Shown one piece after another: positions 1 to 64,000 of a stretch of 64,000 nucleotides of DNA (within the stretch, counting starts at the first letter, position 1; each line of letters starts with the position of its first letter). Position numbers and translations under genes: made by a program. The stretch comes from Candidatus Eiseniibacteriota bacterium (GTDB lineage: Bacteria > Eisenbacteria > RBG-16-71-46 > CAIMUX01 > VGJL01), in assembly GCA_963792585.1 (NCBI GenBank), contig CAWBWI010000002.1, positions 256,001-320,000 of the forward strand, written 5' to 3'. Below the pieces are notes generated by a model. It was given only the letters and a program-made list of their open reading frames with translations. It was not told where the DNA came from and did not search any database.

Positions 1-97
1 TCCTATCGATTCCGTCCTTTCGTGCCGACACATATATGGGTTACCGTACCGGCACCCTGATCGGGCTAATCCGGCCACTGATGCCGACGGAGGAACG

Positions 98-994
98 ATG
101 GTTCAGATGAAGAGATGCCTCGGCTGGGCTCTCATGGTGGGGATCCTGCTGATCCCGTCCATGGCCCGCGCCCAGATCGAGCCGAACCTGAGCACCTACA
201 CGGGCCAGAATGCGAACGGGTACCTCGCCCCCCTCGACGAGGCGCTGGCCGCCACCCTGCAGTCGGGGATGTTCCGCTCCGCAGCGATTCCCAAGAGCAA
301 GTTCACCTTCAGCCTCGGGGCCGTCTCGGCCTTCGTGAAATTCGCGGATGGGGATCGGGTCTTCACGGCCAGGACCGAGGAGGGCTTCTTCCCTGCCTCG
401 GAGGTGGAGGCCCCGACGGTGATCGGGGATACCATGGCTGTCTCGCTTGCGGGACAGGGAGGAGCGGTCGCGGTCTTTCCCGGAGGTCTCGATGTGAGCT
501 CCTTCGGTCTGGCGGTTCCTCAACTGACGGTCGGGGGCTATGCGGGCACCGAGGCGACTGTCCGATTCATCGCGGTCGAGACGGGGGACGCCGACGTCGG
601 TGATCTGAGCCTGATCGGCGTCGGCCTGCGTCATTCCCTCTCCCAGTACTTCCTGCAACCGCCCGTGGATCTCGCCGTCGGCGGGATGTGGCAGCGACTG
701 AAGGTGGGGGACGACCTGGTCACCGCCACGGCGCTGTCCCTCGGCGCGCAGGCGAGCAAGCGATTCAACGTCCTCGAACCGTACATCGGGCTCTCCTACG
801 ACACGTTCAAGTCGGAGGTCGAGTACAAGACCGCGGTCAACGCGGACGAGAAGACGAAGATCGACCTTGATGACGTCAACAACGTCCATATCTTGGTCGG
901 ATTGGGGATCAACGTCTCCATCCTTCACCTGTATGGCGAAATCGGCTCGGCCGACCGGACGGTCTTCGCGGCCGGTCTGAGCCTGGGGAATTAG
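98..994 (+). CDS. Exported outer-membrane protein, DUF6588-like
   Basis: GGAGG RBS; signal peptide ending ARA-Q; C-terminal half has alternating beta-strand pattern (LIGVGLRHSLSQY, FAAGLSLGN); resembles the FCB-group DUF6588 family from memory. Confidence 0.6.
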   Translation: MVQMKRCLGWALMVGILLIPSMARAQIEPNLSTYTGQNANGYLAPLDEALAATLQSGMFRSAAIPKSKFTFSLGAVSAFVKFADGDRVFTARTEEGFFPASEVEAPTVIGDTMAVSLAGQGGAVAVFPGGLDVSSFGLAVPQLTVGGYAGTEATVRFIAVETGDADVGDLSLIGVGLRHSLSQYFLQPPVDLAVGGMWQRLKVGDDLVTATALSLGAQASKRFNVLEPYIGLSYDTFKSEVEYKTAVNADEKTKIDLDDVNNVHILVGLGINVSILHLYGEIGSADRTVFAAGLSLGN

Positions 995-996
995 CC

Positions 997-1614
997 ATGA
1001 GCAATCACAACTGGACAACCCTGAAGAGAGTGGGCGCCGCGCTGGGGTTCCTGGTCCTCTGTATCGGTTTGACAGGGGAGAGTTGCACCCCGGACCGAAC
1101 GATGGAGGTGGTGATCGCAGCCGACCTGATTGCGGACTTCCATGCCCAGGGCAGCGACAACACCTACTCCGGTGAGACCACGATCGACGTCAGCGACCAG
1201 ATCGACATCCAGGAGATCATGGACGACAACGGACTCGAGGAGATCACGGAAATCAGCGTCCAGAGCGTCTTCCTGAAGACGACGGTGAAGGATGGGGCGC
1301 CGAATCGAACCGTGAGCGGCGCGGTCGACGTCCGTCGCGGCGGTGGGGCGGATGGGGCTCTGGTCACGTACTCGTCGGCGGAGGTGAACTCCGTCGAGTA
1401 CGAGGACTGGGTGGCGATCCCTCTCGAGACCCCCGGGGTGACGATCCTGAACGACGCTTTCGCCGACATCATCGACGGCGCGCCGGTTTCCCTGACGTTC
1501 ACCGCATCCGGGACCTCCACGCCGATCGATACCGCCACCGACTTCTGGTGGCAGGCGAAGCTCCGCGTCAACGTGGTCGGTATCAAGAAAGTAACGGTAT
1601 TCGAGCCGCTCTAG
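997..1614 (+). CDS. Hypothetical lipoprotein
   Basis: 2 nt after the previous stop; basic N-terminus, hydrophobic stretch and lipobox-like TGES-C; acidic, beta-rich mature part. Confidence 0.65.
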   Translation: MSNHNWTTLKRVGAALGFLVLCIGLTGESCTPDRTMEVVIAADLIADFHAQGSDNTYSGETTIDVSDQIDIQEIMDDNGLEEITEISVQSVFLKTTVKDGAPNRTVSGAVDVRRGGGADGALVTYSSAEVNSVEYEDWVAIPLETPGVTILNDAFADIIDGAPVSLTFTASGTSTPIDTATDFWWQAKLRVNVVGIKKVTVFEPL

Positions 1615-1639
1615 CACAGGCAGAACGGCGCCGAGCGAA

Positions 1640-1671
1640 AATCCCCGCGGGCCCTTCGGCCCGCGGGGATT
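1640..1671. terminator. Hairpin terminator between convergent genes
   Basis: Perfect 14-bp stem AATCCCCGCGGGCC / GGCCCGCGGGGATT with loop CTTC; short T run on the minus strand after glyQS. Confidence 0.75.
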
Positions 1672-1705
1672 CGCGTTGGTCGGTGCGCGTCCGCGAACGA
1701 GTCGC

Positions 1706-3034
1706 CTACCGCAGCTTGAACTTCCCGCCCAGCCAGCCCCGGAGATCCCGGATCGCCACGCGATCCTGAACCAGCGTGTCTCGGTCGCGCACCGTCACCG
1801 ATTCGTTTTGGAGCGTCTCCGAGTCGACGGTGATGCAGAAAGGCGTGCCGGCCTCGTCCATCCGACGGTAGCGCTTGCCCACCGATCCCGCCTCGTCATA
1901 GAAGGTGTAGAAGTCACGCTTGAGCTCAGTGGAGATCCGCTGCGCGACCTCCGGCATCCCGTCACGCTTCACGAGGGGGAAGATGGCGGCCTGGATGGGG
2001 GCGAGATCGGGGCTCAAGGAGAGCAGGACCCGTGTCTCACCCTCGACCTCGTCCTCGCGGTATGCATCGACGAGGGCGGTCAGGACGGTGCGGTCGCACC
2101 CGGCCGAGGTCTCGATGATGTACGGCAGGAAGTGCTCCTTCGACTCGTCATCGAAGTACTCGAGCTTCTTACCGGAGTACTCCTGGTGGCGGCCCAGATC
2201 GAAGTCGCCCCGGTTGTGCACGCCCTCGAGCTCCTTCCAACCGAACGGGAACTCATACTCGACGTCGAAGGCGGCGCGGGCGTAATGGGCCAGTTCGTCC
2301 TTCCCGTGTTCGTGGAAGCGGAGCTTCTCTTTGCGCAGACCGACATCCTCCAGGTACCAGCGCATTCTCTCGGCCTTCCAGTGTTCGAACCACTCCGGGT
2401 CGGTGCCCGGCTTGACGAAGAACTGCATCTCCATCTGCTCGAACTCGCGCGTGCGGAAGATGAAGTTGCCCGGCGTGATCTCGTTGCGGAACGCCTTGCC
2501 GATCTGGGCGATCCCGAACGGGATCTTCTGGCGGCTCGTCGTTCGTACGTTGTCGAAGTTGACGTAGATCCCCTGCGCCGTCTCGGGGCGCAGGTAGATG
2601 ACTGACGACTCGTCCTCGACCGGACCCATGAAGGTCTTGAACATCAGGTTGAACATGCGGGGCGCGGTCATCGTGCCGCGGTTGCCGCAGCGAGGGCAGG
2701 GAGTATTCGGGTCGGTCGGATCCGCCGTCAGATCGTCGGCCCGGAAGCGCGCCTTGCACTGCTTGCAGTCGACGAGGGGATCGGAGAAGTTCTCGACGTG
2801 GCCCGATGCGATCCACACGCGCGGGTGCATCAAGATCGCGGCGTCGAGGCCCTCGATGTCGTCCCGCATCTGCGTCATCGCGCGCCACCAGAGCCGCTTG
2901 ACGTTGTTCTTGAGCCGAACCCCGAGCGGGCCGTAATCCCAGCATGCATTGATGCCGCCGTAGATCTCGCTCGACGGGAAAACGAAGCCGCGCCTCTTCG
3001 CGAGAGCGACGAGCTTCTCCATCACCTTCTCCAT
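1706..3034 (-). CDS. glyQS: Glycine--tRNA ligase, alpha2 dimeric type
   Basis: AKRRGFVFPSSEIYGG, YLRPETAQGI, FRNEITPGNFIFRTREFEQME, anticodon domain GKRYRRMDEAGTPFCITVD; start reset to ATG 3034 with a GGAGG RBS. Confidence 0.97.
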   Translation of the reverse strand: MEKVMEKLVALAKRRGFVFPSSEIYGGINACWDYGPLGVRLKNNVKRLWWRAMTQMRDDIEGLDAAILMHPRVWIASGHVENFSDPLVDCKQCKARFRADDLTADPTDPNTPCPRCGNRGTMTAPRMFNLMFKTFMGPVEDESSVIYLRPETAQGIYVNFDNVRTTSRQKIPFGIAQIGKAFRNEITPGNFIFRTREFEQMEMQFFVKPGTDPEWFEHWKAERMRWYLEDVGLRKEKLRFHEHGKDELAHYARAAFDVEYEFPFGWKELEGVHNRGDFDLGRHQEYSGKKLEYFDDESKEHFLPYIIETSAGCDRTVLTALVDAYREDEVEGETRVLLSLSPDLAPIQAAIFPLVKRDGMPEVAQRISTELKRDFYTFYDEAGSVGKRYRRMDEAGTPFCITVDSETLQNESVTVRDRDTLVQDRVAIRDLRGWLGGKFKLR

Positions 3035-3136
3035 GACCCCTCCCTGCTGTTCACCGGGCAAAAGTACGTTAGACTCTAGCCTTTCACGGCAGGAACGTTC
3101 AACGGTCCCGGTCGCCACATCCGGGGAGGGGCGAAA

Positions 3137-3916
3137 ATGCTGGAGTTTGCGATCGAGGTCGCCCGAGAAGCGGGCGAGATCCTGATGAGCGCCTACGGGA
3201 AGGTCGAGCGCGGGGGAGTCGAGTACAAGGGGTGGCGGAACCTGGTCACCGAGACTGACCTGGCCGTCGAGGACCACCTTGCGCGACGGATCTCGCAGCG
3301 TTTTCCCGAGCACGGAATCCTCGGGGAGGAGCGGGTCGCGCGCGCAGCGACGGGCAGCGGCCCCGCTCACAGATGGGTCATCGATCCGCTCGACGGGACG
3401 ACGAACTTCGTCCACGCGCACCCGATGTTTTGCGTTTCGATCGGTCTGGAACGTGACGGCGAAGGGATCGTCGGGGTCATTTTCGCGCCCTACCTCGAGG
3501 AGTTGTTCACTGCGGAGCGTGGGCGAGGGGCGTTCCTCAACGGATCCCCGTGCCGCGTGTCGGAAGAAGGCGACCTCTCCCATGCCCTGCTGGCTTCCGG
3601 ATTCGCCTATCGCCAGGACGAGGCCTCGAACACGAATCTGGAGAACTGGTCGCGCCTCTCGCTCGTCTCCCGTGGCCTGCGTCGGTGCGGGGCGGCGGCG
3701 CTCGATCTGGCCTACGTCGCGTGCGGGCGCTATGACGGATTCTGGGAGCTCTATCTCTCCCCATGGGACGTCGCAGCGGGCGCGCTCCTCGTCCACGAAG
3801 CCGGCGGCCGCGTGACCGATCTGGCGGGGAGCGATCGGTGGGCCGATGGGCGAGAGATTCTGGCCACGAACGGGCCGCTGCACGAAGCGATCCGGGAGCG
3901 TCTCACGGGGCCTTGA
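3137..3916 (+). CDS. suhB: Inositol monophosphatase family protein
   Basis: ILGEE, WVIDPLDGTTNFVH, GAAALDLAYVACGRYDGFWE and WDVAAG motifs. Confidence 0.92.
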   Translation: MLEFAIEVAREAGEILMSAYGKVERGGVEYKGWRNLVTETDLAVEDHLARRISQRFPEHGILGEERVARAATGSGPAHRWVIDPLDGTTNFVHAHPMFCVSIGLERDGEGIVGVIFAPYLEELFTAERGRGAFLNGSPCRVSEEGDLSHALLASGFAYRQDEASNTNLENWSRLSLVSRGLRRCGAAALDLAYVACGRYDGFWELYLSPWDVAAGALLVHEAGGRVTDLAGSDRWADGREILATNGPLHEAIRERLTGP

Positions 3917-3944
3917 GGATGGCGCCGGTTGGCCAACGCGGGGT

Positions 3945-6233
3945 CTAGGGGGTCCTGCCCGATCCTTCGGATCCCCTCAGGGCCTGAATGCGCATATCGA
4001 CCTCCTCGTCCTTCCCTCCCAACGAGATGAACCTGCCGTACGCTGCGAGGGCTTCCTGCGGCTTCGACAGCTTGAGGTCGTAGACCGCCCCGAGCGAGCG
4101 GTAGGTTTCGGCGGAGTTTGGCATTTCCTCGACGGCCCTCCGTAGAGCATCGGCGACGCCCACGTAATCTTCGGTCTTCGTGTGCACGCTCGCAATGCGG
4201 CACCACGCGGCCCAGCGATCCAGGGGTTGGGCGGTTCGATCGTTGCCCACGAGCCGGGCGATCTCTTCCGCCTTCGCGCCGGCCCCGAGCGTCTCGAGCG
4301 CGCGCGCCTGCTGCAGGCGCAGCGAGCGCCGCTGATCGTCCGGAACCGACGGCTCCCGCACGAGCGCGCCGGCGAGGGCATCGATGGCCGCGGGCTGGTC
4401 CGACTCGATCATGCACCAGAGGATGTTGTTGAGGATGTCGACCCGGTGTCTGCTGACGTGGAGGGACCCCTTCTCCGTGCGCAATAGCTCGAGATAGGCG
4501 ACCTGGGCATCGTCGCGATACCGGATCTGGAGCGCGTAGTTCGCTCGATAGAAGGGGGCGTAGGGAAAACGCAACGGCGTCAGGAACGACGGACGCTTGC
4601 TCTGCGTGAAACGCACGATCTCGTCGGCCAGCGCCTTCTCGCGCCGGGGATCGCGGGGAGCGGTCGAGAGGAGCTGTCTGGCTTCCCACTTTTTCAGGAC
4701 GGCGACGTTCGGGCCGTTTCTCCTGCAGAGGACGACCGCCGTCAGGTCGACATGGACGGTCCCCCACTCCGGATTGTCGATCGAGAGATAGCGCAGCAGG
4801 GCGGGCATTTCGTAAAAGTCGAGCACGATCGCTTGAAACCTGCGCTCCCGATCGAGCTTCTGCCAGATCGCCGCGATGTTCCCCTCATTTGCCGTGCGGA
4901 TGCTCTGGTAAGCCTCGATCGTTTCCGGAGTGCCGACCCACCGTGCATCCAGGAATGGAAGCAGCCGTGTGCCGTTCTCGAGGACGATCGCGCCGGCCGC
5001 AAGCGGATGATGGAAGATCGGACCCTGGAGCTTCTCCTCCCGCAGAAACCGCGCGGCGTCGAGTCCTGCGAATGCATGGTTGAAACCGAAGGCGATGCGG
5101 CGGTCTTGGTCCTGCCGCAGAAACAGGCGGTTGCTTGCCAGCCCCCAGATTCCCGCGATCCCCACAGCGAGCGTCGTTACGGCCAGCGCGCCCGCCAAGA
5201 TTCGCGAGACGCCGGGACGCAAACGCTCCGTCACCGCCGCGACTGCGACGGGAAGGAAAACGGCAGTGGTCAACGCGAAGAGCGGCATCGCGCGGCGGGC
5301 GCGCGCGGCGAGAACGGCTGTGATCAGCAGGGCGAAGATCGCACCCCATCCGAGTCTTCTGCGGGCGATCAGCGCGATCGCGAGGACGATCGGAAGCGCG
5401 ACCCGGAACGCCCAGACGGCAAATCCCGTCTCGTAGCTGGTGAATGGGCTCATCATCTCGGCAATCTGGAAGGGGAGGGAGTAGTTCTTCCCCAGGAACT
5501 GCACGAGATAGAGCTGACTCTGCCAGGAGGCCGGCCCCGCGGGTCCCACGAAGGTTGCCAGGATCAGGGCGCCGAGGATCTTCGCGTCCCGCCGCAGGTC
5601 TCCTTTCCGATCGAGGCGATCTCCGACGGCGAACGCCGCGAAGAGGGCGGGGAGGAGGCCAAACCAGATGTGCGTGTTCACCCAGACCACTTGGAGGGGG
5701 ACCAGGAGCCACTCGGACCGGGAGCCGCGATGCCTCAATAGAAGCCAGAGGGCGGCGATCCAGGCGAGGAACGAGAAGAGCTCCGGCCGATCCAGGAAGC
5801 GTTCCTGGGAAATGAGGAGGGCGATGAGGAACCCGAAGGCGATCGCCCAGATGGGGGCCCGGAGTCTGCGCGCCAGTAGCAGGGCGGCGGCAAACGCGGC
5901 GATCAAAAGGATCGCGCGCAGGAGGACGATTCCGGAGGGTCCGATCCGGTCGTAGGTCTCCGCGACGGCAATCTGATAGAGCCAGTAGCTGTACGCCTGC
6001 TTCAGGATCTCCGGCGCCTGCCCCATGGTGAGGTGGCGAACACCGCCGAAGTCGGAAAGTAGGAGCCGGCCGATGGCGATGTGCCGACCGAGGTCGGCAT
6101 CGATAATGTCCGTGCAGGCGAGTAGGAGGAGAATGACAGCGCACGCCGCGATCGCCGCCCAGGCCGCGATCGTGAACCGACTCGAGGGGGAGACCTGTCT
6201 GATTTCCGGTTCTTTGCGCCCAAGTTCACGCAT
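3945..6233 (-). CDS. Polytopic membrane protein (GT-C glycosyltransferase-like) with C-terminal TPR repeats
   Basis: About 10 hydrophobic segments; DxDLGRHIAIG, RPELFS and WVNTH motifs; TPR-like tail (PNSAETYRSLGAVY). Start uncertain. Confidence 0.6.
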   Translation of the reverse strand: MRELGRKEPEIRQVSPSSRFTIAAWAAIAACAVILLLLACTDIIDADLGRHIAIGRLLLSDFGGVRHLTMGQAPEILKQAYSYWLYQIAVAETYDRIGPSGIVLLRAILLIAAFAAALLLARRLRAPIWAIAFGFLIALLISQERFLDRPELFSFLAWIAALWLLLRHRGSRSEWLLVPLQVVWVNTHIWFGLLPALFAAFAVGDRLDRKGDLRRDAKILGALILATFVGPAGPASWQSQLYLVQFLGKNYSLPFQIAEMMSPFTSYETGFAVWAFRVALPIVLAIALIARRRLGWGAIFALLITAVLAARARRAMPLFALTTAVFLPVAVAAVTERLRPGVSRILAGALAVTTLAVGIAGIWGLASNRLFLRQDQDRRIAFGFNHAFAGLDAARFLREEKLQGPIFHHPLAAGAIVLENGTRLLPFLDARWVGTPETIEAYQSIRTANEGNIAAIWQKLDRERRFQAIVLDFYEMPALLRYLSIDNPEWGTVHVDLTAVVLCRRNGPNVAVLKKWEARQLLSTAPRDPRREKALADEIVRFTQSKRPSFLTPLRFPYAPFYRANYALQIRYRDDAQVAYLELLRTEKGSLHVSRHRVDILNNILWCMIESDQPAAIDALAGALVREPSVPDDQRRSLRLQQARALETLGAGAKAEEIARLVGNDRTAQPLDRWAAWCRIASVHTKTEDYVGVADALRRAVEEMPNSAETYRSLGAVYDLKLSKPQEALAAYGRFISLGGKDEEVDMRIQALRGSEGSGRTP

Positions 6234-6424
6234 GATCGGCGGCATTCTAGCAGAGGAACGATTCACTGGTCGCGGAATTGGGGGGAGAATCCGTGCCGGG
6301 CATAGCCCCGCCCCCGACCCGCCGGGGCTGCCCAGCCTCAATATATTCGGGCCGGCGCGATTCTCCTGTCTTGACCGGTCGTTCGGATTGGTAGAATCTA
6401 ATCGGTCACATTGATGGAGGTTCC

Positions 6425-8539
6425 ATGGGGGGATACCTCGCCGATTTCTTGACGCCGCGCGCGCGTAGGCGGCTGGCAGTCATCTGGTTCTCGATCGGAC
6501 TGACCGCATCCGGAGTCTGCGCGGCCGGGGTCCATCCCGTGTTGCGCGAGTGGGTGCGCGCCGGCGATCCGGATCGGGGGACGCCGGTCTGGGTCCTTTT
6601 CTCGGATCACGACTTGAATGGGCCGGCGGACCGGTCGGCCGCCCTCGCAGCCGCGCAGGATCGAATCGGCGAAGCGGCCCTGGCGCGCCGGTCGCGCGCG
6701 GGGGCAGCGCTCGCCGACGAATTCGATCTCCCCGTCAGCCGTGCCTATCTGGAGGCGGTCGCGCGCCACGGCGAGCTTCGGCACCAGAGCCGCTGGCTGA
6801 ACGGGGTCAGCGTCGTGGTGAGGCTTGGCGACGTTGCGTCGATCGCCTCCCTGCCGTTCGTGAAGGAGATCCGTCCCGTCGGGCAAGGCCGCCTCGCGGG
6901 GCTCGGACCGGAGCGGGCGCCAGACGGAAGGATCCTGGAACGCTTCGACCCTTCCCTGGCAAGACCGGCGCCCCGCCGGCCGGCCACGTCCTATGGTCCC
7001 TCCTTCGATCAACTCAACGAGATCGGCGTGGTCCAGGCGCACGCGGCGGGGTACGCCGGCTCCCGTGTGATCCTGATGATGCTCGACACGGGGTTTCGGA
7101 AGGACCACCAGGCGGTGTCCAGTCTCCTGCGCATCGCGGAACATGACTTCGTGTTCGGAGACGGCGATACGCAGAATGGAGTGGGGGACGAGCCCACGCA
7201 GCACTGGCATGGCACGGCGACCTGGTCCGCCTGCGGTGGATATGCCCCCGGGACGCTGATCGGTCCTGCCTACCGAGCGGGGTTCATCCTGGCAAAGACG
7301 GAGGACATTCGCTCCGAGACGGTGGTCGAGGAGGACAACTATGTGGCCGCCCTCGAATGGGGCGATTCCCTGGGCGTGGAGGTCACCTCGGCCTCCCTCA
7401 TCTACATGGGATTCGACGACGGCTCGGGCTGGGACTGGCAGGAACTCGACGGCGACACGGCCCCGATCACCCGCGCGCTGGATCGTGCCGCCGCCCGAGG
7501 GATCCTCTGCGTGAATGCAATGGGCAATTCGGGTCCCGCCGAGGGCACGCTGGGAGAGCCCGCCGATGCCGACTCGATCCTCGCCGTGGGGGCCCTTGAC
7601 TGGGACAACCTGATCGCGGACTTCTCCAGTCGGGGGCCGACGGTCGATGGCCGGATCAAGCCCGAGGTTTGCGCCCGAGGCGTGGAAACCTGGTGTGCCG
7701 ACGCGAACGGAATGGACTCCTATGTCGGTGCCTCCGGCACGTCTTTGGCGACTCCCCTCGTCGGCGGGGCGTGCGCATTGCTCCTGGAGGCTCACCCCGA
7801 ATGGTCGGCCCAGCGGGCAAGAAGCGCGCTCATGATGACGGCCGACCGGTCGGGTCAACCGAACAACGACTACGGGTTCGGACGCATCGACCTCTGGGCC
7901 GCGATGCACCAGGCTCCCATCGTCGTGCCCGTCCCCTTCAGTCTTGTCGCCCCTGCGGAAGGCGCCGTGCTCCAGACCGTTCGGCCGACCCTCGTCTGGA
8001 ACCGCTCCACCGACCCGCAGGGCGGCGCAATCACCTATGAGGTTTGGATCGACGAAGATCCTCGATTCGCGACCCCCCTCGTGATCGAGGGTCTGGCGGA
8101 CACGGTCGTGACAACTTCACCGCTCGCCGCAGAGACGCTCTTCCACTGGAGGGTCTTCGCCGAGGAGCCGGACGGGTACCGTCGCATGTGTCGTGAGGAC
8201 CGGACCTTCCGGACACCAGCCGCCGGTTCCGCAGAGGACCTGCCCGCTACCGTCGATGGCTGGAAAATCGAGGTAAGCCCAAATCCGTGGCAAACGAACT
8301 CGGTGATTCGCTGGTATGCTCCTCCCGGCAGTCTGGGGCAAGAAGTGACCCTCACGGTATTCGATCCCGGGGGCAGGCGTCTCGCTCGCGAACGCCGCGG
8401 CGTCGATCGGGAGGGATGGCTCCAGTGGTCATGGAGTCCGGGGATTGGCGACCCGGGCCGGACGTCTGCCGGCGTCTACATTGCCAAACTGAACGCAAAC
8501 GGCCGCGTTGCAACGACGAAAATCGTCTGGCTCCGATAG
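6425..8539 (+). CDS. Secreted subtilisin-like S8 peptidase with C-terminal FlgD/T9SS-like sorting domain
   Basis: Catalytic triad motifs MLDTG, HGTATWS and SGTSLATP; AMGNSG oxyanion motif; CTD SPNPW...VFDPGGRRL...SAGVYIAKL...TTKIVWLR. Confidence 0.9.
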   Translation: MGGYLADFLTPRARRRLAVIWFSIGLTASGVCAAGVHPVLREWVRAGDPDRGTPVWVLFSDHDLNGPADRSAALAAAQDRIGEAALARRSRAGAALADEFDLPVSRAYLEAVARHGELRHQSRWLNGVSVVVRLGDVASIASLPFVKEIRPVGQGRLAGLGPERAPDGRILERFDPSLARPAPRRPATSYGPSFDQLNEIGVVQAHAAGYAGSRVILMMLDTGFRKDHQAVSSLLRIAEHDFVFGDGDTQNGVGDEPTQHWHGTATWSACGGYAPGTLIGPAYRAGFILAKTEDIRSETVVEEDNYVAALEWGDSLGVEVTSASLIYMGFDDGSGWDWQELDGDTAPITRALDRAAARGILCVNAMGNSGPAEGTLGEPADADSILAVGALDWDNLIADFSSRGPTVDGRIKPEVCARGVETWCADANGMDSYVGASGTSLATPLVGGACALLLEAHPEWSAQRARSALMMTADRSGQPNNDYGFGRIDLWAAMHQAPIVVPVPFSLVAPAEGAVLQTVRPTLVWNRSTDPQGGAITYEVWIDEDPRFATPLVIEGLADTVVTTSPLAAETLFHWRVFAEEPDGYRRMCREDRTFRTPAAGSAEDLPATVDGWKIEVSPNPWQTNSVIRWYAPPGSLGQEVTLTVFDPGGRRLARERRGVDREGWLQWSWSPGIGDPGRTSAGVYIAKLNANGRVATTKIVWLR

Positions 8540-8558
8540 CCCGGGAAGGTGGACAGAC

Positions 8559-9335
8559 ATGTCGGCTTCGTGGACTCATGACAGGATTGTGCGGCTGCTT
8601 CTTGATGCCGCAAGCGCCCACCGCGACGGGGGCCGATTCGAGCGGGCTGAGAACTTGATCGACGAGGCTTCCTCGCTCGCACAAGGGGAGGCGCAGCCCC
8701 CGCTCATCGCCGCCGTCGCCGCGAGTCGCGGTGTTCTCGAAAGAACCGAAGGGGATCTGGATGCGGCCGGCCGCTCCCTGACCGAGGCCCTGCGAATCCG
8801 GCGCGGCCTCACGGATCCTCTGGGAACCGCCCGCGCCCTCGGAGATCTCTCCCGCGTGCACTTCGAGGCGGGGCGAACGGAGGACGCTGCCAGCTGTCTG
8901 GAGGAGGCGATGGAACTGAGCGCCCGGGTCGAACCGGGCCGCACCCGCGCCGAGATCCTGGAGCATGGAGGCGCCCTCCATTCCGGCGAAGGCAACGTGG
9001 ACCGGGCGCGGGCCTGCTACGAGGACGCCCTTGCCGTCTATGAGCAGCTCGGCGACCGGGGCGCAGCCGCCCGAGTTCGAGATGCGCTGGCCCGCGTTGA
9101 ATCGGGGAACGCGCCGGTCAGCCTCGACGATGAACTGCTCGGAATCGAGAAGAATCGCCTGCTGGCCGCTCTCGACGCCGAATCATGGAATCAATCGCGC
9201 GCGGCCCGCCGCCTCGGGGTGACGGAGACACGTGTGCGCAATTTGATGCGCCGCCACGGACTTCGGTCCCGAAATCGACGGGGGCGTCCCCGCAAGGGCG
9301 GCGAGGTCCCGAGCCAAGAGAGCCGTGCGGGGTGA
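8559..9335 (+). CDS. TPR protein with Fis-type HTH and terminal AT-hook-like motif
   Basis: TPR-like helices (ARALGDLSRVH, ARACYEDALAVY); Fis HTH ALDAESWNQSRAARRLGV; RRGRPRK near the C-terminus; no AAA+ domain. Confidence 0.75.
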   Translation: MSASWTHDRIVRLLLDAASAHRDGGRFERAENLIDEASSLAQGEAQPPLIAAVAASRGVLERTEGDLDAAGRSLTEALRIRRGLTDPLGTARALGDLSRVHFEAGRTEDAASCLEEAMELSARVEPGRTRAEILEHGGALHSGEGNVDRARACYEDALAVYEQLGDRGAAARVRDALARVESGNAPVSLDDELLGIEKNRLLAALDAESWNQSRAARRLGVTETRVRNLMRRHGLRSRNRRGRPRKGGEVPSQESRAG

Positions 9336-9348
9336 CGAAGAGGGAAGA

Positions 9349-9552
9349 ATGCCGACGATCCATGACAGCGTTCGCGAGATGAAGGAGCGGGATCCCCGGG
9401 TCGAGTCGAAGGTGCTCGAACCGGGGCAGGTCCAGCGGTTCCTGACGAAGCTCGGATACTTGGGGCCGTTCGATCGCTGCAAGTACGATGTGATCTACTT
9501 TCAGGAGAACGGCCGGGAACTCGCGATGGTGATCTGGGGGCTCGTGGAGTAG
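9349..9552 (+). CDS. Small hypothetical protein (67 aa)
   Basis: Purine-rich RBS; fills the gap between co-oriented genes; GC3-biased codons. Confidence 0.6.
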   Translation: MPTIHDSVREMKERDPRVESKVLEPGQVQRFLTKLGYLGPFDRCKYDVIYFQENGRELAMVIWGLVE

Positions 9553-9566
9553 GGCGACCATCTTCC

Positions 9567-10673
9567 GTGGACGACCATGCCGTCCTGCTCAGCAGCCTCC
9601 TGGGAGTCCTCTTCGTCCTCATCCTGCTCTACCTCGACAAGTACGAGCGGGAACCCCTCCTGAGGATCGGGATCCTCTTTGCCGCGTCTATCCTGGCAAC
9701 GGGGCTCTATGGCGGAATCCACTCTCGGATCGCCGGCGACCATGACCCCTGGACCCTTGGTCTGGTCTGCATCCGGACACCCCTCCTCGAAGAGGGGCTG
9801 AAGTTCGGGCTCTTCCTCCTTGCGTTCCTGTCATGGCGCCGATGGATCGACGAGCCGTACGATCTGGCCGTCTACCTCGGAATCATCGCCCTGGGATTCT
9901 CGGTCCAGGAGAATATCGGCTACTACGTGATCTATACACGCAACGCGTTCCTGTCCGGGCTGCTCACGGGCGACTTCTCATGGTATGACAGTGCGCTGGC
10001 GGGGATCGCGGTGCGCCGGGCCGTTCCCGGTCATCTGATGATGGGAGTGGTCGGCGCCTGGGTGATGGCGTGTGGATTTGGGAAGCGGAGCTTCCCTCTC
10101 TGGTTCGCGGCGGCATATCTGGCGGCGGTGGCCGTTCACGCGGGGTGGAACTTCTTCGCATTCGCGGGGATGCCGGCGCTCTTCTTCTACTTGATGCCCC
10201 TTGTCGTCTGCACATGTCTGATTGTTCGTCGGCTGCGCGAGGGCTCCGGCTACTGGCGGACGCAGCGAAAGTGGCGCGACGCGACCTCTGGGGTCCTTCA
10301 GGCGCTCGATCGAAGTGCGACGGCCGGGGGAGTGATTCCTCCGGATGAGCAAGCTCTCGTGGAAAGCGGGGGCCGAGGTCTACGACAGATCCAGTGGGTG
10401 CTGCGGGGACTGCCGCTGCGTCCCGGAACGGACCAAACCCGGATCTTCCGCGCCCTGGAAGAAAACCTCCCGGATGGGCGGTCAGCCTTCGACATCCCCG
10501 CCCTGGAAGACCTCGACCGCCGCCTATTGCGGATCGGTGAGGTCTTGGGGCCGTACCGGAATTCGTTTCTTCACTGGACCTACTGGTTCGGGTTCCTCGC
10601 GATCCTCACGAGCCTCGGCTTCCTCGCCACGATCCTGAGTCTCGTGTTGGAGCGGGCGATCGTTCTGTTCTAG
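9567..10673 (+). CDS. PrsW-family intramembrane glutamic protease
   Basis: DKYEREP, LEEGLK, GFSVQENIGY, PGH and HAGWN motifs; multiple TM segments. Confidence 0.85.
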   Translation: MDDHAVLLSSLLGVLFVLILLYLDKYEREPLLRIGILFAASILATGLYGGIHSRIAGDHDPWTLGLVCIRTPLLEEGLKFGLFLLAFLSWRRWIDEPYDLAVYLGIIALGFSVQENIGYYVIYTRNAFLSGLLTGDFSWYDSALAGIAVRRAVPGHLMMGVVGAWVMACGFGKRSFPLWFAAAYLAAVAVHAGWNFFAFAGMPALFFYLMPLVVCTCLIVRRLREGSGYWRTQRKWRDATSGVLQALDRSATAGGVIPPDEQALVESGGRGLRQIQWVLRGLPLRPGTDQTRIFRALEENLPDGRSAFDIPALEDLDRRLLRIGEVLGPYRNSFLHWTYWFGFLAILTSLGFLATILSLVLERAIVLF

Positions 10674-12163
10674 CCCTTCAGGAGCTGTTCGATCACCCAG
10701 CCGACCTCCTCATCCATGAAGGGCGTGTACCCGACATGCTTGAATCGCATCCGCCCCTGGCGGTCGAGAACGAACAGGGTCGGAATGCCGGAGACTTCGT
10801 AGTTCTTGGCATCGTCGGCGCTCGCCAGTCCGACCGTCATCGGGTACCCGCCCTGGGTCCAGAACGGGACGACCTTCTCTCGCCCCGCGTCGCGCTCCCA
10901 AACATTCATGCAGAGAATCTGGACCGGTTTGTCGGACACCGTCGCCTGTAGCTCCTTGACGAGGGGGAGGGTCATTCGGCAAGGGCCGCACCAGGTCGCC
11001 CAGAAGTCGAGAACGACAACCTTACCCTTCAGATCGGCGAGCCCCACGTTCGTACTGTCGAGGGTCATCACCGAGAAGCTGGGGGCCGGCTTGTCGATCA
11101 TCTTCGCCAGCACCTCTGCGCGAAGCTGCGGGATCTTCTTCTCGCGCGCCTTGGTCATGGTCGCGATCGCCGCCGTGAAGGCCTTGTCGTCTCGAATCTC
11201 CGCGAAATCCTTATCCTGCTTCGCCTGCCGGTAGTTCTCGAATCCGCGCGCGGCCGCTTTCTTCAGCCAATCGAGCGCGCCAGCGCGGTCTTTGTTCTGG
11301 GCGAGAATCGCCGCGGCATTGTACGCCTCTTCCGGATCGTCCTTTGCCTGCTCGGCGAGGGCGATCTGCATCTTCAAGGCATCCTGCGGCCGGTTCGCCG
11401 TGCGATACCCGTTCACGAGCGCCCGCATCGCTTCGATGTTTTCCGGGTGCTCCTTGGCGAAGGCCTCGATCCGCGCGAAGCCCTCCTCGGTGCGACCGGC
11501 CATCTTGAGGTCGCGCGCCTCAGCGTTCACGGGCTGGAAGCTGTTCGGCTCGACGATCTCGTTGAGGCGGCGGGCCTTGATGGCTGATTCGTAGTCCTTC
11601 CCGATCTCGTAACCGAGGGCGATCGCCTGGAAACCATAGGGATGATCCGGCCTCATGCGGGCGGCCTCGAAGAGCAGCGGAAAGGCCTCATCCGGCTTCG
11701 GGGTCGCTCCCGTGAGGAGGGCGAGCCCGAGGCCGCAGTGGGCGGCGTGGCTCTTGGGGTCGATCTGCAGCGCCTTGCGGAAATACGGCTCGGCGTCGGG
11801 GCCGTTCTCGAAGAGCCCGTTGAGATACTGGAGATCCGCGTTCGTTGAGTCCTTGGCCAGACGATCCCGGTAGAGCGGCTTGATCTGGGGCCACATATCC
11901 ACCAGCCGCGTCACCCCGATGTGGTGTCGCTGAAGATCGAGCCAGTCGGGGTGCTTCGCCAGCAGCGCCTCGACCTTGGCGATGTGCGCCCTTGCGCCTT
12001 CCTCGTCACGGAGACCCTCCGCAGCGTCGAGAAGCGCCCGGAGTTCGGGTTGCGGCTTCCATGGGACCGGCTTCAGGTCGTCGGGAAGGGGCGGCGCGGC
12101 GGCCACGGAGGGTGTCACCGAGGTCACCGCGATCAGGAGCGCCAAAGCGAGCGAACGAAGCAT
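10670..12163 (-). CDS. Exported TPR protein with C-terminal TlpA-like thioredoxin domain
   Basis: Signal peptide; TPR-like repeats; GKVVVLDFWATWCGPC and GIPTLFVLDRQG. Confidence 0.88.
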   Translation of the reverse strand: MLRSLALALLIAVTSVTPSVAAAPPLPDDLKPVPWKPQPELRALLDAAEGLRDEEGARAHIAKVEALLAKHPDWLDLQRHHIGVTRLVDMWPQIKPLYRDRLAKDSTNADLQYLNGLFENGPDAEPYFRKALQIDPKSHAAHCGLGLALLTGATPKPDEAFPLLFEAARMRPDHPYGFQAIALGYEIGKDYESAIKARRLNEIVEPNSFQPVNAEARDLKMAGRTEEGFARIEAFAKEHPENIEAMRALVNGYRTANRPQDALKMQIALAEQAKDDPEEAYNAAAILAQNKDRAGALDWLKKAAARGFENYRQAKQDKDFAEIRDDKAFTAAIATMTKAREKKIPQLRAEVLAKMIDKPAPSFSVMTLDSTNVGLADLKGKVVVLDFWATWCGPCRMTLPLVKELQATVSDKPVQILCMNVWERDAGREKVVPFWTQGGYPMTVGLASADDAKNYEVSGIPTLFVLDRQGRMRFKHVGYTPFMDEEVGWVIEQLLKG

Positions 12164-12246
12164 GCGATCCTCCAGGATTCTCGAGAGTTGGGAACGATGG
12201 GACGCAACATTTCAGACTACCCGGTGCGGCGGCCGGCCTTCAAGCC

Positions 12247-12280
12247 GGATCCCCGGCTGGATGGGTCCGGCCGGGGATCC
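12247..12280 (-). terminator. Hairpin downstream of the 1072-aa gene
   Basis: 15-bp stem GGATCCCCGGCTGGA / TCCGGCCGGGGATCC (one non-canonical pair), 4-nt loop, 26 nt after the stop at 12307; no strong U tract. Confidence 0.55.
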
Positions 12281-12306
12281 TCGTCAATGACGTCGTCGCG
12301 CGTTAA

Positions 12307-15300
12307 CTACTGGGAACGCACGAGCTTCACGCGCGTTTCCACCGCGCCCGACCGTAGACGGGCGAAGTAGATTCCCGATGCGACCGGCGCGCCGGCATCG
12401 TCACGACCATCCCAGTCGATCGTGTGACGCCCCGCCGGCACAGCCCCCTCGACGAGGGAACGAACCTGTCGGCCCTGGACATCGTAGATCGCGAGGTCGG
12501 TCGGACCGCCCTGCGCCAAGGAGTACTCGAGTGCTGCCTTGCCCGTGAACGGGTTACCCGAGACCGCCTTCAGATCGAACGGAACCGCTTCCGCGCCTTC
12601 GACCGCGCTGGCGGCGGGGTCGAGCACGAGGATCCGGTAGGCTCCACCTGCCGTGTTCTTGTTGTAGATCAACACGCCGTACCAGTCGTCGCGATCGAGG
12701 TAGACGGAGTACGTTTCCGTTCCGCCGATGCCCGCGGCGTCCGACTGCGCGACCGCGGAGGTGCGATCCGCGTAGTAGGCGGCGCCGTTGCTCGCGAAGA
12801 ACGCGATCCCCAAGTCCATGGAGCTACTCAGGTCGCTCACCTCGATCTTGACGTTGCGTCCGCCGCCGACGCCGCCATCGACGTAGATGTCGTGCATCTC
12901 CGCCACGTGGCCGGCCGGCCATACGAGATCGATGGAGGAGAACCCGCCGGGAACATAGGCCAGGGCCTCCGAGCCGCCTTCCCACTCGCAGTCGACGTTG
13001 CCGTACCCGCTGGTCCTGCGGTAACGCGGATAGACCGTCCCGGTCGGGTTGTGGTTGTAGTCGCCCACCACGTACGTGACCGGGTTCGCAGTCTGATCGC
13101 TGACCGCCAAGGTGTTGATCGTGTACGCATCGTCTCCGTAGAGCCAGACGCTCGCCGTCTCGCCGGCTTGCGGGCGGGCGGCGAAGACCGTCCAGTAGAT
13201 CGACGGAACGCTTGCCGATCCCCAGATGAGCTCGTCGGAGCGACTCGTGACGGTCGCCTCGGGCATCGCGACCTTCGCGCCAAGCCAGAGACTGTAAGGA
13301 CCGGATGATTCGTCGTTGACGATCTGATAGACGCCGAACCAGCGAGAGGCGGGTGCGGTATAGGTCAACCACTCGCCGCCCGCTCCCGGCGCCCGGAAGT
13401 TGCTCGCCGCGGCGTACTGGACGCGGCTCTTGAACCGATTCCCGTCGTCCGAGCTGAAGATGTAGATCCCCGTGTCGAGCGGGGTGGAGAAGTCGTGATA
13501 CTCCCGCAGGAAGTAGGTGTCGCCCGCATTCAAGTAGGCGTCCCAGACCTTGCCCAGGTTGGAGGGCACCCAGTTGTCTCCGGGAAGAGCTCCGGAAATG
13601 ATCTCAGGATCCTGCTCCCACTCGGTGCGGTGGTTTCCGCTGCCGCTGTCACGGACCACGCGCAGATAGTCGCGATCGTAGCCGCCGTTGTAGTCGGCCG
13701 CGAAGAACTCCATCGCGCCATCGCCCACGTCATTCGCGATGTCGAGGAGGTACGTGTAGGCGTCATCGGCGTAGAGGCCGACCCTCACGCCCGTACCGCC
13801 GTCCGGCCGCGTGCCCGCAAAGGCCCAGTAGTAGGAGTTCGGGTCGTAGTTGAAGAGGCGTAGGGGAAGCGCGGAGTAGAACGGCGACTCCTCGGCCAGC
13901 GTGACGGGCGTCGGGCCGATCTGAATGCTGAAGTTGCCGGCGACGACCGTGTTGGAATAGATGACGAACCCATAGACGTCATCCGCCGGGACCGTGTACG
14001 TGTACGACTCGCCGCTTCCCGCGCCGTACGAATCGGCCTGCCACACGGAGCTGCTCCGACCGGCCCAGTAAGGGCCGCCGTTGGACTTGAACAGGGCCAT
14101 GCCGAGGTCCATTCCCGCGCCCGGGGCGAGGTTGAAGGTCACGGTTTCCCCGGCGAAGAGGGGAACGTCCCAGATCTGGGCGGTATTGTAGTCGGCCCAG
14201 TACCCGAACCGGTTCTGACCGTCGGGGTAGAGCATCTCATTGCCGCCCTCCCAGGTCAGGTTGTACCAGTCCCAGGCGCCGCCATAGTGGATCAGGCCGA
14301 TGTGCTCGTTGCCCACCGGGCTGTGGTTGTAGTCGCCCACGACGAAGTCGACCTGACCCGTTCCATAGGCGGATGAGGCGTACGGGTAGTTGTGATTGTT
14401 GTCTCCGTAGACGGTCAGATCGTAGTCGCCGGTGGAGGGGCTGCGCAGGCCCACGACGGACCAGTTGTTCCAGCGCTGCGAGACGACCATGCCGTCGGCC
14501 ACGCCATTCCAGTAGAACCAGCCGTTGTGCCACAGCTCGTAGATGTTGCAGTAGCTGTTTCCCGATAGGTGACGCTTGACCGTGTTGAGCTGGCCGTTCG
14601 CGTCGCCGTCGGTCCACCCCCAGTTGTCCAGCGTGTACCCGCAGATGTTGCTGAAGGTGTTGTTGATCATGAGGCAGTTGACGTGCGAGGGGCACTGGGC
14701 GAGCTGGCAGTTGCCGTTGTTGACCTGGTGGTCCAGGTACCAGCTCTGGCATGCGCCGCAATCGATCCCTCCGTTGCACTGACCACCTTCGATGTACTCA
14801 TCGCACGCGCCGTAGAGATGTCCCCACTCGTGGGCAAAGGTGTTCCCATTGCTGTTGGTGTAGAGATACGTCATGGCGAAGCCGTAGGAGGCCCAGGCGC
14901 GGCCGGTCTGCATCGGCTCGAAGCATGCCAGGACGTTGTCCCATCCTCCGCCCCAGTTCTGGAGGTACAGCGTCATGTCGTCCACGCGGGTGCCGTCGCC
15001 GTCGGCATCGCCGAATCCGATATTGGCGAGCGCGTCCTCGACGACGGTCCCGTTCATCCCGCTGTCGCCGATGAAATACGGGACAGTCGCGCCGTAGAAC
15101 CAGTAGGCGTTCGTTCCCTGGTAGTCGTACGAAACGTTCGCGGCGAACGGGGCGTTGTTGATGTAGTGGTTTTTCGCCACGGTCGCGCGTGCGCCCGCGT
15201 CGTCCATCTGGGTGCCGGTCCACGTGCCGCCCGTATGGTTGATGAAGATGTGGATGACCAAGGTCCGACCGCGCTGGTAGTGCGCGGTGTCGTTGTCATC

Positions 15301-15525
15301 CACGAGGCGGATGTCCTCTCTCGCGGCGGGGTCGGTGCCCATCGACGGGGAGAGCTCGAATGCTTCCACCGGCGTACCGGCGGTGCGGGCGCTCTCGTCC
15401 TCCGCGTGCTGAAGCGCCGCCGGGCTGAACGTCCGCGTACTCGGCTCGAGCGGCTCCGCATGAACGAGCCCCGCGGCCGTCCCGAGCAGGGTCAGGCAGA
15501 GGGCTGCAAGTAGGGAGAGTCTCAT
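12307..15525 (-). CDS. Large secreted zinc metalloprotease-like protein with three tandem ~210-aa modules and a FlgD/T9SS-like CTD
   Basis: Signal peptide; AHEWGHLYGACDEY zincin motif followed by a Cys-rich segment and CLM Met-turn-like motif; repeated GDYNH modules; CTD IYDVQGRQV...WDGRDDAG...ASGIYFARL. Confidence 0.8.
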   Translation of the reverse strand: MRLSLLAALCLTLLGTAAGLVHAEPLEPSTRTFSPAALQHAEDESARTAGTPVEAFELSPSMGTDPAAREDIRLVDDNDTAHYQRGRTLVIHIFINHTGGTWTGTQMDDAGARATVAKNHYINNAPFAANVSYDYQGTNAYWFYGATVPYFIGDSGMNGTVVEDALANIGFGDADGDGTRVDDMTLYLQNWGGGWDNVLACFEPMQTGRAWASYGFAMTYLYTNSNGNTFAHEWGHLYGACDEYIEGGQCNGGIDCGACQSWYLDHQVNNGNCQLAQCPSHVNCLMINNTFSNICGYTLDNWGWTDGDANGQLNTVKRHLSGNSYCNIYELWHNGWFYWNGVADGMVVSQRWNNWSVVGLRSPSTGDYDLTVYGDNNHNYPYASSAYGTGQVDFVVGDYNHSPVGNEHIGLIHYGGAWDWYNLTWEGGNEMLYPDGQNRFGYWADYNTAQIWDVPLFAGETVTFNLAPGAGMDLGMALFKSNGGPYWAGRSSSVWQADSYGAGSGESYTYTVPADDVYGFVIYSNTVVAGNFSIQIGPTPVTLAEESPFYSALPLRLFNYDPNSYYWAFAGTRPDGGTGVRVGLYADDAYTYLLDIANDVGDGAMEFFAADYNGGYDRDYLRVVRDSGSGNHRTEWEQDPEIISGALPGDNWVPSNLGKVWDAYLNAGDTYFLREYHDFSTPLDTGIYIFSSDDGNRFKSRVQYAAASNFRAPGAGGEWLTYTAPASRWFGVYQIVNDESSGPYSLWLGAKVAMPEATVTSRSDELIWGSASVPSIYWTVFAARPQAGETASVWLYGDDAYTINTLAVSDQTANPVTYVVGDYNHNPTGTVYPRYRRTSGYGNVDCEWEGGSEALAYVPGGFSSIDLVWPAGHVAEMHDIYVDGGVGGGRNVKIEVSDLSSSMDLGIAFFASNGAAYYADRTSAVAQSDAAGIGGTETYSVYLDRDDWYGVLIYNKNTAGGAYRILVLDPAASAVEGAEAVPFDLKAVSGNPFTGKAALEYSLAQGGPTDLAIYDVQGRQVRSLVEGAVPAGRHTIDWDGRDDAGAPVASGIYFARLRSGAVETRVKLVRSQ

Positions 15526-16124
15526 CGCGCGCCCCCGTTCTTCTCGACATCCGCGATCTTCTCGATCTCGGCGGGCGTCAGTTCCGGAGGACCGACCAGC
15601 TGGATCGGCGCCACTTCCGTGCCGGCGCCGGCCGCGGGGTCGGGTGAGAGCTGCGCGGGTGGCGTGGTTCGAAGGATGTTCATCTTCGCCTGAGTGGCCT
15701 CAGCCGAAGGATCGGAGTGCGCGTTCACGGACGGGGCGATGAAAAGCGTCCCGGCGGCGCGGGCTCTGTCGACGGCGGCACGCGCCATGTCGAGCTTCGC
15801 CTGTTCGAGGACCGTCGGGGACGCGGCGGGAAGGCCGAGTCCCATATCTGTGTAGATGGAGGCCTTGTCGGAGGTGCCGATCGGCGGAAGTGCCCGGTAG
15901 AAGAGCTCCGCCTCCGTCGGCGACGTGGCCCCGCCGACGGATGTCTCGTCAATCGTCGGTGCCTGAATGGCGTCGACCTCCTGGGGGGGGAAGGCCTGGG
16001 CGGGGCCGTGTTGCGGCCCTTCTGCGGCGGAGTCCGCGATCGCCGATCCGCTGGCGGCGAGCATGATCCATGCTGCAGCGGCGAAGCGAACCACGGCGCG
16101 ATTACGCGTGGGGCTGAATATCAT
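15522..16124 (-). CDS. Secreted Pro/Ala-rich hypothetical protein
   Basis: AGAGGA RBS before ATG 16124; signal peptide ending AIA-D; stop overlaps the start of the protease gene (ATGA). Confidence 0.6.
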   Translation of the reverse strand: MIFSPTRNRAVVRFAAAAWIMLAASGSAIADSAAEGPQHGPAQAFPPQEVDAIQAPTIDETSVGGATSPTEAELFYRALPPIGTSDKASIYTDMGLGLPAASPTVLEQAKLDMARAAVDRARAAGTLFIAPSVNAHSDPSAEATQAKMNILRTTPPAQLSPDPAAGAGTEVAPIQLVGPPELTPAEIEKIADVEKNGGAR

Positions 16125-16434
16125 GACGATTCCTCTCTTGTCTTTCATTTCTAGATTTGGAGACGTCGGCCGAGCGGCCTCACCGGAAGAGGGCGGGTCT
16201 CGAGCGTCGTCGGATCGCACCATGACCCGTCCGAGTTTACTCAGTGACCGCGGAGGATAATGCGTGCGCCCATGACGTATCAATGGGAATCCGCTCGAAC
16301 ACAATGTGAAAATAGGCGCAAGAGGCTGTGACGGCGCGGTCGTGCCGTGTCCATCCGACGATGGGAAATGTCAAAGAGGACTTAGCGGATCGTCACCGCT
16401 GGACGCCGCATGGTTTGAATGCTCTCGGGTGAAC

Positions 16435-19398
16435 TCAGGGACTCGCGGCGCTCCAGGAATCCTGGTGCAAGGCCCCGCGCAGCAAAGCGCGAAGGGCTTG
16501 TGGGGGCGCGAAGGGCGTCGAGATCGGGAGGCCCGTCGTGATGCGCCAGGACCAATCTCCATTCGGGTTCGCCTTGCCGAACGGCCTGCCCCATGCAACG
16601 ACCGGGACGAGACGAAGGGGGCCGAGGCGCGCTGCGAGACGTGCCTCGAGGCCGAAAGTGACGCGCGTTCTCTCGTCTCGGAAGCTCCCGGAAGTTCCAC
16701 CCCAAGGGTGGGCACCCTCGAGGAAGGGGGCGAGGGTCCCTGCGCCCAGCGCCACCCCGGGGCCGCGCAACCCGAGATCGGGGAGGATCGGCAAGCGGGC
16801 TTCGATATCCGCATGCAGTGCGTGCGTGGCCGCGCGGGCCTTATCCCAACCCCGCACGAACGTCGTGCCCTCGAGTCCCGGCCAGCCTGCGATCCACTCG
16901 TGGCTCGGATCTGCATCGATTCCCTCGAACTCCTGCGGCGGCAGATCGGGGGAGAGACCTCGGTAGCCGATCTCGGTCCAGACCGAAGAGGCGAAGGGCC
17001 AGGTGACCTCGCGCGCGTGGAAGAGGCGCATCGAGCCGCGGAAGAAGCGTGAGGACTCGGGAAGGGGATCGAGTCCACCACGCAACCGAAGGTTCATCCC
17101 CGACCCTTCGTGGATCGCCGTCGCACCGACCGCGTGGGGCGGAACGCTCGTGTATCCGAATTCGCCGCCGATCACGAAGCTCGACCAAGCCCGAGGCTGG
17201 CCGAGCGGCGCCTGCATCGAGCGGCCGTCATAGCGCGGGCGGTGGCTTTCCGCCTGCGCGTAGAGATCGAGCCAGCCATCGAAGTTCGGATCCGCGCTCC
17301 GCTGCAGGGGGGCGAGCAGGCCCGCGCCGCTGATCTCCTTCCGCTCCCAAAGGACACGGTCGTTCAAGATCCTTCGGGGGAGATTCTGGGACGAGTGATA
17401 GAGCCCCGCATAGGGTCCCCACCGGGTCGTGAGATAGAAGAGGCTCACGTCGGGATGGCCCGTCTGATCCGCGTTCGCGTAGAGCATCCCGCCCCAGGCA
17501 TGGCGCAGCAGCGGATCGGCCCAGAACCCCAGAGCGCCAAGCGCCGGCTGCGCGGCCTGCGGACCAAGGAGTGGCAGGCGAAGCCAAGGTCGAACCTCAC
17601 CAAGCGCTCGATAGGAGAAGGGACCATCGATGGAGACCTCCCGATCCTCGGGCTCAACGGCGGCTGCGTTCGGGAAGGGATAAGGATCCCGTTCGACGGC
17701 GCGGGCGGGCATTCTCCCCGGCTGCAGCCGGAGAATCGGGGTCCGCAGCCGCGAGGAACGATCGAGGACCAACAAGGAGTCGCCCTGCCTTCCGGCAAGA
17801 TCGACGCCGCTGCCGGCCCCCGTCCGCAGCGCGATTTCCTCCAGGGCGCTCCCCAGCGGCCAGCGCGCCGAGTAGATTTCGGCGAGTCCACTGCGGTGCG
17901 AGACCCAAGCAAGCCGATCGTTGTCGATCCAGACGCTGCTGCGCTCGTCGGTCCGACCCCACGACAGGCGGAGAGTATCCGCCCCCCACGGTCGGGGGCC
18001 CGAACCTGTTCCGGACCCCCAGAGACCGCGACGTCCGTCGGGATGGACGCCGGAGAGGACGATGCGCATTCCATCCGGTGAGGCGGCGAGGCTGTGCAGA
18101 CCCCAGCCGTGGGGCCAGCGTCGCACGCTCTCGGGATGAAACATGCGGTCTACCGGTGAGATCGTCCCCTGGTAGATTACGGGGCCCTTGGGAGTATCGC
18201 CGATCGCGACGACTCGATCTCCCGCGACCAACTCCGCCTCGCCGATCCGCGCCCCGTGGGTCACGAACCTGGATCCCTCCGATGGGTCCCAGAACGCCAG
18301 ATCCTGCACCCAGGAGCCGTGCGCCGCCCGATGATAGCGGGGGACGATCACGCAGCCTTGCGGGAGAGGGACGGGGGTCCCGGTGACGGCCCCGGCCAGG
18401 ATGCGCTGTCGTTTCTCCTTCCCCATGCGCAAGAAGAGGGACGATTCTCGCGGGCCCCGCTTCTCCTGCCCCGTGGACCATTCGTTGCGTGCTCGCGACA
18501 CGATGCGCGACGGGAACCGAAGTCCGCCGTCAACCGGCGTCCCGATCGAGTCGGGTGACTCACCCCGACGGTACCTCTCGCCGTAGAAGGCGGTCATGCT
18601 CCGCCGAAACCGCTCCCATACGGATTCCGACTTTCCGGCGAGCGCGCGTGCTTCCGCCGCGCCGTAGCTGTACTGGCCGAACCCCCCGAAGGGTCGGATC
18701 AGGGCGCGCACGACGCTGTCGCCGTACGCGGAGACGAGCCAGCGCACGCGCGCGTTGCCGCGGGCATATAGGAGGGCCCCGTCTCCCGGGACCCCCGGGG
18801 GAGTCCGTTCGATCGATCCGTCCAGCACCGCCGCGGAGAGGGTGCCGTCCCCGCGATAGACGTTCCACGTCTCGGCCGTCCACTGGGCAATCCCCTCCTG
18901 GAGCCAGCGGGGGGGGGCGGCGCCGATCAGGTAGGCCGCGTTGCCCAGCCATGTCTGCGATGCGCGTGCGACCAGGATGTGCGTGTACTCATGGATCAGC
19001 ACTTCCTCGAACCAGGGCCGGCTTCCCGAGAAACTCCGGAGCGCAGGGTAGGAGGGGATCCAAACGAAGAAGTAGTCGGCCCCCACCGCCGCCCCGTTCG
19101 CGATCTGGTCTTGATCGGATAGATAGACGCGTGTCGGGCGCTCGGGCGCGACGTCGAGTTGCCGACAGAGCGGGGCATGAAAGCGTTCGAGAATCGACGA
19201 CGCTTCCCGGGCCCATGGCTCGAGCGGATCATGGTAGAAGACGCGGAAGTGCTCGGTGCGCAGTTCCTTCCATCGCAACTCCGGGTGGTTCCGGCCGTTC
19301 AGGAGAACGAACGCTCCCTGCCCGAACGACGCGGATGCGGTCGGCAGGAGGATTGCAAGCGTGAGGCACGCGACGAATAGGAATCGGGACGTCTGCAT
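16435..19398 (-). CDS. Exported gluzincin-like domain + TolB-like propeller + probable beta-barrel protein
   Basis: Signal peptide; WKELRTEHFRVFY, IHEYTH...PRWLQEGIAQ; ASPDGMRIV propeller-like motif; Omp85-like C-terminal strands (FVRGW, ADIEARLPI, TFGLEARL). Confidence 0.65.
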   Translation of the reverse strand: MQTSRFLFVACLTLAILLPTASASFGQGAFVLLNGRNHPELRWKELRTEHFRVFYHDPLEPWAREASSILERFHAPLCRQLDVAPERPTRVYLSDQDQIANGAAVGADYFFVWIPSYPALRSFSGSRPWFEEVLIHEYTHILVARASQTWLGNAAYLIGAAPPRWLQEGIAQWTAETWNVYRGDGTLSAAVLDGSIERTPPGVPGDGALLYARGNARVRWLVSAYGDSVVRALIRPFGGFGQYSYGAAEARALAGKSESVWERFRRSMTAFYGERYRRGESPDSIGTPVDGGLRFPSRIVSRARNEWSTGQEKRGPRESSLFLRMGKEKRQRILAGAVTGTPVPLPQGCVIVPRYHRAAHGSWVQDLAFWDPSEGSRFVTHGARIGEAELVAGDRVVAIGDTPKGPVIYQGTISPVDRMFHPESVRRWPHGWGLHSLAASPDGMRIVLSGVHPDGRRGLWGSGTGSGPRPWGADTLRLSWGRTDERSSVWIDNDRLAWVSHRSGLAEIYSARWPLGSALEEIALRTGAGSGVDLAGRQGDSLLVLDRSSRLRTPILRLQPGRMPARAVERDPYPFPNAAAVEPEDREVSIDGPFSYRALGEVRPWLRLPLLGPQAAQPALGALGFWADPLLRHAWGGMLYANADQTGHPDVSLFYLTTRWGPYAGLYHSSQNLPRRILNDRVLWERKEISGAGLLAPLQRSADPNFDGWLDLYAQAESHRPRYDGRSMQAPLGQPRAWSSFVIGGEFGYTSVPPHAVGATAIHEGSGMNLRLRGGLDPLPESSRFFRGSMRLFHAREVTWPFASSVWTEIGYRGLSPDLPPQEFEGIDADPSHEWIAGWPGLEGTTFVRGWDKARAATHALHADIEARLPILPDLGLRGPGVALGAGTLAPFLEGAHPWGGTSGSFRDERTRVTFGLEARLAARLGPLRLVPVVAWGRPFGKANPNGDWSWRITTGLPISTPFAPPQALRALLRGALHQDSWSAASP

Positions 19399-19653
19399 CG
19401 CGAATCAAGGTAGCGACCCTCCGGCGCCAAGTCCATCCCTTGCCCGTCCCCGGATCGGGTCCGCTTGACGACTTGGGTCCCCGCGCGGTAGTCTGCCCGT
19501 CGTTCCGGAGCCGCCCCCCACGGATCGCCGGATCACGACCGGGTCCGCTTCTCGGGATCGGACCCGATTGGTTGCGGTGGAGGAACGCTCCCCCGCCCGC
19601 CTCCCAGAAACACCTTCGATGCGTCTGTGCAAGGAATTCACGGGAGGCCGGTC

Positions 19654-21903
19654 ATGGTGCATCTTGCGGGCGATATCAAGCCCGAGTTCCTCGACGAACC
19701 CAGATCCCACGCAGTGCTTCGATCCCGCGCGCGCTCCACCGCTGCGGTTCAGCTATCCATGGAAGGAATCCACCGTCCACAGGGGGCTCCCCTCACGAAG
19801 CTCGAGCGAGGCGCGCGAATGCTCCTCGACCGGACGCGTCGGGCCTTCTCCGGCGACGGTTCCGATGTCCAGGGCCGCCTCGAGACGATTCGCGCTCTCG
19901 CGATCGCGCACCCCGATCACGACACCTACGTGGCCGCGTCCGCGTCGCTCGCGCTCCTCCAACTCGAGCGAGGGCACTGGGCCTCGGTCATCGACATCCT
20001 CGATTCAGCCCTCGGCGAAGGGCTACCCCCGACCGATGAAGCATTCAGCGTGTACGTTCAGTGTCTCGCGCGCTCCGAGGTCGGCCCCCCCTCGGCCGTG
20101 GTGACAGGCTGCGCTCGCGCCCTCAAGCTCCTTGCCTTTGCGGAGTTTCCTTCGCTTCGGGCACGGATCCGGCGGCTGGCGCTCGACGGGTACCGGCTGC
20201 AGGGGGATCGCCTGCGGGCTCGCAGGGTTCTGGACCGCATGCGGGATGCGGGGCCTGCGGAGGAGACCGAGGCTCTGCTTCGGATCGCCGAATGCGACCT
20301 CCTCCACTCCGGTGGGCGGCTGGAGGCCGCGGAGGCGGCCGCGCGGGACGCGTGGGCGATCTCGCGCCGTCCGGGGAATCCCGGCGCGCCACATGTCCCC
20401 GGGACGGCCGCGGTCATCCGACGCCTGGCGGCGATTCTCCTGGACCTGCAACGCCCCGACGAGGCCCGGCGCAAGGCGCTCGAAGCAATGGAAGGACTCG
20501 ATCCCGCCTGCCCGAGCGATCGGCGGGAGATCGCCCGGCTTCGCAGCATCATGGCGCGGATCGATCTGGAGGAGAACGATGAGTCGCGCGCGTGGGAGTC
20601 GCTTCGCATTGCCGAGCGCTTCTTTCGGCAGACGCACAGTCACCGCGATCGCGCCGACCTCCTGGTCTTCTGGGGTGAAACGGCCGCCGTCCGTCAAGTC
20701 GAGACGGCGCTCCGCCGGGAGGCGCGCGAAGGGCTCTTCGAAGCCCGGGCGATCTATCGTCGGCTCTGCGCCGAGGAGGGGATCCGGCGTTGTGATCTGG
20801 CCCTCGAATGTCTGCGCGCTCCGGTCGGAAACGGGGATCGTGCGACCGCTCGGCCCCCGCGCCCGCCACGCACGCGCCGTCTCACCCAACTCGGATTCCT
20901 CACGTGCGATCCGGCGGTTCTGCTCGCACTCGAACCACTGGAGGCGTTGGTCGGCACTTCGATCCCGATCCTCATCCACGGTGAGAGTGGAACCGGCAAG
21001 GAGGTTCTCTCCCGCGCGCTCCATCGCGCCGCGGGCGTGCGGGGACCGTTCGTTGCGGTCAACTGCGGGGCGCTCCCGAGTGAACTGCAGGAGAGCGAGC
21101 TCTTCGGACATGTGCGCGGCGCCTTCACCGGAGCGGTCGCCGACAAGGTCGGCCTCTTTGAGGCGGCGGATGGGGGGACTCTCCTCCTCGACGAGGTTGG
21201 GGAGATGACCCCGCGCGCACAGGTGAAGCTCCTTCGAATCCTGGAGCTGGGGGAGGTCCGCCGCGTCGGCGAGACGCGCACACGCAGGGTCCACGTGCGG
21301 GTGATCGCCGCCACGAACGCGGATCTGGCCGAGCAACTGAGGACCGGCGCCTTTCGCCGCGACCTGTTCTTTCGCCTGTGCGGGTTGAAGGTCGCGCTTC
21401 CGGCGCTCCGCGAGCGGCGCGGCGACGTGCCCCTGCTCGCGACCCACTTTGCACGACTCTTCGGCGGCGCCGAGGCCACGCCTTTGTCGATCGCGCCTGA
21501 GGCGCTCGACCGGTTGCTTGTCCACGACTGGCCGGGAAACGTTCGCGAGTTGCGGTTCACGATGGAGAGGGCGGTGGCTCTCTCGCGCGCGCTCGGGCGC
21601 GAGAGAATCGAGGCGGATTGCATCGACCCCGAAGGGCTTCCGGGAGACGCGCTCGAGCCCACGCCCGTCCCGATCACGGAGGATCTGGGGGCCGCAGGCG
21701 GGCTCGACGCCTATCTCATGAACACCGAGCGCCGGTTGATCCTGAAGGCGCTCGAGCAGAACGGCTGGAACCGGACGCACGCGGCCCGCAGCCTGGGTGG
21801 GATCAGCAGGACAACCCTGATCGGAAAGATGAAACGGCTCGGCCTCTTTCCCGAGAGCGGTGGAGAGCCGGCCGCGGGGGCTGAAGCCGTGCCGCTCGGC
21901 TGA
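19654..21903 (+). CDS. Sigma-54-dependent enhancer-binding protein with helical/TPR N-terminus
   Basis: GESGTGKE, ESELFGHVRGAFTGA, LLLDEVGE, FRRDLFFRL, WPGNVREL, Fis HTH; GGGAGG RBS. Confidence 0.93.
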   Translation: MVHLAGDIKPEFLDEPRSHAVLRSRARSTAAVQLSMEGIHRPQGAPLTKLERGARMLLDRTRRAFSGDGSDVQGRLETIRALAIAHPDHDTYVAASASLALLQLERGHWASVIDILDSALGEGLPPTDEAFSVYVQCLARSEVGPPSAVVTGCARALKLLAFAEFPSLRARIRRLALDGYRLQGDRLRARRVLDRMRDAGPAEETEALLRIAECDLLHSGGRLEAAEAAARDAWAISRRPGNPGAPHVPGTAAVIRRLAAILLDLQRPDEARRKALEAMEGLDPACPSDRREIARLRSIMARIDLEENDESRAWESLRIAERFFRQTHSHRDRADLLVFWGETAAVRQVETALRREAREGLFEARAIYRRLCAEEGIRRCDLALECLRAPVGNGDRATARPPRPPRTRRLTQLGFLTCDPAVLLALEPLEALVGTSIPILIHGESGTGKEVLSRALHRAAGVRGPFVAVNCGALPSELQESELFGHVRGAFTGAVADKVGLFEAADGGTLLLDEVGEMTPRAQVKLLRILELGEVRRVGETRTRRVHVRVIAATNADLAEQLRTGAFRRDLFFRLCGLKVALPALRERRGDVPLLATHFARLFGGAEATPLSIAPEALDRLLVHDWPGNVRELRFTMERAVALSRALGRERIEADCIDPEGLPGDALEPTPVPITEDLGAAGGLDAYLMNTERRLILKALEQNGWNRTHAARSLGGISRTTLIGKMKRLGLFPESGGEPAAGAEAVPLG

Positions 21904-21908
21904 GCGCC

Positions 21909-22505
21909 TCAGGCCGGACCACGGGTTCCCACCCATAGCCGCCCCCCGGCAACCGTCTCTTCATCCTCGATCCGGATGCCGGAGCGCTCGAGGGCTGCAC
22001 GGACGGAAGTGGGGGAGTGCAGGCGGAATACGACCCCGCGATTCATCCACCCGAAGAGCCGCGCCACGAGGTGGGAGGGCCTGCTGTCGATGCGCGTCCA
22101 CACGGCGACTTTGCCGCCATTGCGGACGATGCGTGCGATCTCGCCGATCGCGGGCTCGATGGACAGGAGATGACCTAAGACGCCGAAGCTGACTGCGACA
22201 TCCGCCCCACCGTCGCGCAGGGGAAGGCGCTCCGCGTCCGCGCAGACCAGGCGCGCACCGGGATACTGCCGCCGCGCGAGTGCGAGAAACTCGGGGGCAA
22301 GATCGCAACCGATCACTCCCAGCCCGGGTCTCCAGCGGCGGACGATCCGGAGGAATTCGCCGCTCCCGCATCCTATGTCCACGGTCTGCCCGGTCTCCGG
22401 GAGGCGGGAAGTCACGGATCGGATCATTCGACGGTAGCCCGCCGCGGCGAGGAGGGTTGCCCAGAGGTCGTAGAGGCGCGCATTCCTGCGCCCCCAGAGG
22501 CGCAT
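21909..22505 (-). CDS. Class I SAM-dependent methyltransferase
   Basis: VDIGCGSG, GCDLAPEFL, ADAERLPLRDG, EIARIVRNGG. Start 22505 preferred; alternative ATG at 22556. Confidence 0.85.
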   Translation of the reverse strand: MRLWGRRNARLYDLWATLLAAAGYRRMIRSVTSRLPETGQTVDIGCGSGEFLRIVRRWRPGLGVIGCDLAPEFLALARRQYPGARLVCADAERLPLRDGGADVAVSFGVLGHLLSIEPAIGEIARIVRNGGKVAVWTRIDSRPSHLVARLFGWMNRGVVFRLHSPTSVRAALERSGIRIEDEETVAGGRLWVGTRGPA

Positions 22506-22548
22506 TCCCCGCCTCTGCCGCGAAACGGCTTCTTCGTCTTTTTTTGAC

Positions 22549-22578
22549 TTGCGCATGCCCCCTCGCGGTTCCTATTTT
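22549..22578 (+). promoter_or_regulatory. Putative sigma-70 promoter for the intergenic element
   Basis: TTGCGC-18 nt-TATTTT preceded by a T tract (22539-22545) in otherwise GC-rich DNA. Confidence 0.45.
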
Positions 22579-22584
22579 GTGCGT

Positions 22585-22787
22585 ACACGAGAAAGGAGGT
22601 GGTCCATTGATGAGATCTTTGACCTGTGAGGTGCCTGAACGTTAGGCGGCTCGACCGCGGAAGTTCGTTGAAGTAGGCCGAGTCGCCTGCGGAATCCAAG
22701 CAGGTAACCGGAACCAGGGGCTCCCGGAATCGGTCTTCCGGGACGAGGATCCGAGAGGATCTGGAAGAGCCCCTGGTTCTCCTCTTG
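22585..22787 (+). ncRNA. Candidate structured small RNA / mini-ORF transcript with extended 16S complementarity
   Basis: AGAAAGGAGGTGGTCCA (22590-22606); perfect 13-bp stem 22711-22723/22767-22779 enclosing two hairpins, one with a GAGA tetraloop; further stems at 22644-22688; pyrimidine tail. Confidence 0.55.
22610..22645 (+). CDS. Putative 11-aa mini-ORF MRSLTCEVPER
   Basis: ATG directly after a maximal Shine-Dalgarno; in-frame TTG at 22607; TAG lies inside hairpin GCCTGA-ACG-TTAGGC. Confidence 0.45.
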   Translation: MRSLTCEVPER

Positions 22788-22806
22788 TCCCCGCACGCCC
22801 GGGCTA

Positions 22807-23556
22807 TCACCCCTGGTCGGGAATCTCCTGCAACCAGACCCGCAGGGCATCCGACATCTCCTCGTTCCAGATATGTGTTCCTTGGGTCTCCACGAACCGG
22901 ACGGGGAATCCAAGCCGCTCGACTTCATCTGCGGAACTGCGCGCCTGATCGAGGGGAATCACTTCATCGTCCCGGCCGTGCAGAAAGAGGAACGGGATGC
23001 GCGGGATCGACTCGGCCGCGCGATCCGCCCATCCGGGACGGGCGCGCCCGCCGGCAATCACGATTCCACGGAAACGCTCCGCATGTCGTAGCCCGAGGCT
23101 TCCCGCGAAGTAGGCGCCTTGTGAGAAACCAAGGAGCACCATGCGGGTGATGTCGAGATTCCAGGCCGAGGCGCGATCGGGCAGCATCCCCAAGATCCGC
23201 TGTTCGCTCGCACGCAGCGTCGCCCGGAACGTGGGCGTGTCGCCCTCATACACGTACCATGCGTATCCGATCGAGCGGAGGCCACCCACCCTACGTTCCA
23301 TAGGGTACGAGCCTTCGGGCACGAGCCACGCCCACGGCGCGTCGTAGAGGCTCCGGAACCACCGGGCGAACGGCTCGGGCCGCATCCCCATGCCGTGGAG
23401 CGCGAGGACGGTCGGATGCGGTCCCGCGCCCGAGGACGGGAGAACCGTCAGATCGAGCGGCTGGGTGACGAACGGCGTGCGGGCTACCCGGATGCGTTCG
23501 GCCGACAATCCGATTCGGTCGGCGAGACTCGCGCGTCCGGACGGATCTTCCGACAC
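22807..23556 (-). CDS. Alpha/beta hydrolase (phospholipase/carboxylesterase family)
   Basis: [15 protein letters not shown] nucleophile elbow, [15 protein letters not shown] start 8 nt after the mutase stop. Confidence 0.85.
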
Positions 23557-23564
23557 GGCGTTTC

Positions 23565-25226
<1,662 letters not shown>

Positions 25227-25371
25227 TCCATCCTCCACGGGGACTGTGGGATCCGAGCAGTGCGGCCTGACCATGTCCAATGACTTGAGATCATAGCAGA
25301 TTGCGGGCGGTTCAGACCTCCGCCTGGAGCATGCCCTGCGGCCGGGCGATGGACCACCCGGCGCCGTGAAT

Positions 25372-25839
25372 CTAGGACGAGAGCTTGAACTCGCCCCGAA
25401 GGGCCGCAAGGGCCTCCTCGGCCCGGACCTCCTCGATCATGCAGGTCACGGAGGACATCGAGGTCGAAATCACCTCGATGTTGATGCCATGGCTGGATAG
25501 GGCGCGGAACATCCGTCCCGCGATTCCCGGCTCGGTGGACAGGTGCTGGCCTACGATGCTGACGAGCGCGACCTTTGCGTTCACCGCCAGCGATCGGGCG
25601 CCGACCTCCTCGCGGATCATGTCGAGCGCGCGCACTGCCGCCTCCTGATCACTGCGCGAGACGGCGAGGCTGATATCGGCCCGACCTCCCGAGCCGCCGG
25701 TGGAGACCACGAGTTCGATGTTGAACCCCTGGCTGCCCAGCGAGCCGAACACTTCGGCGGCGATTCCGGGGCGGTCGGGCACCCCCTCGAGTGTCAGCTT
25801 GGTGATTTCCCGGTTCGCTACGGCGTGCAGCTCGTCCAT
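25372..25839 (-). CDS. Stand-alone tandem ACT-domain protein (aspartokinase beta-subunit-like)
   Basis: [16 protein letters not shown]...NIELV and VSIVG...[24 protein letters not shown]; own GGAGG RBS; no kinase domain upstream. Confidence 0.85.
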
Positions 25840-25903
25840 CGGCACCTCCCTTCCCGGAATTCCCCGGGACCTGCGTGAGGTTCGCGCCGCCGGACCGCGA
25901 AGG

Positions 25904-26461
25904 TCAACCGGAATCGCGCGAGCGCGGAATCCAGAGCACGTCCGGCAGGCCCGCCTCTCGATTGGCCCAGCGCGCCAGGACGAACAGGAAGTCGGACAGC
26001 CGGTTCAGGTAGCGGAGGACGGCCGTGTCCATCGGCTCGGAGCGAAGCAGCCGAACGACCGATCGTTCGGCGCGCCGACAGACGCATCGTGCCAGGTGGG
26101 CCGCGCAGGCGGCCTCGGAGCCGCCGGGAAGGATGAAGTTCTCGAGAGGGGGGAGTCCCGCTTCCAGTAGATCGATGCCCGCCTCGAGGGATGCGACGTC
26201 GGCGTCACCGAGGGGCTTCGGGGTAGGGCCTACCTCTGCGGGGCGCGCCAACTCCGCGCCCGCTTCGAATAGGAGGCTCTGGATCGACTCGAGCATCGAT
26301 CCGACGCTCGGGTCCTGGATGAGGCGCCGAAGGCTGCCGATCCAGGCATTGACTTCGTCGATTTCGCCGTACGCCGAGACCCGGACATGGTCCTTGGAAA
26401 CGCGAAGGGGGCCGAGGAGCCCTGTTTCGCCCCCGTCCCCCGTTCGCGTGTAGATCTTCAT
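25904..26461 (-). CDS. pduO: PduO-type ATP:cob(I)alamin adenosyltransferase
   Basis: MKIYTRTGDGGET, AYGEIDEVN, FILPGG, ARCVCRRAER, YLNRLSDFLFVLAR. Confidence 0.95.
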   Translation of the reverse strand: MKIYTRTGDGGETGLLGPLRVSKDHVRVSAYGEIDEVNAWIGSLRRLIQDPSVGSMLESIQSLLFEAGAELARPAEVGPTPKPLGDADVASLEAGIDLLEAGLPPLENFILPGGSEAACAAHLARCVCRRAERSVVRLLRSEPMDTAVLRYLNRLSDFLFVLARWANREAGLPDVLWIPRSRDSG

Positions 26462-26479
26462 CCGCCGGCAGATCCTGGT

Positions 26480-29257
26480 CTAGCCGCTGCAACCGCTCGA
26501 CGTGCCGCAGTTATCGCAGAACTCGCAGCTCCCGCGGCGGTGCATGAGCGTTCCGCAGAGCGGACAAGGTGATGCATCGGTCTCCATCTGGTAGGCGACG
26601 CGCGGCGCGGACCGACCCGCGTCGGCCTCGGTCGCTATCCCCGGCGCTTCGGGCGACGGATTCGGCATGCCCGTGTCGCCGTTGATACGATCGTGGTGGA
26701 CGATCTCGTGGTCGGGCAGGAACTTCATCGCCAGCCAGCGGAAGATGTAGTCGGCGATCGACTTCGCGAAGCGGATCTCGGGATTGCCCGTGATCCCGGA
26801 CGGCTCGAAGCGTGTGTGGACGAACTTGTCGACCAGCACCTTCATGGGCACCCCGTACTGCAGCGCGATCGAAACCGACGTTGCGAAGCAGTCGACGAGC
26901 CCGGAAACGACGCTGCCTTCCTTGGCCATGACGACGAAGATCTCGCCCGGCTTGCCGTCTTCGTACAGGCCGACCGTCAGATACCCCTCATGACCGCCGA
27001 TCGAGAACTTGTGCGTGATGGAGGTCCGTTCGTCCGGCAATCGGCGACGCGTCGGACGGGCGGCGATCCGCGATGAGGCGTCGCTTCGATTCCCATCCCC
27101 CTCCATCGAGGTGCTCAGCGGCTGGGTCCGCTTGCACCCATCGCGGTAGATCGCAATCGCCTTCAGCCCCAGCTTCCACGCCTCGGTGTAGACCTGCTCG
27201 ATCTCCTCGACCGTCGCTTCGTTGGGCATGTTGACCGTCTTGCTGATCGCGCCGGAGAGGAACGGCTGTGCGGCCGCCATCATCCGGACATGGCCCATGT
27301 AGTGAATGAACCGCTTGCCGTTTCTCGGCTTGAAGGCGCAGTCGAAGATCGAGAGATGGTCTTCGAGCAGATGGGGCGCCCCTTCGATCGTCTCGTGCTT
27401 CTCGATGTGCTCCAGGATCTCCTTGCGCTGCGTATTGCTGTAGCCGAGGTAGACGAGCGCCTCGGGGACGGAGTTGTTGACGATCTTGAGCACTCCGCCG
27501 CCCACCAGCCGCTTGTACTTGACCAGCGCGAGGTCGGGTTCGATGCCTGTCGTGTCGCAGTCCATCATGAAAGCGATCGTCCCCGTGGGGGCGAGCACCG
27601 TCACCTGGGCGTTGCGATATCCCCACCGCTCTCCGAACTCAAGCGCCTCGTCCCATACCCGCCGCGCGCCGTTCAAAAGAATCTCCGGCACCAGGGTCGG
27701 GTTGATCTTCGCGACATGGCTGCGGTGGCGGGCAATCGCGCCCAGCATCGGCTCACGGTTGACCGCAAACCCGCGGAAGGGGCCCATTACCGAGGAGATC
27801 TCCGCCGACATCCTGTACGCCTGACCGGTCATGAGCGCGGTGATCGCTCCCGCAACATGGCGGCCCGCCTCGCTGTCATAAGCCAGCCCCCTGGACATCA
27901 GGAAGGAGCCCAGGTTCGCATATCCCAGACCGAGGGGACGGAAGTCGTTGCTGTTTTGCATGATCCGTGGTGTGGGGTAGGACGCGCTGTCGACGATGAT
28001 CTCCTGCGCGAGGGTCATGATCTCGACAGCGTGGCAGAAGCCGTCCACGTCGAGATCCCCGCCCGGGGTGCGGAACCGCATCAGGTTCAAGCTCGAGAGG
28101 TTGCAGGCGGAGTCGTCGAGGAACATGTACTCGCTGCACGGGTTCGATGCGTTGATCCGCGCCGTGTTCGGGCACGTGTGCCATGTGTTGATCGTGGTGT
28201 CGAACTGAATTCCCGGATCGCCGCAGACGTGCGCGGCCTCGGCCATCTTGCGGAACACGTCGCGCGCCTTGTAGGTGTCCACAGGCTCGTTGCTCAGAAC
28301 GCCCTTCGTCTGCCAAGGTCCATCCGCCTCGACCGCACGCATGAAATCGTCGGTCACGCGGACGGAGTTGTTCGAGTTCTGGAAGAAGACGCTCGAGTAG
28401 GCGTTGCCCGTGAGCGATCCATCGTAGCCCGCGTCGATCAACGTCCAGGCCTTCTTCTCTTCCTCGGCCTTGCAGGTGACGTACTCGACGATGTCCGGAT
28501 GATCGACGTTCAGGATCACCATCTTTGCGGCGCGGCGGGTCTTGCCGCCGCTCTTGATGACGCCCGCGAAGGCATCATAGCCCCGCATGAAAGAGACGGG
28601 TCCCGAGGCCGTTCCGCCCCCGGAGAGCCGCTCCCGGCTCGATCGCAGGGGGGAGAAGTTCGTTCCGCTTCCAGAGCCCCACTTGAAGAGCATTCCCTCG
28701 GTCTTGGCGAGATCGAGGATCGATGCCATCGTGTCCTCGACGGAATTGATGAAGCACGCCGAGCATTGAGGCTTCTCCTCCACCCCGACATTGAACCAGA
28801 CGGGGCTGTTGAAGGAGGCCATCTGATAGAGCAGGAGGTGCTTCAGCTCGTCGTGGAATGCGCCGGCGTCTTCCTCGCTCGAGAAATACCCGAGCTCACG
28901 CCCCCACCTGGAAATTGTGTCGGCGACCCTGCCGATGACCTGACGAAGGCTCGATTCGCGTCCTGACTTGCCCACTGTGCCGTGGAAGTACTTCGAGGCG
29001 ACAACATTGGTGGCGATCATCGACCACGTCCGGGGGAACTCGACGCCGGGCTGCTCGAAGATCGCCTCGCCGCTTTCGTTCGTGATGACGGCGGTCCGCC
29101 TTTCCCAGCTCACGGTGTCGAACGGATCGACACCCGGCCGGGTCATCACGCGGCGGACTTTCAGTCCCTTCGCGCTCGCGTGCGTTCCGGATTCCTCGAG
29201 TGCCGGGGGAACCGCACTCCTACGCGTTCCTTCGTCGCCGATCTCCCTTGGCGTCAT
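26480..29257 (-). CDS. nrdJ: Class II (adenosylcobalamin-dependent) ribonucleotide reductase with C-terminal TSCPD/zinc-ribbon region
   Basis: FNSPVWFN, QCSACFI, GGKTRRAAKM, ASNPCSEY, APTGTI, SGAISKTVNMP, YRDG; C-terminal CPLCG...CDNCG. Confidence 0.96.
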   Translation of the reverse strand: MTPREIGDEGTRRSAVPPALEESGTHASAKGLKVRRVMTRPGVDPFDTVSWERRTAVITNESGEAIFEQPGVEFPRTWSMIATNVVASKYFHGTVGKSGRESSLRQVIGRVADTISRWGRELGYFSSEEDAGAFHDELKHLLLYQMASFNSPVWFNVGVEEKPQCSACFINSVEDTMASILDLAKTEGMLFKWGSGSGTNFSPLRSSRERLSGGGTASGPVSFMRGYDAFAGVIKSGGKTRRAAKMVILNVDHPDIVEYVTCKAEEEKKAWTLIDAGYDGSLTGNAYSSVFFQNSNNSVRVTDDFMRAVEADGPWQTKGVLSNEPVDTYKARDVFRKMAEAAHVCGDPGIQFDTTINTWHTCPNTARINASNPCSEYMFLDDSACNLSSLNLMRFRTPGGDLDVDGFCHAVEIMTLAQEIIVDSASYPTPRIMQNSNDFRPLGLGYANLGSFLMSRGLAYDSEAGRHVAGAITALMTGQAYRMSAEISSVMGPFRGFAVNREPMLGAIARHRSHVAKINPTLVPEILLNGARRVWDEALEFGERWGYRNAQVTVLAPTGTIAFMMDCDTTGIEPDLALVKYKRLVGGGVLKIVNNSVPEALVYLGYSNTQRKEILEHIEKHETIEGAPHLLEDHLSIFDCAFKPRNGKRFIHYMGHVRMMAAAQPFLSGAISKTVNMPNEATVEEIEQVYTEAWKLGLKAIAIYRDGCKRTQPLSTSMEGDGNRSDASSRIAARPTRRRLPDERTSITHKFSIGGHEGYLTVGLYEDGKPGEIFVVMAKEGSVVSGLVDCFATSVSIALQYGVPMKVLVDKFVHTRFEPSGITGNPEIRFAKSIADYIFRWLAMKFLPDHEIVHHDRINGDTGMPNPSPEAPGIATEADAGRSAPRVAYQMETDASPCPLCGTLMHRRGSCEFCDNCGTSSGCSG

Positions 29258-29399
29258 GCCCGAACCTCCTGTTGCGCCACTCTGATCGTCCCTTGTATTT
29301 CTCGGAATGCCCTATGGCTGTCCCGCGTTCTTTCCAGCGCTTGTGACGGTAATCACGCCCCGTACCTGAGGGGCAATGCGGGACGGTAGGACGCAAGAA

Positions 29400-29424
29400 G
29401 GGGGGACGCAAGCAAAATCCCCCC
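29400..29424 (-). terminator. Possible terminator after the LysR gene
   Basis: GGGGGGA / TCCCCCC 7-bp stem followed by TTCTT on the minus strand. Confidence 0.4.
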
Positions 29425-29468
29425 TCCATCGACTAACAGTTTCTGACGTAGTCGGTTTTGTCGGATCG

Positions 29469-30374
29469 CTACTCCAGGACCTCGGACATGCTCGGCTGAC
29501 CCTCGAGCAAGACTTCGATGAATTTCTCCATGACCTGCGTCTTCTCCTTGCCCTTCTTGCTGATCGCGCCGAGGGGGCGCTTGAGGTCGCCGCCGGTCAG
29601 CTCAACCACCGCTAGGGTGCCGGCTTCCACCTCGCCACGTATGGTGTTCAGCGGAACGATGCTGATTCCCGCGCCGATCTCCACCGCGCGCTTGATCGTC
29701 TCAATGTTGTCGAACTCCATGACGATCTCGACGGGGACGCCGCGCTGCCGGAGAATCCTGTCGATCGCCCTGCGGGTCGGAACGTCACGCTCAAAAGCGA
29801 CGAAACGGCTGCGCGCGAGCTTCGCAAGCTCCAGTTTCCGGGACTTGGCGAGGGGATGATCGGGCTCGGTGATGAGAACGAGCTGGTCCTCTCGGAATAG
29901 CGTGACCTCGATCCCGGACCGGCGTACCGGGTAGGCGACGATCCCGATGTCGACCGTACCGCTGACCAAGTCATCGTAGATCTTGTTCGCGCGGCTGTAC
30001 TCGACGTGGATATTCGCGGAGGGGTAGCGGCGGAGGAACTCCTTCATGTATGGCGGAAGCTCGTGGAGACCGACGCTGTAGATTGTGGCCACCCGGAGGG
30101 AGCCCGCGATCGTTTTGCTTAGGACCTGGATCCGGTTCTCCATAAGCCGATAGCGATCCAAGATCTCCTTCGCGCCCTCATACAGGATTCTCCCGGCCTG
30201 CGTCGGAGCGAGATTGCGCTTCCCCCGCTCGATCAGTTTTCGGTCATACTTTTCTTCCAAGCCGCGGATCTGCTGGCTTACGGCCGATTGACTGATGTAG
30301 TTGAGCATTGCGGCCTTCGAGAAGCTCTGGGTCTCGATGACGTCGCAGAAGATCTTGAGTGTTTCAACTTGCAT
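29469..30374 (-). CDS. LysR-family transcriptional regulator
   Basis: SFSKAAMLNYISQSAVSQQIRGLE HTH; DNIETIKRAVEIGAGISIVP. Confidence 0.95.
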   Translation of the reverse strand: MQVETLKIFCDVIETQSFSKAAMLNYISQSAVSQQIRGLEEKYDRKLIERGKRNLAPTQAGRILYEGAKEILDRYRLMENRIQVLSKTIAGSLRVATIYSVGLHELPPYMKEFLRRYPSANIHVEYSRANKIYDDLVSGTVDIGIVAYPVRRSGIEVTLFREDQLVLITEPDHPLAKSRKLELAKLARSRFVAFERDVPTRRAIDRILRQRGVPVEIVMEFDNIETIKRAVEIGAGISIVPLNTIRGEVEAGTLAVVELTGGDLKRPLGAISKKGKEKTQVMEKFIEVLLEGQPSMSEVLE

Positions 30375-30444
30375 CCCAACTCCCTTTCCGCCGGCCCGGC
30401 GATTAGGGGTCCTAATCCGCCGCCCACGAATGCACCTAATGGAC

Positions 30445-30472
30445 TGATATCATAAGCAGACTTGAGTTATCA
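30445..30472. promoter_or_regulatory. AT-rich imperfect inverted repeat, possible LysR binding site
   Basis: TGATA...TATCA flanking ATAAGCAGACTTGA in the divergent lysR/mtaB spacer. Confidence 0.35.
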
Positions 30473-30586
30473 ATAAGAATCCATCTTCCTTGAATGGATA
30501 CAAACGCGCGGGCTTATTGACGCTCCAGGTCCGCGGTCCCTAGGATGACCGGACCCAAGCCGCCGGACGATGGATGGAGCCAAGCA

Positions 30587-31936
30587 ATGCCCGACCCGAC
30601 CCTCGATGTCCCGACCCCAGCCGACACCGGAGGCAATCCGCCGACGGTCGCAGTCCTGAGCCTGGGGTGCCGCGCCAATCAGGAGGAGATCGAGTGCATC
30701 CTGGGATCGCTCCGGGAGCGGGGCTTCCAGCTCACCGACTTCGGGAAGCCGGCCGACTGGGTCGTGATCAATACCTGCAGCGTCACCCGTGCGGGGGAGT
30801 CCGATGCCCGGCAGATGATCCGCAAGGCGGTCCGTCAATCGGCGGGCGGACGCGTCGTGGTGACCGGCTGCTATGCCCAGATGGACCCGGTCGAGGCCGC
30901 GCGGCTCGGTGCGGATCTCGTGGTCGGCAACGCGGAGAAATGGCGCCTGCCGGACCTACTTGCGTCCGCCGCAGCCGGCACCGAGGCCTGCACCGGGATC
31001 CTCTTCGAGCCCGACCCGACCACCCGGCGTTTCCTGCGCCACGGAAACCGAGCGAGCGGCTACCGGACGCGCGCGGCCCTGAAGATCCAGGACGGTTGCG
31101 ACGAGCGCTGCACCTACTGCATCATCCCCTCGCTGCGGGGGAGGAGCGTGAGCCGCGACCCCGAGGAAGTCCTGGGTGAGGCGCGCACTCTCGTCGCCTC
31201 GGGGCATCCGGAGATCACTCTGACGGGAATCCACTCGGCTTCCTACCGGTGGGAGGGCCGCAATCTCGCCGCGCTTCTCTCGCGCCTCCTCGGAGTCCCG
31301 GGCCTCCAACGGATCCGCATCAACTCCCTCGAGCCGCAATGGGTCGACCCGGAGCTGATCGGCGTGATCGCCTCCTCGCCCCGATTTGCGCGACACCTGC
31401 ACCTGCCGCTCCAGAGCGGAGACGCAGGCGTGTTGAAGCGGATGGGGCGCGGCTATTCGCCGGACGATTACCTCAGGGTCGTCGAACGCGCCCGGCAGGA
31501 AATTCCCGGCATTGCGATCGGGGCCGATGTGATGGTCGGTTTCCCGGGGGAGGACGAGGCCGCGTTCGAGAGGACGGCCGCCCTACTGGAAACGGCTCGT
31601 CCCGCGTACCTCCATGTCTTTCCCTACTCGCCGCGAAGGGAGACCGCGGCCCTGCGCCTCCCCGGCGGGGTCGATCCGCGCACGGCCCGCGCACGAGCCG
31701 CACGGCTCGCCCGCCTCGATCGCGACCTGCGGGCGAGCTTCCTGCGGGAGAGCGACGGTGAGGAGCACGAGATCTTGCTCGAGGCGAAGCGGGACCCGCA
31801 AGGGCGCCTCTCGGGGCTGACGGACACGTTCATCCGCGTGGTGGTCGTCACCGATCGGCCGGCGGGCTCATGGGTCCGTGTCCGGCTGTGCTGGACCGGG
31901 GACCCCCGGCAGATGGTCGGGGAGATCCTTCCATGA
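30587..31936 (+). CDS. mtaB: tRNA t6A37 methylthiotransferase
   Basis: LGCRANQEE, INTCSVT, VTGCYAQ, RTRAALKIQDGCDERCTYC, HVFPYSPR. Confidence 0.9.
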   Translation: MPDPTLDVPTPADTGGNPPTVAVLSLGCRANQEEIECILGSLRERGFQLTDFGKPADWVVINTCSVTRAGESDARQMIRKAVRQSAGGRVVVTGCYAQMDPVEAARLGADLVVGNAEKWRLPDLLASAAAGTEACTGILFEPDPTTRRFLRHGNRASGYRTRAALKIQDGCDERCTYCIIPSLRGRSVSRDPEEVLGEARTLVASGHPEITLTGIHSASYRWEGRNLAALLSRLLGVPGLQRIRINSLEPQWVDPELIGVIASSPRFARHLHLPLQSGDAGVLKRMGRGYSPDDYLRVVERARQEIPGIAIGADVMVGFPGEDEAAFERTAALLETARPAYLHVFPYSPRRETAALRLPGGVDPRTARARAARLARLDRDLRASFLRESDGEEHEILLEAKRDPQGRLSGLTDTFIRVVVVTDRPAGSWVRVRLCWTGDPRQMVGEILP

Positions 31937-33299
31937 GAACCGATGCCCGCCCCCGAATCTATCTCGAGACCTACGGCTGCCAGATGAACGAGGCCGACAC
32001 CGAGATGATGATCGGCCTGCTCGGCGAGGCTGGGTGGGAAGTCAGTCCGGAGCCGGCCGTCGCGGACGTCATCCTCCTGAACACCTGCGCCGTTCGCGAA
32101 AGGGCGGAAGAGCGAATTGCCGGTCGAGTCAAGGCGCTCGCCCGATTGAAGCGCTACCGACCCGACCTTCGGATCGGCCTTGCCGGCTGTATGGCGCGGC
32201 ATCTCGGCGAAGGGGTTCTCGAGAAGCTTCCGGAGGTCGACATCCTGGTCGGGCCGGACTCGTATCGCCGTCTCGCGGAGATCCTGGCGCGCACCGACGA
32301 GGGGCCCCTCGTTGATCTGACCCTCGATAAACAGGAGAGGTACGAGGGAATCGCGCCTTCGCGCCCCGGCGCCCTCCACTCGTGGGTTCCGATCATGCGC
32401 GGCTGCGACCGGTTCTGCACCTTCTGTGTCGTTCCTCTCGTGCGCGGTCGGGAGAAGAGCCTTCCCGCGGCCGAGTTGGTCCGGCAGATCGAGGACCTCG
32501 TGGAGGAAGGGACGATCGCCGTGACCCTGCTTGGGCAGACGGTCAACTCCTACCATGACGGCGAGGTCGACTTCGGCAGATCTGCTCGACCGGATCGCCC
32601 AGATCCCCGGCCTCGCGAGGATCCGGTTCACTTCTCCGCACCCTGCGGACTTCACGCGTGAGGTTTTCGAAGTGATGGCCTCCCATCCGAATCTGTGCAA
32701 GCACATCCACCTGCCCGTGCAGAGCGGGTCGACCCGGCTGCTCGAGTCGATGAAGCGAGGGCACACGCGGGGCGATTTCCTCGAGCTCGTCGCGACGCTC
32801 CGCGGAATTATCCCCGAGATAGCGCTGACGACCGATCTCATGACCGGCTTCCCGGGCGAGACTCGGGAGGATTTCGAGGAGACCCTCTCGCTGATGCGCG
32901 AGGTCCGCTTCGACGGCGCCTTCCTTTTCCGCTACTCGCCGAGGCCGGGGACCTACGCGTACCGGCGTCAGGCCGACGATGTACCCGACCCCGAGAAGGC
33001 GCGCAGGCTCGAAGAGATGATCTCCCTGCAGGAGCAGATCTCGGCCGAGCGCTACGCGGCCTGGATCGGCCGCGAGGTCGAGGTTTTGCCCGAGGGGCCC
33101 GCCCGCAGGGATCCGGCTAGTCTCCGGGGGAAGTAGCGACGACTTCAAGACGGTGATCTTCCCCGCGGATGCGTTGCCGCTCGGAGCGCTCCGGCGTGTC
33201 ACGATCGCGCGCGCGACTTCGCACACGCTGATCGCTCACGGCGTCGAGACCCATACCGGCGAGGACCTCCTCGCGGAGCTTCCGAACGTCGAAGGCTGA
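31933..33299 (+). CDS. miaB: tRNA i6A37 methylthiotransferase; two +1 frameshifts in this sequence
   Basis: ETYGCQMNEAD, NTCAVRERAE, RGCDRFCTFCVVP, LLGQTVNSY, RIRFTSPHP, YSPRPGT; extra bases near 32575 and 33134; TRAM-like tail ends at TGA 33299. Confidence 0.92.
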
Positions 33300-33308
33300 G
33301 TCGTTCGC

Positions 33309-33935
33309 CTACCGGTAAAGCGGATCGATGGACGCACCGTCCTGCGGGAGCGCCTCGCTTCGAACCGGCAAGTAGCGATACCAGCGCCGCACCGCAAAGA
33401 GGATCACGCAGACCCCTGCCACGATCTGGAAGGTGAGCAAGATCATCTCCGTCCCGATCATTCGGTTGAACGCGAGGCGGGTCGGATCGTCGGCGGCAAG
33501 TGCGTCGAGGGGACCCGCGAGGCCGGCGAGAAGGGACTTGATCCGCGGCGTGAGCATGAGCTGCGAGCCCACCGAGGCGGCCGTCATGGTGACCAGGAGT
33601 CCCGTCTGCGCGAGCGTGGTTCGGGTCTCGCGGAGCGACAGCAGGTGCATCAGCAGGGTCGTGAGCAACAGCAACGCGCCGGCGCCGCAACCGAGAAACG
33701 CGGACTCCTCGAGGATGGCCAGGATCGCTTGCGCGGCGAGTTCGCGGCTCGGCAGGGTCGAGATCAGAACGGGGAAACCGACCAGGGCGAAACCCGCAAG
33801 CGAGCCCACCCAGATCATCAGCACGAGCGCGTGGGTGAATTCGAGGACGGTCAGGCCCAGGTTCGTCCTGCGGATCCTCGGGAAGAGAATGACCTTGCCG
33901 CCCTCCGCGGGGCGCGCGGGTCCGTTGCCTGCCAA
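33309..33935 (-). CDS. Four-TM membrane protein, DUF4149/TMEM205-like
   Basis: GAGGAGG RBS before TTG 33935; WVGS...P...SRELA and LTPRI...FNR pattern. Confidence 0.6.
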   Translation of the reverse strand: MAGNGPARPAEGGKVILFPRIRRTNLGLTVLEFTHALVLMIWVGSLAGFALVGFPVLISTLPSRELAAQAILAILEESAFLGCGAGALLLLTTLLMHLLSLRETRTTLAQTGLLVTMTAASVGSQLMLTPRIKSLLAGLAGPLDALAADDPTRLAFNRMIGTEMILLTFQIVAGVCVILFAVRRWYRYLPVRSEALPQDGASIDPLYR

Positions 33936-34060
33936 GTCGTGTCCTCCTCGGCCCCCCTTGGCCGGTAAGTATATCGGCCGAAAAGCGCAGTTCACAACAG
34001 TTCCAATGCTGGTCGATGCGGGTTGACCCCCGGAGGGCAGGGGTGAAATGATTGCCGGTC

Positions 34061-35290
34061 ATGGAAAGCTGGATTTACCTCGACAATGCCGCAACCACCC
34101 CGATCGACCCGAGGGTCCTCGAGGCGATGATGCCGTACCTTACCGACCGTTTCGGCAACGCCGCGAGCCACAGCCATGCCTTCGGCTGGGAGGCGGAGGA
34201 GGCGGTCGAAGGGGCTCGCAAGCAGATCTCCCGCCTGATCAACGTCAACGCGCGCGAGATATTCTTCACGAGCGGGGCGACCGAGTCGAACAACATGGCC
34301 ATCAAGGGGGTTGCGGCGGCGTACCGGGCCAAGGGCAACCACATCATCACGACGGCGATCGAGCACAAGGCCGTCCTCGACGTCTGCCAAGTTCTCGAAA
34401 AGCAGGGGATCGAGACGACCTACCTGCCCGTAGATCGCAAGGGCCTCCTCGACCCCGAGGCGGTGCGGGCTGCAATTCGGGAATCGACGATCCTGGTCTC
34501 GGTCATCCATGCGAACAACGAAATCGGAGTGATTCAGGACGTCGCGGCGATCGGGAATATCTGCAAGGATCGTGGGGTGATTTTCCACACCGATGCGGTC
34601 CAGGCGATCGGCAAGATCCCCTTCGATGCGCAGGCGATCTCCGCCGACCTCGTCTCTCTGTCGGGCCACAAGATCTATGGGCCGAAGGGGGTCGGCGCCC
34701 TCTTCGTCCGGCGCAAGAACCCGAGGGTCGCGCTGGCACCCTTGATCGATGGGGGAGGGCACGAAGCGGGCCTGCGTTCCGGCACCCTCAATGTGCCCGG
34801 GATCGTCGGTCTCGGCCGGGCGTGCGAACTCTCTCGGCTCGAGATGCCGGAGGAGGCGCCGCGGCTCGCCGCGATGCGCGATCGGCTCCGCGAGTCGATC
34901 CTCGCGCGCCTCGAGGAGGTCAGCGTCAACGGCGATATCGAGCGCCGCCTCCCGGGCAATCTCAATCTGAGCTTTTCGTACGTCGAGGGCGAGGCTTTGA
35001 TGATGAGCCTGAAGGGAATTGCCGTCTCGAGCGGCAGCGCATGCACGTCGGCGAGTCTCGAACCCTCCCACGTGCTCAAGGCCCTCGGGGTGAGCGAGGA
35101 ACTCGCCCATGCATCGATCCGATTCAGCCTCGGCCGGTTCAACACCGCAACCGAGATCGAGCGGGTCGCCGACACGGTTGTTGAGAAGGTCGGACGCCTC
35201 CGCCAGCTCTCGCCCCTCTATGAGATGGTGCGGGAAACGGCGGCGCGCGCTCCGAAGGATGGGACCCAAACCGGGCGTCCGCGCCCGTGA
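34061..35290 (+). CDS. iscS: Cysteine desulfurase
   Basis: [60 protein letters not shown]. Confidence 0.96.
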
Positions 35291-35306
35291 AGAGGAATCG
35301 ATAGAG

Positions 35307-35636
35307 ATGACGATCGAACTGACCGAAGCCGCGGTCACCGCGGTCAAGCAAGCAATGGAAGAGGAGAAGGCTCCCGCCGAGACCTACCTCCGCATCGGCG
35401 TGCGCGCGGGCGGCTGCTCCGGGTATTCCTATGTCCTCGCATTCGAGGGCGCGGCCCAGGCCGATGACACGGTGATCGAGAAGGACGGGGTGCGGGTCCT
35501 GATCGACCCGAAGAGCGAGATGATCCTCGCCGGCACGACCCTGGACTACTCGAGCGGCCTGAACGGGCAAGGGTTCGTCTTCAGCAACCCGAACGCCACG
35601 GGCGGTTGCGGGTGCGGGAGTTCGTTCACGGTCTAG
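35307..35636 (+). CDS. iscA: A-type Fe-S carrier (HesB/IscA)
   Basis: GGCSGYSY and NPNATGGCGCGSSF. Confidence 0.93.
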   Translation: MTIELTEAAVTAVKQAMEEEKAPAETYLRIGVRAGGCSGYSYVLAFEGAAQADDTVIEKDGVRVLIDPKSEMILAGTTLDYSSGLNGQGFVFSNPNATGGCGCGSSFTV

Positions 35637-35860
35637 CCGGGACGGACCTGCGCACAGGTCTAGAGGGACGTTCGTCCGCACGATCGCACCGGGCGGGGAC
35701 GTCCCTCGCGATTTTGCGCGCGGCAGCGCCTTCTGTGACCTGGAGGTCGTGTTTGAGAGCCGCACCCGGAAGCCCCACTCGTGAACGGCGCCCGGAGACC
35801 GTCCCCGGAAACCGCGTGCAATGCGCGTGGAAACCGCCTGGAACCAAGGCGGGTGAAATT

Positions 35861-35869
35861 TGGTACAAT
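35861..35869 (+). promoter_or_regulatory. Extended -10 element upstream of the lipoprotein triplet
   Basis: TGGTACAAT, 46 nt before ATG 35916. Confidence 0.45.
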
Positions 35870-35915
35870 CGATGCGGCCCGTTCCGGCAATAGACCCCTA
35901 ACGCGGAGGTCGCTC

Positions 35916-36554
35916 ATGCGCTCTTGGCCGCTCCTGATTGCTGTGCCTCTGGTCCTGTTCCTGGGCTGTGCTTCGGATTCGAACGAGAAGGAACCGGACC
36001 CGGATCCGTCCCTATACGTGCCGCAGACGAGCATCCCCAACGTCCTCGCGAACCTGATGCGGGGCTACGAGGAAAAGAACTACGGGGAGTACCGAAAGCT
36101 CCTCGACGCGCCCTTTGAGTACGTCTTTGCTCCCCAGGATGTCGGCGGACCAAACAACATCCCGGGCTCGTGGGGGCTCGCGGACGAGCTGACGAGCGCG
36201 AACAACTTGTTTAGTGGTCTGCCAAATCGGGACAACTACTGGGCTGATACGATCAAGCTCGCCTTCACGGCGGGCGCCGACACCCCCACGGATTTGAACC
36301 CGAACTGGCGGAAGGTTGTCCTCTCGAACGTGAACCTCGAGATCGAGAGCAGGGAGATGACGAGTTCGGATCCTCTGACCTACCAGGTCATCGGGGACAA
36401 GGCGGAGCTGTACTTCGTGCAGACGGACGAGACGGCGCCGGGGACGGATTTGCGTATCTGGAAGATCGTCCGGTGGGTGGACAAGCCGTTCACCCTGCAG
36501 GCCGGTAAGACGAATAGCACCACCTGGGGCTCGATCCGGGGTCTCTATCGCTGA
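35916..36554 (+). CDS. Lipoprotein paralogue 1 with TWG tail
   Basis: GGAGGT RBS; lipobox FLG-C; ends TWGSIRGLYR; core may be NTF2/SnoaL-like (YxEYRxLL...F...WKIVRW). Confidence 0.8.
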   Translation: MRSWPLLIAVPLVLFLGCASDSNEKEPDPDPSLYVPQTSIPNVLANLMRGYEEKNYGEYRKLLDAPFEYVFAPQDVGGPNNIPGSWGLADELTSANNLFSGLPNRDNYWADTIKLAFTAGADTPTDLNPNWRKVVLSNVNLEIESREMTSSDPLTYQVIGDKAELYFVQTDETAPGTDLRIWKIVRWVDKPFTLQAGKTNSTTWGSIRGLYR

Positions 36555-36600
36555 GCGCGGGCGGAATCTCCGACCCGGCTACCGAATCACGGAGGCATCG

Positions 36601-37242
36601 ATGCGAACGAGAGTCCTGCCTTTCTTGCTCCTCACGGTGATCCTCGCCGGGGGATGTGCGTCGGATTCGAAGAAGAAGGAACCGGACCCGGATCCGTCGC
36701 TCTACCTGTCTCAGACGAGCATCGCGAATGTCCTGGCGAACATGACCCGCGCCTACGAAGAGATGAACTACGAGGAGTACCGAAAGCTCCTGCATGTCTC
36801 CTTCGTCTACATCTTCGCGCCGCAGGACATCGGCGGGAACAACAACATCCCTTCGAGTTGGGGACTCCCGGACGATCTGTTGAGCGCGGCCCACATGTTC
36901 GGTCACGAGGTCAACCGTGACGGCTATGTCGCCGAATCGATCACACTCACCTTCGCGGCAAGTCCCGACGACTCGACCGATCTGGGGCCGAACTGGCGAA
37001 AGGTCGTTCTCTCCAACGTCAACCTGGAGGTCCTCAGCCGGTACGAAACGAGCGGCGACTATTTGATCTACCAGGTTCTCGGTGACAAAGCGGACCTCTA
37101 CCTCGTGGAGACCGCAGAGACCGCGCCGGGCACGAGTCAGCGCATCTGGAAAATCATCCGGTGGGAGGACAAGCCGATCTCCTATGGCGCCGCGATGACT
37201 CAGGGCGCCACCTGGGGGCTGATCAAGGCTGCCTTTCACTAG
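36601..37242 (+). CDS. Lipoprotein paralogue 2 with TWG tail
   Basis: Lipobox AGG-C; clearly homologous to both neighbours; ends TWGLIKAAFH. Confidence 0.8.
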   Translation: MRTRVLPFLLLTVILAGGCASDSKKKEPDPDPSLYLSQTSIANVLANMTRAYEEMNYEEYRKLLHVSFVYIFAPQDIGGNNNIPSSWGLPDDLLSAAHMFGHEVNRDGYVAESITLTFAASPDDSTDLGPNWRKVVLSNVNLEVLSRYETSGDYLIYQVLGDKADLYLVETAETAPGTSQRIWKIIRWEDKPISYGAAMTQGATWGLIKAAFH

Positions 37243-37278
37243 GCACCAAGTCCTGCGGACGGGAATACGGAGGCATCG

Positions 37279-37914
37279 ATGCGAACGCGAATGCTGGTGA
37301 TATCGCTCTTCATCATGATGTTTGCCGCGGGCTGTCCCTCGGATTCGAAGAAGGAGACGGGGCACACCCCGCTGGAACTCCAGCCGACCAGCATCACCAA
37401 CCTCCTGACCATCTTCACAGGCGCCTACCGGGGGCGGAATTACGATGAGTACCGCAACCTCTTCGACGACGCCTTCGTCTATGTCTTCGCCCCCCAGGAT
37501 ATCGGCGGGCCGAACAACATCCCGGCTGAATGGAGCCTGACCGAGGATATGCTGAGCACGCAGCACATGTTTGCGGACGCAGTAAATCGAGACGGCTATC
37601 GGACTGAACAAATCCACCTCACCTTCACGCCGGGCGCCGACACCGCAACCGACCTGAACCCGGATTGGCGGAAGGTCGTTCTCGCCAACGTCAACCTGGA
37701 GGTCGCGGCGCTAGAAGGAACAAGCAATGATCCCATGACTTACCAAGTCATCGGGGACAAGGCGAACCTCTACTTCGTCCAGACGGACGAGACCGTGCCG
37801 GGAACGGATCTGCGCATCTGGAAGATCGTCCGGTGGGAGGACAGGCCGATCTCTCTGGCAAGCGCGATGAGCCGGAATGTGACTTGGGGGCTGATCAAGG
37901 CCAACTGGAGGTAG
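37279..37914 (+). CDS. Lipoprotein paralogue 3 with TWG tail
   Basis: Lipobox AAG-C; ends TWGLIKANWR; shares 21 nt ACGGAGGCATCGATGCGAACG around the start with paralogue 2 (36589-36609 and 37267-37287). Confidence 0.8.
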   Translation: MRTRMLVISLFIMMFAAGCPSDSKKETGHTPLELQPTSITNLLTIFTGAYRGRNYDEYRNLFDDAFVYVFAPQDIGGPNNIPAEWSLTEDMLSTQHMFADAVNRDGYRTEQIHLTFTPGADTATDLNPDWRKVVLANVNLEVAALEGTSNDPMTYQVIGDKANLYFVQTDETVPGTDLRIWKIVRWEDRPISLASAMSRNVTWGLIKANWR

Positions 37915-37915
37915 C

Positions 37916-38332
37916 GTGGAGCCGTTCGCCTACACCGTGCCCGTTCGTTTCCATGAAGTCGATTCCGCCGGTATCGTCTTCTTCGCGCGGATCTTCCAGT
38001 ACCATCACGATGCCTACGAGGCGTGGGTCCGCGCGATCGGTTGGCCCCTCGACCCCACGATCTGGGAGCGCGGCTACGGCCTTCCCCTCGTGCATGCGGA
38101 GGCCGATTTCTCCGCCCCGATCCGGCTGGGGCAGGAGGTCCGGATCCGTCTGCGGCCGACCGCGGTCGGAACGAAATCGATGACGGTTCGATCCGAGTTG
38201 CACGGCCCCGATGATGCGCGGCTCGCCGTCGTGACGACCGTTCACTGTTGCGTGGACCCGAAGTCGAAGCAGCCGATTCCTTTGCCGGAAGGGCTGCGAA
38301 AGGCGATCGAGGCCTACCTGCCGCCGGCGTAG
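37916..38332 (+). CDS. Hot-dog acyl-CoA thioesterase (4HBT/YbgC-like), candidate DHNA-CoA hydrolase
   Basis: VRFHEVDSAGIVFF and PLVHAEADFSAP; abuts the men operon. Confidence 0.8.
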   Translation: MEPFAYTVPVRFHEVDSAGIVFFARIFQYHHDAYEAWVRAIGWPLDPTIWERGYGLPLVHAEADFSAPIRLGQEVRIRLRPTAVGTKSMTVRSELHGPDDARLAVVTTVHCCVDPKSKQPIPLPEGLRKAIEAYLPPA

Positions 38333-39721
38333 CGCGCGCGGATCCCCGCCCGATCGGGCTTGCCGTTCGAGAGGCGGGGAATTTCGTCCGCGAAGACGAT
38401 CCGCGGGATCTTGTACCGGGCGATCCGCTCCTCCAGGAATCGCTCCAGGACGCCGGTTTCGGGCGGCGTTCCTCGGAGAACCACCACCGCAAGGGGACGT
38501 TGTCCCCACTCCGGATCGTCGATCCCGATGACCATGAGATCGGCCACGGCCGCGTGCTTTCGCAGGTGCGCCTCGATCTCGGCCGGATAGATATTCTCCC
38601 CGCCGGAGACGATCAGATCATCCCGCCGCGCGACGACATGAAGGCACCCCTCAGCGTCGAGGCGGCCGATGTCGCCGGTGCGAAGCCAGCCGTCATGGAT
38701 CGCGGCGCGCGTTGCCGTCCGCTCGCGCAGATATCCCTTCATCACGACCGGCCCGCGGACCTCGATCGATCCTTCGGTTTCCGCGGGCAGTTCCGCGCTC
38801 GCTTCGTCCACGATCCGGATGCGGACGCCGGGGAGGGGCCTCCCCGCGCTGTGGCGCTCCCCGCGCGATGCGTCCGGTGAGACGAGCGTCGCCATCGAGC
38901 AGCTCTCAGTGAGGCCGTAACTCGCCAGCACCGCGGGATGGGCCTCGATCAGATCGTCGCCGACCGGCCCGCCGCCCGCCACGATCGCACGCAGGCTGGG
39001 CGGAAAGGGGCGGCGGTCCCGCGCGTCGATCACACGACGGAGCATCGTCTCGACGAGGGAGACGATGGTCACCCCTTCCTCGTCGATCGCCTGGCCGACC
39101 GCATCGGGAGCGAACGCATCGTGCAGGATGATGTCGGTCCCGGTCTTGAAGACAGCGATGAACGATGTTGAGGCCGCCGACGTGGAAGAGGGGCATGCAG
39201 AGCAGCCAGCGATCGCCGGGACGCACCCCGAGCGCGCGGGCGCTCGCTCGGGCGTGGGCGCGGTGATTGCCGATGGTGAGGACCGCCGCCTTTGGATGCC
39301 CCGTCGTGCCGGAGGTGAAGAGAATCGTACGGGGCCTGGCGCGATCGAAGGAGGGACGCGGCGAAGGGGCCGGCCTCCCCGCGTCAAAGGCATCGTCCAT
39401 CGAATGGGCATTGGCCGGCGCCTGCGCGAGATGCCCTGCAGCCGCGAAGAGCCTGACTACCTTCGCGCGTTCGACCTGCCATGCGATCTCCTCCGGTCCG
39501 AGCCGGGGGCTCAGGGGGACGAGGACGGCGCCGATCCTTGCGACAGCCCACGCCAGAGCGATCCAGTCAAGGCTGTTGGCGCCGAGGATCCCGACGGCTT
39601 CTCTCTCCCGTACCCGCATGCGGCCGAGCCCGGCGATCGCCGCCTCGATCCGCTCCTCGGTTTCCTGCGGGGCGACCCATCGCCCGCGCCAGTGGATGCG
39701 CGGGGCGCTCTCCGTTCTCAT
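38314..39721 (-). CDS. menE: o-succinylbenzoate--CoA ligase; one frameshift near 39150
   Basis: [48 protein letters not shown] and NGKPDR in two frames; last gene of the men operon. Confidence 0.9.
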
Positions 39722-40737
39722 CTGCCCGGTTCCATCGCGATCTCGACCCCAAGTCCCGGCGAGGCCGGCAGGCGCATCATTCCGCGGACGGGGACCGCGA
39801 GGCCGCGCACGGGATTCTCAGCAAGGTTGGTCGCCGTGGCGAGGCCGTGCGCCCGCTCGTTGCCGGGAAGGGCGCAGGCCACGTGGAGTGCGGCGGCGAT
39901 TCCAACGGGGGTGTCGAGGATCGAGGTCACGACGATGCCGATCCCTTCATCCGACGCCTGGCGCGCGATCGCGAACGCCGCGCGCACCCCGATCGCCATC
40001 GGTTTGAGCACGATCAGGTCGGCGGAGTGTGAGCGGATCAAGCGCCGCGCGTCGTCAATGCTCCGGATCGACTCGTCCGCGGCGATCGGGATTCCGCTTC
40101 CGTTGCGGACATAGGAGAGTTCGCCGTCGATCGGCTCCTCGATATACTCGATCCCGTAGCGCTCGAAGCGTCGCAGCGCCAGGAGCGCGGTCTCGAGCTT
40201 CCACCGGCGGTTGGCGTCGAGCCTCAGGCGCACGTCCGGGCCGACCGCCTCCCGGACGGCGGCGATCCTCTTCTCGTCCTTCAGGTACGAGGTCGAGCCG
40301 ACCTTGAGCTTCAGAGTTTCGTAGCCGTGGGCGACTGCCCGCACCGCCTCTTCCGCCGCCTTGGCGGGGATCGTCTCGAGGAGGAGCAGGTTGCATGCGA
40401 CGGCCGCGAGGGGTTCGGGCGTAAACGTCTCTGCGAGCCTTCGGCCGTCGCGGCGACACTCGAGGTCCAGCCGCGCGAGGTCCCCCCCGATCCGCACGAA
40501 GGGGGATGAGCGCATGAGCCGTGGGACGTCGGAGTCGATCCGGCGCCTGAACTCGATATCCGCGATCGAGCGGGTCATCTCTTCGGGCATCGGCGCGGCT
40601 TCGCCGTAGCCCTGATTGCCGTCCGCATCCATCGCGAGGATCCAGTAGCCGCGCCGTGTGCGGTAGACCCCTCGGGACGTGGCCACGGGCCGCCGAAACG
40701 GGATCGCGTAGGGGATCATCCGATACCGGATGGTCAC
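39718..40737 (-). CDS. menC: o-succinylbenzoate synthase
   Basis: [42 protein letters not shown] start overlaps the menA stop. Confidence 0.88.
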
Positions 40738-41633
40738 AGGATCACCCCCAGCGAAAGCAGGAGCCCAAAGACCAGGAGGAGCCTCGATGTTCCCACGAGC
40801 AGCCGGACATGCTCTTCCGGACCGATCGCCCGGAAGCAGCGTCGCACCAGGGGCGCCGCCAGCGGGAGCCCCAGCAGCGGGAGCAGGCCCCCGATCGGAA
40901 GCGACCGTGCGAGCACGAGCGCCACGGGGATCGCGAAGCTCGTCGCGAGAAGCGCGCTGTACTCGATCCGTCCGAAGGTCCGCCCATGACGGGCGACCAA
41001 GGTGAGCTTGCCGGACCGTCGATCGGTCTCCGCGTCGCGGAGGTTGTTGGCCACCAGGATCGCCGTCGAGAGAAGCCCGATCGGGCATGCGAGCAGGATC
41101 ACGAGCGGCGTCACCCGGAGGGCCTGCACGTAGTAGGTTCCCCCGACCGCAGCGAGCCCGAAGAAGACGAACACGAAGATCTCCCCGAGGCCGTGGTAGC
41201 CGAGCGGAAACGGTCCCCCTGTGTACGCAAGCCCCGACAGGAGTGACAGGATTCCGACGGCCGCGATCGGCCATCCTGCGACGGCGACCAGGTAGATCCC
41301 GCACAGGAAGGCGATCCCGCATGCGATCGCCGTTGCGGACCGGATCTGCCTCCGCGTCACCAGCCCCGCTTGGGTGACGCGGATCGGGCCCTGCCGTTCG
41401 CGGTCGGCGCCTTTCACCGCGTCGAAGTAGTCATTGGCGAAGTTCGTGCCGATCTGGATCGCGATCGCGCCGAGAAGGGCCGCAAGGGCGGGGAGGAGCC
41501 GGAACGCGCCGTCCGCCCTCGCGAGGGCCGTCCCGACGACCACCGGTAGGATCGCGGCCGTCAAGGTGCGTGGCCGCGACGCCATCGCCCAGATCATGAG
41601 CGAGGATGGGCGAGTCGCAGCGGAGTCCATCAT
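40734..41633 (-). CDS. menA: 1,4-dihydroxy-2-naphthoate prenyltransferase
   Basis: RPRTL, QIGTNFANDYFD, YTGGPFPLGYHGLGE, ANNLRDAETD. Confidence 0.95.
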   Translation of the reverse strand: MMDSAATRPSSLMIWAMASRPRTLTAAILPVVVGTALARADGAFRLLPALAALLGAIAIQIGTNFANDYFDAVKGADRERQGPIRVTQAGLVTRRQIRSATAIACGIAFLCGIYLVAVAGWPIAAVGILSLLSGLAYTGGPFPLGYHGLGEIFVFVFFGLAAVGGTYYVQALRVTPLVILLACPIGLLSTAILVANNLRDAETDRRSGKLTLVARHGRTFGRIEYSALLATSFAIPVALVLARSLPIGGLLPLLGLPLAAPLVRRCFRAIGPEEHVRLLVGTSRLLLVFGLLLSLGVIL

Positions 41634-41636
41634 CTC

Positions 41637-42467
41637 CTAGGGGAGGCGGGGGAAGCGGGAGAAATCGGGCTTACGCTTCTCGAGATAGGCGTTGCGCCCC
41701 TCCTGCGCCTCCTCGCTCATGTAGTAGAGCATGGTCGCGTTGCCGGCAAGTTCCTGGATTCCCGCCTCGCCGTCGGTGCGGGCATTGAACGCGGACTTCA
41801 GACACCGCAGCGCCAGAGGCGAGTGCTGGAGGATCTCCTCGCACCAGCGGAGCGTCTCCCTCTCGAGATCGGCCAGAGGAACGACGGCGTTCACCAGACC
41901 CATTTCGAACGCCTGGCGCGCGTCGTACTGGCGACAGAGAAACCAGACCTCCTTCGCCCGCTTCGGGCCGATCAGGTCCGCAAGCACGCTCGCGCCGAAT
42001 CCGCCGTCGAAGCTGCCGACCCGCGGTCCGGTCTGGCCGAAGCGGGCGTTGTCGGCCGCAATCGTCAGATCGCATACCAGGTGGAGGACGTGACCGCCGC
42101 CGATCGCATATCCCGCAACCATCGCGATGATCGGTTTCGGGCAGGAACGGATCTGCCTTTGCAGGTCGAGGACGTTCAGGCGCGGAACGCCGTCGGTTCC
42201 GACATATCCCGCCTCACCGCGGATCTTCTGATCTCCTCCCGAGCAGAAGGCCTGATCGCCGGCGCCCGCGAGGACGATCACACCGATCGCCGGGTCCTCC
42301 CGCGCGTCGTTGAGCGCGCGCGCCAGCTCGAAGAGGGTCGTCGGACGGAAGGCGTTGCGGACCTCGGGCCTGTTGATCACCAGCTTGGCGATCCCGCCTG
42401 CCTTGAGGTAGAGGATGTCCTCGAACTGCCCGACCTGCTGCCACTGGATTTGCATTGGGTCCTTCAC
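41637..42467 (-). CDS. menB: 1,4-dihydroxy-2-naphthoyl-CoA synthase
   Basis: [44 protein letters not shown] start with AAGGAGG RBS (alternative ATG 42455). Confidence 0.97.
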
Positions 42468-43312
42468 GAATGGGATCCCTCCTTCGCGGCGAGGGGACTC
42501 AGGAACGAGGCCAGGACGGACGAGAACTCCTCGGGCCTCTCGAGCGGCACGGAGTGACCGGCCTCCGCAACGATCGCGACACGCGCACCCGCGATCCGCT
42601 CCGTCATCCACTCGGCGATCTGAGAGTACTTCGAATCGCGTCCGCCCGCGACCAGCAGAACCGGCATCGACAGCCGCTCGATCGAATCGCTCAACGGCCT
42701 CTGGGCGCCGACGCCGAAGGCGCGCAGGGCCGCCGCAAGCCCGAGGGGGTCCTGAGCGATCCGCGATCTGCGCACCCCGTCGCGCACCCCCTCCGGCAAC
42801 TCCTTCTGCGTCGCGAAGATCGGAAGCGATTCCCAGAGCTCCACGAACCGCTCGATTCCCGTCCTCTCGAGCAGGCCGGCCAACTCCTCGTCAGACGAGA
42901 CCCGTTGAGCCCGCTCGGCGGGAGTGTCGATGCCGGGTGAGGCGCCGACGAGGACCAGGCGTTCGACCCGCGCCATCTGCTGCAGGGCAAGGTGCAGAGC
43001 AAGTCGGCCTCCCATGGAGTAGCCGACGACGTCGTACCGCACAATGCCTATCCGGTCGAGCGCGTCCGCGATCGCAGCGGCCGCCCGATCCATGTTCCAC
43101 CCCTCTGGCGGAAGGGGCGCCGTCGTTTCCCCATGCCCGGGGAGATCCGGCAGAATGCAGAGGCGGGGCGCCAACGCCCTTGCGACCGGTAGCCAGTACC
43201 CGCCGTCCCCCGTGAAGCCGTGGAGGAAAAGGACCGGCGGTCGTTGCGACCCAGTCTCCACGATTCGCCAGGTCAGGTCGCCGGCAGTGACCTGTGTGGG
43301 CCTCAACTCCAC
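42464..43312 (-). CDS. menH: SHCHC synthase
   Basis: [35 protein letters not shown]; lies between menD and menB. Confidence 0.92.
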
Positions 43313-45057
43313 GCGCGAACCACTTCCGCGACGACCCTCCGCATGGCCTCCGTGTGCTCGCGCGCCATCCGTTCCCGGTTCGTCCGGACTTCGATCACCC
43401 GTTTCGCTCGGGAGGCGACGGCCGAGGTGACCGAGGCGGCGACCCCCTCCGGAGTCTCGGCGCGCGCGTACTCGAGACCGAAGATCTGCGCGACGGGCTC
43501 GAGATCACACCCATGCGGCGTCTCGAAGAGAGAGGCGCTGACATCGGGGAAACGGGCGATCGGGAGGTGCGCGAAGATGCCTCCGCCGTCGTTGTTCAGC
43601 AGGAGGATCGCGACGGGGCCCTCGATCCACCGACAGGCCCGCAACCCGCCCAGGTCGTGCAGGAACGCAAGGTCGCCGGTGACGAGCAGGAGCGGGGCCT
43701 TGGTCCCGAAAGCAGCGCCGAGCGCCGTCGACGTGATTCCATCGATTCCGTTCACGCCTCGGTTCACGAAGACATCGTGCCCGGCATCGGAGGACGGAAC
43801 ATACATGTCCGCCCAACGGATCGGCATGGAGTTCGAAAAGAAGAGGGTGGATCGCGGAGGCATCGCGCCGACCGCGCTCCGCACGGCGGCCGCCTCCAGA
43901 GGGACCGGTCCCTTCTCGATGAGCGCCCGCGCCGCCCGTTCCGCACGCGCGAATCGGCCCGGCCACGGCGCGCCCGGGTCGCGGCGAGCACCGATTGCCT
44001 GCGCGATGCGGGAGGAGACATCCCCGGCGCGGCCGCGGATCACCGAGCGGACGATCCCGTCGGGATCGTGACGTCGATCGTCCTCCTGCACGGCGAACAC
44101 CTCGGCTCCACGTCTCGCGAGCATGTCGTTGAGGCCCTTCGATGTGGGGAGCCCCCCGAGGCGAAGGACGACGTCGGGCGCCGGGTATTCCGATCCGATC
44201 GCTCGGGCGATACCATCGGCGTGCGCGCAGATCTCCGGCGCGTCGCCGGCGCGGAAACGAAGGCCCGAGGCGATGTCGGCCAGCACCGGCGCGCCCCACG
44301 CGCGGGCGAGGGCGAGAACTCCATCTCGTTCCACCGACCGGACCGACCCGGGGCCCGCCACGATCCATGGACGTTGGGCCGCCCTCAATCGTGGAATCAC
44401 CGGCTGGAGGGAGTCCCCTTCGAGATCGGTCGCCATCGTCTGCGGTTCGTCGCTGCGCACCTCGCTCCGCCACCATTCCCAAGCCGTGCGCACCGCCTCC
44501 GCGTCCACCGGCGAGGGCGTGAGCGGGTCGGCGAACGGAACGTCGATGTGCACGGGTCCCGCCGGCGGAGCGCATGCTTCCTTCATCGCCCCCAGAGCCA
44601 GATCCCGCAGCGCTCGCAACCCCTCGATCGCCAACCCGGGGAGTGGCAACTCGTGGAATCCGCGGACGAATCCCCCGTAGAGGTTTCTCTGATCCATTGT
44701 CTGGGGCGCGCCCGCAAAGCGAAGCTCCGGTGGCCGATCCGCTGTCAAGAGGATCATCGCGACGCACGCTTGCGAGGCCTCGCAGACCGCGGGCAGGTAG
44801 TTCGCGGCCGCAGTTCCGGAGGTGCATGCGAGCGCCGTGGCCGTTCCGGTTGCCTTGGCCAGCCCGAGAGCGAAGAACGCCGCCGAGCGTTCATCGAGGT
44901 GGATCGTCACCTCCAACCCCGGCGTCTCGTGCGCGGCGAGCACGAGTGGCCCGGAACGGGAGCCCGGGCTCACGCAGAGATGTCGAACGCCTCCCGTCTG
45001 AAGGGCGTCGAGCAGGATCCGCGCCCACAGGATGTTTGCGTTGGGGGGACCGCTCAA
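43303..45057 (-). CDS. menD: SEPHCHC synthase
   Basis: SPGSRSGPL, DERSAAFFALG, CTSGTAAAN, TADRPPEL, NRGVNGIDG, GDLAFLHD, NNDGGGIF. Confidence 0.96.
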   Translation of the reverse strand: MSGPPNANILWARILLDALQTGGVRHLCVSPGSRSGPLVLAAHETPGLEVTIHLDERSAAFFALGLAKATGTATALACTSGTAAANYLPAVCEASQACVAMILLTADRPPELRFAGAPQTMDQRNLYGGFVRGFHELPLPGLAIEGLRALRDLALGAMKEACAPPAGPVHIDVPFADPLTPSPVDAEAVRTAWEWWRSEVRSDEPQTMATDLEGDSLQPVIPRLRAAQRPWIVAGPGSVRSVERDGVLALARAWGAPVLADIASGLRFRAGDAPEICAHADGIARAIGSEYPAPDVVLRLGGLPTSKGLNDMLARRGAEVFAVQEDDRRHDPDGIVRSVIRGRAGDVSSRIAQAIGARRDPGAPWPGRFARAERAARALIEKGPVPLEAAAVRSAVGAMPPRSTLFFSNSMPIRWADMYVPSSDAGHDVFVNRGVNGIDGITSTALGAAFGTKAPLLLVTGDLAFLHDLGGLRACRWIEGPVAILLLNNDGGGIFAHLPIARFPDVSASLFETPHGCDLEPVAQIFGLEYARAETPEGVAASVTSAVASRAKRVIEVRTNRERMAREHTEAMRRVVAEVVRAWS

Positions 45058-46379
45058 TCCTCCGTCTCCGCGAAGAGGCTCAGGAAGGAGGCCGCCTTGC
45101 GCGCCGTCTCCTCCCATTCCGCCGCCGGGTCGGATCCGTGCACAATCCCGGCGCCGCCGATCACCGTGGCCGAGACACCGCGCACGATCGCCGATCGGAT
45201 CCCGACCGCAAAGTCGGCGGCCTCGAGGCCCACCCAGCCGATCGGCCCGGCGTACCAGCCACGAGGGCGCGGCTCGAGCTCGCGGATCGACGCCATCGCG
45301 GAGTGTTTCGGGGATCCTCCGACCGCAGGTGTTGGATGCAGCCGCGCGATCAACTCGGATAGCGAGACGGCCTCATCGAGCCAGCCACGCACCGGGGTGG
45401 ACAGGTGCTGGACCCGCGGCAAGCGGAGGACAAAAGGTGATGCGGGGGATTCTCGCCACAGGGTCAGGGGCGCAAGCGCCTCGAGGATTCCCTCGAGGAC
45501 GAGGCGATGCTCCCGCCGATCCTTTTCGCTCGCAAGCAGAGCCTGGGCCAAGCGGCCATCCTCCGCTTCGTCGCGGCCGCGCCGGATCGTCCCCGCGAGG
45601 CAGTCGCAGGAGACACCGCGCCCGTCGAGCCCCACGAGTCGTTCCGGGGTGGCGCCGATCAGCGTGCCGTCGCCGTCGAAGCGAAAGCAGAACTGGACAC
45701 CGTGCGGGGTCTGTCGCGTGATACGGGAGAAGAGGGCCCACGGGTCGATCGACTCCGCGGCGGCAAAACGAATGTCGCGAGAAAGCACGATCTTGCGCAT
45801 GGCGCCCGGGTCGATGCGGCGGATCGCCTCCCGGACGGCGGCCTCCCAGCGTGGCCGCTCTTCGGCGGATTCGACCCTGCGCAGGGTCAAGCGACGTGGA
45901 GCGGCCCCGTCGCCGCCCGTTCCCCGGATCGATCGGAGGATGGCTACCGCGCCCTCGGGATCCCCGATCATCGCCACGGTCGCTGGGCGGTCCGGCCGCG
46001 CCTGGCGCAACAGGACTTGGGGCAAGACGAAACGGGCGGCGGTCCCCGCCGGCCAGTCAGGATGTGGCCCTGCTGCGGGATCGAAGGCGATGCCCCCCCA
46101 ATAGCGGAGCATCCCGCGGGCTAGCGGCGGAGCATCGAGCTGCCGAAGGCGATCCCGGAGGCGATCCAGCATGCTCCAGACCTCATCGGGATCGTTCGTC
46201 TCCACTCTGTCGGCCGCCCCGAGTCCCAGCCACCGTTCTCCCGTCGCGCTGTCCGCCCAAGCGATCTGGGGGAAGACCCCGCTCGAATCCGGCAGCGCAT
46301 AGAGATCCGATCCCGCAAACACCTCGGCGAGGGTTGTCGGGAGACGGGATGGGTCGATGACGATCGATTCAAGGGACAT
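45054..46379 (-). CDS. menF: Isochorismate synthase
   Basis: KIVLSR, GATPERL, LAGT, KDRREH, VQHL, LHPTPAVGG, RGWYAGPIG, GAGIV. Confidence 0.92.
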   Translation of the reverse strand: MSLESIVIDPSRLPTTLAEVFAGSDLYALPDSSGVFPQIAWADSATGERWLGLGAADRVETNDPDEVWSMLDRLRDRLRQLDAPPLARGMLRYWGGIAFDPAAGPHPDWPAGTAARFVLPQVLLRQARPDRPATVAMIGDPEGAVAILRSIRGTGGDGAAPRRLTLRRVESAEERPRWEAAVREAIRRIDPGAMRKIVLSRDIRFAAAESIDPWALFSRITRQTPHGVQFCFRFDGDGTLIGATPERLVGLDGRGVSCDCLAGTIRRGRDEAEDGRLAQALLASEKDRREHRLVLEGILEALAPLTLWRESPASPFVLRLPRVQHLSTPVRGWLDEAVSLSELIARLHPTPAVGGSPKHSAMASIRELEPRPRGWYAGPIGWVGLEAADFAVGIRSAIVRGVSATVIGGAGIVHGSDPAAEWEETARKAASFLSLFAETED

Positions 46380-46492
46380 CCGGGATGGCTCCTCCGCGTG
46401 AGCCCATCACCGTATCGGATTCGGCCGACCCGGTAAACGCCATCTCGTGTCCATCCAGACGATTCGATAAACTCGCGGCGGGAGGGTAAACC

Positions 46493-47287
46493 ATGAGACG
46501 GACTCGAGTTCACGGACGAATTCTCGTCCTGGGGTTGGCCATCATCCTGTCGGCAGCGTCGTGCGCAACCGTTCCGGTGACAGGGCGCAAGAGCTTCATC
46601 CTCGTCTCCGAAGGAGAGGAAATGGCCCTGGGATCGGACAGCTATCAGCAGGTTCTCTCTCAGTCTGAGGTTGTGTCTTCGGGTCCCAATGCGGACATGG
46701 TCCGTCGTGTCGGGCAGCGCATCGCGAAGATCTGCGACCGGCCGGACTATGCTTGGGAGTTCACCCTGATCCGGGATGATGCGACCCCCAATGCCTTCTG
46801 CCTTCCCGGCGGCAAGGTTGCCGTATACACCGGCATCTTGAAAGTCACCCAGACCGAGGCGGGATTGGCAACCGTGATGGGCCATGAGATCGCGCACGCG
46901 ATCGCCCGACACGGCGGCGAGCGCATGACCGACCAGCTCGCCCTGCAGCTCGGCGGAGTGGGCTTGTCGACCCTACTGAAGGACAAGAGCCCGGCTGCTC
47001 GGGACATGGTCCTCGCTGCATACGGGGTCGGGGGGCAAGTCGGGGTGCTCCTGCCGTTCGGCCGTTCCCAGGAGAGCGAGGCCGACCACATCGGACTCAT
47101 CTACATGGCGCGCGCGGGCTACGATCCACGAGAGGCGATCGAATTCTGGAAGCGAATGGAAACTCTCGCCGGCGGCCAGGCGCCGCCCGAGTGGCTGAGC
47201 ACCCACCCGGGTCATGGCAAACGGGTCAAAGGCCTCGAGACGTGGTTACCCGAGGCGATCCGCGAGTACGAGGCGGCGAAGCAGTAG
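46493..47287 (+). CDS. M48 family metallopeptidase, lipoprotein
   Basis: AAS-C lipobox; NAFCLPGGK, GHEIAH, ESEAD, WLSTHP. Confidence 0.92.
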   Translation: MRRTRVHGRILVLGLAIILSAASCATVPVTGRKSFILVSEGEEMALGSDSYQQVLSQSEVVSSGPNADMVRRVGQRIAKICDRPDYAWEFTLIRDDATPNAFCLPGGKVAVYTGILKVTQTEAGLATVMGHEIAHAIARHGGERMTDQLALQLGGVGLSTLLKDKSPAARDMVLAAYGVGGQVGVLLPFGRSQESEADHIGLIYMARAGYDPREAIEFWKRMETLAGGQAPPEWLSTHPGHGKRVKGLETWLPEAIREYEAAKQ

Positions 47288-47290
47288 CGG

Positions 47291-48247
47291 ATGTCGACGC
47301 CCCACGCTCCCGAGTCCAGAGAGGGAGGACTTCACGCCGTCCCGGATCCGGCGCGCGAGTACGACGCGGCCCGCCGCCGGGCGGGTGTCATCGCCCTGAC
47401 GTGGCGGGGCCTCTTGTCGGTCCGTGGTCGCGATGCGGTGGGATTCCTGAACGGGATGCTGACGCAGGACGTGCGCGGGATGGCTCCGGGCGAGGTGCGG
47501 CCGGCCTGCCAGGTCGACCGCAAAGGGCATCTCCTGGCGGATCTGCGGCTCTACCGACTCGACGACGGCGCCCTCCTCGACGCCCCTGCGGAGCGGGTCG
47601 TCCTGCTCGCGGACCTCTATGCGAAGCACCGAATCATGGAGCAAGTTCGAATCGAGCCGATGATAGACATGCGGGCCGTCCTGCTCATGGGGCCGGAATC
47701 CCCGGCCGTGCTGGAGCGGATGGGGGTGCCTGGCTGGCCGGCCTCCGAGATCGTGGCTCCGGGATTCTGTCATTGGAATTCGGAAGTTCAGGGGGCCGTC
47801 TCCCGGGCGGTCGCCGCCGGGGCCGAGCGGATCGGCGAGAGTGTCCTGGAGCGCCTACGGATCGAAGCGGGAAGGCCGCGTTTCGGACGGGACATGGATG
47901 AGACCCACTTCCCGCAGGAGATGCGGCTCGAGGATGCGATCAATGTTTCCAAGGGGTGCTATCTCGGGCAGGAGACGTTGGCGCGACTTCACTTTCGAGG
48001 CCACGTGAACAGGAGTCTATACGGGGTGAGGATTCCGGGAGAGGCGCCGGCCGTCGGGGCAGAGATGAGAATCGACGGTGAGGCCGCTGGAATCCTGAGC
48101 AGTGTCGCCGGTCCCCCGGGGACGGGGGACAGCCTCGGGTTGGTGCTCTTGCGGATCGGCCGGCAAGATGACGGGCGTCGTGTCGAAGTCGAGGGCAGGG
48201 AAGCGTTCTTGGAAGCACTTCCATTCCGGGAGGGTCGAGTTGGCTGA
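47291..48247 (+). CDS. ygfZ: Folate-binding YgfZ/GcvT-like protein
   Basis: GRDAVGFLNGMLT, RIEAGRP, KGCYLGQE signature. Confidence 0.88.
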   Translation: MSTPHAPESREGGLHAVPDPAREYDAARRRAGVIALTWRGLLSVRGRDAVGFLNGMLTQDVRGMAPGEVRPACQVDRKGHLLADLRLYRLDDGALLDAPAERVVLLADLYAKHRIMEQVRIEPMIDMRAVLLMGPESPAVLERMGVPGWPASEIVAPGFCHWNSEVQGAVSRAVAAGAERIGESVLERLRIEAGRPRFGRDMDETHFPQEMRLEDAINVSKGCYLGQETLARLHFRGHVNRSLYGVRIPGEAPAVGAEMRIDGEAAGILSSVAGPPGTGDSLGLVLLRIGRQDDGRRVEVEGREAFLEALPFREGRVG

Positions 48248-48611
48248 TACTTCTGACGCGGGCAGCGTGTGGCTCTTCTCTGACGATCTGATCTTCACCG
48301 ACCGAATCGCGTCGATCGTTTCCTCTCGATCGATTCCGTTTCGCCGGATCGCGGAACAGGACCTTCCCGACCTACCCTCTCAACGGGGCCTTCTGATTCT
48401 GGACTTGGATAAAGGGATCCCCTCCCTCACCCGCGCAATCAACGTTGCCCGCAGTTCGGGACCCGGCGCATGGCACATTTGCGGATACGGCTCCCACATC
48501 GACGCGGAAGGCCTGCGCGCGCTCCGAGATGCCGGCGCTGATCGCGTGACCTCGCGATCGCGACTGCTTCAAACCATAGAACTTGTTATCGCAGAATCTG
48601 TTACAGGATAG
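48240..48611 (+). CDS. Atypical single-domain receiver-like protein
   Basis: SDDLIF, LLILDL, GYGSHID, AGADRV; conserved receiver Lys not evident; TTG start overlaps the ygfZ end. Confidence 0.55.
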   Translation: MADTSDAGSVWLFSDDLIFTDRIASIVSSRSIPFRRIAEQDLPDLPSQRGLLILDLDKGIPSLTRAINVARSSGPGAWHICGYGSHIDAEGLRALRDAGADRVTSRSRLLQTIELVIAESVTG

Positions 48612-48726
48612 AGCTCAGAAACTTGTTGACCTTGTCTACCTATTATGAGAGTTTCCAACCCGCGTCTTGACGATGCTGCGGATCCGTGATTGTAGGTCGA
48701 GCCATGGACTTTCGAGGGGCAAGCAC

Positions 48727-49764
48727 ATGGATGTAGGACCAGGCCGGGGCTGGCAGAGCTTTCACGAAGTCATCGAGCAGTACGAGCGGTTCCTTCTCAC
48801 CTCCCACGTCTTTCCCGAAGGCGACTCCCTTGGTTCCGAGGTGGCCCTCGCCCTCTACTTGAGGGATCGGGGGAAGCGGGCGACGATACTCAACCCAACC
48901 CCCGCGCGCTCCTGCTACCAATCTCTGGTCGATCTCTTCCCCGTTCATGACCTGGGCGAGAACGGACATGTTCCGATCCCCGAGGACACGGAGGTCGTGA
49001 TCGCCCTCGACGTGAGCCAGTACGACTATCTCGGCCGGCTCGGAGGGATCATCCAGGACAGCGGGCTTCCGCTCGTCGCGATGGATCACCACCATCCGGG
49101 AGGAGAGTTCGGGGACCTGGTCCTGATCGATCCGACGGCGGCGAGCACAGGGGAGATGCTCTACGAGTTCCTCCGCTGGGCAGGGGCCCGCATCACGCCC
49201 TCGATCGCCCACGCGATCTACACCAGTCTGATGTTCGACACGGGTGGGCTCCGCGCCCCCCACACGACGAACCGCTCGGTCCTGATCGCCGCCGACCTGC
49301 TTCGGCATGGGGTCGATCACTCGGCGGTCGCGCGCGCAATATTCCAGAGTGAGAGTTACCCCCGGACCGCTTTGTACCGGAAGGCCCTCGAGGCGCTCCA
49401 GAGTGAACGGGACGGCAAGATCGCTTGGGTCTCGATCCCACATTCCGCGTTCGTCGAGACCGAGACGACCCTGCACGACGGCGACGGGATCCTGGACAAC
49501 CTGCTTTCGATCAGCGAAATCGAAATCTGTGTCCTGCTGCGAGAGGTCGCGGATTCGGGGGTTCGGATTACCTTCCGGTCGAAGGGCAAGCACGATGTCG
49601 GGGGGATCGCCACCCGCCTGGGTGGCGGGGGGCGGCCGACCGCCTCGGGCGTCTTTCTCCCCGTCTCCCTCGACGAGGCGACGAACTTGATACTCCCGAT
49701 CGTTCGGGACTTGCATGACGCCGCCGACCCCGCAGCGGCTCGGCTGGGGAGTTTCCGGGACTAG
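48727..49764 (+). CDS. DHH/DHHA1 phosphoesterase (NrnA-like)
   Basis: SHVFPEGDSLGS, MDHH, AASTGE, DTGG, TFRSKG, LGGGGRPTASG. Confidence 0.88.
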   Translation: MDVGPGRGWQSFHEVIEQYERFLLTSHVFPEGDSLGSEVALALYLRDRGKRATILNPTPARSCYQSLVDLFPVHDLGENGHVPIPEDTEVVIALDVSQYDYLGRLGGIIQDSGLPLVAMDHHHPGGEFGDLVLIDPTAASTGEMLYEFLRWAGARITPSIAHAIYTSLMFDTGGLRAPHTTNRSVLIAADLLRHGVDHSAVARAIFQSESYPRTALYRKALEALQSERDGKIAWVSIPHSAFVETETTLHDGDGILDNLLSISEIEICVLLREVADSGVRITFRSKGKHDVGGIATRLGGGGRPTASGVFLPVSLDEATNLILPIVRDLHDAADPAAARLGSFRD

Positions 49765-49795
49765 CCCTTCGCATTGTGGACTGGAGATCGGCGAT

Positions 49796-49834
49796 GATGG
49801 GTTGATGGGGGGTGTCGCCCCGCATCAACCCATC
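49796..49834. terminator. Strong hairpin after the DHH gene (terminator or REP-like)
   Basis: Perfect 12-bp arms GATGGGTTGATG / CATCAACCCATC plus inner GGGG/CCCC pairs; single copy in the window. Confidence 0.45.
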
Positions 49835-50055
49835 GAGCATTTCGCCGGCTCGAGCTTCTCTGCTCCTCCTCGTCCTTCCATGGCCCCGGGAGAATTCCGG
49901 TTCCGCCCCTCTCAGAACGCGCCCTCCGGTCGGATTGACCGGGAAGAGCGGGTTGCGGGTGGTGCTGCGCACGGTGGAGGAGTGGTAAGGTTGGCCGATA
50001 GGCGGACCGCAGGGGCGACCGAGCCCGCGGGTCAGCCCATCGGAAGGAGCCCTCG

Positions 50056-50535
50056 ATGGAGACCAGAGCCGGGAGCGAGGCGGCGGCCGCCCTCGGACGC
50101 GGCGCGCGGCGTAGGACGGTGGTCCAGATCACCAAGCAGGTCGAATTCAGCGCCTGCCACCGCCTCTACAACCCCGCGTTCGCAGACGAGAAGAACTGGA
50201 AGGTCTTCGGTATCTGCAACAACCCGAATGGCCACGGCCACAACTACGTGCTGGACGTCACCCTCTCGGGCGAGCCCGACCCGGAGACGGGCATGATCAT
50301 CGACTTGAAGGAGTTGAAGGATATTCTCGAGGATCGTCTGATCTCCAAAGTCGATCACAAGAACCTCAACCTCGATGTCGACTTCCTTCGTGACTGTGTC
50401 CCGACGGTCGAAAACCTGGTCATTCGGTTCTGGGATCTGCTCGACGGTCGGATTCCCGGATGCACGCTCCACGAACTCGTGCTCTATGAGTCGCGGACCA
50501 ACTTCGCCCGCTACTGCGGGCCCCAGGAGGGGTGA
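50056..50535 (+). CDS. 6-pyruvoyl-tetrahydropterin synthase / QueD family
   Basis: [33 protein letters not shown]; the [11 protein letters not shown] form matches animal-type PTPS. Confidence 0.92.
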
Positions 50536-51092
50536 GGGTGGAAGAGCTGATTCGTTCCATACTGATCGAGATCGGAGAGGATCCGGACCGTCAGGGGCTG
50601 GTCCGCACGCCCAAGCGGGTTTCCGATTCGTACCGTTTCTTGACCGCAGGCTACGGCATGAACCCCGAGGACGTCCTGAACAACGCCGTCTTCGACGAGC
50701 CGTACAACGAGATGGTCATCGTCAAGGAGATCGACTTCTACTCGCTCTGCGAACATCACCTCCTGCCGTTCTGGGGGCGGGCCCACATTGCCTACATCCC
50801 GAACGGGAAGATCATCGGCCTCTCGAAGCTGCCGCGACTCCTCGACGTCTTCGCCCGTCGACTCCAGGTACAGGAGCGCCTGACCCAACAGGTCGCCGAC
50901 AGCATCGAGAAGGCGCTCCAACCCCTCGGCGTCGCGGTCGTAGTCGAAGCGTTCCACCTCTGCATCGCGATGCGGGGGGTCGAGAAACAGAACGCATTCG
51001 CGACGACGAGCGCGATGCGGGGCGTGTTCCAGGATGACCGCGCCACCCGCAGCGAGTTCATGAACCTGATCGGCCACCACACACTCCGTTAG
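50532..51092 (+). CDS. folE: GTP cyclohydrolase I
   Basis: [45 protein letters not shown]. Confidence 0.97.
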
Positions 51093-51101
51093 GGGGAGAC
51101 C

Positions 51102-51785
51102 ATGTCCAAGGGCGTCGCCTGGATCACGGGCGCTTCGTCCGGCATCGGGCGGGCGATCGCGGTGGAGTTGGCCGCCGCGGGGTGGCGCGTCGGCGTGGGC
51201 GCGCGCCGGGAGAACGCGCTCGCAGGTCTGGGAGAGGCCGCGGTTGGGCTGGATGTCTGCGACCGTGCTTCGGTCGCGCGTTGGGCTGCGGCCTTGCGGG
51301 GGCGGATTGGAGATCCCGACCTCGTTGTCAACGCCGCCGGCTGGGGAATCTTCGAAACGGTTCAGTCGACGAGCGACGAGGACTGGGATCGCACGATCGC
51401 AACGAACCTGACCGGCCTGTTCTATGTGACGCGAGAAACCCTTCCCTCGATGTTGGAGCGCGGTTCAGGGCATTTCGTGAACATCCTCTCGGTCGGCGCG
51501 CGTGTCGCGTTTCCCAAGAACGCCGCCTACAACGCCTCGAAATACGGCGCGCTCGGTTTCACGGAGGCGCTCCGCGCCGAGGCGCGCCGTCACGGCGTCC
51601 GTGTGACCTCCGTCCTGCCCGGGGCAACCGATACTCCATTCTGGAACCGGGTGGGCGGGGATTGGGATCGATCGAAGATGATGCCCCCGGCCGCCGTGGC
51701 CCGCGCCGTCCGAGAGGCGGCGGAGGCGGGACCCGAGTCCTTGGTCGAGGAAATCCGGATCGCACCGCCCTTGGGGAATCTCTAG
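51102..51785 (+). CDS. SDR oxidoreductase, candidate sepiapterin reductase
   Basis: TGASSGIG, YNASK, PGATDTPFW, VEEIRIAPPLGNL; follows PTPS-folE. Confidence 0.8.
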   Translation: MSKGVAWITGASSGIGRAIAVELAAAGWRVGVGARRENALAGLGEAAVGLDVCDRASVARWAAALRGRIGDPDLVVNAAGWGIFETVQSTSDEDWDRTIATNLTGLFYVTRETLPSMLERGSGHFVNILSVGARVAFPKNAAYNASKYGALGFTEALRAEARRHGVRVTSVLPGATDTPFWNRVGGDWDRSKMMPPAAVARAVREAAEAGPESLVEEIRIAPPLGNL

Positions 51786-51856
51786 GGGATGGACGCCCTC
51801 TCGATGCTCTCTCGCCTCTCGCGCTCCCGCGCGGAAAGAGTCATGAGAGCCGCATC

Positions 51857-52015
51857 ATGAGCCGGATCTCGATCCTCCGCGAGCTGTGGGACTTCCTGAG
51901 GGTGCGCAAGAAGTTCTGGCTGCTACCGGTGTTCCTCTTCCTGCTCGTCCTCGGAATCTTCATCGCCCTGTCATCGTCCAGCGCCCTTGCGCCGTTCATC
52001 TACGCCCTGTTCTAG
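51857..52015 (+). CDS. DUF5989-like small membrane protein (52 aa)
   Basis: ELWDFLRVRKKFWLLP...ALAPFIYALF signature. Confidence 0.85.
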   Translation: MSRISILRELWDFLRVRKKFWLLPVFLFLLVLGIFIALSSSSALAPFIYALF

Positions 52016-53094
52016 ACCTCGGGGAAGAAGAACCGCTTCAGACACTGGATGTTCTTTTCGTACGCATCCGGGTACATGAACCAGTTCGCGATTGCCACCG
52101 AGCTCAGGAGCGAGTTGCCGTCCTGTGGGGTGAAGGAGAACCCGACGACCTCGCTGCCTCCCTCGACCTTCCGGACCTGCAGCGTGGGGACGACGATGAC
52201 CGTCTGGCTGAGGATCCGGCCGTAGTGCCCGTGGTCGCGTCCGAATGAGAAGATCTCGTTGGCCGACTTCTTCTCGGTGAGGGCGATCCGGTCGTTCGCC
52301 CTGAACCGCTCCATGAGCTGGTCCATCGTGATTTGCTCGCGCAATCTGATGTTGAACCAGAGACAGTGCATGTACTGAGTCGGCAGCTTGATGGCCGAGG
52401 AGAAGATGCTCAACTTGTAACCGAGCGTCTCGAAGAGGTGGTAGGCGTCGCGGGCGTGGTGCGTGCCGAAGTCCTTGTCGTCGTGCTTGCCGACCTTGGG
52501 TGCGGGGATGAAGTCGTCGTCCTGGCTGATGTCGCTGGCACGCCGCATGAGTAGGAATTTCCCCTCGACGAGGTTCTTCGGGTCATCCTTCGGAAGGGCG
52601 ATCGTCTTGAGGAGCACGGAGACGTTGTGGGTATTGCAACTGACGACCTGGATGAATTGATCCTTTTCGGTCTGCAGGACGGAATCGTTGATTCCGCGGG
52701 CGTACATCTTGCCGAAGCCGAACTCGGAACCCTGCGCGACGAACCCCAGGGTCGTTCCCTTGTGGCGGTCGTAGAATTGAGCCTTGTTGGCGTGGCCGAC
52801 GCCGGAGGGCGTGCAATCGATCACGACGGCCGCTTGCTGGAGCGCCTCTTCCGACTCCCACGTCACCTTCAGGCCCTGCTCCTCGAACTTCTCGATCGCT
52901 CCTCTATCGGTGCAGAGCAGTGCCCCTCGGGCGAGTAGGTCGCGGACCTTCGCGCGCTCGGTGGTCAACGGTGTCCGCTTGTGGAAGCTCACCGTCTCGA
53001 CGCCGAGTTGCTTTCGGTAGTCGCAGAGCAGCCCGATGAGCGGCTCGCCGATCGTCCCGGTCCCCACAACGTGGACGTGTTTCGAGTTCTTCAT
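52012..53094 (-). CDS. Archaeal-type (class II) glyceraldehyde-3-phosphate dehydrogenase-like protein
   Basis: VVGTGTIG, VIDCTPSGVG, VVSCNTH catalytic Cys, LMRRASD, THHARD. Confidence 0.65.
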   Translation of the reverse strand: MKNSKHVHVVGTGTIGEPLIGLLCDYRKQLGVETVSFHKRTPLTTERAKVRDLLARGALLCTDRGAIEKFEEQGLKVTWESEEALQQAAVVIDCTPSGVGHANKAQFYDRHKGTTLGFVAQGSEFGFGKMYARGINDSVLQTEKDQFIQVVSCNTHNVSVLLKTIALPKDDPKNLVEGKFLLMRRASDISQDDDFIPAPKVGKHDDKDFGTHHARDAYHLFETLGYKLSIFSSAIKLPTQYMHCLWFNIRLREQITMDQLMERFRANDRIALTEKKSANEIFSFGRDHGHYGRILSQTVIVVPTLQVRKVEGGSEVVGFSFTPQDGNSLLSSVAIANWFMYPDAYEKNIQCLKRFFFPEV

Positions 53095-53392
53095 GTCCCG
53101 AATCCTGTTCCTCCGCCGCCCATCGGCGCGGGTTTGGAGTCCATGGCCCGTCCCGACAACCGGGACTGCGGTCCTCCTCGACGCTCGGTCCCGCCGGGAC
53201 CTGCTCGCTCGGCGCCAACAGTAGGAAGGTCGATCGATTCCGTCAACCGCGTGGAGTCCCTGATTCCGGGGGGCTCGAGCGGGGGGTGCGTGCTAGATTT
53301 TCAACGATTCGGCAAGGAGGTGACTGGATGGCAGATTCGGATCGGATGAATTCGCGCGCTGACCGCGAGTTCTTCGCCGGCTCTCTCGCGCC

Positions 53393-55216
53393 TTGAGCGT
53401 ACGAATCCACCGCGCCGTCATTCCGGCGCTCGCTGTCGCGGCGCCCTTGGCGGTCTATGTCGCCACCGCCGCGAGGGATCTGGGAGCCATCGACAGTGGG
53501 GAGTTGGCCGTCGTCTGTCGGAACCTCGGAATCGCCCATCCGACAGGCTACCCTCTCTACACCCTGATCGGGCGGCTCGCTGCGTTGGGTCTCCCGGGGG
53601 CGACTCCGATTGCGCGTTTGAATCTTCTCTCGGCGCTCTGCGCGGGCGTCGCGTGCCTGTTTGGTTTCCTGCTGTTTCGTTCGATCATCGACAAGATGCG
53701 CCCGCGCGCCGGTGGGGCTTCCGGGGATCTCCTCGCGCTGGGCGCTACCTGGCTCTGGGGGGTTCATCCCGCTCTTTGGTCGCAGGCGGTCTCGAACGAA
53801 GTGCACGGCTTGCAGGCGGCCCTCCTCGCGTGCCTTCTCTGGCTGGCGACCGCCGACCCCGGACGCGATTCCTTTCGCTGGAGGATCTTGACCGCCTATC
53901 TGCTCGGCCTGGCGTTCGCCAATCACATGAGCGCGATCTACATCGTCCCCGCGCTGGCGGCCGGGGCGATCGCCGAGCCGCTCGACCGTGCATGGCTTCA
54001 TGATCGCCGCCGTCTGCTCCTTCTTGCGGCGGCGTTCCTCATCCCCCTGGGGCTCTATGCCTATCTGCCTCTGCGCAGCCTGCGCGAACCTCTTCTGGAC
54101 TGGGGCAATCCGACTTCCGGATCGCGCTTCCTGAGGCACGTGGGGGGAGCCCAGTACCGTGTGTGGATGTTCGCCTCCAGCGTTTCGTTTCGGGCGAATC
54201 TGCTTGGGTTCTTTCGGGAATGGGGGACTCCCATCGGCTGGATCCCGGTTGCGGCCGCCCTCGCGGGCGGGGTCGCGCTCGCGCGCCGGAACCGCCCAAC
54301 ATGCATCCGTCTCGCGCTCGGTTGTCTCATCGGGGTAGTGTGGGCCTCCGGTTATGACATCCATGACCTCGAGCCGTACTACGCGACCGCGCGCCTGAGC
54401 TTGGCCGGACTTGCCGTGGCCGGCGCCGCGATCCTCCTTCCGGGACGCGCCGCATCGCTCGCTCGCCGGTCGCTCCTGCTCGTTCCCCTCGCGACAGCCG
54501 TCGTGCTCGGGGCGGTCCGTTGGGAAACGCAATCCCGCCGAGACGATCGGTTCGTCCGGCTCTACGCGCAAACGCTCCTCGAACAGCTTCCGCCCAACGC
54601 CATCCTGATCTCGCGTCACTGGGACGTGGTGGTCTCACCGATCCTCTATCTGCAACAGGTCGAGGGCAGGCGGACCGACGTCACGGTCGTCGACACCGAA
54701 CTCCTGCGACGGAGCTGGTACTTTCCGCAGCTCCGCCGAACCGATCCGCGCCTGCTCGCGCCGGTCGAGGATCGGGTCACCCCCTTCCTCGAGGATCTCC
54801 GGCTCTTCGAAGAGCATCGTCCCTACGACCCGCGGAAGATTGAAGAGCACTACCGCTCGTTGATCTCGGGCATCTTCGTCGCTCACAGGATGGATCGGCC
54901 GATCTTCCACACGCCCGAGATCGAGCCGACCTTCTACGGAGAATGGGTGGGGGTGCCCGAGGCGCAAGTCATTCACCTCGTCCCGGATCCCCGGATGGCC
55001 CCACCCGCCGTGCCCCTGGATCCTGCGCCCTGGGCCGTGCAGGCACGCTTCGCCCGCGAACCGATCCGTCGCCAGGCCTGGGAATTCCCGATCGACCTGG
55101 CCCGTTCCCGTATCCGGTTTCTCCGGTTGTTCGATCGAACCGACGAAGCCGCATACTGGGAAGAGATGCTGGGGCGATTCGAGGCGATCCGCCTTCCCAA
55201 GGAGGACAACCCGTGA
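53393..55216 (+). CDS. DUF2723/TMEM260-family membrane protein (putative protein O-mannosyltransferase-like)
   Basis: DSGEL, LGIAHPTGYPLYTL, WSQAVSNEVH, YLPLRS, DWGNP, YLQQVEGRRTDV. Start uncertain. Confidence 0.8.
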   Translation: MSVRIHRAVIPALAVAAPLAVYVATAARDLGAIDSGELAVVCRNLGIAHPTGYPLYTLIGRLAALGLPGATPIARLNLLSALCAGVACLFGFLLFRSIIDKMRPRAGGASGDLLALGATWLWGVHPALWSQAVSNEVHGLQAALLACLLWLATADPGRDSFRWRILTAYLLGLAFANHMSAIYIVPALAAGAIAEPLDRAWLHDRRRLLLLAAAFLIPLGLYAYLPLRSLREPLLDWGNPTSGSRFLRHVGGAQYRVWMFASSVSFRANLLGFFREWGTPIGWIPVAAALAGGVALARRNRPTCIRLALGCLIGVVWASGYDIHDLEPYYATARLSLAGLAVAGAAILLPGRAASLARRSLLLVPLATAVVLGAVRWETQSRRDDRFVRLYAQTLLEQLPPNAILISRHWDVVVSPILYLQQVEGRRTDVTVVDTELLRRSWYFPQLRRTDPRLLAPVEDRVTPFLEDLRLFEEHRPYDPRKIEEHYRSLISGIFVAHRMDRPIFHTPEIEPTFYGEWVGVPEAQVIHLVPDPRMAPPAVPLDPAPWAVQARFAREPIRRQAWEFPIDLARSRIRFLRLFDRTDEAAYWEEMLGRFEAIRLPKEDNP

Positions 55217-55827
55217 GCTGGATCGATATCACGCGCGTGATCGATGCGACGACGCCGATCTATCCGGGGGACCCTCCTCCGCGGATCCGGACGCGAACCG
55301 ACAGGGCGGGGATCACCATGACCCGTCTCGAATTCCTCACCCACACGGGGACGCACCTCGATCTGCCGGGTCATCTGTTCGCCGGCGCCGCGCCCCCGGG
55401 CGACGCGACGATCCTCCGCGCATTGCTCGGCCGTGCCTGGGTCGCCCGCCCCCGCGGCGTTCGGCGTGCGGAGATCACCGTCGAGGATCTCCGCGCGGTC
55501 CTGCCCCGGCGATGTCCGCGCCGTCTGCTCCTGCGCGCCGGCCGGGATCGCGGGCTCGCGCTCGATGCCGCCCGCTGGATCGCGAAACGATCTCTTCTGG
55601 TCGGCACGGACGGCCTCTCGATCGATCCCGCAGGCGGAGGACTCGACGCGCACCGCATCTTGCTCGACTCCGGGGTGCTGATCCTCGAGAATCTTCGGCT
55701 GGATGATGCCGCTCCGGGTTCGTATCATCTCGTGTCACTGCCGTTGAGACTGAGTGTCGATGATGGCGCGCCGGTTCGGGCCTTGCTTCGGCGCGAAGGC
55801 CGAGCGGCCACGGGAGGTCGAGGATGA
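55213..55827 (+). CDS. Cyclase family / kynurenine formamidase-like metallohydrolase
   Basis: YPGDP, HTGTHLDLPGH, GTDGLSID, ILENL, DGAPVRA. Confidence 0.85.
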   Translation: MSWIDITRVIDATTPIYPGDPPPRIRTRTDRAGITMTRLEFLTHTGTHLDLPGHLFAGAAPPGDATILRALLGRAWVARPRGVRRAEITVEDLRAVLPRRCPRRLLLRAGRDRGLALDAARWIAKRSLLVGTDGLSIDPAGGGLDAHRILLDSGVLILENLRLDDAAPGSYHLVSLPLRLSVDDGAPVRALLRREGRAATGGRG

Positions 55828-56579
55828 GACATCGATGGCCGCGAATCGCCGGGCTCCTGCTGCCCATGCTCCTGCTCTCTTGCGGAGGGGACGGCACGAA
55901 GCCGCCCGACGACGAGCCGGGCACCCCGATCACGGTGCCGCTCCAAACGGGGAACCGCTGGACCTACGATGTCTCCGTCTCCGTTGACGGAGGCGCGCCG
56001 GATACCTGGACCCAGGTCGATTCCATCGTCGGCGTCGCAACGGTGGAGGGGCTTACGTACTGGATGATCCAAAGCCGGTCGGGGGACGAGGAGCCGGACA
56101 CCTCCTATGTTCGACAGTCCGGCCAGGTCGTACAGATCCGGCCGGGGGGGCTTCCATCCGGAGGCAGCTCGCCGATTCTCGCGTGGACCTCCCGCCAGCT
56201 TCGAGAGAGCCTTCCATGGGAGGTTGCCGACTTCACCTCGACGAAGGGCGAAATCGAATCGTTCGAGGCCGACACGAGCTTCGCCTCGGAGAACTTGAGG
56301 CTCCGCCTGCAGATCAGCAGCGCGAACCTCGGGCGGACGAGTCTCGAGGTTCCTGCCGGCTCCTTCACGGATGTCTACAAGGGAAGGCTGACCCAGCTGG
56401 TCGTGGGGAGCCAGGGTTCGATCCCCGTTCTGAGCCTGACCACCACCCTCGATATCTTCGTCAAGGACGGCGTGGGCGTGATCAAGCAGTCGACGGTCGA
56501 ACGGATCGAGCAGTCCGGAACGGATCCTCTCGTAACGACCACCACCACTTCGCTGCGGTCCAGCCGCCTGGGCTCGTAG
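55824..56579 (+). CDS. Hypothetical lipoprotein
   Basis: Lipobox LLS-C; PLQTGNRWTY, VPAGSF and FVKDGVGVIK motifs typical of an FCB beta-rich lipoprotein family. Confidence 0.7.
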   Translation: MRHRWPRIAGLLLPMLLLSCGGDGTKPPDDEPGTPITVPLQTGNRWTYDVSVSVDGGAPDTWTQVDSIVGVATVEGLTYWMIQSRSGDEEPDTSYVRQSGQVVQIRPGGLPSGGSSPILAWTSRQLRESLPWEVADFTSTKGEIESFEADTSFASENLRLRLQISSANLGRTSLEVPAGSFTDVYKGRLTQLVVGSQGSIPVLSLTTTLDIFVKDGVGVIKQSTVERIEQSGTDPLVTTTTTSLRSSRLGS

Positions 56580-56603
56580 GGCGCGGCGCCAAGAGGATCC
56601 GCG

Positions 56604-57146
56604 ATGAACGACGCCTGTGCTGGATCCGATCGACTCCTGTCGATTGGACGCACCCTCTTCGCCTTGCGGCACGTGCTCCGGGCGTCGGCGGACGCCCAAC
56701 TCGCGCTCCAGTACCTCTTCTTCCATGCCGACGTGAACGATCCGCAGGTCACCCCGTTGCTGGAACAGCATGGGGTGACCGTGGGGGAGGCGCCAGCGCT
56801 CGAGAACTACGTCTGCGGACGCTTGCGCCCGTGGATGCGGCGGATCGGCATGGGAGAGACGCGTGCCTCTGCCTGGGCGCAATCGGCATTACGGGACCTT
56901 CGCGCGACCGTGGCGAGTTCTCCCGAGATCGAGGCCTGGGCACTCGGCGTCCTCGCCGAGGAGATCGGTAATAGCGGAGCCGGACGCAACGAATCGTGGC
57001 GCATCGCCCTCGCTGAGGGGCGCCCTCCGGGTCCCGAGGCGGACCGGCTCATCGGAGCGATCGGGATTCTCCAAGAGTGCTGTGGCGTGACCATCTCCAC
57101 CGCAGCGACGACCCCCTGGGAGATCGAGAAAGGAGCCGTGAGATGA
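56604..57146 (+). CDS. Hypothetical protein
   Basis: AGAGGA RBS; fills an operon gap; stop overlaps the next start. Confidence 0.55.
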   Translation: MNDACAGSDRLLSIGRTLFALRHVLRASADAQLALQYLFFHADVNDPQVTPLLEQHGVTVGEAPALENYVCGRLRPWMRRIGMGETRASAWAQSALRDLRATVASSPEIEAWALGVLAEEIGNSGAGRNESWRIALAEGRPPGPEADRLIGAIGILQECCGVTISTAATTPWEIEKGAVR

Positions 57147-57835
57147 ATGGTGGGCACGTCGTCGTGGTGGGCGCCACCGGCGGTGCGGGGCCCTCCGTCG
57201 TCCGGGAATTGGCGGATGGGGGTTTCCGCGTGACCTTCACAGGCAGGAGCGCCGAGACCGTGGCGCGCGTCCAGTCGATGGTCCCGTCCGCAACCGGTCG
57301 GATCCTCGACGGGATGGACGTCGCGGCAACCAGGACCTTCCTCGAAGAAGCGGACGCGCTCGCAGATCTCGCCGCCTACGTCCATATCGCGGGTGGTTGG
57401 GCGGGCGGGCGGGGGATCGAAGATCTGACATCCGAGGATTGGGTCTCGATGCTCGACAGAAACTTCACCACGCTCCGCAATGGCGCTGCCGCGGCCCTCG
57501 GCCTGATGCGCCGTAGGGGTGGGGGCTCGATCGTCACATTCGGATCGCTCGCCGCGTTCGCCGGGGGAGCGCAGTCCGCGCCTTACGCGGTATCGAAGGC
57601 CGCGGTCGTCGCATTCACCCGTTGTCTCGCCGAGGAAGGGAAGCAGTATGGAGTCCGGGCGAACTGCATCGTTCCGGGCACGATCGACACCGAGGGGAAC
57701 CGTGCAGCAATGCCGAAGGCGGACCGAACGGGCTGGATCGCGCCGGAACGGATCGCCCGAGCGATTCGCTACCTCTGCGGTCCCGACTCCGTCGATGTCA
57801 GCGGGTCGACGATCCTGATGAAGGGCAAGGCTTAG
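57143..57835 (+). CDS. SDR oxidoreductase
   Basis: VGATGGAG, YAVSK, RANCIVPGTIDTEGNR. Confidence 0.88.
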   Translation: MNGGHVVVVGATGGAGPSVVRELADGGFRVTFTGRSAETVARVQSMVPSATGRILDGMDVAATRTFLEEADALADLAAYVHIAGGWAGGRGIEDLTSEDWVSMLDRNFTTLRNGAAAALGLMRRRGGGSIVTFGSLAAFAGGAQSAPYAVSKAAVVAFTRCLAEEGKQYGVRANCIVPGTIDTEGNRAAMPKADRTGWIAPERIARAIRYLCGPDSVDVSGSTILMKGKA

Positions 57836-57934
57836 CCGCCCCGATCCTGCGCCGGGAAACGTCGAAGCGGCCCGGCCTCGGGAAGATCGAGCATCTTCCC
57901 CCGGCCGGACCGCCTCTTCGGAGTTCTGCGTCGG

Positions 57935-58204
57935 TTAGGAACCGAAGAAGAAGGTCGTTTCCTTGCGCTGCTGTTCCTCGGCGGGTTTCTCGGGCGCCTC
58001 GTATACGACCTTGGAGAGTCCCTTCTCGATCCGTCTGAGGGCGAGCATCGTGACCTTCTCCGGAAGCGCGGCGCCGCGATGTCGATAGAGATCGTTCAGG
58101 CGCTCCGCCTCCTTTGCGGCGGCAACCACCAGCTCGTACTTGGAGCGGATGCCGTCGGGGAGTTTCCGGCCCAGGCCCCTCGGCCGCATGATATCGTCGA
58201 CCAT
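57935..58204 (-). CDS. rpoZ: RNA polymerase omega subunit
   Basis: 89 aa; SKYELVVAAAKEAERLN...KVTMLALRRI; AAGGAGG RBS. Confidence 0.7.
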   Translation of the reverse strand: MVDDIMRPRGLGRKLPDGIRSKYELVVAAAKEAERLNDLYRHRGAALPEKVTMLALRRIEKGLSKVVYEAPEKPAEEQQRKETTFFFGS

Positions 58205-58216
58205 CCAGGTTCCTCC

Positions 58217-59756
58217 TTACGATTTGGGAACGCGCAGCGCCAGGAACACGTTCGCGTCCTGTCTGCGCACCTTCAACAGAATCGTCTTGCCCTGCGCGAC
58301 CTTCTCGATCTGCGACTTGAGCCCCGACAGAGTGCTGACGGGCTGGCGGCCGGCCTCCAGCACGACATCCCCCTCACGCAGGCCCGAATCCGCCGCGGGG
58401 GAGCCAGGTTCGACACTGGTGACGACGAGACCCGTCACATCGGCGTCGAGTTGGAGTTCGGCGCGCGCATTGGCATCGATACGGACGGCATCGAATCCGA
58501 GTTCGCCGAGATCGCTCGAGTCGTCGGACCCGCCGTTACGCACGTTGCCGGCGAGTTCCTCATCCCCAGGCAACTCGCCCAGCTTGACCCGAACGTGCTT
58601 GCGATCGCCTCCGTGGAGGACGGTGAGGGAGACCGATGTGCCGGGCGCCATCTCGCCGACCTGAAGACGCAAGTCGGCCGAATCACGAAGCGGCGCGCCG
58701 TTGAGCTCTAGAATTAGGTCTCCCGGTTCGATGCCCGCGTCCTCGGCGGGACTTCCGTCGGCCACGCTGTTGACGAGGGCGCCCTGCGGCCGATCGAGAC
58801 CGTAGTTGTCGGCCATGGCGGCGTGACGCCCTGGATCGTGACACCGATCCAGCCGCGCACGACCTTCCCGGTCTTGCACCAGGCTATCCATGATCTTGCC
58901 GGCCATGTTGATCGGAATCGCGAAGCCGACGCCCTGATAGCCGCCGCTCCGGGATGGCGATCGCCGTGTTGATCCCCACGACCTCGCCCTCCAGATCGAC
59001 CAGCGCGCCCACCCGAGTTGCCGGGGTTGATCGCCGCGTCGGTCTGGATGAAGTTCTCATAGTCCTCGAGACCGACGCTACTCCGCCCCTTGGCGCTCAC
59101 GATCCCGGCCGTGACGGTCTGGGTCAGCTCGAACGGGTTCCCGATCGCGAGGACCCACTCGCCCACCTGCAGATCGTCGGAGTCGCCGAGAGTGGCCGCC
59201 GGCAGCCTATCAGCATCGATCTTCACCACCGCGATATCGGTCTTCGGATCGCGTGCCGACCACTTCGGCGTCGAAGCTCCGTCCGTCGGCGAGAGTGACC
59301 TTGACCCGGTCGGCCCCCGCCACGACATGGTTGTTCGTGAGGACCCGACCATCGGCACTCACGATGACTCCCGATCCCATCCCCCGCACCGGCGCCTGAT
59401 CCGGCATCTGGAAGAAATGATCGAAGAGCTGCGGCGGGATCATCCCATTGAATGGGTTCTGCGATCCGCGGGATCGACCAGACGCGAGCTTCCGTTCGCT
59501 GTATATCGTGACGATCGACGGCGACACCTCGCGCGCCACCGCGGTGAACGCATGGCTGAGTGCCATCGCGCCATCGATCCCCTTTTGTTCTTCCGATGAC
59601 CTCTCGGCGCGGGCGATCGACTCGTCGAGAGAGAGCTTCGCAGTCTGATTCGCCCCGGATCCCCAGCGGAAGTTGACCTCCATCGGCCGTGCCATCCATG
59701 CGAGGCCCGCCCCGATCGCCAGGGACAACGTCAGCAATCGCGATCCACCGCTTCAT
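58217..59756 (-). CDS. HtrA/DegP-DegQ serine protease with two PDZ domains; several frameshifts
   Basis: [46 protein letters not shown] and two PDZ domains spread over about 6 frame changes. Confidence 0.9.
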
Positions 59757-59895
59757 CTGGTGTTGCCTCCTTCCTATCGATCCAGGGATGCTGTCGAATG
59801 TGTGTGAGGGGCATCCCCTGAACGGGATGGAGAACCCGAGAACCCGGCAAATGTTCCAGTCTACCGCCCGCGAGCATGCGGGGCAAGGAAGGAGG

Positions 59896-61033
59896 TTGCG
59901 CTGAACCAGCCGCCCGGCCCGGGAACCAAACCGCAGAACCCGGGTCGCCGTCGCCGCCGTCGTCGAAGACGGCCAGATCCTTATAGCACACCGATTTCCG
60001 GACGCTCATCTGCCGGACCTCTGGGAGTTCCCCGGGGGGAAGATCGATCCCGGGGAGGAGCCCTGCCGCGTGCGCGGTCCGGGAGGTGGCGGAGGAACTG
60101 GGGATCGAGATCGAGATCCTCGGGTTGCTGCTCCGCCGTCCCTACGACTACGCCGACCGGAACGTCGACCTCTGGTTCTACGTCGCCCGGCGGCTGTCCG
60201 GCGACCCGGTGGCGATCGGCTGTTCGGAGTGGCGCTGGGTGAGGCCGGAGGAACTGAGTGCCTACCGGTTGCCGGACGCGAGCGAGCCGGTCCTCTCGGC
60301 GTTGCGGAACGGGGGCTGGCTCGGGGCCGAGGGGGGCGAGGCGCGGGAGCGTCTGGCCACCATCCTCTGCAAGCGTCCGCTCTCTCCCGGCGTGACCGAG
60401 GTCGTCGTGCGCCCGGAGGATCCGCTGGGCGAGACCTTCCTCGCCGGCCAGTACTGGGTCCTTTCCCCGTCGCCGGAGGAGCGGGCGGCGTTCTCGATCG
60501 CCACGCCTCCCATGCGGAGGAACGAGATCGGGTTCTGCATTCGGGGGGGGTGGGGCGACGGGGTCGCTGATACGATCGTCCGGATGGACCCCGGCGACCC
60601 GATCCGCTATACAGGTCCCCACGGCGGATTCACCCTGCGCGCCGGATCGGCGCGCGACCCGATCTTCATCGGAATGAGCACCGGGATCGCGCCCCTGCAC
60701 TCCATGATCCTCGAGTTGATCGCCAGGAAGAGCGAGCGACGGATCGACTTGATATTCGGAGCGCGCACGCTCGAGGACCTCCTCTACGGAGACGAGTTCC
60801 GGCGACTCGCGGCCGACGATCCCGCCTTCCACTACCATCCCTGCCTCACACGTCCGCCCGCGCGGGGCTGGAGTGGCGGCGTCGGGCGGGTCACGGACCT
60901 GATCGGGTCCGTTCTCGGCGATGCGCGCGGGCGGGAAGCGTATCTCTGCGGGAGTTCCGAGATGGTTGCCGCGTCGATCGAGCAACTCGTCGCGATCGGA
61001 ATCGACCGTTCCCTTTGCTTCCGTGAGGAGTAG
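59896..61033 (+). CDS. MutT-like NUDIX hydrolase fused to a ferredoxin-NADP-reductase-like FAD/NAD-binding domain; frameshift near 60063
   Basis: WEFPGGKIDPGEEP/AACAVREVAEELG NUDIX box; then AGQY, FSIAT, GPHGGF, STGIAP, FGAR and YLCG in one frame. Start not resolved. Confidence 0.7.
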
Positions 61034-61067
61034 GGATAGACTTCCGGGACCCGAAGAGGAACCGGCG

Positions 61068-61715
61068 ATGTCGAACCTACGCGTCAGCGAGATCTTCTAC
61101 AGCATCCAGGGCGAGTCGACCCGCGCAGGCTTGCCTTGCGTCTTCGTGCGCCTCACCGGATGCCCGATGCGGTGCGTCTGGTGCGACACCGCGTACGCAT
61201 TCGAAGGGGGCCGCACCCTGTCGATCGACGAGATCGTCGGCGAGATCGACGGCTACCCCACGCGCACGGTCGAGGTCACGGGGGGAGAACCCCTGGCGCA
61301 ACGTGACGCCCCCTCGCTGATCGCGCGCCTACTCGATGGAGGTTGGACGGTTCTCGTCGAGACCGGGGGCGGTGTGACGATCGCGGGCGTCGATCCGCGC
61401 GCGCTGCTCGTCTATGACATCAAGTGTCCCGACAGCGGAGAGGAGGGGGCGAACCTCTGGGCGAACCTCGACCTCCTCAAGCCGGGATTCGACGAGATCA
61501 AGTTCGTCCTCGCGTCGCGCCGCGACTATCTCTGGGCGGCCGACCTGGTGCGAACACGAGGATTTGCGGAGCGACACGCGGTTCTGTTCTCGCCCGCCCA
61601 CGGCCTCCTCGATCCGACCCAACTCGCCGGCTGGATCCTCGACGACGGCCTCCCCGTGCGGCTGCAACTGCAGCTGCACAAGATCCTCTGGGCGCCCGAA
61701 GCGAGGGGCGTCTAG
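61068..61715 (+). CDS. queE: 7-carboxy-7-deazaguanine synthase (radical SAM)
   Basis: SEIFYSIQGE, FVRLTGCPMRCVWCDT, TGGEP, QLQLHK. Confidence 0.93.
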   Translation: MSNLRVSEIFYSIQGESTRAGLPCVFVRLTGCPMRCVWCDTAYAFEGGRTLSIDEIVGEIDGYPTRTVEVTGGEPLAQRDAPSLIARLLDGGWTVLVETGGGVTIAGVDPRALLVYDIKCPDSGEEGANLWANLDLLKPGFDEIKFVLASRRDYLWAADLVRTRGFAERHAVLFSPAHGLLDPTQLAGWILDDGLPVRLQLQLHKILWAPEARGV

Positions 61716-61717
61716 CC

Positions 61718-62398
61718 GTGCGCGGCCGTGCCGTCGTCCTCCTGAGCGGCGGGCTCGACTCGGCCGTCGTTCTGGCGATCGCGGGACGCGATCACGAGGA
61801 CGTCTACGCCCTCACCGTCCGTTATGGACAACGCCACGCGATCGAGGTCGAATGTGCGCGAGCGATCGCTCGGGAAGCGGGCGTGCGCGAGCATCGGATT
61901 CTCGACGTCGACCTGTCCTCCTGGGGAGGATCCACCCTGACCGGTGATGGGGACGTGCCGAAGGATCGAGAGCTCGCCGACGCAACGGTGGATATCCCGT
62001 CAACCTACGTGCCCGCGCGCAACACGATTCTCCTGTCCCTGGCGCTTGGTTGGGCGGAGGTGCTCCACGCGGAGGCGATCTACATCGGCGCCCACACGCA
62101 AGACGCGGGCGGCTACCCCGACACCCGGCCGGAGTACCTCGAGGCCTATGAGCGGATGTGCGCGCTGGCGACCCGAGCCGGGTTGGATGGGCGGGGCCCG
62201 CGGATTGCAGCGCCCCTGCTCCACATGTCGAAGGCCGAAGTCATCGCGACGGGCCGCAAGCTCGGCGTCGACTTCGGGAAGACGTCGAGTTGCTACGATC
62301 CGCTCCCATCGGGCGCGCCCTGCGGCCGATGCGACTCGTGCCGCTTGCGCGCGAAGGGATTCGAGGAGGCCGGCGCGGTCGATCCGAGGGACGCCTGA
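61718..62398 (+). CDS. queC: 7-cyano-7-deazaguanine synthase
   Basis: LLSGGLDS, YGQRH, TYVPARN, GYPD, SCY, CGRCDSCRLR. Confidence 0.96.
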   Translation: MRGRAVVLLSGGLDSAVVLAIAGRDHEDVYALTVRYGQRHAIEVECARAIAREAGVREHRILDVDLSSWGGSTLTGDGDVPKDRELADATVDIPSTYVPARNTILLSLALGWAEVLHAEAIYIGAHTQDAGGYPDTRPEYLEAYERMCALATRAGLDGRGPRIAAPLLHMSKAEVIATGRKLGVDFGKTSSCYDPLPSGAPCGRCDSCRLRAKGFEEAGAVDPRDA

Positions 62399-63444
62399 TC
62401 GGGCACGGACCCGTCATCGAGGAGGTCCGGCTCGGGACCCTCGACCTCACCCTGCGCAAGACATTCCGCACCCATTGGAAGAAACTCCGCGACCACGCGA
62501 CGCTTCATGTCCGCGTGCGGTCCGGCGCGGTCTGGGGTGAAGGGGAAGCCTACACGATGGACCTCGACGGAGGTCTTGGCGCACTCCGCGAGCTGCGTGT
62601 CGAGGGGCGCGAGATCTCGGACATGGTCGAAGCCCTCGATTCGATCACCGACTCGGCCGCCAGATCGGCGTTGGACCTGGCGTTCCACGATCTGCTCGGC
62701 CGACTCCGCGGCATCCCCGTTTGGCGCCTCCTCGGATTGTCCCGAGCGACGCGAACCACCTGCGTGTCGATCGGCATCGATGAGCCCGAGGCGATGCTCC
62801 AGGATGCGCGCGAGTGGATCGGAAGGGGATTCCCGATCCTGAAGGTGAAGATCACGACCGGGACCGACCCCGACCTGTTGCGCCGGATCCGTGCAATCGG
62901 CGGTCCTTCCCTACGGCTTTGGGTAGACGCCAACCAGGCGTTCGACCCCGGGGGAGCGGTTTCGTTCGCCCGCACGCTTGCCGAAGTCGGGGTCGAGGTA
63001 TTCGAGCAACCCCTTGCGGTCGGCCATCTCGAAAGCTACGCCGCGATCCGATCGGAGATCGCGATCCCGATCATTCTCGATGAGGAGATCCACTCCCCTG
63101 AAGACGTCGCCCGCGCCGCCCTTGTCGGGGGGATCGACGGTATCAATGTGAAGCTCGCGAAGATGGGCGGCATCCGCGCGGGATTGCGTGCGATCCGCGT
63201 GGCGCGCGCGCACGGTCTGCGGGTCTTCCTGGGCTGTTACTTCGAGAGTTCCCTGGGAATCGCCGGGGCGGCAGCCCTTCTCGCGCACGCGGACTATGTC
63301 GACCTCGACTCACCGCTCCATCTCGCCGACGATCCCTACTCCGGTCTCGACTTTTGCGGCGCGGAGATCTCTCCTCCGGACGCCCCGGGTCTCGGCGTCG
63401 GCGGCTCGATGCGAAAAACCCCGCTCCGAGATGAAGCGGGGTGA
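62395..63444 (+). CDS. Dipeptide epimerase (enolase superfamily)
   Basis: GEGEA, LKVKI, VDANQ, FEQP, ILDE, INVKLAKMGG, GCYFES, YVDLD. Start uncertain. Confidence 0.85.
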   Translation: MIGHGPVIEEVRLGTLDLTLRKTFRTHWKKLRDHATLHVRVRSGAVWGEGEAYTMDLDGGLGALRELRVEGREISDMVEALDSITDSAARSALDLAFHDLLGRLRGIPVWRLLGLSRATRTTCVSIGIDEPEAMLQDAREWIGRGFPILKVKITTGTDPDLLRRIRAIGGPSLRLWVDANQAFDPGGAVSFARTLAEVGVEVFEQPLAVGHLESYAAIRSEIAIPIILDEEIHSPEDVARAALVGGIDGINVKLAKMGGIRAGLRAIRVARAHGLRVFLGCYFESSLGIAGAAALLAHADYVDLDSPLHLADDPYSGLDFCGAEISPPDAPGLGVGGSMRKTPLRDEAG

Positions 63445-63466
63445 GATCGAAGCGGTCCGACCGCGT

Positions 63467-63994
63467 CTACTTGTACAGGTTCTTGATGAGACCCCAGGTA
63501 GAAGTCTTGGTTGTGTTCGCCTCACGGAGCGCGTCCTCCACCGCCGACTTCATCCCCGCCTCATTGTAGGTCTGGGCGACATACCGAACCGTTCCGCTGC
63601 TGTCCACGAGGACGAAGCTGTTCGTCGGAACGTCGTAGAGACCGCGGGTGGCAGAGCCGTCCAGGAGGAGCGGGAAGAGCGCACCGGTTTCATCTCCAAA
63701 CGCCCCCACCTCGTCACTGGACCCACCGTCGCACTCGATCCCGAGCACGATCAGGCCGCGGGTCGCGTAGCTCTCGTAGAACGAACTCTGCACGAGGGGA
63801 GCGTTTGAAATCGAGGTCGCGTCCTCGTATCCGAAGAACATCAACAGGACAGGATGGGAGTTGTAGGCGGAGAGTGAGTGCGACTGGGAGTCCAGGTCGT
63901 AGAGGGTGAAAGCGGGAGCCGTCTCACCCACCTCCACGGCCGGCGCGGGACCTGCCAGGCCGACGAGGCTCAAAGCAGCGATGAGGATCCACAC
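63467..63994 (-). CDS. Exported AhpC/TSA-TlpA-fold protein lacking CxxC, with TWG tail; may extend past the window edge
   Basis: Signal peptide; VGETAPAFTLYDL, FPLLLD, VPTNSFVLVDSSG; ends TWGLIKNLYK. Confidence 0.75.
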   Translation of the reverse strand: MWILIAALSLVGLAGPAPAVEVGETAPAFTLYDLDSQSHSLSAYNSHPVLLMFFGYEDATSISNAPLVQSSFYESYATRGLIVLGIECDGGSSDEVGAFGDETGALFPLLLDGSATRGLYDVPTNSFVLVDSSGTVRYVAQTYNEAGMKSAVEDALREANTTKTSTWGLIKNLYK

Positions 63995-64000
63995 CCTCTG

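Follow-up and report, generated by a model that had tools for sequence, protein, structure and literature searches.

The closest described system to the locus analysed here is the RNA family Ms_IGR-5, which is listed in Rfam (RF02471) as a non-coding small RNA. In Mycobacterium smegmatis, the sRNA IGR-5 carries an NAD cap at its 5' end and was described as "validated but yet uncharacterized", and the NAD-capped set of this organism is expressed moderately above the median in a plot from which IGR-5 itself was omitted (bioRxiv 2021.12.14.472595). The homologue SLIV_16488 of Streptomyces lividans was validated by RNA-seq (PMC8079986), that of S. avermitilis is a transcription unit with mapped ends (PMC8780764), the transcript was found to be longer than first reported (PMC10454040), and ribosome-profiling reads fall on the homologues of M. 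abscessus and M. smegmatis (PMC4974804). In the supplements of the latter study, ncMab10731 of M. abscessus reaches 3736.6 RPKM in ribosome profiling as opposed to 70.3 in RNA-seq, which is the top profiling value and, with a ratio of 53 followed by 12.5, also the top ratio among the 36 ncRNA rows; this ratio is not proof of footprints, because several tRNAs in the same dataset exceed it (PMC4974804). With erythromycin, ncMab10731 shows a log2FC of 2.67 as the only ncRNA among 287 changed genes, with kanamycin a log2FC of 1.14, and in the accessible part of the source it is absent from the hypoxia and sputum lists, while a coordinate search of supplement file 2 returned no annotated ORF at its place (PMC4974804). 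No account of a mini-ORF, a second Shine-Dalgarno-like motif, a pseudoknot or a function was found in the literature searched, which did not extend to most subscription papers or to the 2013 M. smegmatis original. Relative to that literature, the additions made here are a selected pairing with the 16S rRNA, an ORF kept in phase but neutral in its codons, the second motif, and a fold with a further helix and a pseudoknot.

Several other systems share single features with this family. The consensus of CC2171 (RF01867) from Alphaproteobacteria, the function of which is given as unidentified in the accessible part of bioRxiv 2022.01.24.477521, also opens with an extended 16S complement, followed by a GUG. 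When the window, meaning the whole 64-kb stretch of DNA that was analysed, is compared with CC2171, just the 5' motif aligns, with 15.9 bits as opposed to a cut-off of 75, which places the locus outside that family; judged by its consensus and 5' motif, CC2171 is a possible analogue of the RNA in the window. Leader-peptide attenuators and arrest peptides such as TnaC, ErmCL and the whiB7 uORF combine a short ORF with translation that is coupled to RNA structure, and respond to translation inhibitors. The element in the window differs from them in that it is a stand-alone unit with no regulated downstream gene and with an unselected peptide sequence. As in tmRNA, a short ORF lies inside a structured RNA that has a pseudoknot and engages ribosomes; however, the window element has no tRNA-like domain and possesses its own Shine-Dalgarno (SD) sequence and start codon. 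ARAGORN detected no tmRNA in the window, and the tmRNA of this genome is located at G000:C2:93396-93735 (tag ANTELALAA).

The Rfam model of Ms_IGR-5 matches positions 22585-22786 of the window over its full length (model positions 1-184 of 184) with 62.5 bits against a cut-off of 45. The element is a member of this known family, whose function is open. The sequence-only reading of this DNA had called it an orphan that belongs to no named RNA family; the Rfam scan, which that reading had itself proposed as a check, found RF02471 in full length above the cut-off, and the orphan status, which had been made dependent on there being no such match, is refuted. At E-values up to 10, the only other Rfam families were CC2171, at the score given above, and a lncRNA model (17.7 bits), both far under their cut-offs. 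The remaining description held up well: the promoter, the 17-mer complementary to 16S rRNA, the ATG-initiated ORF, the 13-bp stem and the GNRA loop were all found where they had been placed. A degraded rRNA fragment was rejected, as there is just a 17-nt antisense match and no rRNA family matches in the window, and so was the mRNA of a type I toxin, for which a hydrophobic membrane peptide is expected, whereas the peptides here consist of 11-16 mostly polar residues and their sequence is without selection.

The RNA of about 200 nt occupies positions 22585..22787 of the plus strand, with a 5' end that probably lies near 22585, and Ms_IGR-5-type elements occur in a single copy in this genome. 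Upstream lies a divergent SAM methyltransferase gene on the minus strand (21909..22556, Pfam Methyltransf_11, E 2.7e-20, start uncertain), downstream a convergent esterase gene on the minus strand (22807..23583, Pfam Abhydrolase_2, E 3.1e-13, with the end of the scanned piece as its 5' limit), and an antisense ORF of 118 aa (22572-22928) runs over the element. Neither the methyltransferase nor the esterase is conserved as a neighbour, and the neighbours of 47 loci and the window (94 proteins, heuristic ORF calls) share no function and are found on both strands. That the RNA acts in cis, as leader or attenuator of the gene downstream, is therefore hardly credible: the next gene is convergent in the window and in at least nine relatives, gene orientation excludes this role for the window itself, and the neighbours lack both a common function and a regulatory codon run, although a same-strand gene does follow in some lineages. 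A leader-peptide attenuator in particular was rejected on the convergent next gene, the lack of conserved regulatory codons or of an arrest motif, and the neutral free codons. In four loci of one family (L012, L016, L017, L019), ribD follows the RNA in the same orientation, and read-through or a secondary cis role is possible there. Elsewhere in the window, positions 19627-21903 (plus strand) encode a sigma-54 activator of 758 aa with a long N-terminal part that matches no Pfam family, and positions 26480-29257 (minus strand) hold an ORF of 925 aa that resembles a class II ribonucleotide reductase by eye.

The window element differs from the described members of Ms_IGR-5 in its origin outside the Actinomycetota, in the covariant forms CCUG/CAGG and GACC/GGUC, and in an extra GNRA hairpin. 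The mycobacterial loci L061 and L081 sit between an aminotransferase-IV gene and a THAP4-type gene, a context which we take to be MSMEG_5795/5794, i.e., the IGR-5 locus of M. smegmatis, the identity of the genes being partly assumed. L061 scored 175.8 bits with the Rfam model and 112.8 bits with the covariance model built here, of which it is not a seed, and the window element, which is a seed, scored 110.5 bits with the latter. The mycobacterial members share with the window element the extended SD sequence (SD1), the mini-ORF, the helices P1, P2 and P3 and the pseudoknot described below. In the own phylum of the window, Eisenbacteria, the Rfam model matched 29 of 151 genomes, 11 of them above the cut-off, with 30 loci of which 4 were dropped as spurious. 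Searches by pattern, mostly anchored on the motif GAGGUG, matched 101 of 154 genomes in the same phylum, of which 89 contain true members on reading the matched strings; 81 of 201 genomes in the Actinomycetota, of which 3 look like chance and 7 are marked unpublished; 115 of 201 in the class of Mycobacterium (2 marked unpublished); 15 of 201 in the phylum of locus L056, presumably Acidobacteriota; and 4 of 201 in the Desulfobacterota, with a further homologue in one Sumerlaeota genome. Homologue counts throughout include non-independent kin, and homologues are mostly present once per genome. A genome marked unpublished (G170, with L056 and L219) served as one seed of the model and as the centre of the search in the phylum of L056. 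Covariance-model searches of genomes score few candidates and miss true members, and their negatives were disregarded; a search without the GAGGUG anchor matched 109 of 151 genomes with many chance and control hits and was too loose. Viral contigs gave no matches, and blastn found none in phages or plasmids.

Some of the homologues deviate from the common form. In L163 (G054:C29:18456-18719), P2 contains a very long insertion, and the extension of SD1 has a C where a purine is usual. A second subtype of the RNA (L164-L166, L202-L207, L210, L216, L217, L220-L235) has a long, structured extension at its 5' end and lacks a promoter immediately ahead of it, and Rfam detected none of its 8 tested members at E up to 0.01. 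L213 (G023:C132:5448-5495) is a different conserved string of 48 nt with an SD-like start that recurs in 13 genomes of family f8; it sits upstream of a gene with a signal-peptide-like start and has no Rfam match.

The element is intergenic, and the position of its promoter is conserved. On the plus strand of the window, the promoter (22549..22578) consists of TTGCGC as the -35 box (22549-22554), a spacer of 18 nt and TATTTT as the -10 box (22573-22578), with a T-tract upstream. Of the 38 own-phylum loci of the window's subtype, 36 have TTG at -35 and 26 have YAnnnT at -10; for the 80 pattern loci, these numbers are 73 and 76, respectively. A plain sigma-70 consensus scan of the element returned no promoter site, so that the promoter noticed in the sequence-only reading stands because its position is conserved across homologues and not by a match to the consensus. 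The M. abscessus transcription start, as given in the accessible part of the published data, lies 2 nt before the start of the Rfam model. Actinobacterial loci carry an A-rich tract ahead of the -35 box. Such a tract presumably recalls the WhiB7 promoters. At the 3' end, a terminator scan found no classic U-tract terminators at the element, and the pyrimidine tail that closes the 3' domain is a probable terminator.

Metatranscriptome contigs covering the element start with the library adapter at 22594/22595 in 3 of 4 runs, which come from three studies. In run X2, the contig (22595-22703) reaches a depth of 709.7 compared with at most 12.2 for the other listed contigs; in run X3, the contig is identical over 22595-22717 with a depth no greater than that of the other contigs of this run; and in run X4, it spans the upstream gene and lacks an adapter start. 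If the libraries are dUTP-stranded, as we assume, the orientation of the adapter fits a plus-strand RNA. The contigs hint at a separately transcribed plus-strand RNA, whose ends and strand they do not prove, as they possibly include DNA and derive from a relative whose flanking genes are about 94% identical. A self-contained plus-strand RNA of about 200 nt, as first proposed from the letters of the DNA, is supported by the 16S pairing signature, the RNA contigs and the unrelated neighbours. The RNA contigs of two or three runs also lack one base each at 23732, 23917 and 24064, where a minus-strand gene resembling methylmalonyl-CoA mutase by eye is split across frames, and assembly errors are probable there.

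SD1 (22590..22606) is complementary to the 3' tail of 16S rRNA over 17 nt with one G-U pair. The 16S gene of this genome has the expected 3' tail, and the pairing predicted earlier from a typical bacterial 16S end was confirmed against it. Among 23,291 GGAGG sites in the genome, SD1 is the longest contiguous complement of the tail once the antisense strand of the 16S gene is disregarded; a 16-nt site elsewhere has a duplex energy slightly lower than that of SD1, which is about -30 kcal/mol, and the ordinary strong SD sites of this organism end at a core of 8-10 nt. In the predicted fold of the window element, SD1 pairs with the 3' tail of the RNA itself. To assess its conservation independently, 149 loci were fetched by the downstream motif alone, of which 4 lie too near a contig end and 135 are distinct. 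GGAGG is present at most 50 nt upstream in 134 of these 135, and the last one has GGAGG at the edge. Pairing with the 16S tail extends over at least 14 nt in 128 of the 134 homologues, and the last base of the extension is a purine in 127 of them. Positions facing a U in the rRNA are A or G (e.g., G 124 and A 9 times inside the extension), whereas those facing C are G. Because the positions facing U vary between A and G, the 16-17-nt match is, by its substitution pattern, selected as a pairing.

Just the last of the 17 bases reaches the stem of helix 45, in the numbering that we assume, so that the earlier claim of a match extending into the 3' strand of this helix is correct for that single base. 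The conservation fades at the position which we take to be the mature 16S end, with no conserved complement beyond it, and this pattern points to the mature 30S subunit rather than a precursor as the probable target. It also bears on a factor for 16S 3'-end maturation or for quality control of the small subunit, which would pair with free or precursor 16S rRNA and had been suggested in the sequence-only reading. The purine at the last position in 127 of the 134 homologues speaks for it, as does the location of the match on bases just 3' of helix 45, presumably less accessible in the mature 30S subunit; with the match ending where the mature rRNA ends and the conservation of the ORF left unexplained, we consider such a factor very improbable.

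Downstream of SD1, the mini-ORF (22607..22645, plus strand) runs from TTG at 22607 (12 codons) or ATG at 22610 (11 codons) to the stop codon TAG (22643-22645); the first reading had recognised the ATG version, to which the in-frame TTG is now added. The spacing of 5 nt between SD1 and TTG or GTG represents the commonest start in the own phylum. From 187 loci, one of which was skipped, 170 distinct SD-to-stop sequences were compared. Of these, 163 have an open start codon (ATG, GTG or TTG) whose phase agrees with that of the stop, the other 7 having an in-phase CTG, ACG or ATT, and in the independent set the in-phase start is open in 131 of 134. Start codons number 165 in phase as opposed to 7 and 18 in the other two phases, and stop codons in the free region, which is A/U-rich in the window (22607-22620), number 0 in phase as opposed to 100 and 34. 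The ORF measures 11-16 codons across homologues, and its length classes step by three (41, 47, 50 and 53 in the shifted family; 43, 46 and 49 in the frame-0 family). In L093 and L135, a 3-nt duplication inside the mini-ORF leaves the frame intact and moves the pseudoknot strand.

The codons themselves show a different pattern. In the free codons, pN/pS is 0.98 (92 nearest pairs), changes are distributed 54/56/54 over the three codon positions and G+C is 38%, whereas pN/pS is 0.61 in the C-terminal, structured codons. By these counts, the mini-ORF is kept in phase while its free codons evolve neutrally. The E-V frame is used by 150 of the 163 sequences, most of which read E-V-(A/P)-x-(R/S), so that homologues with an ORF ending in EVxxR, as had been predicted, do exist. 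In 11 sequences the frame is +1 and in 2 it is +2, with the stop shifted to 8 or 10 nt after GAGGUG and the start-stop phase kept; a further +1 pair in the Actinomycetota (G588 and G690) is known from the matched strings only. These data bear on the mRNA of a micropeptide with the C-terminal motif T-x-E-V-(A/P)-x-(R/S), acting freely or as a nascent arrest peptide, the expression or stability of which would be tuned by the structure. Besides a strong SD sequence, a ribosome signal and the lower pN/pS of the C-terminal part, the motif is well conserved among 155 frame-0 sequences (E and V 155 each, T 102, A/P 150, R/S 129). However, GAG and GTG occur without any synonymous variant (155 of 155 each, at positions that were used as the search anchor), the amino acid changes track base pairing in the RNA, with T becoming M alongside the pseudoknot and A becoming P alongside P1, the motif is translated as G-G-G or A-R-C in three lineages, and the free codons are neutral. 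The micropeptide of the sequence-only reading therefore remains unsupported as far as a role of the peptide sequence is concerned, and we regard this explanation as unlikely.

Conservation of an in-phase start and a fixed stop, together with the absence of in-phase stops, implies elongation and termination, and this weighs against a pure 30S sponge or hibernation RNA, in which subunits would be captured at SD1 and hardly ever elongate. The 17-nt duplex with its energy of about -30 kcal/mol, the frequent weak start codons (72 TTG and 29 GTG among 163) and a pseudoknot adjoining the entry channel would suit such an RNA, but it would need neither the strict phase of start and stop nor an ORF free of in-phase stops. 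The sponge proposed in the first reading thus stands in so far as the 5' end is made for pairing with 16S rRNA, and is incomplete in view of the conserved in-phase stop; in its pure form we consider it quite unlikely.

A second SD-like motif, GAGGUG (SD2, 22628..22633), precedes the stop codon by 9 nt in the window. Among the 170 sequences, this distance is 9 nt in 157, 8 nt in 11 and 10 nt in 2, and GAGGUG is kept in all three reading frames; its invariance is partly circular, as most searches were anchored on GAGGUG and on this range of distances. Four of its six bases, the last four, open helix P1 and are explained by it, and the stop codon lies in the base of P2, inside P1. A comparable arrangement is known from the TURBS of caliciviruses and influenza B, where a motif complementary to rRNA, flanked by pairing and placed ahead of a stop codon, keeps the small subunit tethered once termination has occurred (PMC10275272). 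With an rRNA-complementary motif 8-10 nt before the stop in 170 of 170 sequences, retrieved mostly by searches anchored on motif and distance, SD2 would by analogy act like the TURBS motif. TURBS differ in that they target the eukaryotic 18S rRNA and are followed by an ORF for reinitiation, whereas the window RNA would have the 16S tail as its partner and no gene on the same strand comes next.

In the fold of the window element, the stop codon lies in a core of two helices. Helix P1 (22630-22637 with 22701-22709), which contains compensatory pairs across homologues, encloses the stop codon, the hairpin P2 of variable length (22641..22690), whose basal pairs contain the stop, and a conserved junction J (about 22691-22700). 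The 3' domain (22711..22787) consists of the 13-bp closing stem P3a (22711-22723/22767-22779), which encloses the hairpins P3b (22723-22742) and P3c (22747-22762, with a GAGA loop of the GNRA type), and of the pyrimidine tail. The closing stem with its two hairpins had been recognised from the sequence alone, whereas P1, the pseudoknot and SD2 had been missed. The single-sequence fold has a modest z-score of -2.2, and the predicted pair probability of P1 in the window is about 0.6. A covariance model of nested pairs only, built from 32 sequences, aligned 96 of 100 loci. P1, P2 and P3b are paired in 83.3% of cells as opposed to 70.5% after shuffling, and their covariation, in tests inflated by kin, is 0.368 as opposed to 0.146 (0 of 500 shuffles as high, all slid controls lower).

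The pseudoknot joins GACC at 22621..22624 to GGUC in the loop of P3b (22732-22735), with covariation across homologues; in general, the P3b loop is paired to the bases located 8 to 4 nt ahead of GAGGUG, and the pairing begins 12-15 nt after the start codon. It was counted in 72 of the 96 aligned sequences, after 19 without P3b and 5 misaligned ones had been set aside. The five pairs hold in 60, 71, 71, 71 and 54 of the 72, the fifth with four Watson-Crick types, and the best duplex averages 5.10 pairs in length as opposed to 4.25 after permutation (maximum 4.56 of 2000). Of 262 distinct loci, 198 could be anchored; 120 of these have a Watson-Crick fifth pair, where 57 would be expected, and wherever the fourth position is U (10 sequences, including the P3b-less L014) it faces A; the anchor on the UC of the P3b loop makes the two central pairs circular. 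The permutation is weak in the independent set (4.69 as opposed to 4.55, maximum 4.78), and with the automatic alignment the result is modest, 6-7 of 500 shuffles reaching the observed value, which we attribute to the inclusion of sequences lacking P3b and to a loop register that shifts from lineage to lineage. The pseudoknot is absent in 19 of the 96 aligned homologues, and in the P3b-less lineages the RNA terminates with a simple hairpin. In the free RNA, the 5' strand of the pseudoknot could instead form a helix with the end of SD1; this alternative is broken by an A-C mismatch in several homologues (L033, L104, L108, L111, L146), and the pseudoknot was preferred for that reason. Compared with the Rfam consensus structure, P2 and the 3' domain fit, whereas the first helix of Rfam has several non-standard pairs in the window. 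The comparison thus questions the Rfam drawing of the 5' fold and supports a different one with P1 and a probable pseudoknot, which leaves the family membership unaffected.

Junction J has a conserved, single-stranded GAA core, and in the second subtype a 5' hairpin loop is complementary to J, with a covariant form in L220/L221 (by eye). This suggests that J is a pairing surface and leads to another explanation, a translation-controlled regulator in which passage of the ribosome switches or stabilises the RNA, so that exposed J or the 3' strand of P1 would bind an mRNA or protein in trans with no lasting hold on the ribosome. The published rise under translation inhibitors could likewise reflect stabilisation. 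J is variable beyond GAA, however, and such a regulator explains neither an SD1 of 16-17 nt instead of 6-9 nt nor the fixed distance between SD2 and the stop; we consider it doubtful.

At the level of sequence, comparison of the homologues shows a conserved promoter position, the 16S complement, start and stop in phase, neutral codons, the helices P1, P2 and P3, the pseudoknot and the distance from SD2 to the stop. The preferred reading, which we hold with about even confidence, is that this stand-alone RNA of the Ms_IGR-5 family works through the ribosome and that the act of translation, not the peptide, is selected. SD1 would bind the 30S subunit very tightly and place it on a start region rich in A and U. 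The pseudoknot and P1 would begin where the entry channel of the initiating ribosome ends, presumably about 12-15 nt past the start, so that the ribosome would have to melt both in order to move. After 11-16 codons it would meet the stop codon, which is hidden at the foot of P2. SD2 would then lie 5-7 nt ahead of the codon in the P site, a geometry equal to that of SD1 and the start, and could pair again with the 16S tail. Because of the tight loading at SD1, the structure after the start and the renewed pairing of SD2 at the stop, the ribosome may dwell at the start, the stop or both, and the RNA would hold ribosomes while being itself protected or refolded according to translation activity. 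Its most likely role would be part of a translation-stress response; bulk sequestering is limited by one ribosome per RNA, unless the RNA is very abundant. A more specific version, in which these are "ribosome-parking" RNAs of several phyla with a dummy ORF between two SD-type tethers and a pseudoknot or kissing-loop gate that keep a ribosome or 30S subunit at the stop under translation stress, is tentative but possible.

As a family assignment alone, the result is ordinary. The family is, however, present in most Actinomycetes sampled (115 of 201), including Mycobacterium and Streptomyces, and has appeared in transcriptomes for more than a decade while still being called uncharacterised. The comparison makes the family testable, as it specifies where translation would start and stop, the two sites for pairing with rRNA, the helix of the core and the position of a pseudoknot, and natural frameshift variants separate "peptide" from "translation". 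If the specific version is true, a parking RNA would be an RNA-based counterpart of the proteins that act in ribosome hibernation and recycling, as well as a bacterial analogue of tethering by TURBS. If ribosomes do dwell on these RNAs, they would represent a new RNA route to manage ribosomes, tied to the response to ribosome-targeting antibiotics.
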